Source: Bugula neritina
Lineage: Eukaryota > Animalia > Bryozoa
Direction: 5' to 3'
NCBI GenBank assembly: GCA_964035545.1
Contig: OZ037765.1
Coordinates: 19,034,995-19,098,994 of the forward strand
Length of the DNA: 64,000 bases
How positions within the stretch are numbered: the stretch's first letter is position 1; each line of letters starts with the position of its first letter. This document shows positions 1 to 64,000 of the stretch, one piece after another. The notes under the pieces were generated by a model. That model was given only the letters and a program-made list of their open reading frames with translations. It did no database searches and was not told the origin of the DNA. A program made the translations under genes and the position numbers.

Positions 1-3000
1 CCGAAGTCGTAATTTGGACATCACTCGCTTGACCCCTGCGTGGGCCTGCTTGTGAGTATCCCAAATCAACTCACGGCGGATGGCTGTGGGGCAGACCACC
101 CTCTTCCTTTCCGGGTGTCTGCCGCTGGCAGCTAGAGAGATGGTTAGTAACCCATCCTGCCCGATCCGCAGCGAGTCCCAACGCTGACAGTATAGCCGGA
201 ACTCGGCGCATCCCTGTCGTATGCGTTCCTCGCTGGGTCGTCGCCCTTCCCTTTTGGCCCGGTATATGTCCGCCACGACTCCAGGCAGCTCTTCTTGGAG
301 CTTCTTCAGCTCTCGAACATTACCGGCCAGTACAGGGTTGGTGCGGAGGTTTTGTACATCCTCCGGGGACTCATCAACTCTTTGCCTGAGTTGACCTTGA
401 TCCCAGTCAAACGGTGCTCCGTGATGAGCCAGCGTCTCCAACTCGCATCGTGGGGGACCTCCATCCCTCCTCTCGATGTTGAGACACTGTTTGCAACCTT
501 CGTCAGGTCGACGACTCAACCCATCCGCATTGCTGTGTCTCTTGCCCGGTCGATGTTCGATCCGGTATGAGAATTCAGCTAGGATTTCGAGCCACCGGGC
601 GACCTGACTAGAGGGCTCTGCTCTCCTGCACAACCAGATCAGCGAGGCATGATCCGTACGCAGCCGGAACTTCCTGCCATATAGGTATGGTCTGAAGTGC
701 TTCACTGACTTGATTACTGCCAGCAGCTCCTTGCGGGTAGTGCAGTAATTTCGTTCAGCGGGTGAGAGAGACTTGCTGTAGTAGGCTACTACTACCTCTC
801 GGCCTTCCTGCACTTGTGACAGCACAGCGCCAACATTCTGGTCACTGGCGTCCGTGTCTAGGATGTACTCCAGAGTGAGGTCTGGGTAGGCCAAGATGGG
901 CGCCGTTAGTAGGCAGCCCTTGAGGCGGTCGAACGCTTCTTGTTCGACTGGAGTCCACTGCCACGTCACCCCCTTTGCGGTGAGCCGGTTTAACGGCTGA
1001 GCTATGCCCGCAAAGTCTGGTATGTATTGCCTGTAATACCCTACCAGCCCCAAGAAAGCCCGGAGTCCGGTCAAGTCTTGGGGGGTGACCCAATCTTCTA
1101 CTGCCCGTACCTTTTTGGGATCCGTTGCCACGCCGTTTCGACCGACAACGTGCCCCAGGTACTTGACCTCCGGCTGCAATAGAGCGCACTTGGAAGGTTT
1201 GAGCTTAAGACCGGCACCTCGGAGTCTCTCGAAAACCTCTTGCAGACGACTGACATGTGTCTCGAAGTCTGGAGAGATTACGATGACATCATCGAGGTAG
1301 ACCAGCAGTGTCTTCCAATGGAGTCCGCTAAGGACTTGTTCCATCAGCCTCTGGAAGGTGGCTGGGGCGGAGGTTAACCCGAAGGGCAGCACCTTCCACT
1401 TCCACAAACCGTCCCGTTTTATAAACGCCGCTTTCTCTTGGGCGTCGGGACTCAGAGGAACCTGCCAATAGCCGCTTAGCAAGTCTAACGTACTGAAGTA
1501 CTTGCTGCCGGCTAGGGCGTCCAATGACTCGTCAATACGAGGTAGAGGGTAGGCGTCCTGTATGGTTACGCTATTGAGTTTGCGGTAGTCCACACAGAAC
1601 CGCCAACTGCCGTCTTTCTTCCGGACCAGTACGACTGGCGAGCTCCACGCACTATGGGCGGGCTCTATCAGTCCCCGGTCCAGAAGATCCCGTACTTGTC
1701 GGCTAACCTCCTTCTCTTTCTCCGGCCCCAGCCTGCGCGTGGGCTGCCGGACATGGACTGTCCCTGCAGTCATCGGTATTTCGTGTCTGACAATTCCAGT
1801 CAGTCCCACGTCATGCTCTCCGCTGCTGAACACATCACCGTAGTCGCGTAGTAACTTAGCCATAGCTTGGCGTTCCCTGTTACTCGCGCAGCCGCCACTG
1901 GCTGTTTCATATAACTCCCGGAGATGTGTTGGGACTGCCCCTCGTCCCTGAATAGGGTGTCGAGGGAGTGCCTCTGTCGCATCATCCAGCGACGGGCCTA
2001 CGTCTCTCTCCTGAACAGAGTGAAAACGGCCCAGCATCGACCCAGCCGGGAGCTTGATAGGCTCGGTAAAGGGGTTGACGCACTGCACTAAGATCTCCCC
2101 TTGCTCAGTCAGCTGATTCAGACTGCTGGCAAGTTGGATCTTTTCGTGCGCGCCTTCGACCACCCCGAGTCCAGAGATCCGGCTACTATTCACCCTGCAG
2201 TGAATGGTAGCCCGGGAGCGGCCTGGTATGGTACGGTTGCGTACCACTTGCACACCTCCCACTAAAGGGCGGTTGAACTTGTCGACGCAGGCGAGTTCCC
2301 GCCCGGACATCATCATTGCAGATCTGCTAAAATCTATGTGACATCCGTGCCGTTTAAGGAACGGCATCCCGAGGATAGCATCCTCCTTGAGCTGACTGAC
2401 GATGAACGTCTCTTGGATCGTTTGATCGTGGACTCGTCCCGTCAGCTCAATTATACCATAGAAGGGAAGGCACGACCCGTCAGCTAGGGTGCCGTATTCC
2501 CCTTCGTATGCTTCCATCTCGCCCCTGACCCTAGCACTGAGGGTGTCGAAGAGTTGGCGGCTTAAGAGGTTTGTGGTACAGCCCGAATCAATGAGAAAAG
2601 TAACAGCTTTGCCTTCCAGTTTACCGGGCAAGAAATAGCTGTTCCCATGGGGCTGCACCTGAACTCTCCCTTCAGGCCTTACTCTCGCAGGGAGTACCTC
2701 TCTCGCTTTGGGTCGCGAAGGAGGTCTCTTGGGGCGGTGGTAGGTAGGCCTCGGGGGTGCCGAGGCTAGATTCTCAGCTACCTTTGTGTGCTCCCATCCA
2801 GATTCTTGGACTTGTAGCCCTGTGAATCTGTTGTGAAGGGGCATAGAAAAGGCAGCCGCGGGGCGAAGCCCCTTGCTGGTCCGTCGTGGCTGTTGCCACT
2901 GTTGGTTGCCAGTACGCGGTACCCGTCTGGGTGACCTGCGTTTCTTCTTCCCTGGAGGTTTCATCGTCGGTCCGCGGAAGGTGGGAACATCTGCGGGCCG

Positions 3001-3072
3001 CGGTAGTTTAACCCCTGATTTAGGAAGGGACAATATCGGCGGAAATGTCCTTGATTTCCGCACTCCCAGCAA
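1..3072 (-). CDS. pol: Gypsy pol of copy 1 (protease, RT, RNase H, start of integrase), partial
   Basis: Mirror of 53679-56750. Has CGA where copy 2 has TGA. The ORF track shows no stop-terminated fragment in this frame, so it appears open to the window edge. Confidence 0.9.
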   Translation of the reverse strand, partial: MLGVRKSRTFPPILSLPKSGVKLPRPADVPTFRGPTMKPPGKKKRRSPRRVPRTGNQQWQQPRRTSKGLRPAAAFSMPLHNRFTGLQVQESGWEHTKVAENLASAPPRPTYHRPKRPPSRPKAREVLPARVRPEGRVQVQPHGNSYFLPGKLEGKAVTFLIDSGCTTNLLSRQLFDTLSARVRGEMEAYEGEYGTLADGSCLPFYGIIELTGRVHDQTIQETFIVSQLKEDAILGMPFLKRHGCHIDFSRSAMMMSGRELACVDKFNRPLVGGVQVVRNRTIPGRSRATIHCRVNSSRISGLGVVEGAHEKIQLASSLNQLTEQGEILVQCVNPFTEPIKLPAGSMLGRFHSVQERDVGPSLDDATEALPRHPIQGRGAVPTHLRELYETASGGCASNRERQAMAKLLRDYGDVFSSGEHDVGLTGIVRHEIPMTAGTVHVRQPTRRLGPEKEKEVSRQVRDLLDRGLIEPAHSAWSSPVVLVRKKDGSWRFCVDYRKLNSVTIQDAYPLPRIDESLDALAGSKYFSTLDLLSGYWQVPLSPDAQEKAAFIKRDGLWKWKVLPFGLTSAPATFQRLMEQVLSGLHWKTLLVYLDDVIVISPDFETHVSRLQEVFERLRGAGLKLKPSKCALLQPEVKYLGHVVGRNGVATDPKKVRAVEDWVTPQDLTGLRAFLGLVGYYRQYIPDFAGIAQPLNRLTAKGVTWQWTPVEQEAFDRLKGCLLTAPILAYPDLTLEYILDTDASDQNVGAVLSQVQEGREVVVAYYSKSLSPAERNYCTTRKELLAVIKSVKHFRPYLYGRKFRLRTDHASLIWLCRRAEPSSQVARWLEILAEFSYRIEHRPGKRHSNADGLSRRPDEGCKQCLNIERRDGGPPRCELETLAHHGAPFDWDQGQLRQRVDESPEDVQNLRTNPVLAGNVRELKKLQEELPGVVADIYRAKREGRRPSEERIRQGCAEFRLYCQRWDSLRIGQDGLLTISLAASGRHPERKRVVCPTAIRRELIWDTHKQAHAGVKRVMSKLRLR

Positions 3073-3914
3073 AAACTGACTGTTTCTCCCTGTGGCGGCG
3101 CCGATGGCCGCATGGGCTCAGGGGCGGTACTCACTGGGTTTTGTGGTGTCAGTGTTGCTATCAGCTTGGCTAGCATGTCCGTCAGTTGAGTGACTTTTGA
3201 TGCCGTCGCCAACTGGGACACGGCAGCCGCGGCGGGGGTTTCCTCCCCTTGTCCCGCGGCCGCGTTTGCGCGGTCTATCTCCACTTGGCGGGAGCTTCCG
3301 CGGCTTTTATGCATTTGATTAGCTAGGAGGTAAGCTTCCCCCTCAGTCAGAGCATCTTCAACGGTGGTGACTCCCCTAGCTAGAAACTGGTGGTGGAGAC
3401 CCAGATCGTCGACAGATGCTATGAAAGCGTCGAGGGTGTACCTCTCGCGGTTGACTGGGGGCAAGTCGCTGTACGCGATCTGTGCCAGCTTCATGACCGC
3501 GGCGGCATGCTCCCGCAGCGGGGTGCGGGGGTCACGCCGCAACCTCTGCAATCGGGCCCTGGCATCTGTAGCAGAGAGGCCAAAGCGGGCCCGCAGAGAA
3601 GCAAAGATATTATCAATGTCTACGCCCAGCCCATAGGGCTTGGCTTTGTCCATCAATGCCATTCTAAGCTTCAGCAAGGCCACCCTAGGGGGCCACTGAG
3701 CGACGTCCATTACGTCGCTAAACTCTTGGATAAATTGTTCCACCTCCTCTTCACCCGTGAAGGTGGGCGCCTTTAACCTGTAGCGGTCCTCAGCTAGTTC
3801 TCGCGGAACCCTTCGCTCTTCTACTACATGGTTAACAGGCATTGTCTCTACAGCATTGTCTCTACGCTCACCTTCGATTGCCGGTGGTTGAGTTCCAGCA
3901 TTTTCAGTCTCCAT
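2961..3914 (-). CDS. gag: Gypsy gag of copy 1, intact 317 aa with CCHC zinc knuckle
   Basis: ORF starts just after the PBS. Contains an LKAPTFTG capsid-type motif and the knuckle CWECGNQGHFRRYC. Confidence 0.93.
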   Translation of the reverse strand: METENAGTQPPAIEGERRDNAVETMPVNHVVEERRVPRELAEDRYRLKAPTFTGEEEVEQFIQEFSDVMDVAQWPPRVALLKLRMALMDKAKPYGLGVDIDNIFASLRARFGLSATDARARLQRLRRDPRTPLREHAAAVMKLAQIAYSDLPPVNRERYTLDAFIASVDDLGLHHQFLARGVTTVEDALTEGEAYLLANQMHKSRGSSRQVEIDRANAAAGQGEETPAAAAVSQLATASKVTQLTDMLAKLIATLTPQNPVSTAPEPMRPSAPPQGETVSFCWECGNQGHFRRYCPFLNQGLNYRGPQMFPPSADRR

Positions 3915-3945
3915 CTTGGATGCACTATCCCACCGCTGCCACCAC

Positions 3946-4250
3946 TGTTATGATTTTTAGATTTAGGGTTGATGTGCTATCCAGAGAGTCTATTTATTTA
4001 CTATAGAACTGCACCAGGATAAGTCGAGTGAACGAGTATATTTTACACACAATTATACATTATAAAAACGATACATTATTTCCAAACAAGTTACACATCT
4101 AATCTATTTCACACTCTAGCTTCGACTGAGTTAGCAGCGGGAAACTACAATTGCTGCTAACTATCAACTACGCTAATTGGCTATCCATTGTTCCGGGTCA
4201 ATTACGCGACCCTACATGTCGTGCTGCTGGTAGTTCCACGAACCACCACA
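3946..4250 (-). repeat. 5' LTR of copy 1 (305 bp)
   Basis: About 4-5 substitutions relative to the LTRs at 52501 and 59701. TG...CA ends. Confidence 0.96.
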
Positions 4251-4363
4251 ATATGTAACTAATTACAATTATATACATCAATTACAAATTACATTTAATT
4301 AATTGAAAAAATGTAATTAATTACAACCAACTACAATTACAAATTACAATTACCCCAACCCTG
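4251..4363 (-). mobile_element. Left end of a hAT-type MITE interrupted by Gypsy copy 1
   Basis: Reverse complement begins CAGGGTTGGGGTAATTGTAATTTGTAATT, matching the start of the element at 33671-34181. Confidence 0.8.
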
Positions 4364-4545
4364 TTCACTAGCACTAGCCACATTGCCAAGTGACAGAGTT
4401 TCTGAGCTAACACTGACTGTGCTGTAGCCAGCTTGTCCACAAAAGCTCTCAATGTAGGTTGAAAGCTGAACTATAAATCTCACATCAATTTCACTACACT
4501 ACACTATGAGATGTGATAAAACGTACGTTACCACTATTATCATAC

Positions 4546-4693
4546 CTAAAAACATGGCTACATCTGTGTTATTGTAAGTTAGAGATTTTCCTTTTAACTG
4601 TCCTCCATGATTCAGCTGTACAACAGGATCAGCACCTGCAGCAGTGTGCCACAATAGTAAACTTAGTATCACAATAAATCTTGCCGTATACAT
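4546..4693 (-). CDS. First coding exon of a secreted type-B carboxylesterase/cholinesterase-like protein
   Basis: Signal peptide MYTARFIVILSLLLWHTAAGA, then DPVVQLNHGGQLKGKSLTYNNTDVAMFLG, the typical COesterase N-terminus. Phase-1 donor G|GTATG. The rest of the gene lies beyond the retroelement, outside the window. Confidence 0.75.
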
Positions 4694-7170
4694 TCTCAGT
4701 ATTAGCAGGGTGAATGCTCAACTCAGAATGAATATGATTGAGTTACTTCAGGAGTGTTTTTTGCAGCAATGCAGTTTATTATTTACAAAAGGTACGCTGC
4801 ATGCATGCTCATATTTGTAATTGACGTCACACAGGCACTAAATGCATAAAAAACTTGATTATACTTGCAATTATTTTGGATGAAAGATAAACAGTATTAT
4901 TTATAAGATGTTTGCCTTGCAAACTGCAATGTGATATAGGAGTAGCTGATTAAAATAAATAAAATAGTCTACCTATATCTTAGCAACATGCACTTTATAT
5001 AGCAACTGCAGAAGGCCATTGTTCCACTATAACAGTGTATAAAACCCAGCAAGCCGTTAGTTGGACCATGCAGTAAAATGTGATCGCAATTGGTTGTGAT
5101 TACAAGTATTATATAATTTATTAATAGCTGTATAATTATTTGCATTATCTATAAAAACAATGTTAATGCTCTCAACTTAAATATTTAAACTCATATGGAT
5201 GAAGTTGATATTTATTGCCATTTGAAAATATACAACAGCACAAGATTGCTGCCTTTAACCTGACTCATTATGAAACAATGCAAGAGTAGTCTCTCCGGTG
5301 ATATAGAATCAGCACTCTCTTCCTGTGAAATTAACTCAGCGTAATTGATTTATACTAGATAAAGAAAAGACCACCCATTGCATTGTTTGATACAGTAAAA
5401 GACAACTCCACAACTGATAGTTATTAAATTATATAATGTGCCTACTGTACAGATAAATTTAGTTGATTATGTAAACATTTCTTAATGAGTGAATTTTGAG
5501 AGGTTAGAGTAGAGCTGTGCCACATCAGCAGCATGCAACAAATTATGAAGCATGTAAGGATGGGGGGGGGGCACAACGGTCATAGGGGTACAAAAAGCCA
5601 GTCAAATTGTGAGAGAACTTAATGACTTGAAGTTGTGATTTTTCTAATAAAAAGGTATTGATTGCTGAGTCAAGCTGAGTCATTCTAGCTTTTCAGTTGA
5701 ATCAGTAATAAGAACTAGTGGTGAAAAGGGCACGAACCCACCCCCCCCTCCCCAGCTGATGAAGTGCAGTCCCCAAGCCCAGTCTCGTGCAAGAAAAACT
5801 TTACAGAGCATAAAATATTAATAAACTGACCAGATTTATTGATAAACCAAATTTTACTAGAATTTACTTCATGCTTTTTGCATCAATGTGATATATATAA
5901 AAAAAATGGGGCTTGATCATTTGGCTGTTATTTATGTATGTCAAAAATTTTACCTGTAATTACAATATCTTACAAAACTCACTTCTAAAGTGTAAGAAAA
6001 ATAATTAATTATAGCACAAGCTACAAGCACTAAAAATTTGGTTGATTTTGTGCTCAATCAGCTCAGCTTCGCTCACTCTCCTACTTCAATAGTAGGCCAT
6101 AGATTATAGAGTATAGACTAGTATGGCTAGATATAAATTTAACATTTTTCACTTTTAAGCTAAATTCTCATTCTGAAACTTCAAGTCAATAGGTGTTGAC
6201 TGTTCTCTATATTTTACTTCCCCCTTTCTGAATTTAATGTTATAAGAAAAATTAATTACGAAGTTACATTTTTTGTAAATTTAGATGGTCTGCTATAAAA
6301 CTCAGTTCAACATTTTAGGTTTAGGAGTTGGCGTCTCTATAAATACTCTACTTTTTGAACTACAAATGATTTCATATAAAAAAAAAAATTTATTTAAAAA
6401 ATGTTTTTAGCAATAATGCATACATGCACAAACAATGTATAAAAATTGATAACAAATTAATACGAAAACATGCCATCTTGCTCAGCAACTCTCAATGTCA
6501 AGGACATATTTTTCAAAATAATACTTTTCATTGCGCTGATGTTGATACTTATGCTGATAGTCATAGGGTGATAGTGTTCCTAGTTTTAGATATATACCAA
6601 GTCTAATTCTCCAATTAAATCATATCTTTACTGCTTATTTTGTTTTTTTTTGTTCGCCAGTAGTATTAGTAGTAGTTGCAGTGCTACTGTACCAGAAATA
6701 ATACTAAAACTGAAAGTAAATCTTCGCAGATTCAGTGAATCAGTAGTCAGTAAATCACTAAATCAAAATGTGATTATGATTAATCTGATAGTAATAGCGA
6801 TGCTTTTGACAAAAGGATAGCACTAATATAAATATTTATTTCTAATACTATTGTTTTCGTTTTGTTCGCCTTCATCTTGTAACTGTATTTCTAATACTAA
6901 TAGTAATAGTAATTGTTATACTGATTCATATTCATTTTCAACTTTTTTTTCAGAAACATTATCTCTAACTCTAAGTGACTATCCCTATCACTTATTGTTA
7001 AATTTAATAATAAAAACTCACGTTTTTGTGTTAAGTTCTTTATCTCTGTGAAAAACTCTGATACTACTGTAAGAGGTTTTTAACTAAAACTAAAAGTGCC
7101 AGCAGACCAAGGACTGGTTTGTTTCGGTTAGCGGTACTAGTAGTAGTTCAAATTCGCTATACTTAATGAT

Positions 7171-10100
7171 ATGGAGTGCATCGTATCTTACATTGTTCAT
7201 CCAGGAGAATTTTACGCACAAGTTGGAGATGGTAAGGTTTATACAATTATATCATAACATTAATATTCATCTTGACTTTGTCTGGGTTTTAGTTTTATTC
7301 CATTTCAAAATAGTAGAACACTAAATTATATTTTTTATCAATGTAGCTATTACTCTTTTACTGTATTTAGATCAATTCCATTTTATATTATATAAATTTT
7401 ATATAATAGTAAAATAGCATACAGATGCATAACTACTAAATTAGTACTGCATTTAGTTGGAATAGTTGCGAGTTTGATCTAGGGTTTGGCAAATCAAATG
7501 GGAAATGATTGTTTGTCAAACCATTGCATATGATATTACAATATTATTTGATAATTATTCAATGTTTCATTGTATTGCATTGAGAAATATTGCACAATCT
7601 TCTTGAATTCATTCCGTGATATTTTAATAATTACACATGCAACTATTCATTTTGAATTGACTAAAATTAAATACTTGTATTTTAGAAAAAAAATTTACTG
7701 ACTTCACAAAATTGGTCAGCTTAATACAAGGTTTTTGCTCTGCAAGAGAGACTCATTTCCACAGTGTCAGCAATGTAGAAGTTGGAGAAATACTCTTCCT
7801 GAAATCTGTTCTCAAAGATGGTACATATGTCAGAGCGAAAGTGTTGGATGTGCACACAAATAGGTAACCGCACTGCTTATAGAAAATCCATCAATAATCT
7901 GTTTGGGTTATAAAAATAAACAAGCAGACTTGCAATTTATACTACTAAGGCTTGATGTTACAGGTGGTTCAGATTTCTGCTAACATATTTCTGTTTTGTC
8001 CTAAACTGAACCTTTGATATTTCCTCAGCTGTATTGTATTTAAAACACATCCATAACTTATGTTTTGTGTATTAATGATATTTTTTAATGTATTTATACT
8101 GTAATATGTTGAATATAAACTTTTTTTTCACTATTCTACAGAAATGATGATGATTGCTCTGGGTAATTTAGTATATTTCATAACTGCCATTTATCTAATT
8201 ATCTTGGAGGTTTGATTCTATTATTGACATATAAATAGCTGCTGTAGCTATCTCATTTGGTCTTTTATAGTTTGTATTTTAGCATTGGGTAATTATTAAG
8301 TGGATTAATTTTAGTTGCTCTGCATACCTTATGGACTATGGAGGTAACGAAGATAATGTGACACGAGTTCTAAAGATAGATCCAACTGTTAGAAGATTTG
8401 CTGATATTGAGCCTCAAGCTAGAAAGTTCTCTCTAGCGTTTGTGAAGCCAGTAAGTTTTATTATTGATCTTAAAGTATAGGTCTTAGTAATAGGGTAAGT
8501 GTAAGCATGATTATGCTACTCTGAAGCCCTATTAGAAAAAGTGGTGCAACTACTGTTAAATCTTCAAGTGTGATGAAATACATTGAAGATTTGTGATTAG
8601 TATTATGTATTTCTCTAGTTAATTATTTACTAACTTTCAATTCAACTTGAAGCTCACAATTACTGTCCAGTCTTGTATATGGGCAGAAAAATGCAGCATA
8701 AGAAGCTTGTTGTTCTTAATTATAAAGACTGAAGATATTTGTTGATATCATGCTCATATTGTTTGCATTGAACATGTTAGACTGCGTTTGAGGAAGTTTT
8801 TGTATATGGTCGTGTTTATTTAGACTGGAGGTTTGTGGAGTTCTGGTGCTACAGAATTATTCAAACAGAACTGCAAGGGCAGATTAACTTATTTACCAAC
8901 TGAAGATCCTGATCATATAACTCTTATTGTCAGGTTGGATTATCATATTATATAAATATCCAAGCTGTGTTCTACACAAAGTGTATTAGTATCCACCATT
9001 TTTATATTAAAAATCTAATAGAAATCGTATCCTAAGCTTTCAAGTTTTGAGTCAAAAGTTATCCCCTCTCAGTTGATTGTATATAACTCTATTTCAAATC
9101 TTAAGCCTTATGCTAATTTTGTGAGTTGTTTAAACACAGCCCTGTATTAAATTTTATAAAATAGAAGTCAAAGTTGGTGGAATTATTATGTGCATTGCTG
9201 TAATCTGTTGTAGTTGTCAACAGACCAGAAGTGTCATAGACTTGTCTGTGCTTTTAATACAAGCTGGTTTTGCTAAGGTAATTGTTTTTGTACATTCTTA
9301 TTCTGTAGATTGTGGCTATTATTTGTTCATTTTTCCAAAGCATTTGGTCAAAGGTTAGTTTTTGACAAAGCAAGGAACTGTTAAGAGTTATTCCCTGTGA
9401 ATACCCTCTGTCAATCATAGCTGAATAGAAGACAATTCCTCATCATTATCTGTTGTGCATTTCGTGCTAGTGCAGTTTGCCTATTCAAAAATACCTTTGG
9501 CATAATTGTGCAAATATTTTTGATTATAGTCAACTCTGGCCTAATCTGAAAACTTGGTGATCCATAATAATATAGTAATAATGGTTTTTTATAGTAGTAC
9601 ATTATACGTACATATTTACAAATTTACAAGCAACAAAAATGGTCATATATGAAGACTTGAAATATTTTCCAATTGTTAAAAATAGCATACTATGTGCGTA
9701 ACATGCAAGAGTACAAAAAAATGTTTTTAATAAGTAAAATAAACAGAGTAATTTTTGATGCTAGTTAAAGATATGTGCATACAAATAAAATACATGTATA
9801 ATTATGCCAGTTTTATGAGCTAAATTTTAATACTTCACCCGGTTTGATCTTTAATGCCCATCAAAGTTTAGTATTGGCATCATCTTTAGATTTTGCATTC
9901 ATTTTAAATTGTTTTTACTTTACCTGGTGATATTAATAACAATATATGTAAATTGATTAAGCTATTATACTTTTTTCTAGCGTTTGACCTCTGTTGATAA
10001 TGGTGACAGTTCAACCCCCTCCATTGCTGCGTCGATGTCAGACATTGTGTTGCAGCAGCGCTCTGTTAGTGTGCAAACTGACAACCATACTACTTCTACA

Positions 10101-13100
10101 TCAGCTACCTCTCCCATATTTGTCAGACCTCCACCAGAGTTTGAGAAGATCTCTGGAGCAGAGGGCGGGGAGGGTGATGGTAATGGCAAGGTATCAGTTA
10201 AATTGGCATTAATCAGTTAGCCTGTGGGTTTTCAACTGTGTGTCACCTGTGCTATTTAATGGTAATATATATGAGCTCTCCCTTCATTCTATGTTGCAGA
10301 ACTCAGATGTATCTTCCCAGGCTGTGCATGTTGTAGACTTGAATGTCCCAAAGTCTGTTTCATCAATGGCTAACAGGTAGCTCATTCGAAAGTATATTTT
10401 ACCAGTTTACCAACACATAAATATATTGATGGCAATTTTTTACTCTGTGTATTGCATAATGCGATAGCAGCAAAAGTGCATATTTGTACGGATGCAATTA
10501 GGTTTTATGATGGTAACTGTCCATCATGAATGTGTGGCTTTCTCACTGTCGGTTATTTAGCTTTCTATTAATTTATGTTTAGCCTTTTCTTTTCAATACT
10601 AGTCTGTAAGTGTATCGAAACAGTATATATTCTTTGATAGTAGGTGAGCCAGTCACCTAAAGCTCAAGTTCCCCCCCAATGTACTTAGCATTATATTTAT
10701 ATTTCTTACTGCTAAGAAAACATTTTTCTACTTGCCATATGGGTAGGCATTATGTAAAAGTGACACATAAACTGAGATATTTTGTACTGGTGTGTTTTGT
10801 AGCCACTTTCTATTGTTTGCATACAACTACAGTGTGACCTATTTGTAGTGCATATGTTCCTCCAGCTCTTAGAGGCGGGACCAAAGACTTGTCAGCTGTG
10901 TACAGCTGTTTGAAAATAGCCAGCCATGATGCCTCTTGTACTTGCCTTGTTTGCACGATCAGACATGTAAGCTCATGTTATTGTAGATATTAATATAGTT
11001 CAGTGCTCCTTCTGTATCTCACTAAGCTACAGGTCCTGAAACCTCAATTCGTGACATAGTAGAAAACTAGGTTTAACTCGCGAACCCGTTGAAATTGGCT
11101 ATTTTGTCCATATACACATATATAAGCCACAAAATGGTGGTTCATGCCCTTTTCGTAACCTATGGGATTTTTTGAGAAAGAGGTCCGTGAGCTATAGAGA
11201 GAGCACTGTACTCAGTAATGTTGGCATATTGTGGTTCTCTACTGCATATTATTTTACATCCTTGTATGCTTTGATAGAAGTTTTGTTTCTTCAGACCTTA
11301 GAAGAAAACAGTCTTTCACACAAAGAGAGGCTAGAGTGGATACTAGCGGTTGATTGGCCACCGTTGTCTACTAAAGAGGAAGCAGTTATGAGATGCTGTA
11401 TCACTGGTGATTTATTAAAGAGGTGAGAAACTTACCAGTGAATGTAGTAAATGGCGATGGACTAGCGTGAGGTATTGTAACACTGTAGTACAGACTCACT
11501 ATGATCTTTCATAACTGGCATATATCAATAGTTTAATTATTTATAGCCAATAGTACAATACATGATAGCCCTGCTCTGCCAGAGAGAGGGAGGAGCACAC
11601 ATATTTGGGCTACAACAATTATTTTATGATGACATGTTGTTCCAAACTCCTGCTATTATCTTGATGGGTTTTTGTTTTTTTACCTGAGTTTTATTTTTCT
11701 TTACACTGCAGTGAGGATAGGGAGCTACTTCTAAATATAATGCTAGGTTTATCGCAGTTTGCCCTTAAAAGCTCCAATAAAGAGAGAAAAGAAGTTGGAG
11801 ACAAAAGTCAAAGGAGATCTGTGGAGTCGTCTACCCAAGGTTTGACAAAATAATTATTACTTTCAACATGAAGTCGTTTTTCTTTCCTCTGTTGTTGTCT
11901 CATGTCTTTAATCAGGCATATTTTATTAATAGTCATCACAATGCTGCCTAGAATTTTTAGAGATCCAGCTTTTTATAATTTTACTAAATGGCCTGTCCTT
12001 TAAACTGTCCATCTTGAGTCATTTGATTTTTGTTTCATTGAAAATACTTGTACTATGCTATTATAATCAGAATTTGTAAGTTGAATTTAGCATGAACCTA
12101 ATTTTACTTTACTTTTTAAGAGTGCTTAGCACCATCAGCTTTTTTTTACTGAAATTACACTTACAAACTAAACTAATTTTTTCTAAGAACTGAATTTAAT
12201 TGAATAAAATTTTTTATGTAAGTTACAAATGTTGGGTCAATTTTTTCTTCTTGCACCTTCATATTGGGTGCAATTTGTTATCTATGTTTGCATATGTATT
12301 TACAGTTACTTCAACACCCAACAAACTAGTCCTTAGCTCAGCCCAGCTTAGCAATGATTCTGCTTCATCAGTTGATGGTAAGCCAAACAGCGAGGACATC
12401 ACAATAGTTAAACTCAGTCCAACTCTGCCTTCTCAGTCCCTCCAGTCAGACTTTTACTCTCTCTCACTAACTGGTGAAGGTAAATCAAATCTTTAAATCG
12501 TTTCAGCTAGTTTGAACACTGCTAAGTGATGTCCAAACTTATATACAGTTTCAAATCATTGAAATCATTTCCATTTTATGAATGGATAAACATCAATAAC
12601 TTTTTCTATTGATTTAGCATCTATTTTGGGCCTAGAATTCTGATAGTTCAATATAGAATCAAACTGCTTTTGCAATTTACTAATGACTACTCATGTTTAT
12701 ATGTAAAAAAACTATTTCTGGAAACTTTTTGGGCATAGATCGAAACAATGTTCATTTGCAATTGAATGCATATAGTGATTGCATTAGTGTGTGTAGCCAT
12801 GTGTAATAATATTTTTCCACGTTTGCAGAAGCTGTTGAATCTCCAGCCACTAAACTGTCAGTAGCTGCACCTTATGGTTTGCCCGAGGATCACCCTGACA
12901 ACTGGTCGGACCCAGAAGATCCCTTCCTAGATGACTCATCATCAGATAGTGATCCAGATTTTATTTTAGAGAGTAGTGCTAGTGCCATTCAAGCAAATCA
13001 AAATGCTGCGAAAATTGACCAGTGGACCAGCAACTCACCGAGATCTAACATCAGCAGCCGGACTGTCTCTCAAGAAGTGAAAAGACGAAGCAGTCCCTTT

Positions 13101-14091
13101 GAACCTATTAACTCTGAAGTAACTCAAAAGCCTGCAATGGGAATGGTTGGCAGAGGTCGAGGGTCACCACTGTTGAGGATGTACAATAGTCCTATCAGTA
13201 GCCCAACCCGCCCGATGAAAGGCTTCAACAGTACGGCCTATCCTAAGAAATCTACTGAAGGTATGAGTCAGCCAGGGAGGTTTGTTACTGGCTCAAATCT
13301 CGGCATCAAACAACCAAATAGTCCAAAACGTTTTGTCAAACATGGGAATACGCAGGTGAGTTAAGGCTGATCTTATTGTGGTTTTGCGCTTTCTCTGCAA
13401 CGGATTTCATACATTACAGCTACCATTTTTTAACTGGTGTGACTTTTTCCTTATGCATGATATGATTTTTTTGATCAAGACAAATTAGCTCACCAATATT
13501 TGCTATGGAATTATTGATCATAAGTTAACCTACAGAATACTCAATAGGTCCATGAATTATTCTCAGTTCAGTTCTGCTTTGAAGATCACCAGGACTTCCC
13601 GGCTCCAATCTTGTATAATTCTCTCTTTTTATGTGACATGTATTGGGAAATTTGGCTGCTATTCTTTTAGTTGTCGGAACTTTTTAAAGGTTTCGAATGA
13701 AGACCAGCTTTCATATGATTACTGACTGCAGTTATAAATTTTCCTGTGTTTTAACAACTTACTCTAATTCTGCGTGCATCTACTATTGTTAATTCATTCT
13801 CATCACTTTGTTTGCAGTTGAAAATGAATATCAGTGTAAGATGAGTTCAGTGTAAGATGTATATTCTATAGAACTAAATTACAGGTTGCAAGTTATGGAC
13901 TTGGTCTGTCTGCAACTCAACCAGCACCATCTAGAAACCCAACTGCCTCACAGGGAGCACCTACTACTACTGCATCCTCCAGCAGTGCAATATCCAGCTT
14001 CGGTATGATCATGTACTGCACATTCTGTGGAAATACCCAGCATAGCAGTGCCAATTGTCCAGATGGCACAAAAAACCTGTTTATATCATAA
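7171..14091 (+). CDS. Extended-Tudor-domain protein with long low-complexity region and C-terminal CCHC zinc knuckle (~705 aa, 13 exons)
   Basis: Exons 7171-7231, 7686-7863, 8315-8450, 8824-8933, 9214-9277, 9981-10190, 10300-10376, 10849-10966, 11295-11422, 11712-11839, 12306-12479, 12829-13355, 13885-14091; all GT-AG with consistent phases. eTudor motifs VSYIVHPGEFYAQ, DGTYVRAKV, LMDYG, PQARKFSLAFVKP, WSSGA, LIQAGFA. Knuckle CTFCGNTQHSSANC. Confidence 0.85.
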
Positions 14092-14465
14092 TTAAAATGT
14101 TCAAGATTACAAGACTAAATCTATGCAAGTATTGGCATTATATGTGGCTCTTATTCTACTAGTTGATTATCTTGTATAGGCTAAACTGTTGGCTAGAAGT
14201 TTTAAAATTAACTTATGGCATTATTTCACATGTATATTTCAGCTCAAATATTTTTAAAAAGGTGCTATGTGAACACAGCTTTATTTCTGTTAATTATTTC
14301 TGTTGATTATATCTGTTATTAATTTATGTTCTCTTATTAATTAAAGTACACAAATATAAAATAAAATATAATAAACATAGTCTATACATTATATGGGATT
14401 TATGTACAAATACTCTACAGTAATGTCTATCATCATTCCTGTACTATAATTCAGGCTCTCAGCTG

Positions 14466-16707
14466 CTAATGTACTGCATCCAGAGGTCTGTTAAACCCAC
14501 CTCTTCTGTTCATATACTGCCTACAAATTACAACATGCAATGGGATAAAATTATAATTCAACCGGTTAAGTCATATGCTGGTCTCAAATCAGTAACGCCC
14601 TATATGCTCATGCATACTTTGAGTCAGATATGCTTGAATACACGATGTAGACATGTATGTAGAAGGAGCAGTGGTTAGAGCTTGAGCCCAGCAATCACTG
14701 GGTCACGGGTTCAAATCTCAGCAGCAATATTAGTGATGTCAGGACTGAGAAAAAGCATCGGCTCATAAACAAGTGCTTAGCCTGCTTAAAAACCCGCCAT
14801 CAGTTTTTTACAGGGACGTAGACTTCAAACAGATGTAAGTTTTTAATGCAGACATGAATATACTCTGATTACTTATTGCTAGAAGCAGCCCGTGAGCAAA
14901 CTATAAAAAATGTAGGATTAAAAAACATTACATAAAGCCTTCAAACCTGTAGTTTCTTTTCAATTTTACATGCACAGCTCCAGCATCATTTCCTTCAACC
15001 TTTTTGCCCTAAAATTATAGCAAATTTGCTAAAACAAACTTCTTGACTCGTCACAAAAGCGTTCCATTTATGAATGAGCACACAATTTATACATGTAATA
15101 CAGTATAGACAATAGGTTTACGCTTTGTTACAAAATACCACACTTTGCATAATACTTGAAATATTTCAAGCAATAGTACAGGCATATAGATTTTATTCTG
15201 GGAAAATGAATTACATTTCAATTATTTTAGTGAATTAAACATTAAAACTACAGCATTTTTAGCACCATCTGGGAATTGCAAAATTAACATGTCTGCATAA
15301 AATCGGCTAACCTTTGTAGAGTTGAAGCCACCAAACCCCATCAACTTCATCATCTCTATTTCATCCTCGGTTTTGCCAGCAAAGTCCTCAGCTTCAAATA
15401 AAAGTAATCATGAGTTTTTATGTATTTGGAGCTAATAATAGCACATTATACTACAATTTGCATAAAAAAGAAACATACAATATGAAAGTAATTGAACTAC
15501 CTGTAAACTTCTTTTTCTCTTCTTTGAAAGGCTTTGAGCTGATGTAAAACAAGAAATGACATCAAAATTAAATTACAAATATGCATATCAGAAGCCAGGG
15601 TGACGGTGAGGTAAAAATCAATATTTAAAATACTTGTATGTAGAAACTGTAACCAATCAGTTGAGTTCCTAAGGAGTTGAAATTACTTTGAAGGAAAGAA
15701 AGTGACTTTGAATGAAATGGAGTGACTTTTACATTTTGTCAGCAGAAGACAGGCCAAGCAAAAGTGAGCTTTTTAATATTTAAAGCTTTTCTGTCACCTA
15801 GTTTTTTATGCTGCTAGAAATTTTGAGATTCAAAATTAAGATGGCACATGTTTACACATTGGCCAGCACACACATACTGTAATATATTATTATATAGTTA
15901 TATACTCGTGTATATATAAAGGGGCAAGATATTCTATAAAAGCATTATAAGCAGCTAAATGGTGCATCAGTAATACTTTTTACTAAAACATTTTACTCTA
16001 TTTTAAATTATCAACTACTAAAACTTATCATAACCTGTTAACTATTGATTATACAATTTTTTTGCATGTATAAACACCAATGTTGTCGAGAATTGGCAAG
16101 TTTCAAGCTTTCTAATTTAAGAAAAAAAAAGTACACTGCCAGGTGACAGAATGCCCCTTCACTGCAGTTTGAAGATAAATCTCCGGTAGTCATCACGGCA
16201 CAGCTATCATTCAACAATAAGAGAGTAACTAAAGCCTTTCATGAAGAAGTTTTTATACCTCCCAGCAGCAACTCTCGACTTATCAGGTGACCGCGATCGT
16301 CTGCTATATCTGTCACCACGATCCCTGCCTCTATCTTCTCGATCTGACCTTTCTAAACGAGGTTCATAATCCCTTCTACCTCCACGATCCCTTTCTCCCC
16401 TGTCTGCAAATTAACCACTTGAAAATAAAATGCTGCAAGAAATGCCCATCATGAATATGTATAAAGTAAAGATTGTTATAAGAGTGTTTAAATTTAAGCC
16501 AAGAAAAACTATATATTATTGAGTATAATATTGTCTTACCACGTCTATCGCCTCTCTCTCTTGACCTATCACGGGGGCGTTCTACAACAGTACAAAACAA
16601 CGAGTTATCCAAGCCAGTTTAAAATTTTCAGCTAGATTTCAAAACAATTCAATTTGAAATGTACCTCTTCTAGGAGATCTTGAACGACTTCTACTTCGAC
16701 GAGGCAT
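14466..16707 (-). CDS. SNRNP27: U4/U6.U5 tri-snRNP 27 kDa protein (154 aa, 7 coding exons)
   Basis: Exons 16707-16665, 16581-16540, 16403-16259, 15538-15501, 15391-15312, 15008-14947, 14520-14466. RS-rich N-terminus, then [38 protein letters not shown]. Confidence 0.95.
14660..14830 (+). mobile_element. Degenerate tRNA-derived SINE-like repeat in an SNRNP27 intron
   Basis: A-box-like GTGGTTAGAGC and B-box GGGTTCAAATC. Body weakly resembles 46551-46750. Confidence 0.5.
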
Positions 16708-17741
16708 CTTTAGAAGAGGATAGGAATCTACAATCAACTGAAACTTTATATCTAAGAAACTAACCATTTAACATGAGAGTTACCATATTTACAACCTTGA
16801 GAAACAATCATAAGTCAAAAACATATCCCCATTTTAATTTAAGATATACAGACATTCATACACGCACATATAAAGCTTCCTAAAAATCATAGATGAGTAT
16901 GGCTATGAATACATAGATATGAACAATTGAAACTATAGCTAAGAGCATAAAAATAATTGTATACGTTTAATTTATTATATTCACCACTTCCACATTTACT
17001 ATTGTTAGAACCAGTGATTAATACAAGATGGTTTAAATATACTAATCACTATGAGTAGCCAGATCAATGTCATTGTGAATAATGTTCTTCATTTTTTATT
17101 TTAAGTTATCTAATAATATTAAATAAATATTGCAATTGTAATATATACCCAATAGCAATGGTAAACAAGCATAAGAATATTTAAACTGCAAGTTAGCATG
17201 GTACTAAAATTTATCAGAGATGAAAACGGGTAATAAATCAGGTTTGTAGACATGGTGGAAATTTATTTTGTTAGTGAGACATATAGAAATATGTGTATGA
17301 TTTGAGTGTAAAATAGCATAGCCGCAAAAACAAAATTAAAAAACTTGATTTGATTTGAAATAATCAAGTAGTTTGTGAGCTAAAAAAATCTTTTAGTTAG
17401 TCAGCCACTTACATAAAGAAGAAGGTAATCTATTAAACATGATTGCTATTTATTTACAGTTGACGTCATCAACTCAACGCCAAGCAAGTAGTTAGTTAAG
17501 TATTTTGGGTATATTGAAATTACTTAAAATAGTTCATGTTTAATGTTATTGTTATAACAGTATAAGTATAACTATAAGTACAAGTATTACTTATTTACTA
17601 TTAGTAAAATAAGTGACGATAAAATTAAAAGTAAAAGTAAAGTTAAGGAAAGTTAAGTTAAGAGAGTGTGTTATTATTAGCACACAGTTACATTCATACG
17701 ATTCAACTAGTTAATTTTATAGTTGCATAAAAGGTGCTACA

Positions 17742-19950
17742 ATGCCACCAAAAACTAAAGATAAATTTGCGCAATGTGGTAAAAAAGCTGATGAACAAAA
17801 ATTTCATCTCAGGATTTGTTGTGACTGTTGTGAATCCTGGTATCACAGCCAGTGCCACAATCTTTCCAAGCAAGAGGCAAACCTGATTTCAACAGCTGAT
17901 AAGAAAGGCATTAGGTGGTTTTGCCATATCTGCTGCTCGACCCTTATAGTCATAAAATTCTCAGGCTACCACAACTGATGAAAAACTTGAAGCAATATAT
18001 TAGTCAATTAAGAACTTTTCCACCAAATTGGAAAATGCAGTCGACCCTAACCATAGCGGCAAGAGCGACACACCATACCGTGATGCTCTAAAATTAAACA
18101 CTGAAACCATATTGAAATCTGTCTGTGAAAATGCTGTTACCATCAAAAAATTTCAGGAATTGCTCTAGCAATCTTTGGATAACGCAGATTCTGGCGCCCG
18201 TAAAGTCAATACCATTTTATTTGGCCTGAAAGAAAAACCTGAAAAAACAGTTCCAACACAAGTGTCAGAATTTTTAAACAAAGAATGCTTTTCAAACATG
18301 TGTAAGCCAGTAAGTGCAAATCGATTGGGAGCAAAAAAAGAAGGCAGGATCCGACCCATAAAATTAAAGCTCAACAATGAAGCTGAAAAATGGGAACTTC
18401 TATGAAGAGTTAACCATAACTGTAGAGAGACCAGTATTCTGCTTACTTGATTGCTTCAAAACACAACGTGACGAAGAGTTCAAGTTGAGACAAACAGCTA
18501 AGCAACTTAAATCTGACAATCCAGGCACCAACTCCAAGACAAGAGATATGTCAATCCAAACTCTAACGGCACAGGGGGAATGGAAGCAAATGAGACAGGA
18601 CTCAACAGGGAACTGGCTTTTTTTTCAGCAGACTGTCTGTGACTGGTTGTGTGTTGCCCACTATAAATAACTGTTAACCCCATTAACCTCCTATTTATGT
18701 TTAGGTGACATACGTCAGCAGGCATTACTTATCTGCCTTGTGCTGACTATTAGATTTGCGGTCAGGTCATGGTGGTTGGGGTGGCTGTCATTCTTGCCCT
18801 ACCTTTATCGGGCTAGGTTGGTACCCTGAGGCTACCCAGTGGATGTTTACTATGTTTTGGGACACAATCATTGTAGTAATTTTTAGGGACAATAGTTGTT
18901 TATGCAATATGTTTTTGCCTGGTACAGTAACAGCAATCAGAGTATATAAACACTCAACAAACTCAATACAGTTGGCAGCACTCTTTAACAAAACTGTACT
19001 TACTATTTTACTAATCTACTGGTTTGAGAATATATTATTTACTGGCACTGCTTATGAAGTACCCAAGAGGTTGGTTACTTTTATTGATATTATTATCTGA
19101 ATTATTATTTTACAATAAATTTACTTTTATGGCTCTTGTGAGCATTACTTTAACATTTTTAACTACATTTATATGCATGCAATCATTTATATAACTTCTG
19201 CCTTTCTTATTCAGTGTTTACCAGCAAGTTTAACACCAAGTATAATCTACAATAAACTTCTGCGTTTGGAAATCCTGGTTTATTTATACGGGGCCAGTAA
19301 CACTGTCAATCAGTCAACCAACTCCAACACATAAGACTGCTGTATACCAACTGCATGTCCGCAAAGGGCAAAACAACAGAACTATGGTCTTTAACAACTG
19401 ACTAAGATATAATTTGTCTAATTTGACCTAAAATTCATTAATCATATTGATGACAAAATAAGCAAAGCTAAGAGACAATTAGGTATGATTAAGCGTGCCT
19501 TGTTTAATGCACCTGAAAAAGCCAAACTTCTATCATACATCTCACTCTGTAGGCCACAACTAGAATATGCAGCAGTAGTTTGGGATCTCAGTTTGCAATA
19601 CCTCATCAAAGATATAGAACAGGTGCAAAATATTGCTATCAGATTCATTGCTAAATTGAAAGGCAGAGACAGTATCAGTGCGGCAAGTGACAAACTAAAC
19701 CTAGAAACTCTCACCGACAGATGCCTCAAGCTGAGGTGTAAGTTACTGTTGCAACTTCTATCTAATGAGGAAAATCATGCATCTCTAACCAACTCCTATG
19801 ATGAACTGATGAGCAGTAAAACCCAACATACTAGGTCTACTAGGGCATCAAGCAGGGGCAATCCCCAACCATTTTTGCAAAATCAGCAGCCCACTACACC
19901 AGCTTCCTTTCAAAAACAGTCCGGGAGCTTAAATCTATCCCAAATAATTA
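17742..19950 (+). mobile_element. Degenerate CR1/L2-group non-LTR retrotransposon, internally deleted
   Basis: Frameshifted ORF1 with a PHD finger (CCDCCESWYHSQC..WFCHIC) and NTILFGLKE..RLG..RPIKLKL. ORF2 endonuclease start (LYTNC.SAKGK, ~19340) is joined to the post-RT C-terminus (KAKRQLGMIKR..YISLCRPQLEYAAVVWD..IEQVQNIAIRFI). Confidence 0.85.
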
Positions 19951-22616
19951 GTCAATACACCAGAGTTGCATATGTGCAACACTTGGAAAATACTTGCTGG
20001 CCTGTAATCAGAAACTGTAGAGGCGTGCGTCTTGCTACATGCTCTAGAGCGTACTAAACAAGAAGAGAATAGATAAGGTAAAAGGCAGAGTACAACAGTA
20101 AGTAACTGTAAGTGTAAGTGCAACTTACAGTTACTAACTACTTACACTCAGTTCTACAGTGTGAGTGCAAGTCTAATCGAGTAAAACTAAAAGTAAAACT
20201 GAAACTGAAAGTAAATACAATACACTCCAAAACCGACTTTATACACTTACTCTTACAGTACAACTATGACAATGAGTACCAGTATGAGTTATACTTAAAC
20301 TTAAAGTGTTATTATGATTATCAGACTGATAATCACTATCAGTGCGACCACAGGCACATGACAAGTAAAATTCAAATTAAATATAAAAACTAAAAAGTAC
20401 AACTAGTAGTAGTAGTACTACTACTACTGAACTACAACTATTACTAATACTGATACTAATAGTAATAGTAATACTAATAGTAATAGTAATAGTACAAGTA
20501 ATACTGATACTCATACTCATACTGATACTCACTCTCAGGGTGATACTGATTGTTACTTTAAGATTGACACCTTACAGGAGACTCAGACACTAACACAAAT
20601 GCTAGCTTTAACCAATTATCATTATTATTATAATACTAATAAATTATAATAATAATTTAATTGTGATCAGCATGAAACGAAAATTGTCAGTTAAAATCTA
20701 AATAAATGACCTTGCATCGAAAAGTATGTGGAGCCATTAATTTTCCTATGAATCGACGAAACCCGAAATGATAAACTACCTAATATGACCGAGGTCCGTG
20801 TATCAGCTAAAGAGTTGTCTTCTTAATCATAACAAGTAAAAAGAGATATAACTCCATATAACCAAATGTGATGGTTAAAAAATTGACGCGCTAAAAAATT
20901 TATAGGTCAGCAACTTATGTTTGTTTGCGTTTTTTTGAAACTTGGGTAGACTCTAATGTTATAATGTATAGTATTAGCACATCTCACTAGGCTCAAACTA
21001 TAATTAGAAGTTTTCATGCAGCTGTTCACAAATGCATCCAACTCAAAGCTATCACGCACTTTTTCTTATGTACTAAAAGCATATTGATTATATAGTCCAA
21101 TCAAAGTAATTTGGGGCCTCCGTTTGTCTTTAAAATTTTATTTTATATGTCAATATGAGCATTATTACCTGATTTTTTATCAAGGTATTTAAGCAGTCTG
21201 CAACGTGTTATATAACAGCGTGAGGGACCCCTCTCCCACACATTAAACACTTGTCATAGCACAGCATATAATAATATATTATATACTATTTTTATAGTTG
21301 CCTCATTTAAATAACAGTATATAATATATAATATTATTTATAGGATGGATAATATGCATGTTTAGCAAAAATTTTTCCTTTTATTACAAGTAAATAATAG
21401 TGCAAACTGGAATAAAAATTCTACATTACACTCGTTTAGTAAATTCCTGTGCTGAGCTGTTATGTTTTTATAACAGTCAATAATTTGGAAACATTTCAAC
21501 TGCCAGCCACTTTTTAGCATAATATTATAAAGTTTAGTTAATATAAATATAATAGCTCCTTTTGGCTATATGTTCAAAGTATAATTGTTATTATGGTGAA
21601 GTGGACATACTAAAATAATGATACATTTATTAACTAAAGCTTATAAAAAATATTGTTTTGCTATAATGAATGGTAAAGTTTTGTAAGAAGTTTTTGCATG
21701 CAGAAACTCCTTTTGGAAATCGTGCCAATTATTATTTATGTAAATAGTTTAATTTTGATTCAGAATAATATAATTCAAATCGTTCAATTCTACAAATTGT
21801 TATATTTCCTATAAGTATGAAATTGTATATGTAGATCTATCATATTTTTTATACTAGAGTAATATAAAACTAATTGAGCCTCAAATGCAGCAGCATCATT
21901 ATTTTATCAACTGTTTTCAACCTGCAAATTTTCACAGCTTTAAGGTTATGCAAAAATGTGTAATTGGAAGGGAAAATATTGCTTGATAATTTCCGATTTC
22001 ATCACTATATATTGTAGCCAATATATTATTTGTAAAATAATTAGTGTTGTTGGTAATAAATAAAATTGTGCAGAAGTAGTTGGGTCAAATTTCAATTTAT
22101 TTAGCAAATAAAATTACGTTCCCATTAAAAAAAGGCAGATAACCAAATAACTACAGGCTGATAGTTCAACTAAACTAAATTGATGTAACATGCAAAAAGT
22201 ACTTTGGCAAATATCTAGCTGCTCAAAAAGCATTTAACACGTAATGCAGCTGTAAAATGGGTACAAAAAAGAACATTTTTTAGGATTAAATGAAAAATTA
22301 CATCATGCTTTTATACCATTACTAATAAGGAATCACAATCTTACAGTGCACTACATAAAATACTTAACATCAAGTCTCATCCAACTGGCCTGCTAGGATT
22401 AAAGATAGTATACATTAAATTCCTGGCATTTAATCACAACTGCAGTAGATAAAACTATAGAAACACTGCAACCATCCCAAACAACCAATACAGTAACTAG
22501 TATAAAGTTTAAATATGGGCATATCTAGAATAAATAGTGGGAAATTAGGGGAAAAGGACATTAAAGTTGGAAGAAAATCCTTTGAATTTCAATTTTTAAA
22601 TAAGGAGAAAAAATGC

Positions 22617-27736
<5,120 letters not shown>

Positions 27737-28589
27737 GTTTTATTGTGTGTTCTACAAAGTAGTAAAAACATTAGTACTGAAACAAAGCTCAATTTAGACA
27801 ATTATAATATTCACCACTCTAGAAGTTCTGTTTTAAGTTTCAACAATTGCCCCTAAGCATTGCACCAAACTAAATTTAATGGAGTTTGCGAAAATCGAAT
27901 AATTTTATGGCAATAAGACTGATCATGAAATTTTATTTTTTCATATTATATCACAGATATTAGGAATTACGATGCGAGAAATATTTTTTTATTTATGAAG
28001 ATATTCTGAGCTGGTATTAGTTAATATGGTAGATTGAATTTAATAAATTGCAATAACACTGACTTGATAAACTACAACATTGATATTTTCTACACAAGAA
28101 AATACAATATGAGCCCATAATACAACAGACATCTTGGTCATTTTACAAAATGCATAAACTGCAATTTTGTTAAACGTTCAGACTAATCATTATATTTGCT
28201 TTTATACTAGCTTGATACAATAATCTACAAAATTATAATGCATTCTATATTTTATGTGAATTATATAAAACAGCATTCATATAACGTAACAAAAAACGAC
28301 CAAGCAAGTAAAAAACCATTATGCGATAATAGCTGATTCTAACATTGCATTTCATACTAACAAGAAATTATAAGATTGCATGACATGCACATGCAGGCTA
28401 ATATTAAACGAGAATAATGTAATAGTTCATGGAAAAGAAAAATGTGTGACACTTGTTTGCATAAGTAGGTTTGCTGTTACTTGTATGCTTTTTACCATGT
28501 CACTTTACTTGTTGAGTATCTTTGCAGGTAGAGCAACATTGCCTGCAATCTATTAGAGACCTTGTGTATTGACTTTCTAAAACTCAGAA

Positions 28590-30200
28590 TAAGTAGTTGG
28601 TTGACTGTATGAATAGCGACATATGAGTAACCAAATATGTATTAATTAAAATTTGCAGCCCTGAAAACTATTGCCACACACTCCAGTTTTAATTGTATAG
28701 CATTTTGTTCATTATTAGTTAAACTTCTAAATGCATAGGGTAATGGTTTATCCTGTTGCAGTTTTACTGCTCCTATACCAACTGTGGAAGCATTTGTCTG
28801 TATCACTACAAGGAAAGACTGTTCAAAGTATGGTAGTGCCTCGACATGGTTAAGATTGCCTGCAGTCAGGCAAAAACAGTCCGGTAGTCTGTTCCTCAGT
28901 GACAACCATTGCCTTGTTCCAGTAGTCTTTGAAGTGACTTTGCTCATGTGTACAAGTTTGTTGAGGAAATCTAGTCATATATGTAAAATGTACAAGAGAT
29001 TTCTTGGCTGCTTGTGGAGATTGAGGCCACTTCATTTCAAGCATTGACATCACTTTAGCTAGGTCAGTGGTTAACAAATTTCCAAAGAAAGAAAGACTCT
29101 TCTGCGAAACTGACACTTGTCCTTTTTCAGCTTTGAACTTATTTCTCCAACTCTACAGAAAAACGCTTTTGAATTTTGATCATGATGCCCACAAACTGAT
29201 ATACGAGAATGTCATCAGAATCTACTGTAACTCTTTCAGTCCAAAAATCTATTAGTCAGATACCTGATGAACTCTCTTGGTGCTGAAGACATAACAACAA
29301 AGCATTCAAAAAAATTTGCATATATACCAATTGGCACCCAGGTGATAGCCAGATTTGTTGAGTCTTCAGTTAATGGTATTGAGTATAATCCCTTCTTAGC
29401 ATCACAGAGAGGGAAACTTTGTCTTATTAATTTCAGGCAACAAATCCTTCAGTGTTGGTAATGCATTATGACTTCGTCTGATAATTTTATTCAAGTTCTG
29501 TAGTTCAATAAATACATACTAATTTTGCTGTTTTGCTTTTTTACAGGTTGTAAGTGACTAATCAATTCTGTGATATGGTCAGCTTTCATTATAATTTGTC
29601 ATTGTTCCAGTTGCTTAATTTCTTCAATCAAGTCTTCTCGATGGTCAGAATAATATGGGTTCACAGTTGGGATCAAGCTGTACTTGTTAAGTCGACCAAT
29701 TGTAGTAAAAAGGTCAGTGAAGTCCTATACAATAGAATTAATTTTCTCATCACAACCGATGATTTGGCCTATTTCCTTTTTGGATCACATGCCAGTTCCT
29801 GGCATGTAGCCCAAAAAGTGAACTATGCTGTTTGGTACCAACTACTAAAATTTTCTGTATAGCAAAGCCATTGTTGATGCCTTGCAAAAACAGCCAAGTC
29901 CACCCTAATGGTATACAAATATTGGGTCGAAGAATGTTAGAGTAGTGGTAGTTTTAGTCAAGATTGCTTTGCTTAGCTGTGCATAGTTATTCATGTTTGG
30001 GTGCTACAGGTAGCGACTGCATCAAATTATGTCTATATTTTGAGGGCAGTTTATGGTTTTCACCGATACTCCTGCTAGAAGATTCTTGCCATGTACAGTT
30101 GTTACTACCTTATGTTTATTCTCATAGTCATTGTCGCAGGTATAGTTCCATGGCACATGATTAGCAATCTCCCTGCTTTCATTCGGTCTAAATTGACACT
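28590..30200 (-). pseudogene. Heavily decayed Ty3/Gypsy pol relic (RT/RNase H), a different family from the young element
   Basis: RNase H-like IQTNASTVGIGAVKLQQDKPLPYAFRSLTNNEQN..ECVAIVF and RT-like DAKKGLYSIPLTEDS. Many stops and frameshifts. Boundaries approximate. Confidence 0.7.
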
Positions 30201-33200
30201 GTGCAGCATGGTAGTTTTACTTCTTGCATCTCAATAGCCCTGTCTTAACTCAGATCACAATGTTTATGTGTTTATTTATGTGAATTACATTTCAGTTTTA
30301 TAAACAGACACAGTTTGAGTTGTAGTTCTTAAGCATGAAGAAAGTCCTTATGCATGTTTTGTTGCAACAGCAAGATCATTGAATACATGCATAATACAAA
30401 TACATGAATTGTAATTGTAATATGTATATGATAATGCAGTACATTTCCACAAAAGTTTACTAATGACATTATATGTAACTATGCTGATGCGTGTAGCATA
30501 GACCTCCGTGATGAACATGTATATCAATATGATTATAATATTATTGATTATCATTTATTTTTACTGTATCACTTATTTTTAATATGATTATTGTCATCAC
30601 TGAACTATGATTATGTCAGTTAAGAGTTATAAATTACTTTTAATCTTACAGTTACACTTACAGTTACTGCAACACTGACTTCAAGACTAAGACAAAAGCA
30701 ACTGTAAGTGTAACTCAAAACTTCAAATTTGATTGCTAACGGTAAGCGTAACACAGTAACTAAAAATAAGCAAAAACAATAAACACAGTCATGAGATTGA
30801 GTTATAATAACAACAATTTTGATTAGTAATTAATTAGGTTATTAATTATCTAACATTATTTATTAATAATAATATTATTATAATATTAATTTACCTTTAG
30901 ACCATCATTATCATTAAGTTTAACACTTTAACGTTTAAGTTTAAGTTCATGATTATTATGATTATCATTGGATTCAATGAATAATGATCATCAAATTATT
31001 ATCATTATGATTATGGTTAAATTATCAACAGACAGATTTTCACTTTGCATGATGTTGATGATGATGCATCATCGCTTCAACTTCAAGTTCACGCATGCTT
31101 TAACTTTAAGTTTACTTTAAGTTCATCATTATTCATTATGCTTACACTTAGTCTTACAGTTACAGTGTTAGTTTATTCTTAGGACTAGGTTTTGACACTA
31201 TTTACAGAGCTCATTTGTTAAAGTTTTCGTTGAGTTTATAGCTCATTTTCAGCATTAGCTACTGCTATTATAATTGTCAAATAATTGAATTAAAACTCCC
31301 GGGGGAGTTATATTTGAATGTGTAAAACTAAGACGTCTGGTTCTTCAAAACCACTTGACAACAGTGAATAAACAGCAAATGAATGAGTTGGATTTTCCAA
31401 GACCTCTTTACCAACGGCACAGTTTATACATATAAACATAACATCGCTATATGATGAGATGTCATTGAAATGTTAAAACCAAAGGGTCAAGCTATCTCTG
31501 TATATGTCTAGGTTCCTAGAATAAAATCGCTTGAATCAGTGCGAAAATAGTGATCACTGAGAGCAGTGGTTAGGGTTTTGAGTTGGGAATTAAAGTTTGA
31601 ACAACCTAGCAAATACAAACACTGAAATAAGTGACTCCAAGTTTTTACAGCATAATATAGTTAGTTTTTGTTAAAACATAACTCAAACACTATGTAATGT
31701 AATCATTTTGCATTGCGCAATCACGCGTATTTTTTACTTGCTAATTTAATACTCGAGCCAGGTCAAGGTCAATTACTAAAGTTGTAAACAATTTTTCATA
31801 AGCAGCTCCAATTCGGGAGTGACTGAGTGCAATAGTTTATAATTCTCAAGTTCAAAGTTAGAAGTTCGAGGTTCCAATTTAAACCCCCAACCACAAAATC
31901 GAGAATCTAAACTACTGCAATCAATCACCCCCAACTCGGAGCTGTTTATAAAACGATTCGAGTTGTAAAGTAATAAAATTATAAACAGTATAAACTAATA
32001 TAAATAGTATAAACATTAACTTTAAGTGATTAACTATATATAATATATTATTTACTTCATATTCATACTGATATATTTAATTAAGTTTAATATTAAGTAT
32101 TAAGTTTGAATATTTGACTATTTTATGTGATTTGAATATAAATACTAATATCAAAAATGCCAAAGCCCGAGGGGAAAGGCGAATGTCAATGTGTGAAAGG
32201 GAATGATTTTCGTTATCATTGACATTATGATTATCATTTTGTAATTTTAATTCAGTAGTTATAATTGATATTATAATTATAATTAATTTGATCATAAGCT
32301 TAAAGGTAATGATATTGATCGAGGTAATTTTAATGATAATGATTAATGGTAGCGATTTAGTTTTAATTAATAATTAATCATGATTTCAAATAAAATCACT
32401 CGACCATAGGCATAACGACCTGCTGAGCGTAGTTTATACTTTACGAAACAAATTTTTAGTCATTTAAATGAGTAAATAAATTAATTATATCCAATATAGT
32501 ACCATTAAAATTAATAAATATTATAATTGTTTATATTGTCATAGCCATAATCATAATGAGTGTTAATGATTATTACAATCATAACCTTAATACATTTTAT
32601 ATCATTTAATTTTATCAACCTAAAGTGAATCTAAATTGTGATTTATTATTTTATGTTCTATCACTACGGGTAATAAAGTATAAGAAAGATAAATTGAATT
32701 GAGATTATTAATTATCACTTTAGTCAAGTTTAAGCTTGACTTTGTCTTTAATCTTTAAGCTCACCTTACAGTTAGTGTTACTCTTTCAGTCTTTAAGTTT
32801 TAGTTTTAGTTTATCTATATTTTGCCCTTAAATTTAAATTAAATTTCTGTTACCTCAATAACTTCAACTTTGAAATTTTGCTATTACTCAGTCAACTTTT
32901 ATCAAAAACAAGCGCAAACTTAAGTTGTGTATTACTCAACCATAAGGGTTAATAAGACTAATAAGTTATACTTAAAAATCTTTATCAAAGGAGACAGTGT
33001 GTACTAGTAAATGACTTAATCATTAAGTAAAAGTAATTCAGTGCTCTACTCATACTCAGTTATAATAGTTTTTTGTTTTTTTAGTTATTATAACTATTTT
33101 ATTTTTGTATAAATGTTACAATAAAACAAATATAATATTCATATTGGTGTAATCAGTAAGAGTAATGTAGGAAATATGACGCCTCAGTATTAAAATTACC

Positions 33201-33670
33201 AATATCAATAACAAGGCGTTGCATTACAATAATTAATAATCTAATTAAATTAATTTTTTTATTTTACCTGCTACAATAGTAGCAGGTAAAATAAAAAATT
33301 GCGTATAAATTGAGTAGCATTCTAGTCACGTGCTGTACTTATAAAATATGCTTATAATTATTTTGCTGCCACAATGGCTAATCTCTACTTTCATTACAAG
33401 ATATTTCATTACACTATGGTTGATTGATCTGTTCTCATACGTTAAACTAGTGCAAATGGCCATTTCAGTGAAATAAATGAATAGATTGAATAGATTTTTG
33501 TTCATACAGGGTATGGTTTTTTTCAAGCAACACTTTTCCCATTGATTAAATGACAAATTCATTTGCGCAATACCACCTTTGGAATGGTATTAATAGTTTT
33601 ACAGTAGGACTCATTTTAGTCATCTAATGTTATTCAATGTTAGATGGTTCAGATTTAGTTTTATTAAGAG

Positions 33671-34181
33671 CCAGGTTGGGGTAATTGTAATTTGTAATTA
33701 TAATTGGTTGTAATTAATTACATTTTGCAAGTAATTGAATGTAATTTGTAATTGATGTATAAAAATTTGATTGTAATTGTAATTAATTACATAGCCAAAG
33801 TAACTGATTTTTACAATTACTTTATAATTACATAACAATTGTTTCAAATTTTTAAATCTTTTAAAATTCATACTTTTTCTACCATGCTCACTGGTTAATA
33901 AAAAGTTCAGGTTAATTAAAAGTGGTTTTGTATCACCCTACTACTTATTGTTGGGGACAAAGGAGGTTCTCCGCTGTCAAAATTGCTCTTAATAGTTAAA
34001 CCCCAGAAGTAAGATTATGCAACTTTTATTTGTCCCTTGTGAGAACAAAAGTAATTGTAATTAATTACTCTACCATGTAATTGTAATTAATTACATTAAT
34101 TTTAACGAATTACAATTGTAATTGACAAACTTTCGTGTAATTGTAATTAATTACATTCATATGTAATTGACCCTAACCCTG
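33671..34181 (+). mobile_element. Non-autonomous hAT-type MITE (511 bp)
   Basis: Imperfect TIRs CCAGGTTGGGGTAATT / AATTGACCCTAACCCTG. 8-bp TSD ATTAAGAG at 33663-33670 and 34182-34189. Subterminal GTAATT/AATTAC arrays. Confidence 0.88.
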
Positions 34182-34781
34182 ATTAAGAGATAAACTTGCT
34201 CCTGACCAGTGATTTGTATATATTATATAGCGATATGTTTTAACTGGCAAAAGTCTGTAAAGTAAGAACTCTTTACAACTTTAGGAAAATACATTTATTA
34301 TTGGAAAATTGAGACTAAGATCAACTAAGTTTTAAACTGGCAAGAATTAATGAAAACTTTTTATAGCTGAGTATAAGAAACATCAACAGCCTAAAGAATA
34401 TGTGGCAGTTAATTTCAATAAGGGTTATGTACATTCTTTAATTAACTGAGTGAATATAGTTATAAAATTTGTCATCAAGTTGACTAAATGATAGAAGTGA
34501 TAACTCACAGATTTTATTTTAATTTAGGTTTCATTTTATCGAATCAACGGTGCAAATAGGGTTAACGTCAATGAGGTTATGTACACAGCTTTTAAGTTTT
34601 CCAGCATTATGGTGTAGATCTTTTATTTCGAGCCTATACATCAACCCATATTAAAAAGGAATTATATGTTGAATAAGCATAGGTTTTAGGCCTATTTGAT
34701 GTTTATGTCAACAAAGTGAGTTTTAGACGTGCTGTGAAATTGTGTCGTTGTAGTGTTACATGTTTTTTTAGATTCAGTCTA

Positions 34782-37700
34782 ATGGAAGGCCACTCTTCAA
34801 AGAGAACTTCTGGGAGGTATTTATTTATGTTAATTCAGCTATCTTTTTCTTGGGTTTGTCAATATCAATTGTAAGAAGCAATTTGAAGAAAGTTTTTCTT
34901 TGCCTTTAAATTTGACATTTTAAATCAAATACTACATGGCGACCATAATAAACCATTACTATTAGTATAGATGTTGCTACTATTATAACAAATAATGCAT
35001 TTCCGATGGCAATTAAAGTAGTATAAGTATTGAAAATAAACTTTGGGTTGTGTTCAAATGGAAATCTGTTAAATTCCCTTAAAAGGTTTTCAAAACGCCA
35101 CTAATTGACTGTCACAAATTCTACTTTATAAACTATTATTGTATATATGTGACCAGTCGCGACAAAACCGGGGATGTGGCGGCGTTTATAAAGTGTAGTA
35201 AATGAAGGTTTAATTTGGATATACTTAAATTTGAAATTAATTTCCAGTTTTTAGGTTTTAAACTTTTCTAATACAAAAAAATCCAAGGATTTCAAACATC
35301 ATACTTTCGTAAGCATTTGATGATTCCTTCAGCTCCAAAATTGCATTTAAAGTTGGTAACTAAGGCATTCAATTTTTTAAATGATGAAAAAGTTGCGAAG
35401 TTATCAAATAAAGAAAGAAGACAATTTTAGTCATTTTCATAGCGTGAGATCTTGCAAATTTATTTTTTATCAAATGAATTCAGCTTACACCTCTTTCTTC
35501 GCATTGTCAGAAGCATCGTGTTTAAAATCGCAGGCTAGTTTTAGTTTTTCATCGTGCTCCATCCAAAGTTAGCTTTTAAGTTACTGAGCTGTTTTGCCCT
35601 TTGGTGATAAATGCTATATTTAATCTTTATCTTTAGCGTTCAAGCTTGAAAATCACAACAATACAGGTAATTATACTCAAAACCATCCTTTACGTTACTA
35701 ACTTAGAATTGTTGCCAGGATTATTTGTAGTTATCAATTTATTAAGAATCATACTTATACTATCACTAGGAGTAGGAGTATGTCTATTCTTATTCTATAC
35801 TACTAACTATTTAAATGACTCTCACTATGACTCACAGTTTGAGGTACGGTTACTCATAATGATAAACATAATGAATATCATTCATGATTTACTGATACTG
35901 GTATTTGGCAGTAAAACCAAATGTAGCTCATTAATATTAATAGTATAAGTAATAATTAATAATTATAAATTCACTATTTGAGTCTGACTCTGAGTTTTGC
36001 CTTCGGTCTTAAAACTTGATACTTATACTGATAGTATTATATTTATTGATTTATTCTATAGTTGATATTTAAATTTACATTGGACTTATTCTTAGTAACT
36101 TTTAGCCTCTGTCTTAGATTTTGTGAATACAGTTACTGATTACTATTACTATTAGTATTACTATTAATATTAACATTAGGCCTACAAGTCAAACTAACGT
36201 TTCCTTTTGTGATTTTTAAATTAGCTCGAAGTTTGATTTAAAATGTAATGATAAAATCTTTATCACATTATGCAGGCTTACAGTTACTGTCAAAACTCAA
36301 TCGGTAATCCTATTTATATTGATAAAAGCATCACCTATAACCAAATTGAAATGGTAAATGTGATTAAATGTAAATGAGTATAATGATGAAATATTAATGC
36401 GAGTTCATGGTGATTCTATAGTTGACTGACTTAGTTCTTCAGTAAGTTACTTTTAGTCCTATTTAGTGAGTAGTAACACTAACTGAATGCATAAATAGTC
36501 TAAACTTTTTAATTTTATTTTAAAGGATGAGCAAAAGTTTATTCATATTTTAAAGTAATTTATTGAATTCAAATTGATTTTATAGTAAATGTCTTTAATA
36601 TATTCAGTTGCACTTAGCTAGCTTTTTTACTCAATTAAATGCCTGAGTGGTTAATAGTTATCGAAAGACATTGCTTCAAAATTGCCAATTGCAGATATGA
36701 TAGATATTCAAGTGCATAATGTGTAATTTTACTGATAATACTATATTAATATAGAATAATACGATATTCTCATTCTGTACATTTTAGAAAGTGGACTTAT
36801 GAGAGCATTAGAGTGAAGACTTATACCTACACAACTCTACTACCTATCGATCTAACACTTCTAATGTAGACACTCTGAATTTTTGCTTGCAAGGTTATGG
36901 CTTCTGCTTATTTCATTCATAAAAAGGTTTGCAGTCTTTTAATGATGTGCTTGAAAATTTTCAACAATTTTTTTAATTTAAATTGTTCTGTTTAATTCAA
37001 TAAGCTTAAATGTTGATAAAATGCAGGATGACAATTAACTGCTGCCATAATAGTACCACAAGAGTGTTTAACCAACTAATTTTTTATAATATAACAGCGT
37101 ATAATTTCTAATCAAGCTACCGTTTTCTTTTGTTGTTTAAAAAAGTCAACATTGTACTTGCAGCTCTGGAATAGACAATAGATGGGTAGATTGGCAGAAT
37201 GGATGTCAAGTAGCAGCATCTATAATTGCTAGAAAATCAGCTGATGATAGTGATGAAGCTTTTGCCACATACATGATGTTATGTATCCATACTCTGTAAA
37301 CTCATATTATGAAGACCAAGGAAGTAGAAAGATAAAAAGTGCCTTTTTTGCAAAAACCGTAGAAGCTACCTAATTTTCTTTTCTTGATTAGAGTTAATTC
37401 AAGCATAATGGTTGTATCCAGGCTCGATTTGTTACTGCATTTAATTAGTTTTTTAAAATAATGTATTTGATGTTTTAAATGTGAATATTAATGCCTAATA
37501 AAACTCAAAAGTTCTAATCGCTGATTTTATGTTTATATTTTCAACATCAATTGCTAAATTTAGTTGCCGTTAGAGATTATAAAGATATTTATGAATGAAT
37601 CTCGAATGATCTCATAATAGTCGAATGATTTTCTCATAAGTGTTCTACTCATTAAGCAATAACTATGAAACAGCACAGCTCAATAGCTGCAGTTCGATAT

Positions 37701-40700
37701 ATTACACAATATATTAGAGGAGAGGAAGATATTCAATGTATAACAGGAAGCAGCTGCCATTTTGTTTTATATGACTTCCTGCTGACTTGGATGCCTAATT
37801 TAAATATCTCAACACACAAATTTGCTGAAACATCCTCTTCTCTGCTGGAATTGTTGAACCTTTCAATCATTAAACAAAGTAAAAAGCAAATTGACAAATA
37901 AATTAGACAAAAAGTTTGGCGGCCATATTTGACCTAATTTTATGTTGAGGCAGCATAAAATTTAATTTAACAGAAAGCCCAAAATTTCACAATTATTTTG
38001 ATACCAAATTTGCAACTATTCCTATTATACAAAGACCCGTTGCTAAGGCTTGTAAATTGTAAACAAATAATTCTCAACTTATTCTAGAGTTGCCAACTTT
38101 AAACGCGATTTTCTCGAAACAGTAATTTAGAAATGCTAAAAACGTTAAATTTTTTTTTAATACTGATATCTCGAGTTCTATTTATGCTAGAGACTTCAAA
38201 TAAAGTGCAAAATGTTCAAAAAGGTCTGCTCTATCACGCCATAGTAATAACCAGGTTTTCAACATTTTATATACATCCCTTGTTTTGTGGTGCCAGGTCA
38301 CATATATATATATATATCTATCTTTTGTTATTTAGCTTACACTCATAATTAGTATGGCACACAAGCCTATGCAAGTATTATTGCACAATAATTGTTTACA
38401 TTTTTAGTTACTCTTTATTGGCTAATGAATAGTGCCTATTCTACATGAGTCATCCACAGTGTGGAATGTGGTAGTATTTTCTAGAGTTTTTCTGTTTACT
38501 ATAAATACTGAGGCAGTTGTGTTTACAAATCAGTTCATTTTCATAAGTTCATCTGTGCATATCTTGCTGGAGAAATAAAGTCTACTTATATTCACAACTC
38601 TATTTACTCCCAACTGGATTAGCAAGCTGTATGCTACTTGTCTACACACTTCTGTCACACTACAACCATAGTGTTGTGACATTGACATTGTGTTTATGCA
38701 GGTCAAGACAGCCTGGGAATGTTCAAGACTCTAGCTGGGACTGTAGTGTATGCACATACAAGAACTCTGCAGAATTATTCAAATGTGATATGTGTGACAC
38801 CCGCAAGGGAACTTCCACAAGGTGATATTTTTACGTTTTTAGTCAATGGCTGTTAGTTTGTCTAGTATTAAGTAGGAGGTGAGGCAAATTTGTTTGCATG
38901 TATATTTAAATTATATGTAGGCTAAGTTTTCATTGATTTGGAAACTTGAGATCTGTGGTTGTTTGGGGCTACGTGAGTCATACAGCAGCATTATACAATT
39001 TGGGTAATTTTAGGCTACGGACTAATTATTAGATACAGAGTTTTATGATTTCTTATTTATTATTTTACTATTGACAGAAAAAATTTATTATGTGTAGTTT
39101 GATAATAATTTTATTTCTATAGCAACTCTGGTGGCTACAGGACAAAGAGTTTTTTTAATTACTTGCTAGTTTGCCTGAACTCACTTGGTTTAAGTTTTAA
39201 AATAATTTGTTTAGAAAACCTCGAACAAATCAACAACAGGCTATAATCCATCAAGTATCTGTACAGCAAATCAAGAAGGAGAAAAGCATGAGGAAGCAGA
39301 AGTTTAAAAGGTAAGATGCTTATTTAATAACAATTGTTTCAATGGTTGCAAAAATTGATGAGGGTTTTGAAATGTTCTATTCTCTTTTAAAATTTTTTAT
39401 AGACAAATCAGTTAAATATATCTAGTCATTATGATAACTTATTAATTTATTATTACTTCAATTTTGAGCATGTTAAATAGCCTGATTTATTTAATTTTTG
39501 TGATTTTGTTAATCATCTTTCAACTTTTTTTGCCTTTACTAATTTGCCTACCAGTTTGTTGGTGGTGTTTTACTGAATTTACATTGGATAAGATGGTTAA
39601 GCTTTCAAAATATGCGAGCTTAGACATTTTAATGTTGATACTCTATGATAAAACACCATGTAGTATAAGTCTAGTAACTTAATTTTTTTTGTTTTTCTGT
39701 TGTGACCATTTAAAGTGATTTGGAATCCTAGTTTTACTCTAAATGTTTACCAGAGTTCTTTTTCGAGAAAGTGTGCAATTCAAAAAAATATAATCAAGCT
39801 TTGTTTAGGCATTTATTTGCAAAAACAATACTACAAAAATGTAGTTTTAATAGGAAAAAAAAATTTGTTATGCAATAAGCCAATCTATAGTATTTATCTG
39901 CAAAATGTAAAATATAAAAGCTTATCACAAAAATTGGCCCTGAAATGTCTGAAGTAAAAACAACCCATTATATATTTTATTTTTTATATTCAATACTTTT
40001 GCTCTCTTCTCATGTCAAGCGTTACATGTCTGTTTGGCAAGATCTTAAATCATGCACTTGATTTGTTGCATGCTGTTTATTAATCCTGTACTGCCGAATA
40101 TGCATTTTATCCAGTGTATACATCTTATTGTATGTATACCTTATCTTTCATCCAGTCTCTCATCGCAGCTTCAGAGCTAGAAACTTATCTTATATACAGC
40201 TATAAAAACATTTCAGTTGATCAGCATTCTCTACTATTTGAGTTTTACTATTAGTTATCCCATAAAGGTATAATATTTTTTAAATGTTTGATCATGTAAT
40301 CCTTTCCATGATTTTTCATCATTCTCACTAGCATAATTGATAAAAATAATATTGTTTTTAAAATGTTAATTTATAAAATTTTCAACTTGTAGTCTAAATT
40401 TTGTGACAGGATAGTTTTTACTTCAAGAGTGTTGCTCTTCTACTGTTGAGTTGGAAATATAAGCAAATATTTTCCTTCAGCATAGAATTATTCGTTGCAA
40501 CCAGATTGGGTTGCAAAATCTCTAACATATTTCATTCAGCTATTTAAATTAGGAATAGTTTATGCCACAAAAATATGCTAGAGATTTTGAGTTTGGTGCA
40601 AATTTCTGTTTTTTTCTAGTAGTTCCAGTCGTCGTGGATGTTTTTATCTTGAAAAGAATCTTCAACTCAATCTCCAAGCTAAAATCAAACAATTTAAAAA

Positions 40701-40976
40701 TGCATCGCTGTGTCTTAACATGATGTGTTAACTTTTAGTAGATGTTGACGTAATTGTTGTATAATATACATTAGTCTACACTGTTTTAGACCAGCCAGAT
40801 TGAAGAATGTAGACCGAAGCACAGCCCATCATATGGTAGTAACTGTAGGAGAAGTTACGGTTATCATTACAGACTACAAACTCAAAGCTTCAGCTGAGCC
40901 TTCAACAGATATGGACAGTAGTATGTTAGAAGATAAACTCATGTGCCTTTATAGCACTGACAGTGATAGCAATTAA
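34782..40976 (+). CDS. RYBP: RYBP/YAF2 family non-canonical PRC1 subunit (145 aa, 4 coding exons)
   Basis: Exons 34782-34816, 38702-38821, 39215-39310, 40790-40976. NZF finger [32 protein letters not shown] and YAF2/RYBP motif [28 protein letters not shown]. Exon 1 is less certain. Confidence 0.93.
35148..38302. mobile_element. Unclassified 3.15-kb TIR DNA transposon derivative in the first coding intron of RYBP
   Basis: Left end TGTGACCAGTCGCGACAAAACCGGGGATGT versus reverse complement of the right end TGTGACCTGGCACCACAAAACAAGGGATGT. (TA)n on both flanks. No intact ORF. Confidence 0.7.
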
Positions 40977-42376
40977 TATGAAGAGGGTGTTTTGTTGTGA
41001 AATATATCTAGTTTTATCTCACAGAATACGATTGGCTACTGAATGCACTATGAACTATAAATTAACATGATGGTCTACACTTTACTTTAACCATTCATCT
41101 ATGCTATATTTTAGTGATTTTTCATATATCTCTGTGATTCCTGAATACATTTCACAATAGTTTACTTCTTAGCAGAATTCATAAGTTTTGTATTATCTGA
41201 GATAGAATTTTAGAAAATCTTGCAGGAAGTAATGTGTCATGAGGTTGTCAAGAAAGAAAAAGAACTTAGGCTATTGAAATGTCTTTGTTAGGTACTCAGA
41301 TTATTGAATTGCTGCTTGCTAAAGTCATACTAGTTTTTGAGTCAAAAAATGGAACTTACTTTATAATCTATATAGTAAAAGCTTTCATTGCTGACATCAG
41401 TTAGAAATGTCATCAAATTGTCAATGTTAAGTTTTGAAACTTTAATAGACCACAACTTGGCACACGCACACTTGTGCACACACGCAAGCACACTCAAAGT
41501 ACAAAAGTGAGTATTTTGTTTCTAAATTTGACCCCTAGCTACAAAATGTATTTGGGAGATTTGCCAGATCATATTTACATTAGAGGGTGTGTATAGATAA
41601 GACACATTTTTTGAAAAAATGCTGGTTTAAAACTACTCGTTTACTTGCTGCTATATATTGTTTCTTTGAAACCTGTATCGCCAACTGGTGAGTATTGCAT
41701 TACATTATGAACATTTTTATTCTATTACATGTTATCAATTGACTATATGTAATAACTAGCTAAATAACAGGGTTGAAAGGCTCAGTGTATGCCTATTACT
41801 GATGCTCTTTACTATCTTACATGTACAAGTAGTTGCAGTACTTTCCTAGCACTACAATGTTGTCCATCTTGAATTTATTATTGCAAGCCATGGAGTTTTC
41901 TTTTTTTTCAATCGTAGTTCATTCACGCTGCTGTGGCATGTTATAGTTATAACATCAATCTATTTGCAATGTCATAATTGGCCAATATTGAATTGTCAAT
42001 CTCTGAAAAATTTCAACAGTATTAACACAGCGCTGTTTATATTTTTACTTTCTAGTCTATTACTGAAATTAGTTTTAACTTGGACAATCCAGGTGAGCAA
42101 ATTTCAGAGGTAAACTCGGCATTGATAAGGTTGCAAGTTGGCATATTATTGAGTGCCTTTGTTACCTGTTTTCATGCTCCAGTGAAATACTATAGACTGC
42201 CAAAGTCTTTTATGAACTGTGATCTCTTTGATGGCATGATTTACATAGCAGATCATATAGTTGGCTTGTGACACTAATAGATATTTATATAACTGAAGCT
42301 GTATCTATCAAATCATTTGGGCGTATCAACTATCATAAAGGTTTAGGTTGTAGTGCCACTGCAGACGCTCAACAGC

Positions 42377-45300
42377 ATGTCCGAACCCCTGACTAAAAGT
42401 TATGTCAACACACATGATCCTGAACATCCAGTACAAGAAGATCTGGTACTTTACCAACTGTTTGAGAAAGCCAGAAAGGAAGGAAATGATGGAGAGTTGG
42501 TTAACTTAGAGACTATGGAGAGAATGACTGCTAGTCAAGTCTATGATAAGGTAGTATACAACACCGACTAAAACTTGTTAATTAGAATTTTGCATTTGAA
42601 GTAGAAAAACTAGTTGGTACATGTTAGACATTTGTTGTAAACATTAAAAGGAGGCAATGCACAATTCGGTGAATTACTAATTTAACATTGATCTTTAATG
42701 TAGGCTGATGCTTATGCTAAAGGTTTGTTAGCCTTAGGACTTACTCCTGGAGAAGATACTCTTACAGTTGCTGGAATTCCAACTTTAGAAGCTGCATGTC
42801 TGTTTGCAGCTGCCACATCTATTGGTATTGAATATGCAGTAAGTTATCTTCTTTAATATATAAATGTCAAAATTAAAGCTTATTATAGTTGAGTTTAAAA
42901 TTAGCCAATCAATAGGTTGGTATAAATTGTTGGTATTTATTAAATAACATTTTAAGAAATTAAATAATATTATGGTGCTATATAACTTATAAAATTCAAA
43001 TGAAATTAAAACCCGAAGTCTGCTTAGAGCAAAACTACATAATTATACCAAACCTCCAGATTTTAAGCACTTATAGCCAACATAAATCTGATAAGAAATG
43101 TGTATTTCTAATGTGTTTTTTAAACATAGCTATATCAAATTTGAGAGAAAAAAGTTAAAATAAATGCAATGACATTGGTATACTACAGTATATTTGTGTG
43201 CATTAATATTTTTAGCACCCTTATATTTATATTCCCATGGAGCAAACTATTGGCCGAATTCTTCCTCTTTTGGAATCAAAAGTTTTGGTGGTTGGTGAAG
43301 GTGCCTATGGAGAAATATTTACTGCCCTGCTAAATGTTTTGGGTTGTAACCAAGAAACACCTGAATTCACCTTGTAAGCAGCTTATAAATTGTGCATATT
43401 TTTTGTTAAAACATCTCCCATACAATGTTAATTACAAATTTCAAATTTTCGTGCAGAGAAATTAGTTGATTTTGACTATTGCATGAGTAGTATAATGCTG
43501 TATATTATGTTATTTTCATCTTAGATTTTGTAAATGTTTGTCAGAATCCAGTTATTGTAAATTTTTCATCTGGTGTTTTACTTTACTAATAACGCCTTTC
43601 ACAAAACATCTTCTCACTGAGCCTATTTCTTTTTAAGAACCGCTTCTATTTGCAGGTTACCTGATGTAAAACACATATTCTATGATAACTCATATAAAGA
43701 CAGATCTCCAACTCAGAAGTTTATAAACAATTTGGATAAACTTAGACAATATGGAGAGTCAATATCTGATCAACAATTAGAGGAAACTAGAAAAAGTGTC
43801 AAACCAGAACATGTCATGCATTACTTATTTTCATCCGTAAGTCCTTTATAATCCAACTCAAGTAATATTATCAAAGACCGGGAGTGCGTAGTTCTTGCCA
43901 CTAGAACATTTAAGATTTGCTCTCTCTCTCTTTTATACAGAGCAAATTGATGATAAAACTTAAATAACAACTTTTTAATGAATGCATTGAATATAAGTTA
44001 TATAAAGTTGATTGTCACTGTGGTTTGATTACTCCGCATATAATGTAAAGTTTATTCATGTTGTCAAAAGTAAGCAAAAACTGAGCTTTCTAACAACTTT
44101 AAGTGCCGGATTTCATTCAAATTGTTATCTGAATATGTATGTTCCATGTGTGATAATTTGAGTGACTCAAAACATGGCCATAAACATGACTATAGCTCGA
44201 CTGGCTGCATGCTCTCCAAAATGGCTGCTATAATTGTAGGGAAGTACTGGAAAACCTAAATGTATAGCTCATACACACTATGGACTGGCCAATGAATTGC
44301 TTCAGCTCAGGGCAGATAATTTAGGGGTGAGTGGACGTTTTACATCTGTTCGTCGTTCTACATTTTTACGCCAGTTTTCTCTTACTCTGGCCGTTACAAC
44401 TTCTTGTTACAATCTGCTTAATATTTGAAAACTTTGACCAGGTATTTATTATAATAATAATTTGAGCTAAATGTGTGTCCTGGTTTTGTTGAGAGAGTTT
44501 TGGTAAATTGAATTATTTTTAATGTTAGTTGAGACCAAAATGCATTTTGCAATCATACTGTTCTTGAATAGTTAAATTAGTTTTAGAGTGTAGAGTATAT
44601 AGTATGTAAATTTGATTTCCTATAATTCAACTAAAGTCATTAAATTTAACTTTTTTCTTTTTTAATTTGTTCATTCCTTCAGTTAAATAGAATTTCACAG
44701 AGACCTTTTTTCTAATGTTTTGGCCAATTTTTTGCAGGCTTTCTTAACACTCAATCCTAACATGGATGAAATGGTAAGCTATAGTTGTATTTCCTGGTTA
44801 CTGGCTGGCAAGATTAAAAAAGTGGTGTTTACTCCAGAAAAATTAGCCATAATTGGAGGGGAAGATTTTGGTCGGCGTTGTACTGAAAGTCTTATTCCTG
44901 AAAAGTGAGAGTGGTATTTTTAAAGATCATATAAACCATTTGTTAATGTTTGAAGATAAATAGTGAAGAGTGAAACAAAATTGTGTTGTTTTATAAGTTA
45001 ACAGTTATTGTTTACTCTTGCCTGATATAAAAAATTTTATTGTGAGAAAAACCTTTTAATTATTCAATTTTTTGTAAACTGCATTTAAACTATTAATTTT
45101 ACTTTATAACTTTACCGTAATGTTTTAGTAAGTATTATAAGCTTGATGTTTCAGCATAGAATATATGACATTACTACCAGTACAAGCCTATGATATTGTC
45201 ACAGCATTAAAACAGCTAAAGATTCAATCACCTCCAATGAAGTTGTTTCATATGGGAGCACAAATCATCTCTAGGCAATGTAAAGAAGACTACAAAGAAA

Positions 45301-48300
45301 TATTCCAGGGAAAGCCTTTTGTATGTTTCTATTGTAATAAAATGTGTTGTTTAAAAAGTGTCTTGTCTTTTTAACATAGGATTTCTACAATTAATGCTGA
45401 ATTGGTGAGCAGCTATGATATTATATATGTTGTTTATTTACCCACTACCCAAACAGGACAGAGCGAAGATAGTTGAGCATATGTTGCTTATCTACTGCTA
45501 ATACTTGCCTGTTGAGGCAAACAGTATGTTGCTGTTTTAGACAACGTATGGGATGACTGAAACCTTTCTTATAGCTCGAACCAACTTGGGTGACAAAGCT
45601 TCTGACCTTGAGCTAATGCTAGATGCAAGGCTGTATCCTAAACTAAACGTTGAGGTACAAACATGAGTAAAAGCAAACTAAATGGGCATAAAATCTTTGC
45701 AGACTAAACAAAACTTGAATTGATTTTCTTTAACCTTTCTATCACAAATAAGTTTAGAAGTCTACAGCATTTTTAGGTTTATAATAGACTAACATCTTTC
45801 TTGGCAATATGCCACTGTTATAAACTTAGTAAAACAAAGACTAGGCGTTTAATAGACTTGATAAGTAAGTGCTCATACTGCCTACCTGGAAAATATCTAA
45901 TATCAATCTATATATATAGTTTTGTAGATTCTTGATTGATTTACTGTTTAGATTATTGGCTTAAGATACCAAATGCACCATTGCATTGACTATAAATTGA
46001 CTATAAGTACTTTATAATGAAATATTTGTTATATGCTTTTAATAACTTCATTTTTGATTTTTAATTCAATCATTGTAATTTTGTGAATCCATAATACATC
46101 AACAGTGTTAGCTAGTCTCATTCACCTGGTAGCTCACCCTTTAAATAGATTCTTACTCTCATTTTGAAGTTGCGGCTGGTAGATGAAAACAATGAAGTTG
46201 TTGACATTGGTAAAGATGGTGAAGTGCAAATAAAATCCTACTGTATCTTTAAGCACTATAAAGGAGAGCAGGATAAGACCAGAGCTGCCTTTACAGATGA
46301 TGGCTTCTTCAGAACTGGGTAACAAGTGTCTACATACAAACCTATTACAGCTAAGCAAACTTTTTGCAACGTAACGTTGATTTAATTAAACTGGTCAATC
46401 ATATATTTCTATAATTTGTGGATATAATTAATTTATAATATGAGCAGAGTGTTTTGAGTTTTGCTTATTAATTTTGAATGATACCTAATACATGATTGCA
46501 TTAAGCATCAGAAACTTACTTTTCATAAAGGTATTTGTTGACAAGCTAATGGGAGCAGTCGTGGTCTAAGGGTTAGAGCGTTTGCCTAGTAAGTCCGAAG
46601 ACATGGGTTCAAACTCCAACAAAGGCCATTGGCGATTTTAGAAAGAGCATCCAGTCATAATTGCTCCTGTGCCCCCTCTGAATAAGTCCTTTTCTCGATT
46701 TACCATAAAACCCCTTTCATCAGGGGTTTCTCACAGGGATGGGAAATATAAACTTTTGTGGGTTTTTATTTGTTGACAATTTAATAAAATAGGCCAACAC
46801 TAATTTTTTGATTTGATTTGATTTTTATTAGGGTGTTTTTGATTCGGTGTATAATAAGAGGTTAAATGCAGTGTTCATATACATAACTGTTTAATAAACG
46901 CGTCTAGGGTCTGTGGTAGAGGGTTATATATGTTTACTCAATGTAACATTTAAACTTTTAATTCTGCCATGAGGATGAGTTATTAAGGTGTGTAAATTTG
47001 CACACCCTACTACTCATAATATTGAGATGAACTTTGTTTTGCCACAGGGACATGGCAACAATGTATCCAGATGGCACTTTTATAATAAAAGGAAGAACTG
47101 CTGATGCCATCAGGTTTAAAGTATTTGGAGATGTGCTCTATCCTGGTCCAATTGAGCAGGTCGTTTCAAAGTATCCAGGGGTCCAGGATGTATCGGTAAG
47201 TTAATTTGTATAGTCTACTATACTAAACTTTTGCCTCTAGCAGATGGCTTATTAATAATATTACTTAAATCTGCCATATCTGTTTTTATGTTTCAACATT
47301 CTACAGAGAGTTGTTTTTCTGCAAGTCCATTAAAATTGCACATTTTCAAAACCTTATTTTAAACTCTTACATTGCTATTTTCTAGGGTCCCTCATGTTAT
47401 TAATTAACAAGTACCTAATTTAAATTAACTTTGTAATCTCATTTTGATTTTGTTTACGTGTGATATAATATAAATATTAATCATAGGTTGTTGGTGGAAG
47501 ACAGAGTGATGCTATAGGTGATGAGCTGACATACTGTATTAGGTAAAGTTCTGTGCCATCTTTCTGCATGTCATTATAAGATGCATGATTTGTTTGAAAA
47601 TTGTGCAAAGGTGAGGTTTTATTTATTCATTTTGAAATTGTAGCTTGCATGAGGGAGTGAGTCAACCCAGTGAGGAAGACATCTTTACCTACTGTGCTGA
47701 AAATGGGGTTAGTTTCTTTCTGTTTTTTGTTAATTATTACTTGCCAGGTACGTTGGTGTCATTAGATTTCTATTGACATGAAATACCAAATCGAAACACA
47801 TTTTTTGATGAATAGGATTTAAGCTGTCCTCTGCAGTATTTAGAACACATAAAACAACAAATACTCACTATTAAATTGTCATAATATTATCTTGTTTTAT
47901 TGGTTTTATTCTATTATATATGTTTTCAAGTTTTATTATCAATATTTGAAGTACCCGCCGGCACTGTTCAATTAAGATGTTTTGGTGTGTAGGTTTTAAT
48001 TTCGGTGAAAGGTTTTCATGGGTCTGTTGAGTTAGGGCCTCGCATGCAGAGAAAAGTAAATGAGGTAACATAATAAAAAGGGCAGTTATCTTGAAGCAAG
48101 ATGTAGTGTTGAGACTACCCAGTAGTCCTTGTGGTGTAATGGCTAGCCTGCTAGCTTTTCAAGCTGTGGGTCTGCAGTTCAAATCATTGTAGGGGTAAAT
48201 ATTTCACTTTCACGAAATGCATCTTGATGTTTCTTTATAATTTTTAGTTAGATGAGACTCAAAGAGCTGCAAGAATCATTTACTTTGAACGGCTTCCTAC

Positions 48301-48724
48301 TACAGCTAATTCAAGAAAAGTATGTTCAACCTATTGAATATTTATTTGGCTTTTAGTTTTGGTTTTGATAGAGGGTTGAATGCAACTATTTTATTGAACA
48401 AGTTTTTAACTTATGCCTTCAATGGCAGTGACTATTTTGAAATTTCTTTCCTTCTCAACACAGAAAGGAGCTTACACCTCTGCATTTTCAAAAACTCATT
48501 TTTATAGTGAATCATATTAAGTCAGTTTAGAGTGTTTAAGCATCTCTAGATATTACACACCCCTAAATTTATTTACAATATCGTGTAACACAGAATTTCT
48601 ATATGTTTCATTACAATGCCATTGCTTTTTAAAGGTGAGTAAAGCAATACTTCGGCAGAAAGTTAATGAAATGATTGCAAAGGATCCTTGCGTTGGCATG
48701 ACTCAATGGCTTCAAAAAATATAA
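42377..48724 (+). CDS. AMP-forming acyl-CoA synthetase-like enzyme (ANL superfamily, divergent ACSF2/4CL-like), paralogue A, ~586 aa, 14 coding exons
   Basis: Exons 42377-42550, 42704-42838, 43216-43373, 43656-43836, 44240-44326, 44738-44904, 45155-45320, 45541-45654, 46170-46318, 47048-47195, 47487-47542, 47644-47707, 48248-48319, 48635-48724. Motifs [37 protein letters not shown]. Confidence 0.9.
46551..46750 (+). mobile_element. tRNA-derived SINE-like element
   Basis: GTGGTCTAAGGGTTAGAGCG (A box), GGGTTCAAACTCC (B box), then a non-tRNA body. Confidence 0.6.
48102..48205 (+). mobile_element. Single diverged unit of the tRNA-like TIR family seen at 60894-61566
   Basis: Starts TGTAGTGTTGAG..CCCAGTAGTCCTTGTGGTGTAATGGCTAGC..GTTCAAATC..GGGG. 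Confidence 0.7.
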
Positions 48725-48772
48725 GGTAAAGGAAATGCAGTTTACCTGTTTATTATGGTGTTTGTAGCCAGT

Positions 48773-48958
<186 letters not shown>

Positions 48959-50783
48959 CTCAATATCTATTTATATATTATGAAAGTAGTTTTACTTGTT
49001 GACTAGAAGCAGTTTACCAATTTAGAGCATCAGAGTTTAGAACTAATTATAGGATATCTCTGCTTTATTTTTAAAGCTAGAGTATGCTTTAAGCGTTATG
49101 TTCATGAAGATTTCTGATTTTCTTATGTAGCGGTGATTGATCTGTAAAGGAATATATCCAGACATCTTCTGGGTTTTACTAAGTCCTGACTATCTGCTGC
49201 TGTTGGCAAACTATATTTTATTTCTAAACCTGGATACTTTATAACAACTAAATGACACATGCCTAGTCAATGTGGTTACAACTTCCAGCCTTCTAAAAGC
49301 TCTATAAGTTACTCAGTATTGGCGCAATACTGCTTGCTGCTTGGCATACTCGCTCCGCTATAATATTGCCAATCTTATCGATACTGAACAATTGTGTTAT
49401 AGCTTGCTATTCAATTTTATTGTATTGTATTCTATTTTGATAGGTATTATAAATTTTGTTTAATTTTTCCTGATAAAATTGAAGTTTAGAAATAGCAATT
49501 TTTAAAACAAAAGTAGTATCAGTAAACAAATATTTGAAAATTAAGATCTATATGTCCTTCATTTTTCAGTTTTATAGTTTATAAATTTATGTAATAATGA
49601 TTAAAATAAATTAGTTTCAAATATGGTTGAATACTTTTTACAAATATTTATATTCGTTAGGCTATATAACAAGTGTTATGGTATGGTACCACCAAATTTC
49701 CCTTCATTTAATGACACAACTCCACAATTCTGTAAGATCCACTTCAATTTAGAAAGGAGTTTTATTTGGTGTGTCAAAATGTTTTGAGTAAATGATATAT
49801 CAGGATTGAACCAACTAGACATATTTTGCAGCTCTAATTATAGTCATATGCTCTTTGTAATGTTAGATGTTTAGGAAAGACGTGAATTTGAATATGAGAT
49901 AGTAAACTAGAAGCTAGAAGCTACTTGAAAGAAAATTTAGTGGTCTTAGCTATGTCAAAATGTAATAGACTGTCTTTTTTACCTATTGGGCTACAATTTA
50001 TGAATACTGTTGGTGAATAATGTGGGTAGCTTTTATATATGCAAAGATGATGCATTCATTTCAATATCATTTCATCTTGATCCTCTTTATAACATAAGTT
50101 GCAATGACCGAAACAGCTAAAACTTATTTTGCTTTGAAAAACAGCTAGATTACCATGCAGCCATGCCTGGAATATCTTTATAATGTAGCATGATAATGAG
50201 AGTAATATAAAACTTTCAATGTAATTGTCTCTATACAATGCTAGAATGTCAATAAATGTGTTGGGCCACTTCATAGAACTGGTAAAGATTAGGTATAGCT
50301 AACATACATAGTATTAAAATCTATAGATATGTATCTGGCATCTGCTATCAATCTTTTATTTGCTATATATGTAATCTGAAACTTGAATCATATTAAAGTA
50401 TGACTAAACTTTAGCCATTACAGCTATTTAAATAGTGATTGAGATAAAAAACATGAATAATTACCAATTAAAATTAGATATGTATGAAGCTAATAAAAAT
50501 GTAAAAAAATGGCCTACAAAAAATATGATTAATAATTTTTTAAAGTAAGTAGGCCTATAATAATAAAAATAATCAGAAAACAGTAATTAATGAATTAATA
50601 ATTTCACAGTATGGTAAAATAGTAAAAGTTTTAAAAATATCCTATTGCAATGACGCCCATAATTTGATTAGCAAGAAAAAAACTTTAATATAGTTCTTTA
50701 ATTTGTAATAATTAAAGATGTTTTTCTACAACTACTTCACTCAGCCGCTTTATTCAGACAGAGTTTCTTTGTAATAGTTTTCT

Positions 50784-53700
50784 TCAATAATTAATTTGGT
50801 AGATTTCTAAAATGGGAACATCGCAAAATTTATGCTTCAACTAAATAGTGATACAGCAAATTGGGAGAAAATCATTTTGTTTTATAATTCTGTTTTATAG
50901 GCTTTGCAAAATGTATAAGAAAATAGGTAAAGCTATTACCTTTATTTAGATCTTGGAACCACTTTGTCATACCAACATTGCTGTCTTTTTCCAACATGTC
51001 TTCAACTTTTTCTTTAAGCATTTTTTTGCTGAACTGCAAGGCAAAAGAATTTAGGATAAAGCAATAATTTCATTTATTATATTCAAATTACTACTTTTTG
51101 ACATTCAGAAAACTCAGTACCTAACATTTTATAAACTGTAAAAATTCTGGCAAGATGAAAATGCTAACAATAAAAACTGACAACTAACATAGGGCTTACA
51201 AAGATTTTAACAGCAATGTTTGACCAATATACCTGAATTAAAAATACAAGACTTACTTTTCTGCCATTTGCAGTTAAAGGAAAAGAATCAAAGTAAATAA
51301 TTCTCGCAGCCCTTTGTATTTCATCCAACTGCAAAAAAAAACAAAGTATTTTTTTATAATGAGTAAAACACATGATGAATAGCTAATATTGAAAGATGTC
51401 ATATGGTTCAGTCAGAGTAATTAAACCACCATAACATAATAAGTACAGCTTGTTGAAAATCAACACACCACTGTTGGGAAGTTATCAGGTTTAAGGCTTC
51501 CATTGCACAGACAAAAAATAAAGTATTATAACTTGTATAGAACATTTTGATGTAAACTATATTATCATCTCAGTCAGGGTCCAGTCGTTTGACTATTTCA
51601 TTAAAGTTTAATTTAATTTTAACCAATTGGCTGCTTTTTTTGTAGGATCTTTAAAAAAATTTGAACAACTCTACGACAAGTTTCATAAATAACTTAAGAT
51701 CACCAGTTTCTATACCTAATATGCTATAGTAATCATGTGAGATGAATAAGAAATATTACAGTAGCAAATTTGATAATTATTATGAGCAAATGTCTAAAGT
51801 ATGCTTTCTTTTTGCATATGAAAAAAGCACAACTCTGACTTGGTGCACCAGGATATTTAAACTAAATAATTTATTACAAATACTTATAATTAAATCAACA
51901 ATTGAAGCTCAACTACTGATGTTAAGAATAGCTATCTTACACCATTTTGAGCACAAAACTCCAGCAGTTCTTCATCGGTAGGCTGTTTCTCTCCGTCATG
52001 CATTCTAAATATTTTAATTAAAATTTGAGAGAACTTTCACACAAATTCAACATACAGAGGCATGTAATAAATTAAATATTATAATTAAAATCTGGTTGTC
52101 TTTATAAGATCTTCAAACACAGCATTGTAAAATAGATCAACATGTATGCCGTTAATAATAATGAAATAACAGTCTAACAACTATCAAAATATAGCTTCAA
52201 AGGAATTGTGTTGAGCGAGCGCAAAATATATTTTCACTATAATATAGTGAAAATATGTTCTGCACTCACTCAACACAATTCATTTAAAGCTATATTTTGC
52301 TATACAATCCCATAGCACTTGATATAGATAATTAATATATTATATTTTAATTTGGGTGTTAAAAATTGTTACCAACTAGCACACTTTGCAAGTACAAAAG
52401 TATTTGTACCAACATATGTAACTGTGCTGTATTATTGAGAGAACGTCGATTTGCAACAAACGTATGCAAATGCATCTTTTAAACTTCTCAAACAAAATAT
52501 TGTGGTGGTTCGTGGAACTACCAGCAGCACAACATGTAGGGTCACGTAATTGACCCGGAACAATGGATAGCCAATTAGCGTAGTTGATAGTTAGCAGCAA
52601 TTGTAGTTTCCCGCTGCTAACTCAGTCGAAGCTAGAGTGTGAAATAGATTAGATGTGTAACTTGTTTGGAAATAATGTATCGTTTTTATAATGTATAATT
52701 GTGTGTAAAATATACTCGTTCACTCGACATATCCTGGTGCAGTTCTATAGTAAATAAATAGACTCTCTGGATAGCACATCAACCCTAAATCTGAAAATTA
52801 TAACAGTGGTGGCAGCAGTGGGATAGTGCATCCAAGATGGAGACTGAAAATGCTGGAACTCAACCACCGGCAATCGAAGGTGAGCGTAGAGACAATGCTG
52901 TAGAGACAATGCCTGTTAACCATGTAGTAGAAGAGCGAAGGGTTCCGCGAGAACTAGCTGAGGACCGCTACAGGTTAAAGGCGCCCACCTTCACGGGTGA
53001 AGAGGAGGTGGAACAATTTATCCAAGAGTTTAGCGACGTAATGGACGTCGCTCAGTGGCCCCCTAGGGTGGCCTTGCTGAAGCTTAGAATGGCATTGATG
53101 GACAAAGCCAAGCCCTATGGGCTGGGTGTAGACATTGATAATATCTATGCTTCTCTGCGGGCCCGCTTTGGCCTCTCTGCTACAGATGCCAGGGCCCGAT
53201 TGCAGAGGTTGCGGCGTGATCCCCGCACCCCGCTGCGGGAGCATGCCGCCGCGGTCATGAAGCTGGCACAGATCGCGTAGAGCGATTTGCCCCCAGTCAA
53301 CCGCGAGAGGTACACCCTCGACGCTTTCATAGCATCTGTCGACGATCTGGGTCTCCACCACCAGTTTCTAGCTAGGGGAGTCACCACCGTTGAAGATGCT
53401 CTGACTGAGGGGGAAGCTTACCTCCTAGCTAATCAAATGCATAAAAGTCGCGGAAGCTCCCGCCAAGTGGAGATAGACCGCGCAGACACGGCCGCGGGAC
53501 AAGGGGAGGAAACCCCCGCCGCGGCTGCCGTGTCCCAGTTGGCGACGGCATCAAAAGTCACTCAACTGACGGACATGCTAGCCAAGCTGATAGCAACACT
53601 GACACCACAAAACCCAGTGAGTACCGCCCCTGAGCCCATGCGGCCATCGGCGCCGCCACAGGGAGAAACAGTCAGTTTTTGCTGGGAGTGCGGAAATCAA

Positions 53701-56700
53701 GGACATTTCCGCCGATATTGTCCCTTCCTAAATCAGGGGTTAAACTACCGCGGCCCGCAGATGTTCCCACCTTCCGCGGGCCGACGATGAAACCTCCAGG
53801 GAAGAAGAAACGCAGGTCACCCAGACGGGTACCGCGTACTGGCAACCAACAGTGGCAACAGCCACGACGGACCAGCAAGGGGCTTCGCCCCGCAGCTGCC
53901 TTTTCTATGCCCCTTCACAACAGATTCACAGGGCTACAAGTCCAAGAATCTGGATGGGAGCCCACAAAGGTAGCTGAGAATCTAGCCTCGGCACCCCCGA
54001 GGCCTACCTACCACCGCCCTAAGAGACCTCCTTCGCGACTCAAAGCGAGGGAGGTACTCCCTGCGAGAGTAAGGCCTGAAGGGAGAGTTCAGGTGCAGCC
54101 CCATGGGAACAGCTATTTCTTGCCTGGTAAACTGGAAGGCAAAGCTGTTACTTTCCTCATTGATTCGGGCTGTACCACAAACCTCTTAAGCCGCCAACTC
54201 TTCGACACCCTCAGTACTAGGGTCAGGGGCGAGATGGAAGCATACGAAGGGGAATACGGCACCCTCGCTGACGGGTCGTGCCTTCCCTTCTATGGTATAA
54301 TTGAGCTGACGGGAAGAGTCCGTGATCAAACGATCCAAGAGACGTTCATCGTCAGTCAGCTCAAGGAGGATGCTATCCTCGGGATGCCGTTCCTTAAACG
54401 GCACGGATGTCACATAGATTTTAGCAGATCTGCAATGATGATGTCCGGGCGTGAACTCGCCTGCGTCGACAAGTTCGGCCGCCCTTTAGTGGGAGGTGTG
54501 CAAGTGGTACGCAACCGTATCATACCAGGCCGCTCCCGGGCTACCATTCACTGCAGGGTGAATAGTAGCCGGATCTCTGGACTCGGGGTGGTTGAAGGCG
54601 CGCACGAAAAGATCCAACTTGCCAGCAGTCTGAATCAGCTGACTGAGCAAGGGGAGATCTTAGTGCAGTGCGTCAACCCCTTTACCGAGCCTATCAAGCT
54701 CCCGGCTGGGTCGATGCTGGGCCGTTTTCCCTCTGTTCAGGAGGGAGACGTAGGCCCGTCGCTGGGTGATGCGACGGAGGCACCCCCTCAGTGCCCTATT
54801 CAGGGACGGGGGGCAGTCCCAACACATCTCCGGGAGTTATACGAAACAGCCAGTGGCGGCTGCGCGAGTAACAGAGAACGCCAAGCTATGGCTAAGTTAC
54901 TACGCGACTACGGTGATGTGTTCAGCAGCGGAGAGCATGACGTGGGACTGACTGGAATTGTCAGACACGAAATACCGCTGACTGCAGGGACAGTCCCTGT
55001 CCGGCAGCCCACACGCAGGCTGGGGCCGGAGAAAGAGAAGGAGGTTAGCCGACAAGTACGGGATCTTCTGGACCGGGGACTGATAGAGCCCGCCCATAGT
55101 GCGTGGAGCTCGCCAGTCGTACTGGTCCGGAAGAAAGACGGCAGTTGGCGGTTCTGTGTGGACTATCGCAAACTCAATAGCGTAACCATACAGGACGCCT
55201 ACCCTCTACCTCGTATTGACGAGTCATTGGACGCCCTAGCCGGCAGCAAGTACTTCAGTACGTTAGACTTGCTAAGCGGCTATTGGCAGGTTCCTCTGAG
55301 TCCCGACGCCCAAGAGAAAGCGGCGTTTATCACACGGGACGGTTTGTGGAAGTGGAAGGTGCTGCCTTTCGGGTTAACCTCCGCCCCAGCCACCTTCCAG
55401 AGGCTGATGGAACAAGTCCTTAGCGGACTCCATTGGAAGACACTGCTGGTCTACCTCGATGATGTCATCGTAATCTCTCCAGACTTTGAGACACATGTCA
55501 GTCGTCTGCAGGAGGTTTTCGAGAGACTCTGAGGTGCCGGTCTTAAGCTCAAACCTTCCAAGTGCGCTCTATTGCAGCCGGAGGTCAAGTATCTGGGGCA
55601 CGTTGTCGGTCGAAACGGCGTGGCAACGGATCCCGAAAAGGTACGGGCAGTAGAAGACTGGGTCACCCCCCAAGACTTGACCGGACTCCGGGCTTTCTTG
55701 GGGCTGGTAGGGTATTACAGGCAATACATACCAGACTTTGCGGGCATAGCCCAGCCGTTAAGCCGGCTCACCGCAAAGGGAGTGACGTGGCAGTGGACTC
55801 CAGTCGAGCAAGAAGCGTTCGACCGCCTCAAGGGCTGCCTACTAACGGCGCCCATCTTGGCCTACCCAGACCCCACTCTGGAGTACATCCTGGACACGGA
55901 CGCCAGTGACCAAAATGTTGGCGCTGTGCTGTCACAAGTGCAGGAAGGCCGAGAGGTAGTAGTAGCCTACTACAGCAAGTCTCTCTCACCCGCTGAACGA
56001 AATTACTGCACTACCCGCAAGGAGCTGCTGGCAGTAATCAAGTCAGTGAAGCACTTCAGACCATACCTATATGGCAGGAAGTTCCGGCTGCGTACGGATC
56101 ATGCCTCGCTGATCTGGTTGTGCAGGAGAGCAGAGCCCTCTAGTCAGGTCGCCCGGTGGCTCGAAATCCTAGCTGAATTCTCATACCGGATCGAACATCG
56201 ACCGGGCAAGAGACACAGCAATGCGGATGGGTTGAGTCGCCGACCTGACGGAGGTTGCAAACAGTGTCTCAACATCGAGAGGAGGGATGGAGGTCCCCCG
56301 CGATGCGAGTTGGAGACGCTGGCTCATCACGGAGCACCGTTTGACTGGGATCAAGGTCAACTCAGGCAAAGAGTTGATGAGTCCCCGGAGGATGTACAAA
56401 ACCTCCGCACCAACCCTGTACTGGCCGGTAATGTTCGAGAGCTGAAGAAGCTCCAAGAAGAGCTGCCTGGAGTCGTGGCAGACATATACCGGGCCAAAAG
56501 GGAAGGGCGACGACCCAGCGAGGAACGCATACGACAGGGATGCGCCGAGTTCCGGCTATACTGTCAGCGTTGGGACTCGCTGCGGATCGGGCAGGATGGG
56601 TTACTAACCATCTCTCTAGCTGCCAGCGGCAGACACCCGGAAAGGAAGAGGGTAGTCTGCCCCACAGCCATCCGCCGTGAGTTGATTTGGGATACTCACA

Positions 56701-59700
56701 AACAGGCCCACGCAGGGGTCAAGAGAGTGATATCCAAATTACGACTCCGGTGGTATTGGCCGCAGATGGAGCGTGACGTCCGGCTCAGAGTCAAACAGTG
56801 TGAGATCTGCCAGGCCAGTAAGCATAGCCGCCCCCCTGGTGAGGCAGGACGGCGGAGGCTATATGCTGGTAGGCCCTGGCAAGTAGTCGCTGTAGACCTG
56901 GTCGGACCCATGCCCCTGACCCCCAGAGGCAATAATTGGATCCTAGTACTAACCGACCACTTTACTAGGTGGGCGGATGCTCTGGCTATCCCAGATGCAT
57001 CAGCCCCAACAGTGGCCAGGGCGCTAGACCAACATGTATTCTGTTATTTTGGGCTTCCCGAACAGATACACTCTGATCAAGGCGCTCAATTCCAGTCTCA
57101 ACTGATGAGCGACCTTTGCCACCTCTGGGGAGTAAATCAGAGCAGGACCACCCCCTACCACCCTCAAGGTAACGGGGTGGTGGAGCGCAACAACCGGATG
57201 CTAGGTGATGCACTCCGGAGTCTCCTCCTTGGACGAGGTCAAGAGGAATGGGATACGGTATTGCCACAAGTCATGCGTGCATACCGTAGCACCCCACACA
57301 CCAGTACTGGTGAGACCCCAAACCTCTTGATGCTCGGGAGAGAGACTCGTGTCCCTGACCATCTCACCTACCACGTTCCAGAGCAAGACAACTCGGTTCA
57401 CGAGTATGCCAGTGAACTAGTGGAACGGATGAAGGCCGCACACGATATACTGCGTCAACAGCAGTGGAAGGTGCGGCACGAAGATTCCGATAAACCACCT
57501 CTCTATCAAACGGGAGATAAGGTGTGGATGGTCAATTACCGTAGGCGTCGCGGACAGGCTGATAAGCTGAAGCCTAAGTTCGTAGGCCCCTACGTGGTCG
57601 TCGAGGCTATGCCCAATCATACGTACAAGATTGAGCGCTCAGGACAGGTGTCTATCCAGAATGAGTCTCGCTTGAAACCGTATTGGGCTAGCCCCGGCGG
57701 AGTGGGAGAAGCCCCCCCGTTGTTAGAGCCCAGGAGGCAAACAACAACGCGCGGGCGACGGCGGCATGGACCTGAATACGAAGTGGTCATACCGCGGGAA
57801 GAAAACTTGGTGAGCGAGGAGCGGCAGCTTTTGTCAACAGAAGCGTGTCCGCCACCGCCAAGTCTAATTCCATCACTTCCAGAAACCGAGCCGGTTCCGG
57901 AAGTGCAAACCCCCACGGAGGGAGGGGCTCCATCCGGAGAACAAGAAGAGGTGACCGCTAACGGTGAAGTAGAGACGCCATTAGAGGCCCCTACTAACGA
58001 ACCGGCAAGCGTGTCACCCCCCCTAGAAAGGGGACAGCGTACGAGGCAACCCCCCGCATACTTGAAGGACTTCGTATGTGACTGCGTTAAAAGCGGCACA
58101 CATGAAAGTCTAGGGGAAAACCGTACGAGAAAAGAATCGAGCAAATGTGGGAGTTGTCAACACCACGGAAAAATCAACTTTTGTATCGGCGGAAATAGAA
58201 ACAAAATTCATCCGCCGGGTGCACAAAGTCTTAATCACGCACCCCAACCACGTTGCTCGATCTTTTCATACGCTGACGCAGTCAGGAGTAGACGTGTTTC
58301 TAAGCAGTAGTTCAAACCATTTCACACATTCAGTATGTCTTACGACAACAGATCGTGGGGTGAGTTAACTATATCTTAATACGAAACTAGATTGCATCGC
58401 TCAGCTCTGACTCACTGAGTCAATCGAGCTGGAGATAGGTTAGTGAAATACCGTAGTAAGAACTCAGTTTGACTTAGAGATTTTTATAATCTCATTGCAA
58501 TACGTGTTCTATCTGACTATTCACTACCATTAATCTCTACGAGGTAACTGAATTAGGAGTTGCCAAGCTGTTCAAGCTGACAACACAGCAGTGTACTGTA
58601 TTAACACTGTTGAAACTTTTTCAGATTACACTCGACCCGCTACAACCAGGGTACGGGATAGAACACTTCCCGCTCCGTATCCGGAGGAGTGTGCTAGTGG
58701 TGATCGGCCTGAGCCACTACGCCGCCGTTGGCGGTGGGTGTCTCCACAAACAGAGGAAGAAATAGAAACGGCCTGGGGGTCCAGAGGACGGACAAGATGC
58801 CAGATCTGTGGTGAAGATTGCGCCTCTCACCGCTCCCTTAAACTACACGTCAATGCTCATCTCCTACTAACATTCTGCTCCTGCGGGTACAATGATGTGT
58901 ATCCCTACCCCGTCACCAGACACCGAGCGGCGGGCTGTTTCCCTGGAGAAAACTACGTGGTCGACGCTAAGCTATACCCGGAGTTCCTCACACTTATACG
59001 ACCTCTGGTGAAGAAGGCCATGTTGTTAGCCGTTCTGTCCTCGGGGTTTCAACGTGTGTTAGACAACGCCCGCCAACAATCCCCGTTGGTGTCTGACCGT
59101 CCTCAAATTACATACACCCCCGAGGAAATTACATATCCAGAAGAAGGAGAGATCTCCCCACACCGGCGAAGAGACGAACCAGGTCCCCCAGTCCACCCTT
59201 GCGCCGCAGACGGACACCGTCCCCGGACCCAGTACGCCTGGCTACAGTAGAAGAACGCCTCCTACGATTACAAGAAGAGTTCACCCAGCTGGCACCAGAT
59301 CTACTTAACACTACCACAGGACTCTTCCAGCTAAAGGGATCCGTATGCCGTATGAAACGGAAACTGCGTACATGCCAAGCCAAACACCGGCGTGCCCAAC
59401 AAGGACTCTAGTTGGCTACCCAGAATACTCCGCAACTTCACATCTCGGGAAGAACCAAGATGTCATGCAAATGTTTGACTGCTTAACAGGTTATCCCCTG
59501 TCTAACACCACAGCTAGCTAGTATTCCTCGTCTATCTACAGCTGGCCACTTGTATGCAACGGATCGTTATAATGACTCTGTCTATTATTATGTCTCTTCC
59601 TGTATATTATGTATTATTTTGTCCACTGATGTATGCGGTTACTAATGAATGTTTTTTTTATGTATATATCAGAAAGATGGCTTTCTGCTGGTGGGGGCGG

Positions 59701-62700
59701 TGTGGTGGTTCGTGGAACTACCAGCAGCACAACATGTAGGGTCACGTAATTGACCCGGAACAATGGATAGCCAATTAGCGTAGTTGATAGTTAGCAGCAA
59801 TTGTAGTTTCCCGCTGCTAACTCAGTCGAAGCTAGAGTGTGAAATAGATTAGATGTGTAACTTGTTTGGAAATAATGTATCGTTTTTATAATGTATAATT
59901 GTGTGTAAAATATACTCGTTCACTCGACTTATCCTGGTGCAGTTCTATAGTAAATAAATAGACTCTCTGGATAGCACATCAACCCTAAATCTGAAAATTA
60001 TAACAATATGCTACTAAGTTTTATTGCATTTTGTTATATAAACATTATACTTAACTATTGTTCTATTCTTCATCAACTACAAATGATATTGATAGATGAT
60101 TTTTTTGCCATTTAAATTTCTTATGACCCACCTGATGCAATAGGTGATTTCATCTCCTATATAGTCATTGTTTTTAGCTCCAACAACCTAAAAATGAATC
60201 AACAACTGTAACTCATGCACTCTTGATTTTACGATTCATCTAATTTATAATTTTATTATAATCTACTTGATAAAATATCTATAAATTAGTTGAAGTGTAT
60301 TTCCATCTGATTAGGTACAAACAAAAGTTTATCAACTTTTCAAGATGCAATATGCAGACCTTGTTTCTCAGCACTATACATATATAACGTGCATAATAAT
60401 GACTGTCTATAGTTTTGAGTTACACTAATTTTCTTGAGCATACCAATGCGTTTTTAATTCCTGGGTACTTGGAAACTATTTTTTCTATTGGTCCAGGATA
60501 AACAACATCTCCGTATATCTTAAATCTTATAGCATCAGCAGTTCTTCCTTTTATTATAAAAGTGCCATCAGGGTACATAGTTCCCACATCTCTACAAATT
60601 AAAAGGAATGACAGTATAAGTCACCAAGTAGTCAGCTTCATTGTCAAATACGAAATTTAGAGCAATAACAGTTGCCTAAAATTATGTCTCAAATGATGTC
60701 TTTTTGTAAAAATTATTAATAATGCTATAAAACTTGAAGTTGATTTAAAGCATGTGAAATATGACAAAACACTCGTAGTTTACCTTGAAATATTTACAAA
60801 TTAAATAATATGTAAGATAAAGATATAGTTTTCAGTCACTATGAAGTTACAGGTAAATATTGTTTGTTAATTAACATTTTTACATTTAAAATTTGTATTG
60901 TTGAGTTAACCCAGCAGCCCTGTGGTGTAATTAGTTAGCACGCCTGCTTGCAAGCCGGAGGTCTGTGGTTTGAATCTCGGTGGGAACAATTATTTTACAT
61001 GTAAAAACTTTGCCCCTACTGGGATTCGAACCACAGACCTCCAGCTTAAGCAAGCAGGCCCTAACTAATTACACCACAGGAGCTGCTGGATTAACTCAAC
61101 ACTACATCCCACCCAGTTCTCTGAATTCCAATCGCCTCTCTACTACTCCTATAGTCTTCAGGTGTCCATGACCACTCAATCTCCCCCCCCCCCCCGAATA
61201 CTATTACACTTCACTAAAGGCCGAAATAGCTTGTAAAAAAATTGCCCCCACCGGATTTCAAACCACAGACCTCCGGCTTGCAGGCAGGCGTGCTAACTAA
61301 TTACAGGGACTACGGGGTACACTCAACACTACATCTCACCCAGTCCTCAAAAATTTCACTGGCTTCTCTACTAATTCTTCAGTCTTCATGCAGGCACCCC
61401 TGGCCACTCAACTCCCTCTGAGTACTACTACACTTACTCCACTAAAGGCCGAAATAGCTTATAAAAATCTTTGCCCCCACTGGTATTCAAACCCGGGACT
61501 TCTGGCTAGCAAGCAAGTGTGCTAACCATTACACCACCAGGGCCTCTGAGTCAACTCAACACTACAAAATTGAGCATCTGATGTTTTAAAACTTCCCAAT
61601 CTCTTAAATGGGGTCCTGAAGTGCAGTTAAGTCAATAAGATGTTTTAGTTTATTACATATAGAAAAATATTGGTAGAATACTGATGATGAATGGTGCATT
61701 AGATCTTATTCATGTAGTATCCCAAAAAGGTTTGATAAGTGGTAACAACCTTTCTCAAGTTAATTAGCTCTAAAAGCTGCAGTTTGCTTCCAAATGGTAA
61801 TTTAACTCTTTCTTTATTATTTTAGTTTAGTTTGCATTGCAGTAGCAGTATTGCTCTATGCTGCAATCTGTTTACGCTTAATTTTATTTTGTAGTATCAG
61901 TGAAAGAGTATAGACAATTGTTTTCATCATAAAATTATTCTTATGTTACACTTTTCTGCCCATTAAATTTGACTTGTTTAATTTTTCAACTCCATCACAA
62001 CATTGAAATTATTAAAACTGATAAACTTATTTTTTCAAATTACAAATTTACAATTTGGAGCTTACAACTTGCATATCATGAAGAGCAGCCTAATGGTGCA
62101 TAAGAAAGCTATGCATATTTTTAAGGTAGTATATGATTTAGAAATTATGAAAATTTCTCACTTAATTTTATTACCCTGTTTTGAAAAAGCCATCTTCTGT
62201 AAAGGCAGCTTTGGTTTTTTCTGGTTCGTCTTTATAACACTTCAAAGTACTAAATGTTTTAACTTGTATCTCGCCATCTTTACCAACATCTACCAGTTCA
62301 TTATTTTCATCTACCAGCCGCACCTGAAAAAATGTATTAATAATGATAATTCCAATCTCGCTACCCAAACAAGACAAAGTGGAGATAAGTGAGAAAAAAT
62401 AACTCCAATATATTTTTCTTGTGACAACAAAGCAAAAAATGATGCATAGCTGCAAACGACAAGAAATAAGCAAAATTTTAGGATTTTAAACTTATTGTTT
62501 GTAAAACTGAAGTTATCTCCCTATGTTACTGATAAGCAACTAGTTTATTAAATAAAATCATTGATGAACAAGTTCAAGTTGAACAAAAAATAAATGACAT
62601 AAATTAGCAGAGCAAAATATCTACAAAAATAGAATAAAACTTTACTCTGCATCCAAGCTATTTCTATCTCAAGGTTCTTTCATTGAGAAGCTACAAACTA

Positions 62701-63754
62701 TACTAACGGTTATGGCTGATGTATTTTTAAACAACAAAACTTGACTTTACAAAATTTTGCAGCCCAAGATAATACAAAAACAGTAGCTTTAAGGTGTAAC
62801 CATACGTTAGAGAAAAAAATCATATAGTGCATTAACAAACCTCTGTGTTTAATTTAGTACATATCCTTGCATTCAGCATTAGTTCGAGATCAGATGGCTG
62901 GTCACCCAGAGGTGTATATCCAATAAATGATAGCTCAGACATGCCATATGATGTCTGAAGAAAATTCACAAAAAAATTAATAGTTTTAAACATTATACTT
63001 GCATATCATAAGTTTCATAGAATAAAATACTGTGTATGTAAAACTCCTCAACAGTCTAGAACCCTGTTAATTGCAAAATGTGTTATAGATTTATAGTTTA
63101 ATATCATTAATTAAATTTCTTGTCTATACCATGCTTACAAAAGGTCAAAAGATAGGGCTCATGTCAAAGTCCATACATCTTATATCTTATAGGTGGTGCA
63201 AACAGAGGCACATGGTTACAAGTTCTTCAGTGTCATTGTAGAAACTTACCAATGCTACTTTTAGTTTGACCCAGAAGCGCCCCTTTTAACTAAGAATCTT
63301 AGCAAATTAGCTAATTTTACAAAAAGCAATGAGTTCCTGCAATAATTTTAGCTAAGAATTCTTAAAAGAGCAAAACTATTCATCCATGTAATCCAATTAA
63401 TGAGCCTTGAGAAAGCATAAACAATTGTTGGTTTAAACATAACTCGTTTAGTGTATGGTTGTGACTTGCAATAGGTGAAGGGCATAATAAAATAGAATAT
63501 CTATATTAATTTAAATTAAGCCCTAAGATTATTTTCATAAGATAAAAAAATAAATGTGAGACTCATTGACATTTCATATACTCACAAATGGAATGGCAAC
63601 TTGGAACAGTTTTTTCATGTTTTCTTTGTATTCCCTAGAAATGAGTTGGCCGCCGAACAAGGCCAGTTTTAAGGGAGGAGACTGTATTTGCTGCTGCTTT
63701 AAAGAGGCAGCAACTAGCTGTTGCATTCCAGAAGGAAGAATTAAATAATCAATT
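50784..63754 (-). CDS. Acyl-CoA synthetase-like paralogue B, 3' part (5' exons beyond the window end)
   Basis: Exons 63754-63586, 62954-62841, 62323-62175, 60591-60444, 60187-60132, 52004-51941, 51328-51257, 51033-50940, probable last exon 50806-50784. Intron positions match paralogue A. Motifs [31 protein letters not shown]. Gypsy copy 2 lies antisense in intron 52005-60131. Confidence 0.88.
52185..52299. repeat. 115-bp imperfect inverted repeat
   Basis: 57-bp arms with 6 mismatches around a central A. Confidence 0.85.
52807..52824 (+). promoter_or_regulatory. Primer-binding site complementary to the tRNA-Leu 3' end
   Basis: TGGTGGCAGCAGTGGGAT, 1 nt after the LTR. Copy 1 reads ATCCCACCGCTGCCACCA on + (3927-3944), the 3' end plus CCA of metazoan tRNA-Leu(AAG/TAG). 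Confidence 0.9.
52837..53790 (+). pseudogene. gag: gag of copy 2 with a premature stop
   Basis: TAG at 53278-53280 where copy 1 has TAC. Otherwise near-identical to 2961-3914. Confidence 0.93.
53679..58310 (+). pseudogene. pol: pol of copy 2 (protease, RT, RNase H, integrase) with one premature stop
   Basis: Motifs FLIDSGC, YLDD, DTDAS, HHCC (HKQAH..CEIC), D-D-E (VAVDL, HSDQG, VVERNN) and GPY. TGA at 55530-55532 where copy 1 has CGA. Confidence 0.95.
53739..53804 (+). promoter_or_regulatory. Putative -1 ribosomal frameshift signal (G_UUA_AAC plus GC stem, possible pseudoknot)
   Basis: pol is in the -1 frame of gag. The heptamer is in gag phase, followed by a 5-nt spacer and the stem CGGCCCGC(53751-58)/GCGGGCCG(53776-83). 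Confidence 0.75.
58335..59411 (+). CDS. Retrotransposon accessory ORF3: spliced zinc-finger / RS-rich / coiled-coil protein (1-nt frameshift near 59160 in this copy)
   Basis: Mini-exon 58335-58359 (MSYDNRSW+G|GTGAGT), intron 58360-58624 ending TTTTTCAG, and in-frame exon from 58625. C2H2 finger 58798-58860, CxC-x12-H-x4-C 58876-58938, EEGEI 59140-59154. The -1 frame continues PAKRRTRSPSPPLRRRRTPSP plus a heptad-like helix to 59411. Confidence 0.72.
60894..61566. mobile_element. 673-bp TG..CA element made of four tRNA-like units (one +, three -)
   Basis: Ends TGTATTGTTGAG / CTCAACACTACA. 5-bp TSD AAATT at 60889-60893 and 61567-61571. Each unit has A/B-box-like motifs and a T-run. The three minus units recur at about 225-235 bp spacing. 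Confidence 0.8.
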
Positions 63755-64000
63755 CTAAAACACATGGAAAAAACTAAATTTTGCCTCTCAATTGATACAA
63801 ATTTTTGATACAACAAAACATTCTGTTAAGCTGACATTAAATTTACATGTATATTGATTTTATTAAACTGATTTCAGTTAAATCAAGCAAAAGAAGTGTT
63901 GACAAAAAATACAACATGCTAAATTTTTGAACTCAAACATCACACTCACTTTTAATTGGTACAACTATGAAAGGTCAAAATACACCCAGATTTTTACCAA

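Follow-up and report, generated by a model that had tools for sequence, protein, structure and literature searches.

How is a gene expressed that lies behind pol in an LTR retrotransposon and has no start codon ahead of its conserved domain, and what does its product do? The question is raised by a 7.5-kb element at positions 52501-60005 of the window, which is the 64,000-nt stretch of Bugula neritina contig OZ037765.1 analyzed here. The initial annotation described the third gene of this element as a spliced, non-env gene for a zinc-finger protein, with a 25-nt first exon directly behind pol, and took it as the sign of a "complex" Gypsy lineage with its own nuclear regulator. Our analysis supports a third gene that is conserved, depends on splicing, and is not an env gene. 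The third gene is thus real as proposed, but the short first exon (58335-58359) did not stand as its main form.

Structure of the element and its copies

The element has LTRs with TG...CA ends, an ATAT target-site duplication on both sides, a primer-binding site, which we take to be of the tRNA-Leu type, and a pol with the PR-RT-RH-IN order by Pfam, as is the case in Ty3/Gypsy elements (Table 1). A second copy is located at 1-4250 on the minus strand of the window and shows 79 differences over 4.26 kb. In this second copy, gag (2961-3914, minus strand) is open over 317 aa, pol has no stop as far as the window edge, and ATAT adjoins the LTR as well. The copy at 52501-60005 is young but broken: premature stops interrupt gag and pol (the latter at 55530-55532), and the third gene is frameshifted. 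A contig in run X5 joins both flanks of the element (window 52497-60008) and represents the empty site; in line with the single LTR mismatch, the insertion therefore looks recent.

Table 1. Positions in the window of the features of the element and of its third gene
Feature	Position	Strand	Remarks
5' LTR	52501..52805	+	305 nt, TG...CA; one mismatch to the 3' LTR
Primer-binding site	52807..52824	+	
gag	52837..53790	+	317 codons; premature stop 53278-53280 in the 52501-60005 copy
Gag leader exon	52837..52879	+	14 codons + 1 nt, phase 1; proposed main first coding exon
Major donor AAG/GTGAGC	52880..52885	+	top of 443 GT sites; identical in the second copy
Proposed long intron	52880..58624	+	5745 nt; takes out most of gag and all of pol
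pol	53634..58310	+	PR-RT-RH-IN order; -1 frame relative to gag
Non-coding gap, pol to exon 2	58311..58624	+	predicted multi-stem RNA; tolerates indels
Short exon	58335..58359	+	ATG; second-best donor 58360, predicted to be paired in a hairpin
Acceptor TTTTTCAG	58617..58624	+	sole TTTCAG in the 7.5-kb element
Exon 2 of the third gene	58625..59411	+	frameshifted near 59150-59160 in the 52501-60005 copy
Compact domain	58702..59085	+	W-x-S/T-x2-T helix, two fingers, V-D strand, three helices
Finger 1, C2H2, C-x2-C-x12-H-x3-H	58798-58860	+	below the Pfam cut-off in the 52501-60005 copy
Finger 2, C-x-C-x12-H-x4-C	58876-58938	+	
C-terminal long helix, predicted coiled coil	59229..59405	+	tail frame; after a variable Ser/Thr-Pro, Arg-rich linker
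3' LTR	59701..60005	+	G-rich tract at about 59689-59700 immediately before

The LTR contains a perfect 10-nt inverted repeat (52589-52598 and 52613-52622) and a GGGTCA...TGACCC inverted pair within 52539-52557, which are possible candidate sites for dimeric factors. Three short upstream ORFs of 12, 7, and 5 codons are found in the LTR (52653-52706) ahead of the gag ATG. Outside the element, inverted paralogous segments (75-77%) at 46149-46325, 47046-47198, 60441-60593, and 62168-62344 flank it and suggest a host gene duplication around the insertion. One of these segments resembles an acyl-CoA ligase exon, judging from a motif, and Pfam gave no match for it. At 60915-61095, past the 3' end of the element, a short inverted arrangement resembles a tRNA and may be a SINE or MITE. 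In protein P0246, a sequence closely related to Gag (88%) is fused in frame to an RNase H region; the protein is probably the product of an internally deleted copy.

The third gene and its homologues

The local signals that the initial annotation had read from the sequence are present. The ATG at 58335 lies 24 nt past the pol stop (58308-58310), and a GGG/GTGAGT donor at 58360 closes the 25-nt exon in phase 1. The exon is followed by a 265-nt intron that is AT-richer, as described (GC of 0.377 versus 0.54-0.57 in the coding parts), and by the acceptor TTTTTCAG/AT at 58624, which is in frame with the long ORF. The first in-frame ATG of the long ORF is at 59020, past both fingers, so that it indeed has no start codon ahead of them, and the two zinc-finger patterns read exactly as had been written. 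A loss of one base near 59160 had also been proposed. This is borne out by P0001, a natural relative with 97% identity, which reads through 59150-59160 without a shift and goes on to include the Arg/Ser-Pro tract as well as the long helix. There is no difference from P0001 over the 83 residues of the tail frame, and there are seven over the 186 residues of the front part.

The maximum hydropathy over 19 residues is 1.24 in P0001 and 1.51 in the window exon, in agreement with the claim that the protein has no TM helix. Neither P0001 nor P0033, another homologue, has a TM stretch, and values above 1.6 were found in 7 of 87 homologues. Membrane anchor and fusion-protein fold are both absent, and the model consists of a zinc domain and a helix; the gene is therefore not an env gene.

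We found 127 near homologues of the third ORF; among the 120 listed, identities are 45-76%, excepting P0001 and one fragment. A search of 1.84 billion representatives gave 124 homologues at an E value of 0.001 and 67 at 1e-10, a set that overlaps with the former. Every named homologue is bryozoan, from B. neritina or Watersipora subatra. In an alignment of 87 sequences, seven of the zinc ligand positions are conserved in 83-86 of 85-87 rows, compared with 67 of 83 for the eighth; the W-x-S/T-x2-T helix and the V-D strand are also kept, and the linker varies. The indels listed within 58200-58760 from four runs all fall outside the coding parts (10 of 10). Among contigs of 4 kb or more, five appear with identical sizes in the match lists of Gag and of the third ORF (null mean 0.25, maximum 2), which suggests that the two genes travel together. 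The third gene is almost certainly real and under selection. A one-off capture of a host gene is ruled out by the homologue family and by the contigs that Gag and the third ORF seem to share. Scanning of metagenome contigs and viral contigs yielded no DNA around the relatives, including the P0033 locus.

A probable splice from the Gag leader

A donor that the initial annotation had missed is located at 52880, 43 nt past the gag ATG (52837) and 5.7 kb upstream of the acceptor. Because it cuts in phase 1, it joins the 58624 acceptor in frame. In a ranking with a rough scoring matrix, in which this donor came first, the 58360 donor was second of 443 GT sites, the 58624 acceptor was 14th of 577 AG sites, and the AG at 58333 was 64th of 577.

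P0033 is a natural joined protein, the one such protein found, and it is the protein on which the Gag-leader join rests. This 261-aa homologue begins with 14 leader residues, which are followed by the D-H-T-R of exon 2. Its first 14 residues are identical (14/14) to the N terminus of the Gag homologue P0298, found by searching with the open gag copy, and P0298 then reads G-E, as encoded by the donor codons. The leader match score was 73 for P0033 and 43 for the next best of 242 homologues. Its contig has 5320 nt, which exceeds the expected spliced mRNA, so that P0033 is probably a retro-copy of spliced RNA.

Both splice sites have left footprints in proteins that are related, so that the following counts are not independent: among the Gag homologues that keep the N terminus (32 of 120), the donor codons encode E in 27 of 31, G in 28 of 32, and E in 32 of 32, within variable surroundings, and 28 of 120 third-ORF homologues extend to the acceptor, where the 27 unspliced ones read S-D (21), L-D (4), or S-G (2). 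These residues fit CAG or TAG at the acceptor. A Met is located three residues ahead of the acceptor Asp in 18 of the 27 read-through homologues, so that in some families translation of an unspliced RNA may begin at this Met; in the window copy the position is occupied by Thr.

No spliced read or contig with either junction was found in 206 contigs, four runs, and the listed loose ends (19 of 51) and joints (15 of 98). The sole RNA run (X2) gave scraps in 17 of 30 bins and left the 5' end of gag and the gap uncovered; we do not count it toward expression of the gene. Based on the phase, the P0033 protein, and the footprints at both sites, we suggest that the splice from the Gag leader is very probably the main route to the third gene. 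The best-scoring acceptor-like site of the element is a different one, at 59648-59672, just before the G-rich tract and the 3' LTR; a splice to this site would skip the third gene.

The short exon and the predicted RNA structure of the gap

In the form originally proposed, an internal promoter or an LTR leader provides an RNA on which translation starts at ATG 58335, and only the 265-nt intron is removed, giving 270 residues. It is very unlikely that this is the main form, although its high-ranking donor is in frame. Divergent contigs pile up on 58333-58370, and among the 40 of 92 substitutions listed none falls in the ATG or in 58357-58372, so that the short-exon island seems to be conserved. 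Re-initiation after pol is conceivable, as the ATG lies 27 nt on from the pol stop and in its frame. However, none of the 242 homologues begins like 58335-58359, the 58359->58625 junction is absent from the 206 contigs of the four runs (DNA runs or runs of unstated type), and a predicted hairpin pairs the donor. Three of the four changes listed in the exon alter the amino acid, and a start at the TCAGT would leave a leader of only about 3 nt. Moreover, when it is spliced in behind the Gag leader, as an exon of 26 nt, the frame shifts and a stop follows at 58763. The short exon may be a minor or alternative first exon, but it may also act as a cassette that shifts the frame or as a decoy donor. 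We do not favour a fusion to Pol by read-through, which the frame of the ATG would suggest, because in some copies 2 nt are inserted between the pol stop and the ATG.

The gap between pol and the acceptor folds with a z score of -3.45 (none of 100 shuffles was as good). In one natural copy with 20 changes in the gap, 13 are in loops and one pair is altered on both sides; 4 of the 20 changes break pairs, where 8.4 are expected (P of 0.018). The same stem test with all 27 variants gave a P of 0.12. Segments of 314 nt across gag-pol (53000-58624) had z scores of -1.9 to -3.95 in seven of seven cases, compared with 0.17 for the LTR, 0.37 for exon 2, and -0.49 for the 3' end, none of which folded better than shuffles. 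Because the gag-pol segments fold comparably and P is 0.12 with all variants, the fold signal of the gap is unspecific. The folding of the long intron may simply be an artefact of codon usage; alternatively, it may distinguish the unspliced genome. An Rfam search gave no match for the structure of the gap, in which a response element is possible.

The predicted protein and its relatives among bryozoan proteins

The predicted spliced product, composed of the Gag leader and exon 2, has 276 residues. AlphaFold gave a single compact domain of about 125 residues (pLDDT of 95.4, pTM of 0.87), a disordered linker, and a helix of 59 residues. The domain differs from a Kruppel array in that the TGEKP linker is replaced by a hydrophobic linker of five residues and the second finger is not of the C2H2 type. 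The Arg/Ser-rich insert is absent from most near homologues, and export-signal-like patterns in P0001 and P0033 fall within the folded core.

Comparisons of the model gave few leads. Foldseek found no match at an E value of 0.001 for the whole model against the PDB or for the domain against viral models, and VIA-align against 48,161 chains found none at a Z score of 5, which does not make the fold new. Leads from the ESM Atlas were all under 0.9, and Pfam returned weak C2H2 matches alone among the 87 members (8 and 6 members). The finger pair superposes best on DNA-binding tandem C2H2 pairs (rmsd of 2.4-3.5 A over 50-58 residues, Z of at most 3.7), and the sequence matches to C2H2 proteins span finger 1 only. 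As predicted by the model, the domain is a confident one without a clear structural match.

The double-finger domain is also present in uncharacterised bryozoan proteins, including KAF6040922, KAF6040923, and KAF6037488 of B. neritina and XP_067940963 and XP_067944745 of W. subatra, and some bryozoan proteins carry tandem copies. The named proteins P0366, P0367, P0187, and P0363 have one or two copies of the domain, and three of these four have a further N-terminal domain common to Bugula and Watersipora. It is possible that the named proteins represent a host gene family or a domestication, and some of them are probably host genes. In a tree of 69 of the 88 domain rows, with the near family thinned, they are scattered, and the tree gives no direction of transfer between host and element.

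Possible functions of the product

We consider it likely that the product of the third gene is a nuclear regulator that binds nucleic acid. A role specifically in the control of RNA export or splicing is put forward more tentatively, by analogy, and we give it somewhat less than an even chance. In such a circuit, one LTR transcript would be kept as full-length RNA (for Gag, Pol, and the genome) or, by default, be spliced. The protein made from the spliced RNA would dimerize by means of its coiled coil and bind the retained 5.7-kb intron, with the structured gap before the acceptor as a candidate site, and would shift the balance toward unspliced RNA by a nuclear action like that of CERV or Rev. 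The Ser/Thr-Pro linker might serve as a phosphorylation switch.

The control of export or splicing is favoured over DNA-binding and protein-binding roles on account of the layout of the gene and of the analogy with precedents. However, the superposition of the finger pair leans to DNA rather than RNA, and a protein factor may be dispensable, since some retroviruses export unspliced RNA via RNA structure and have no protein of their own for it, as stated in the available text of PMC10309623. The premise of the initial annotation, by which an intron in the sense strand cannot do without a Rev-like factor, was therefore overstated, in view of this protein-free export and of the env of errantiviruses and the ORF3s of rotifers.

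With the same Gag-leader splice, the product could instead bind DNA as a dimer and so activate or repress the LTR or protect the copies from host silencing. Finger 1 has the regular C2H2 form, the basic residues of its helix are conserved, and the best matches in sequence and structure are the DNA-binding C2H2 proteins HIC2, SALL, ZBTB, CTCF, and BCL11A. The perfect inverted repeat in the LTR and the sharing of the domain with named bryozoan genes would also suit a DNA-binding factor. We nevertheless regard this role as rather unlikely, because all the matches are weak (Foldseek E values of at least 0.7, Z of at most 3.7), the TGEKP linker is missing, the helix residue directly preceding the first His is mostly hydrophobic (L, V, or I in 72 of 87), and the fingers are embedded in a larger globular domain. 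Zinc-finger modules often bind proteins, and the same gene might act through protein contacts by blocking a host silencing factor, guiding integration, or entering the particle through the Gag leader. The compact double finger, the conserved Trp helix, and the lack of a clear structural match are compatible with protein contacts, as is the ATAT that adjoins the LTR in both insertions. This role is unlikely, as no partner is supported by positive evidence and, for a particle component, the 14-residue leader contains no capsid domain.

A wider version of the export and splicing circuit can be formulated, which we hold to be doubtful. Bryozoan, perhaps more widely lophotrochozoan, Gypsy elements would have acquired a Rev-like circuit independently of Cer1 and the lentiviruses, with a new double zinc-finger domain traded with host genes. 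The product would bind a structured element before its own acceptor, and the short exon, as a frame-shifting cassette or decoy donor, would tune both the protein level and the supply of unspliced genome.

Comparison with known systems

Spliced third ORFs and regulators of the CERV type are already known kinds. A zinc-finger family in the third-ORF slot was not found in the literature searched, and such a family may be annotated in Repbase, subscription papers, or supplements. The passages available of PMC13524379, PMC8220671, and PMC13326412 contain no zinc-finger third gene. As to how LTR genomes that contain an intron leave the nucleus and what non-env third ORFs do, CERV is the sole worked example found in the literature searched. 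The proposal of a complex Gypsy lineage with its own nuclear regulator thus names a kind of system already published for Cer1/CERV. The gene described here adds a second, apparently unrelated protein family in a spliced layout that shares its start with Gag. What is gained is a pair of exact junctions that can be sought in existing RNA-seq and, with P0033, a natural intact spliced product. The zinc domain, which is modelled with confidence and has no clear solved match, occurs in bryozoan genes too.

In HIV-1 and HTLV, Rev and Rex are products of spliced RNA that favour unspliced RNA. The logic proposed for the third gene would, by analogy, be the same. In contrast to Rev and Rex, the protein has a zinc-finger fold, and its family conserves neither a clear arginine-rich RNA-binding motif nor an exposed export signal.

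In the Drosophila errantiviruses gypsy, Tirant, and Kuruka, splicing to a conserved acceptor yields the subgenomic mRNA for env, according to the passages available of PMC13669377. The third gene resembles this env in being a third ORF after pol and in the proposed layout of a subgenomic mRNA that drops gag-pol, but it lacks both a TM segment and a fusion-protein fold. The env-bearing elements of bryozoans, as presented in the available text of PMC13524379, have a gB-type env and the order gag-env-pol. LTR elements of bdelloid rotifers carry non-env ORF3s of the GDSL, DEDDy, CC, and TM types, which are described as typically spliced (available text of PMC5408684). They and the third gene are family-specific third ORFs of lophotrochozoan LTR elements, and one of the rotifer types is a coiled-coil protein. 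The third gene differs from them in that it encodes no enzyme domain, and the words "zinc" and "finger" are absent from the text of PMC5408684 that was available.

The closest precedent in layout and proposed action is CERV of Cer1, a Gypsy/Ty3 element of Caenorhabditis elegans. As described in PMC10309623, CERV is spliced, has its N terminus in common with Gag, and is required for the export of unspliced RNA. It comprises 517 aa encoded by five exons, has H, M, and G-protein-like domains and possibly a C4 finger, and has been reported only from nematodes; PMC10309623 also ascribes to it a Cys finger, a leucine zipper, and phosphorylation at an S-P site. The likeness lies in the N terminus derived from Gag by splicing, which in the relative is seen in the 14/14 agreement of P0033 with P0298, and the window has the same site and phase. 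The third gene differs from CERV in that it would have two coding exons and a product of about 276 aa with a C2H2 and C2HC pair and a predicted C-terminal coil, and its model has no G domain and consists of one zinc domain of 125 aa and a long helix.
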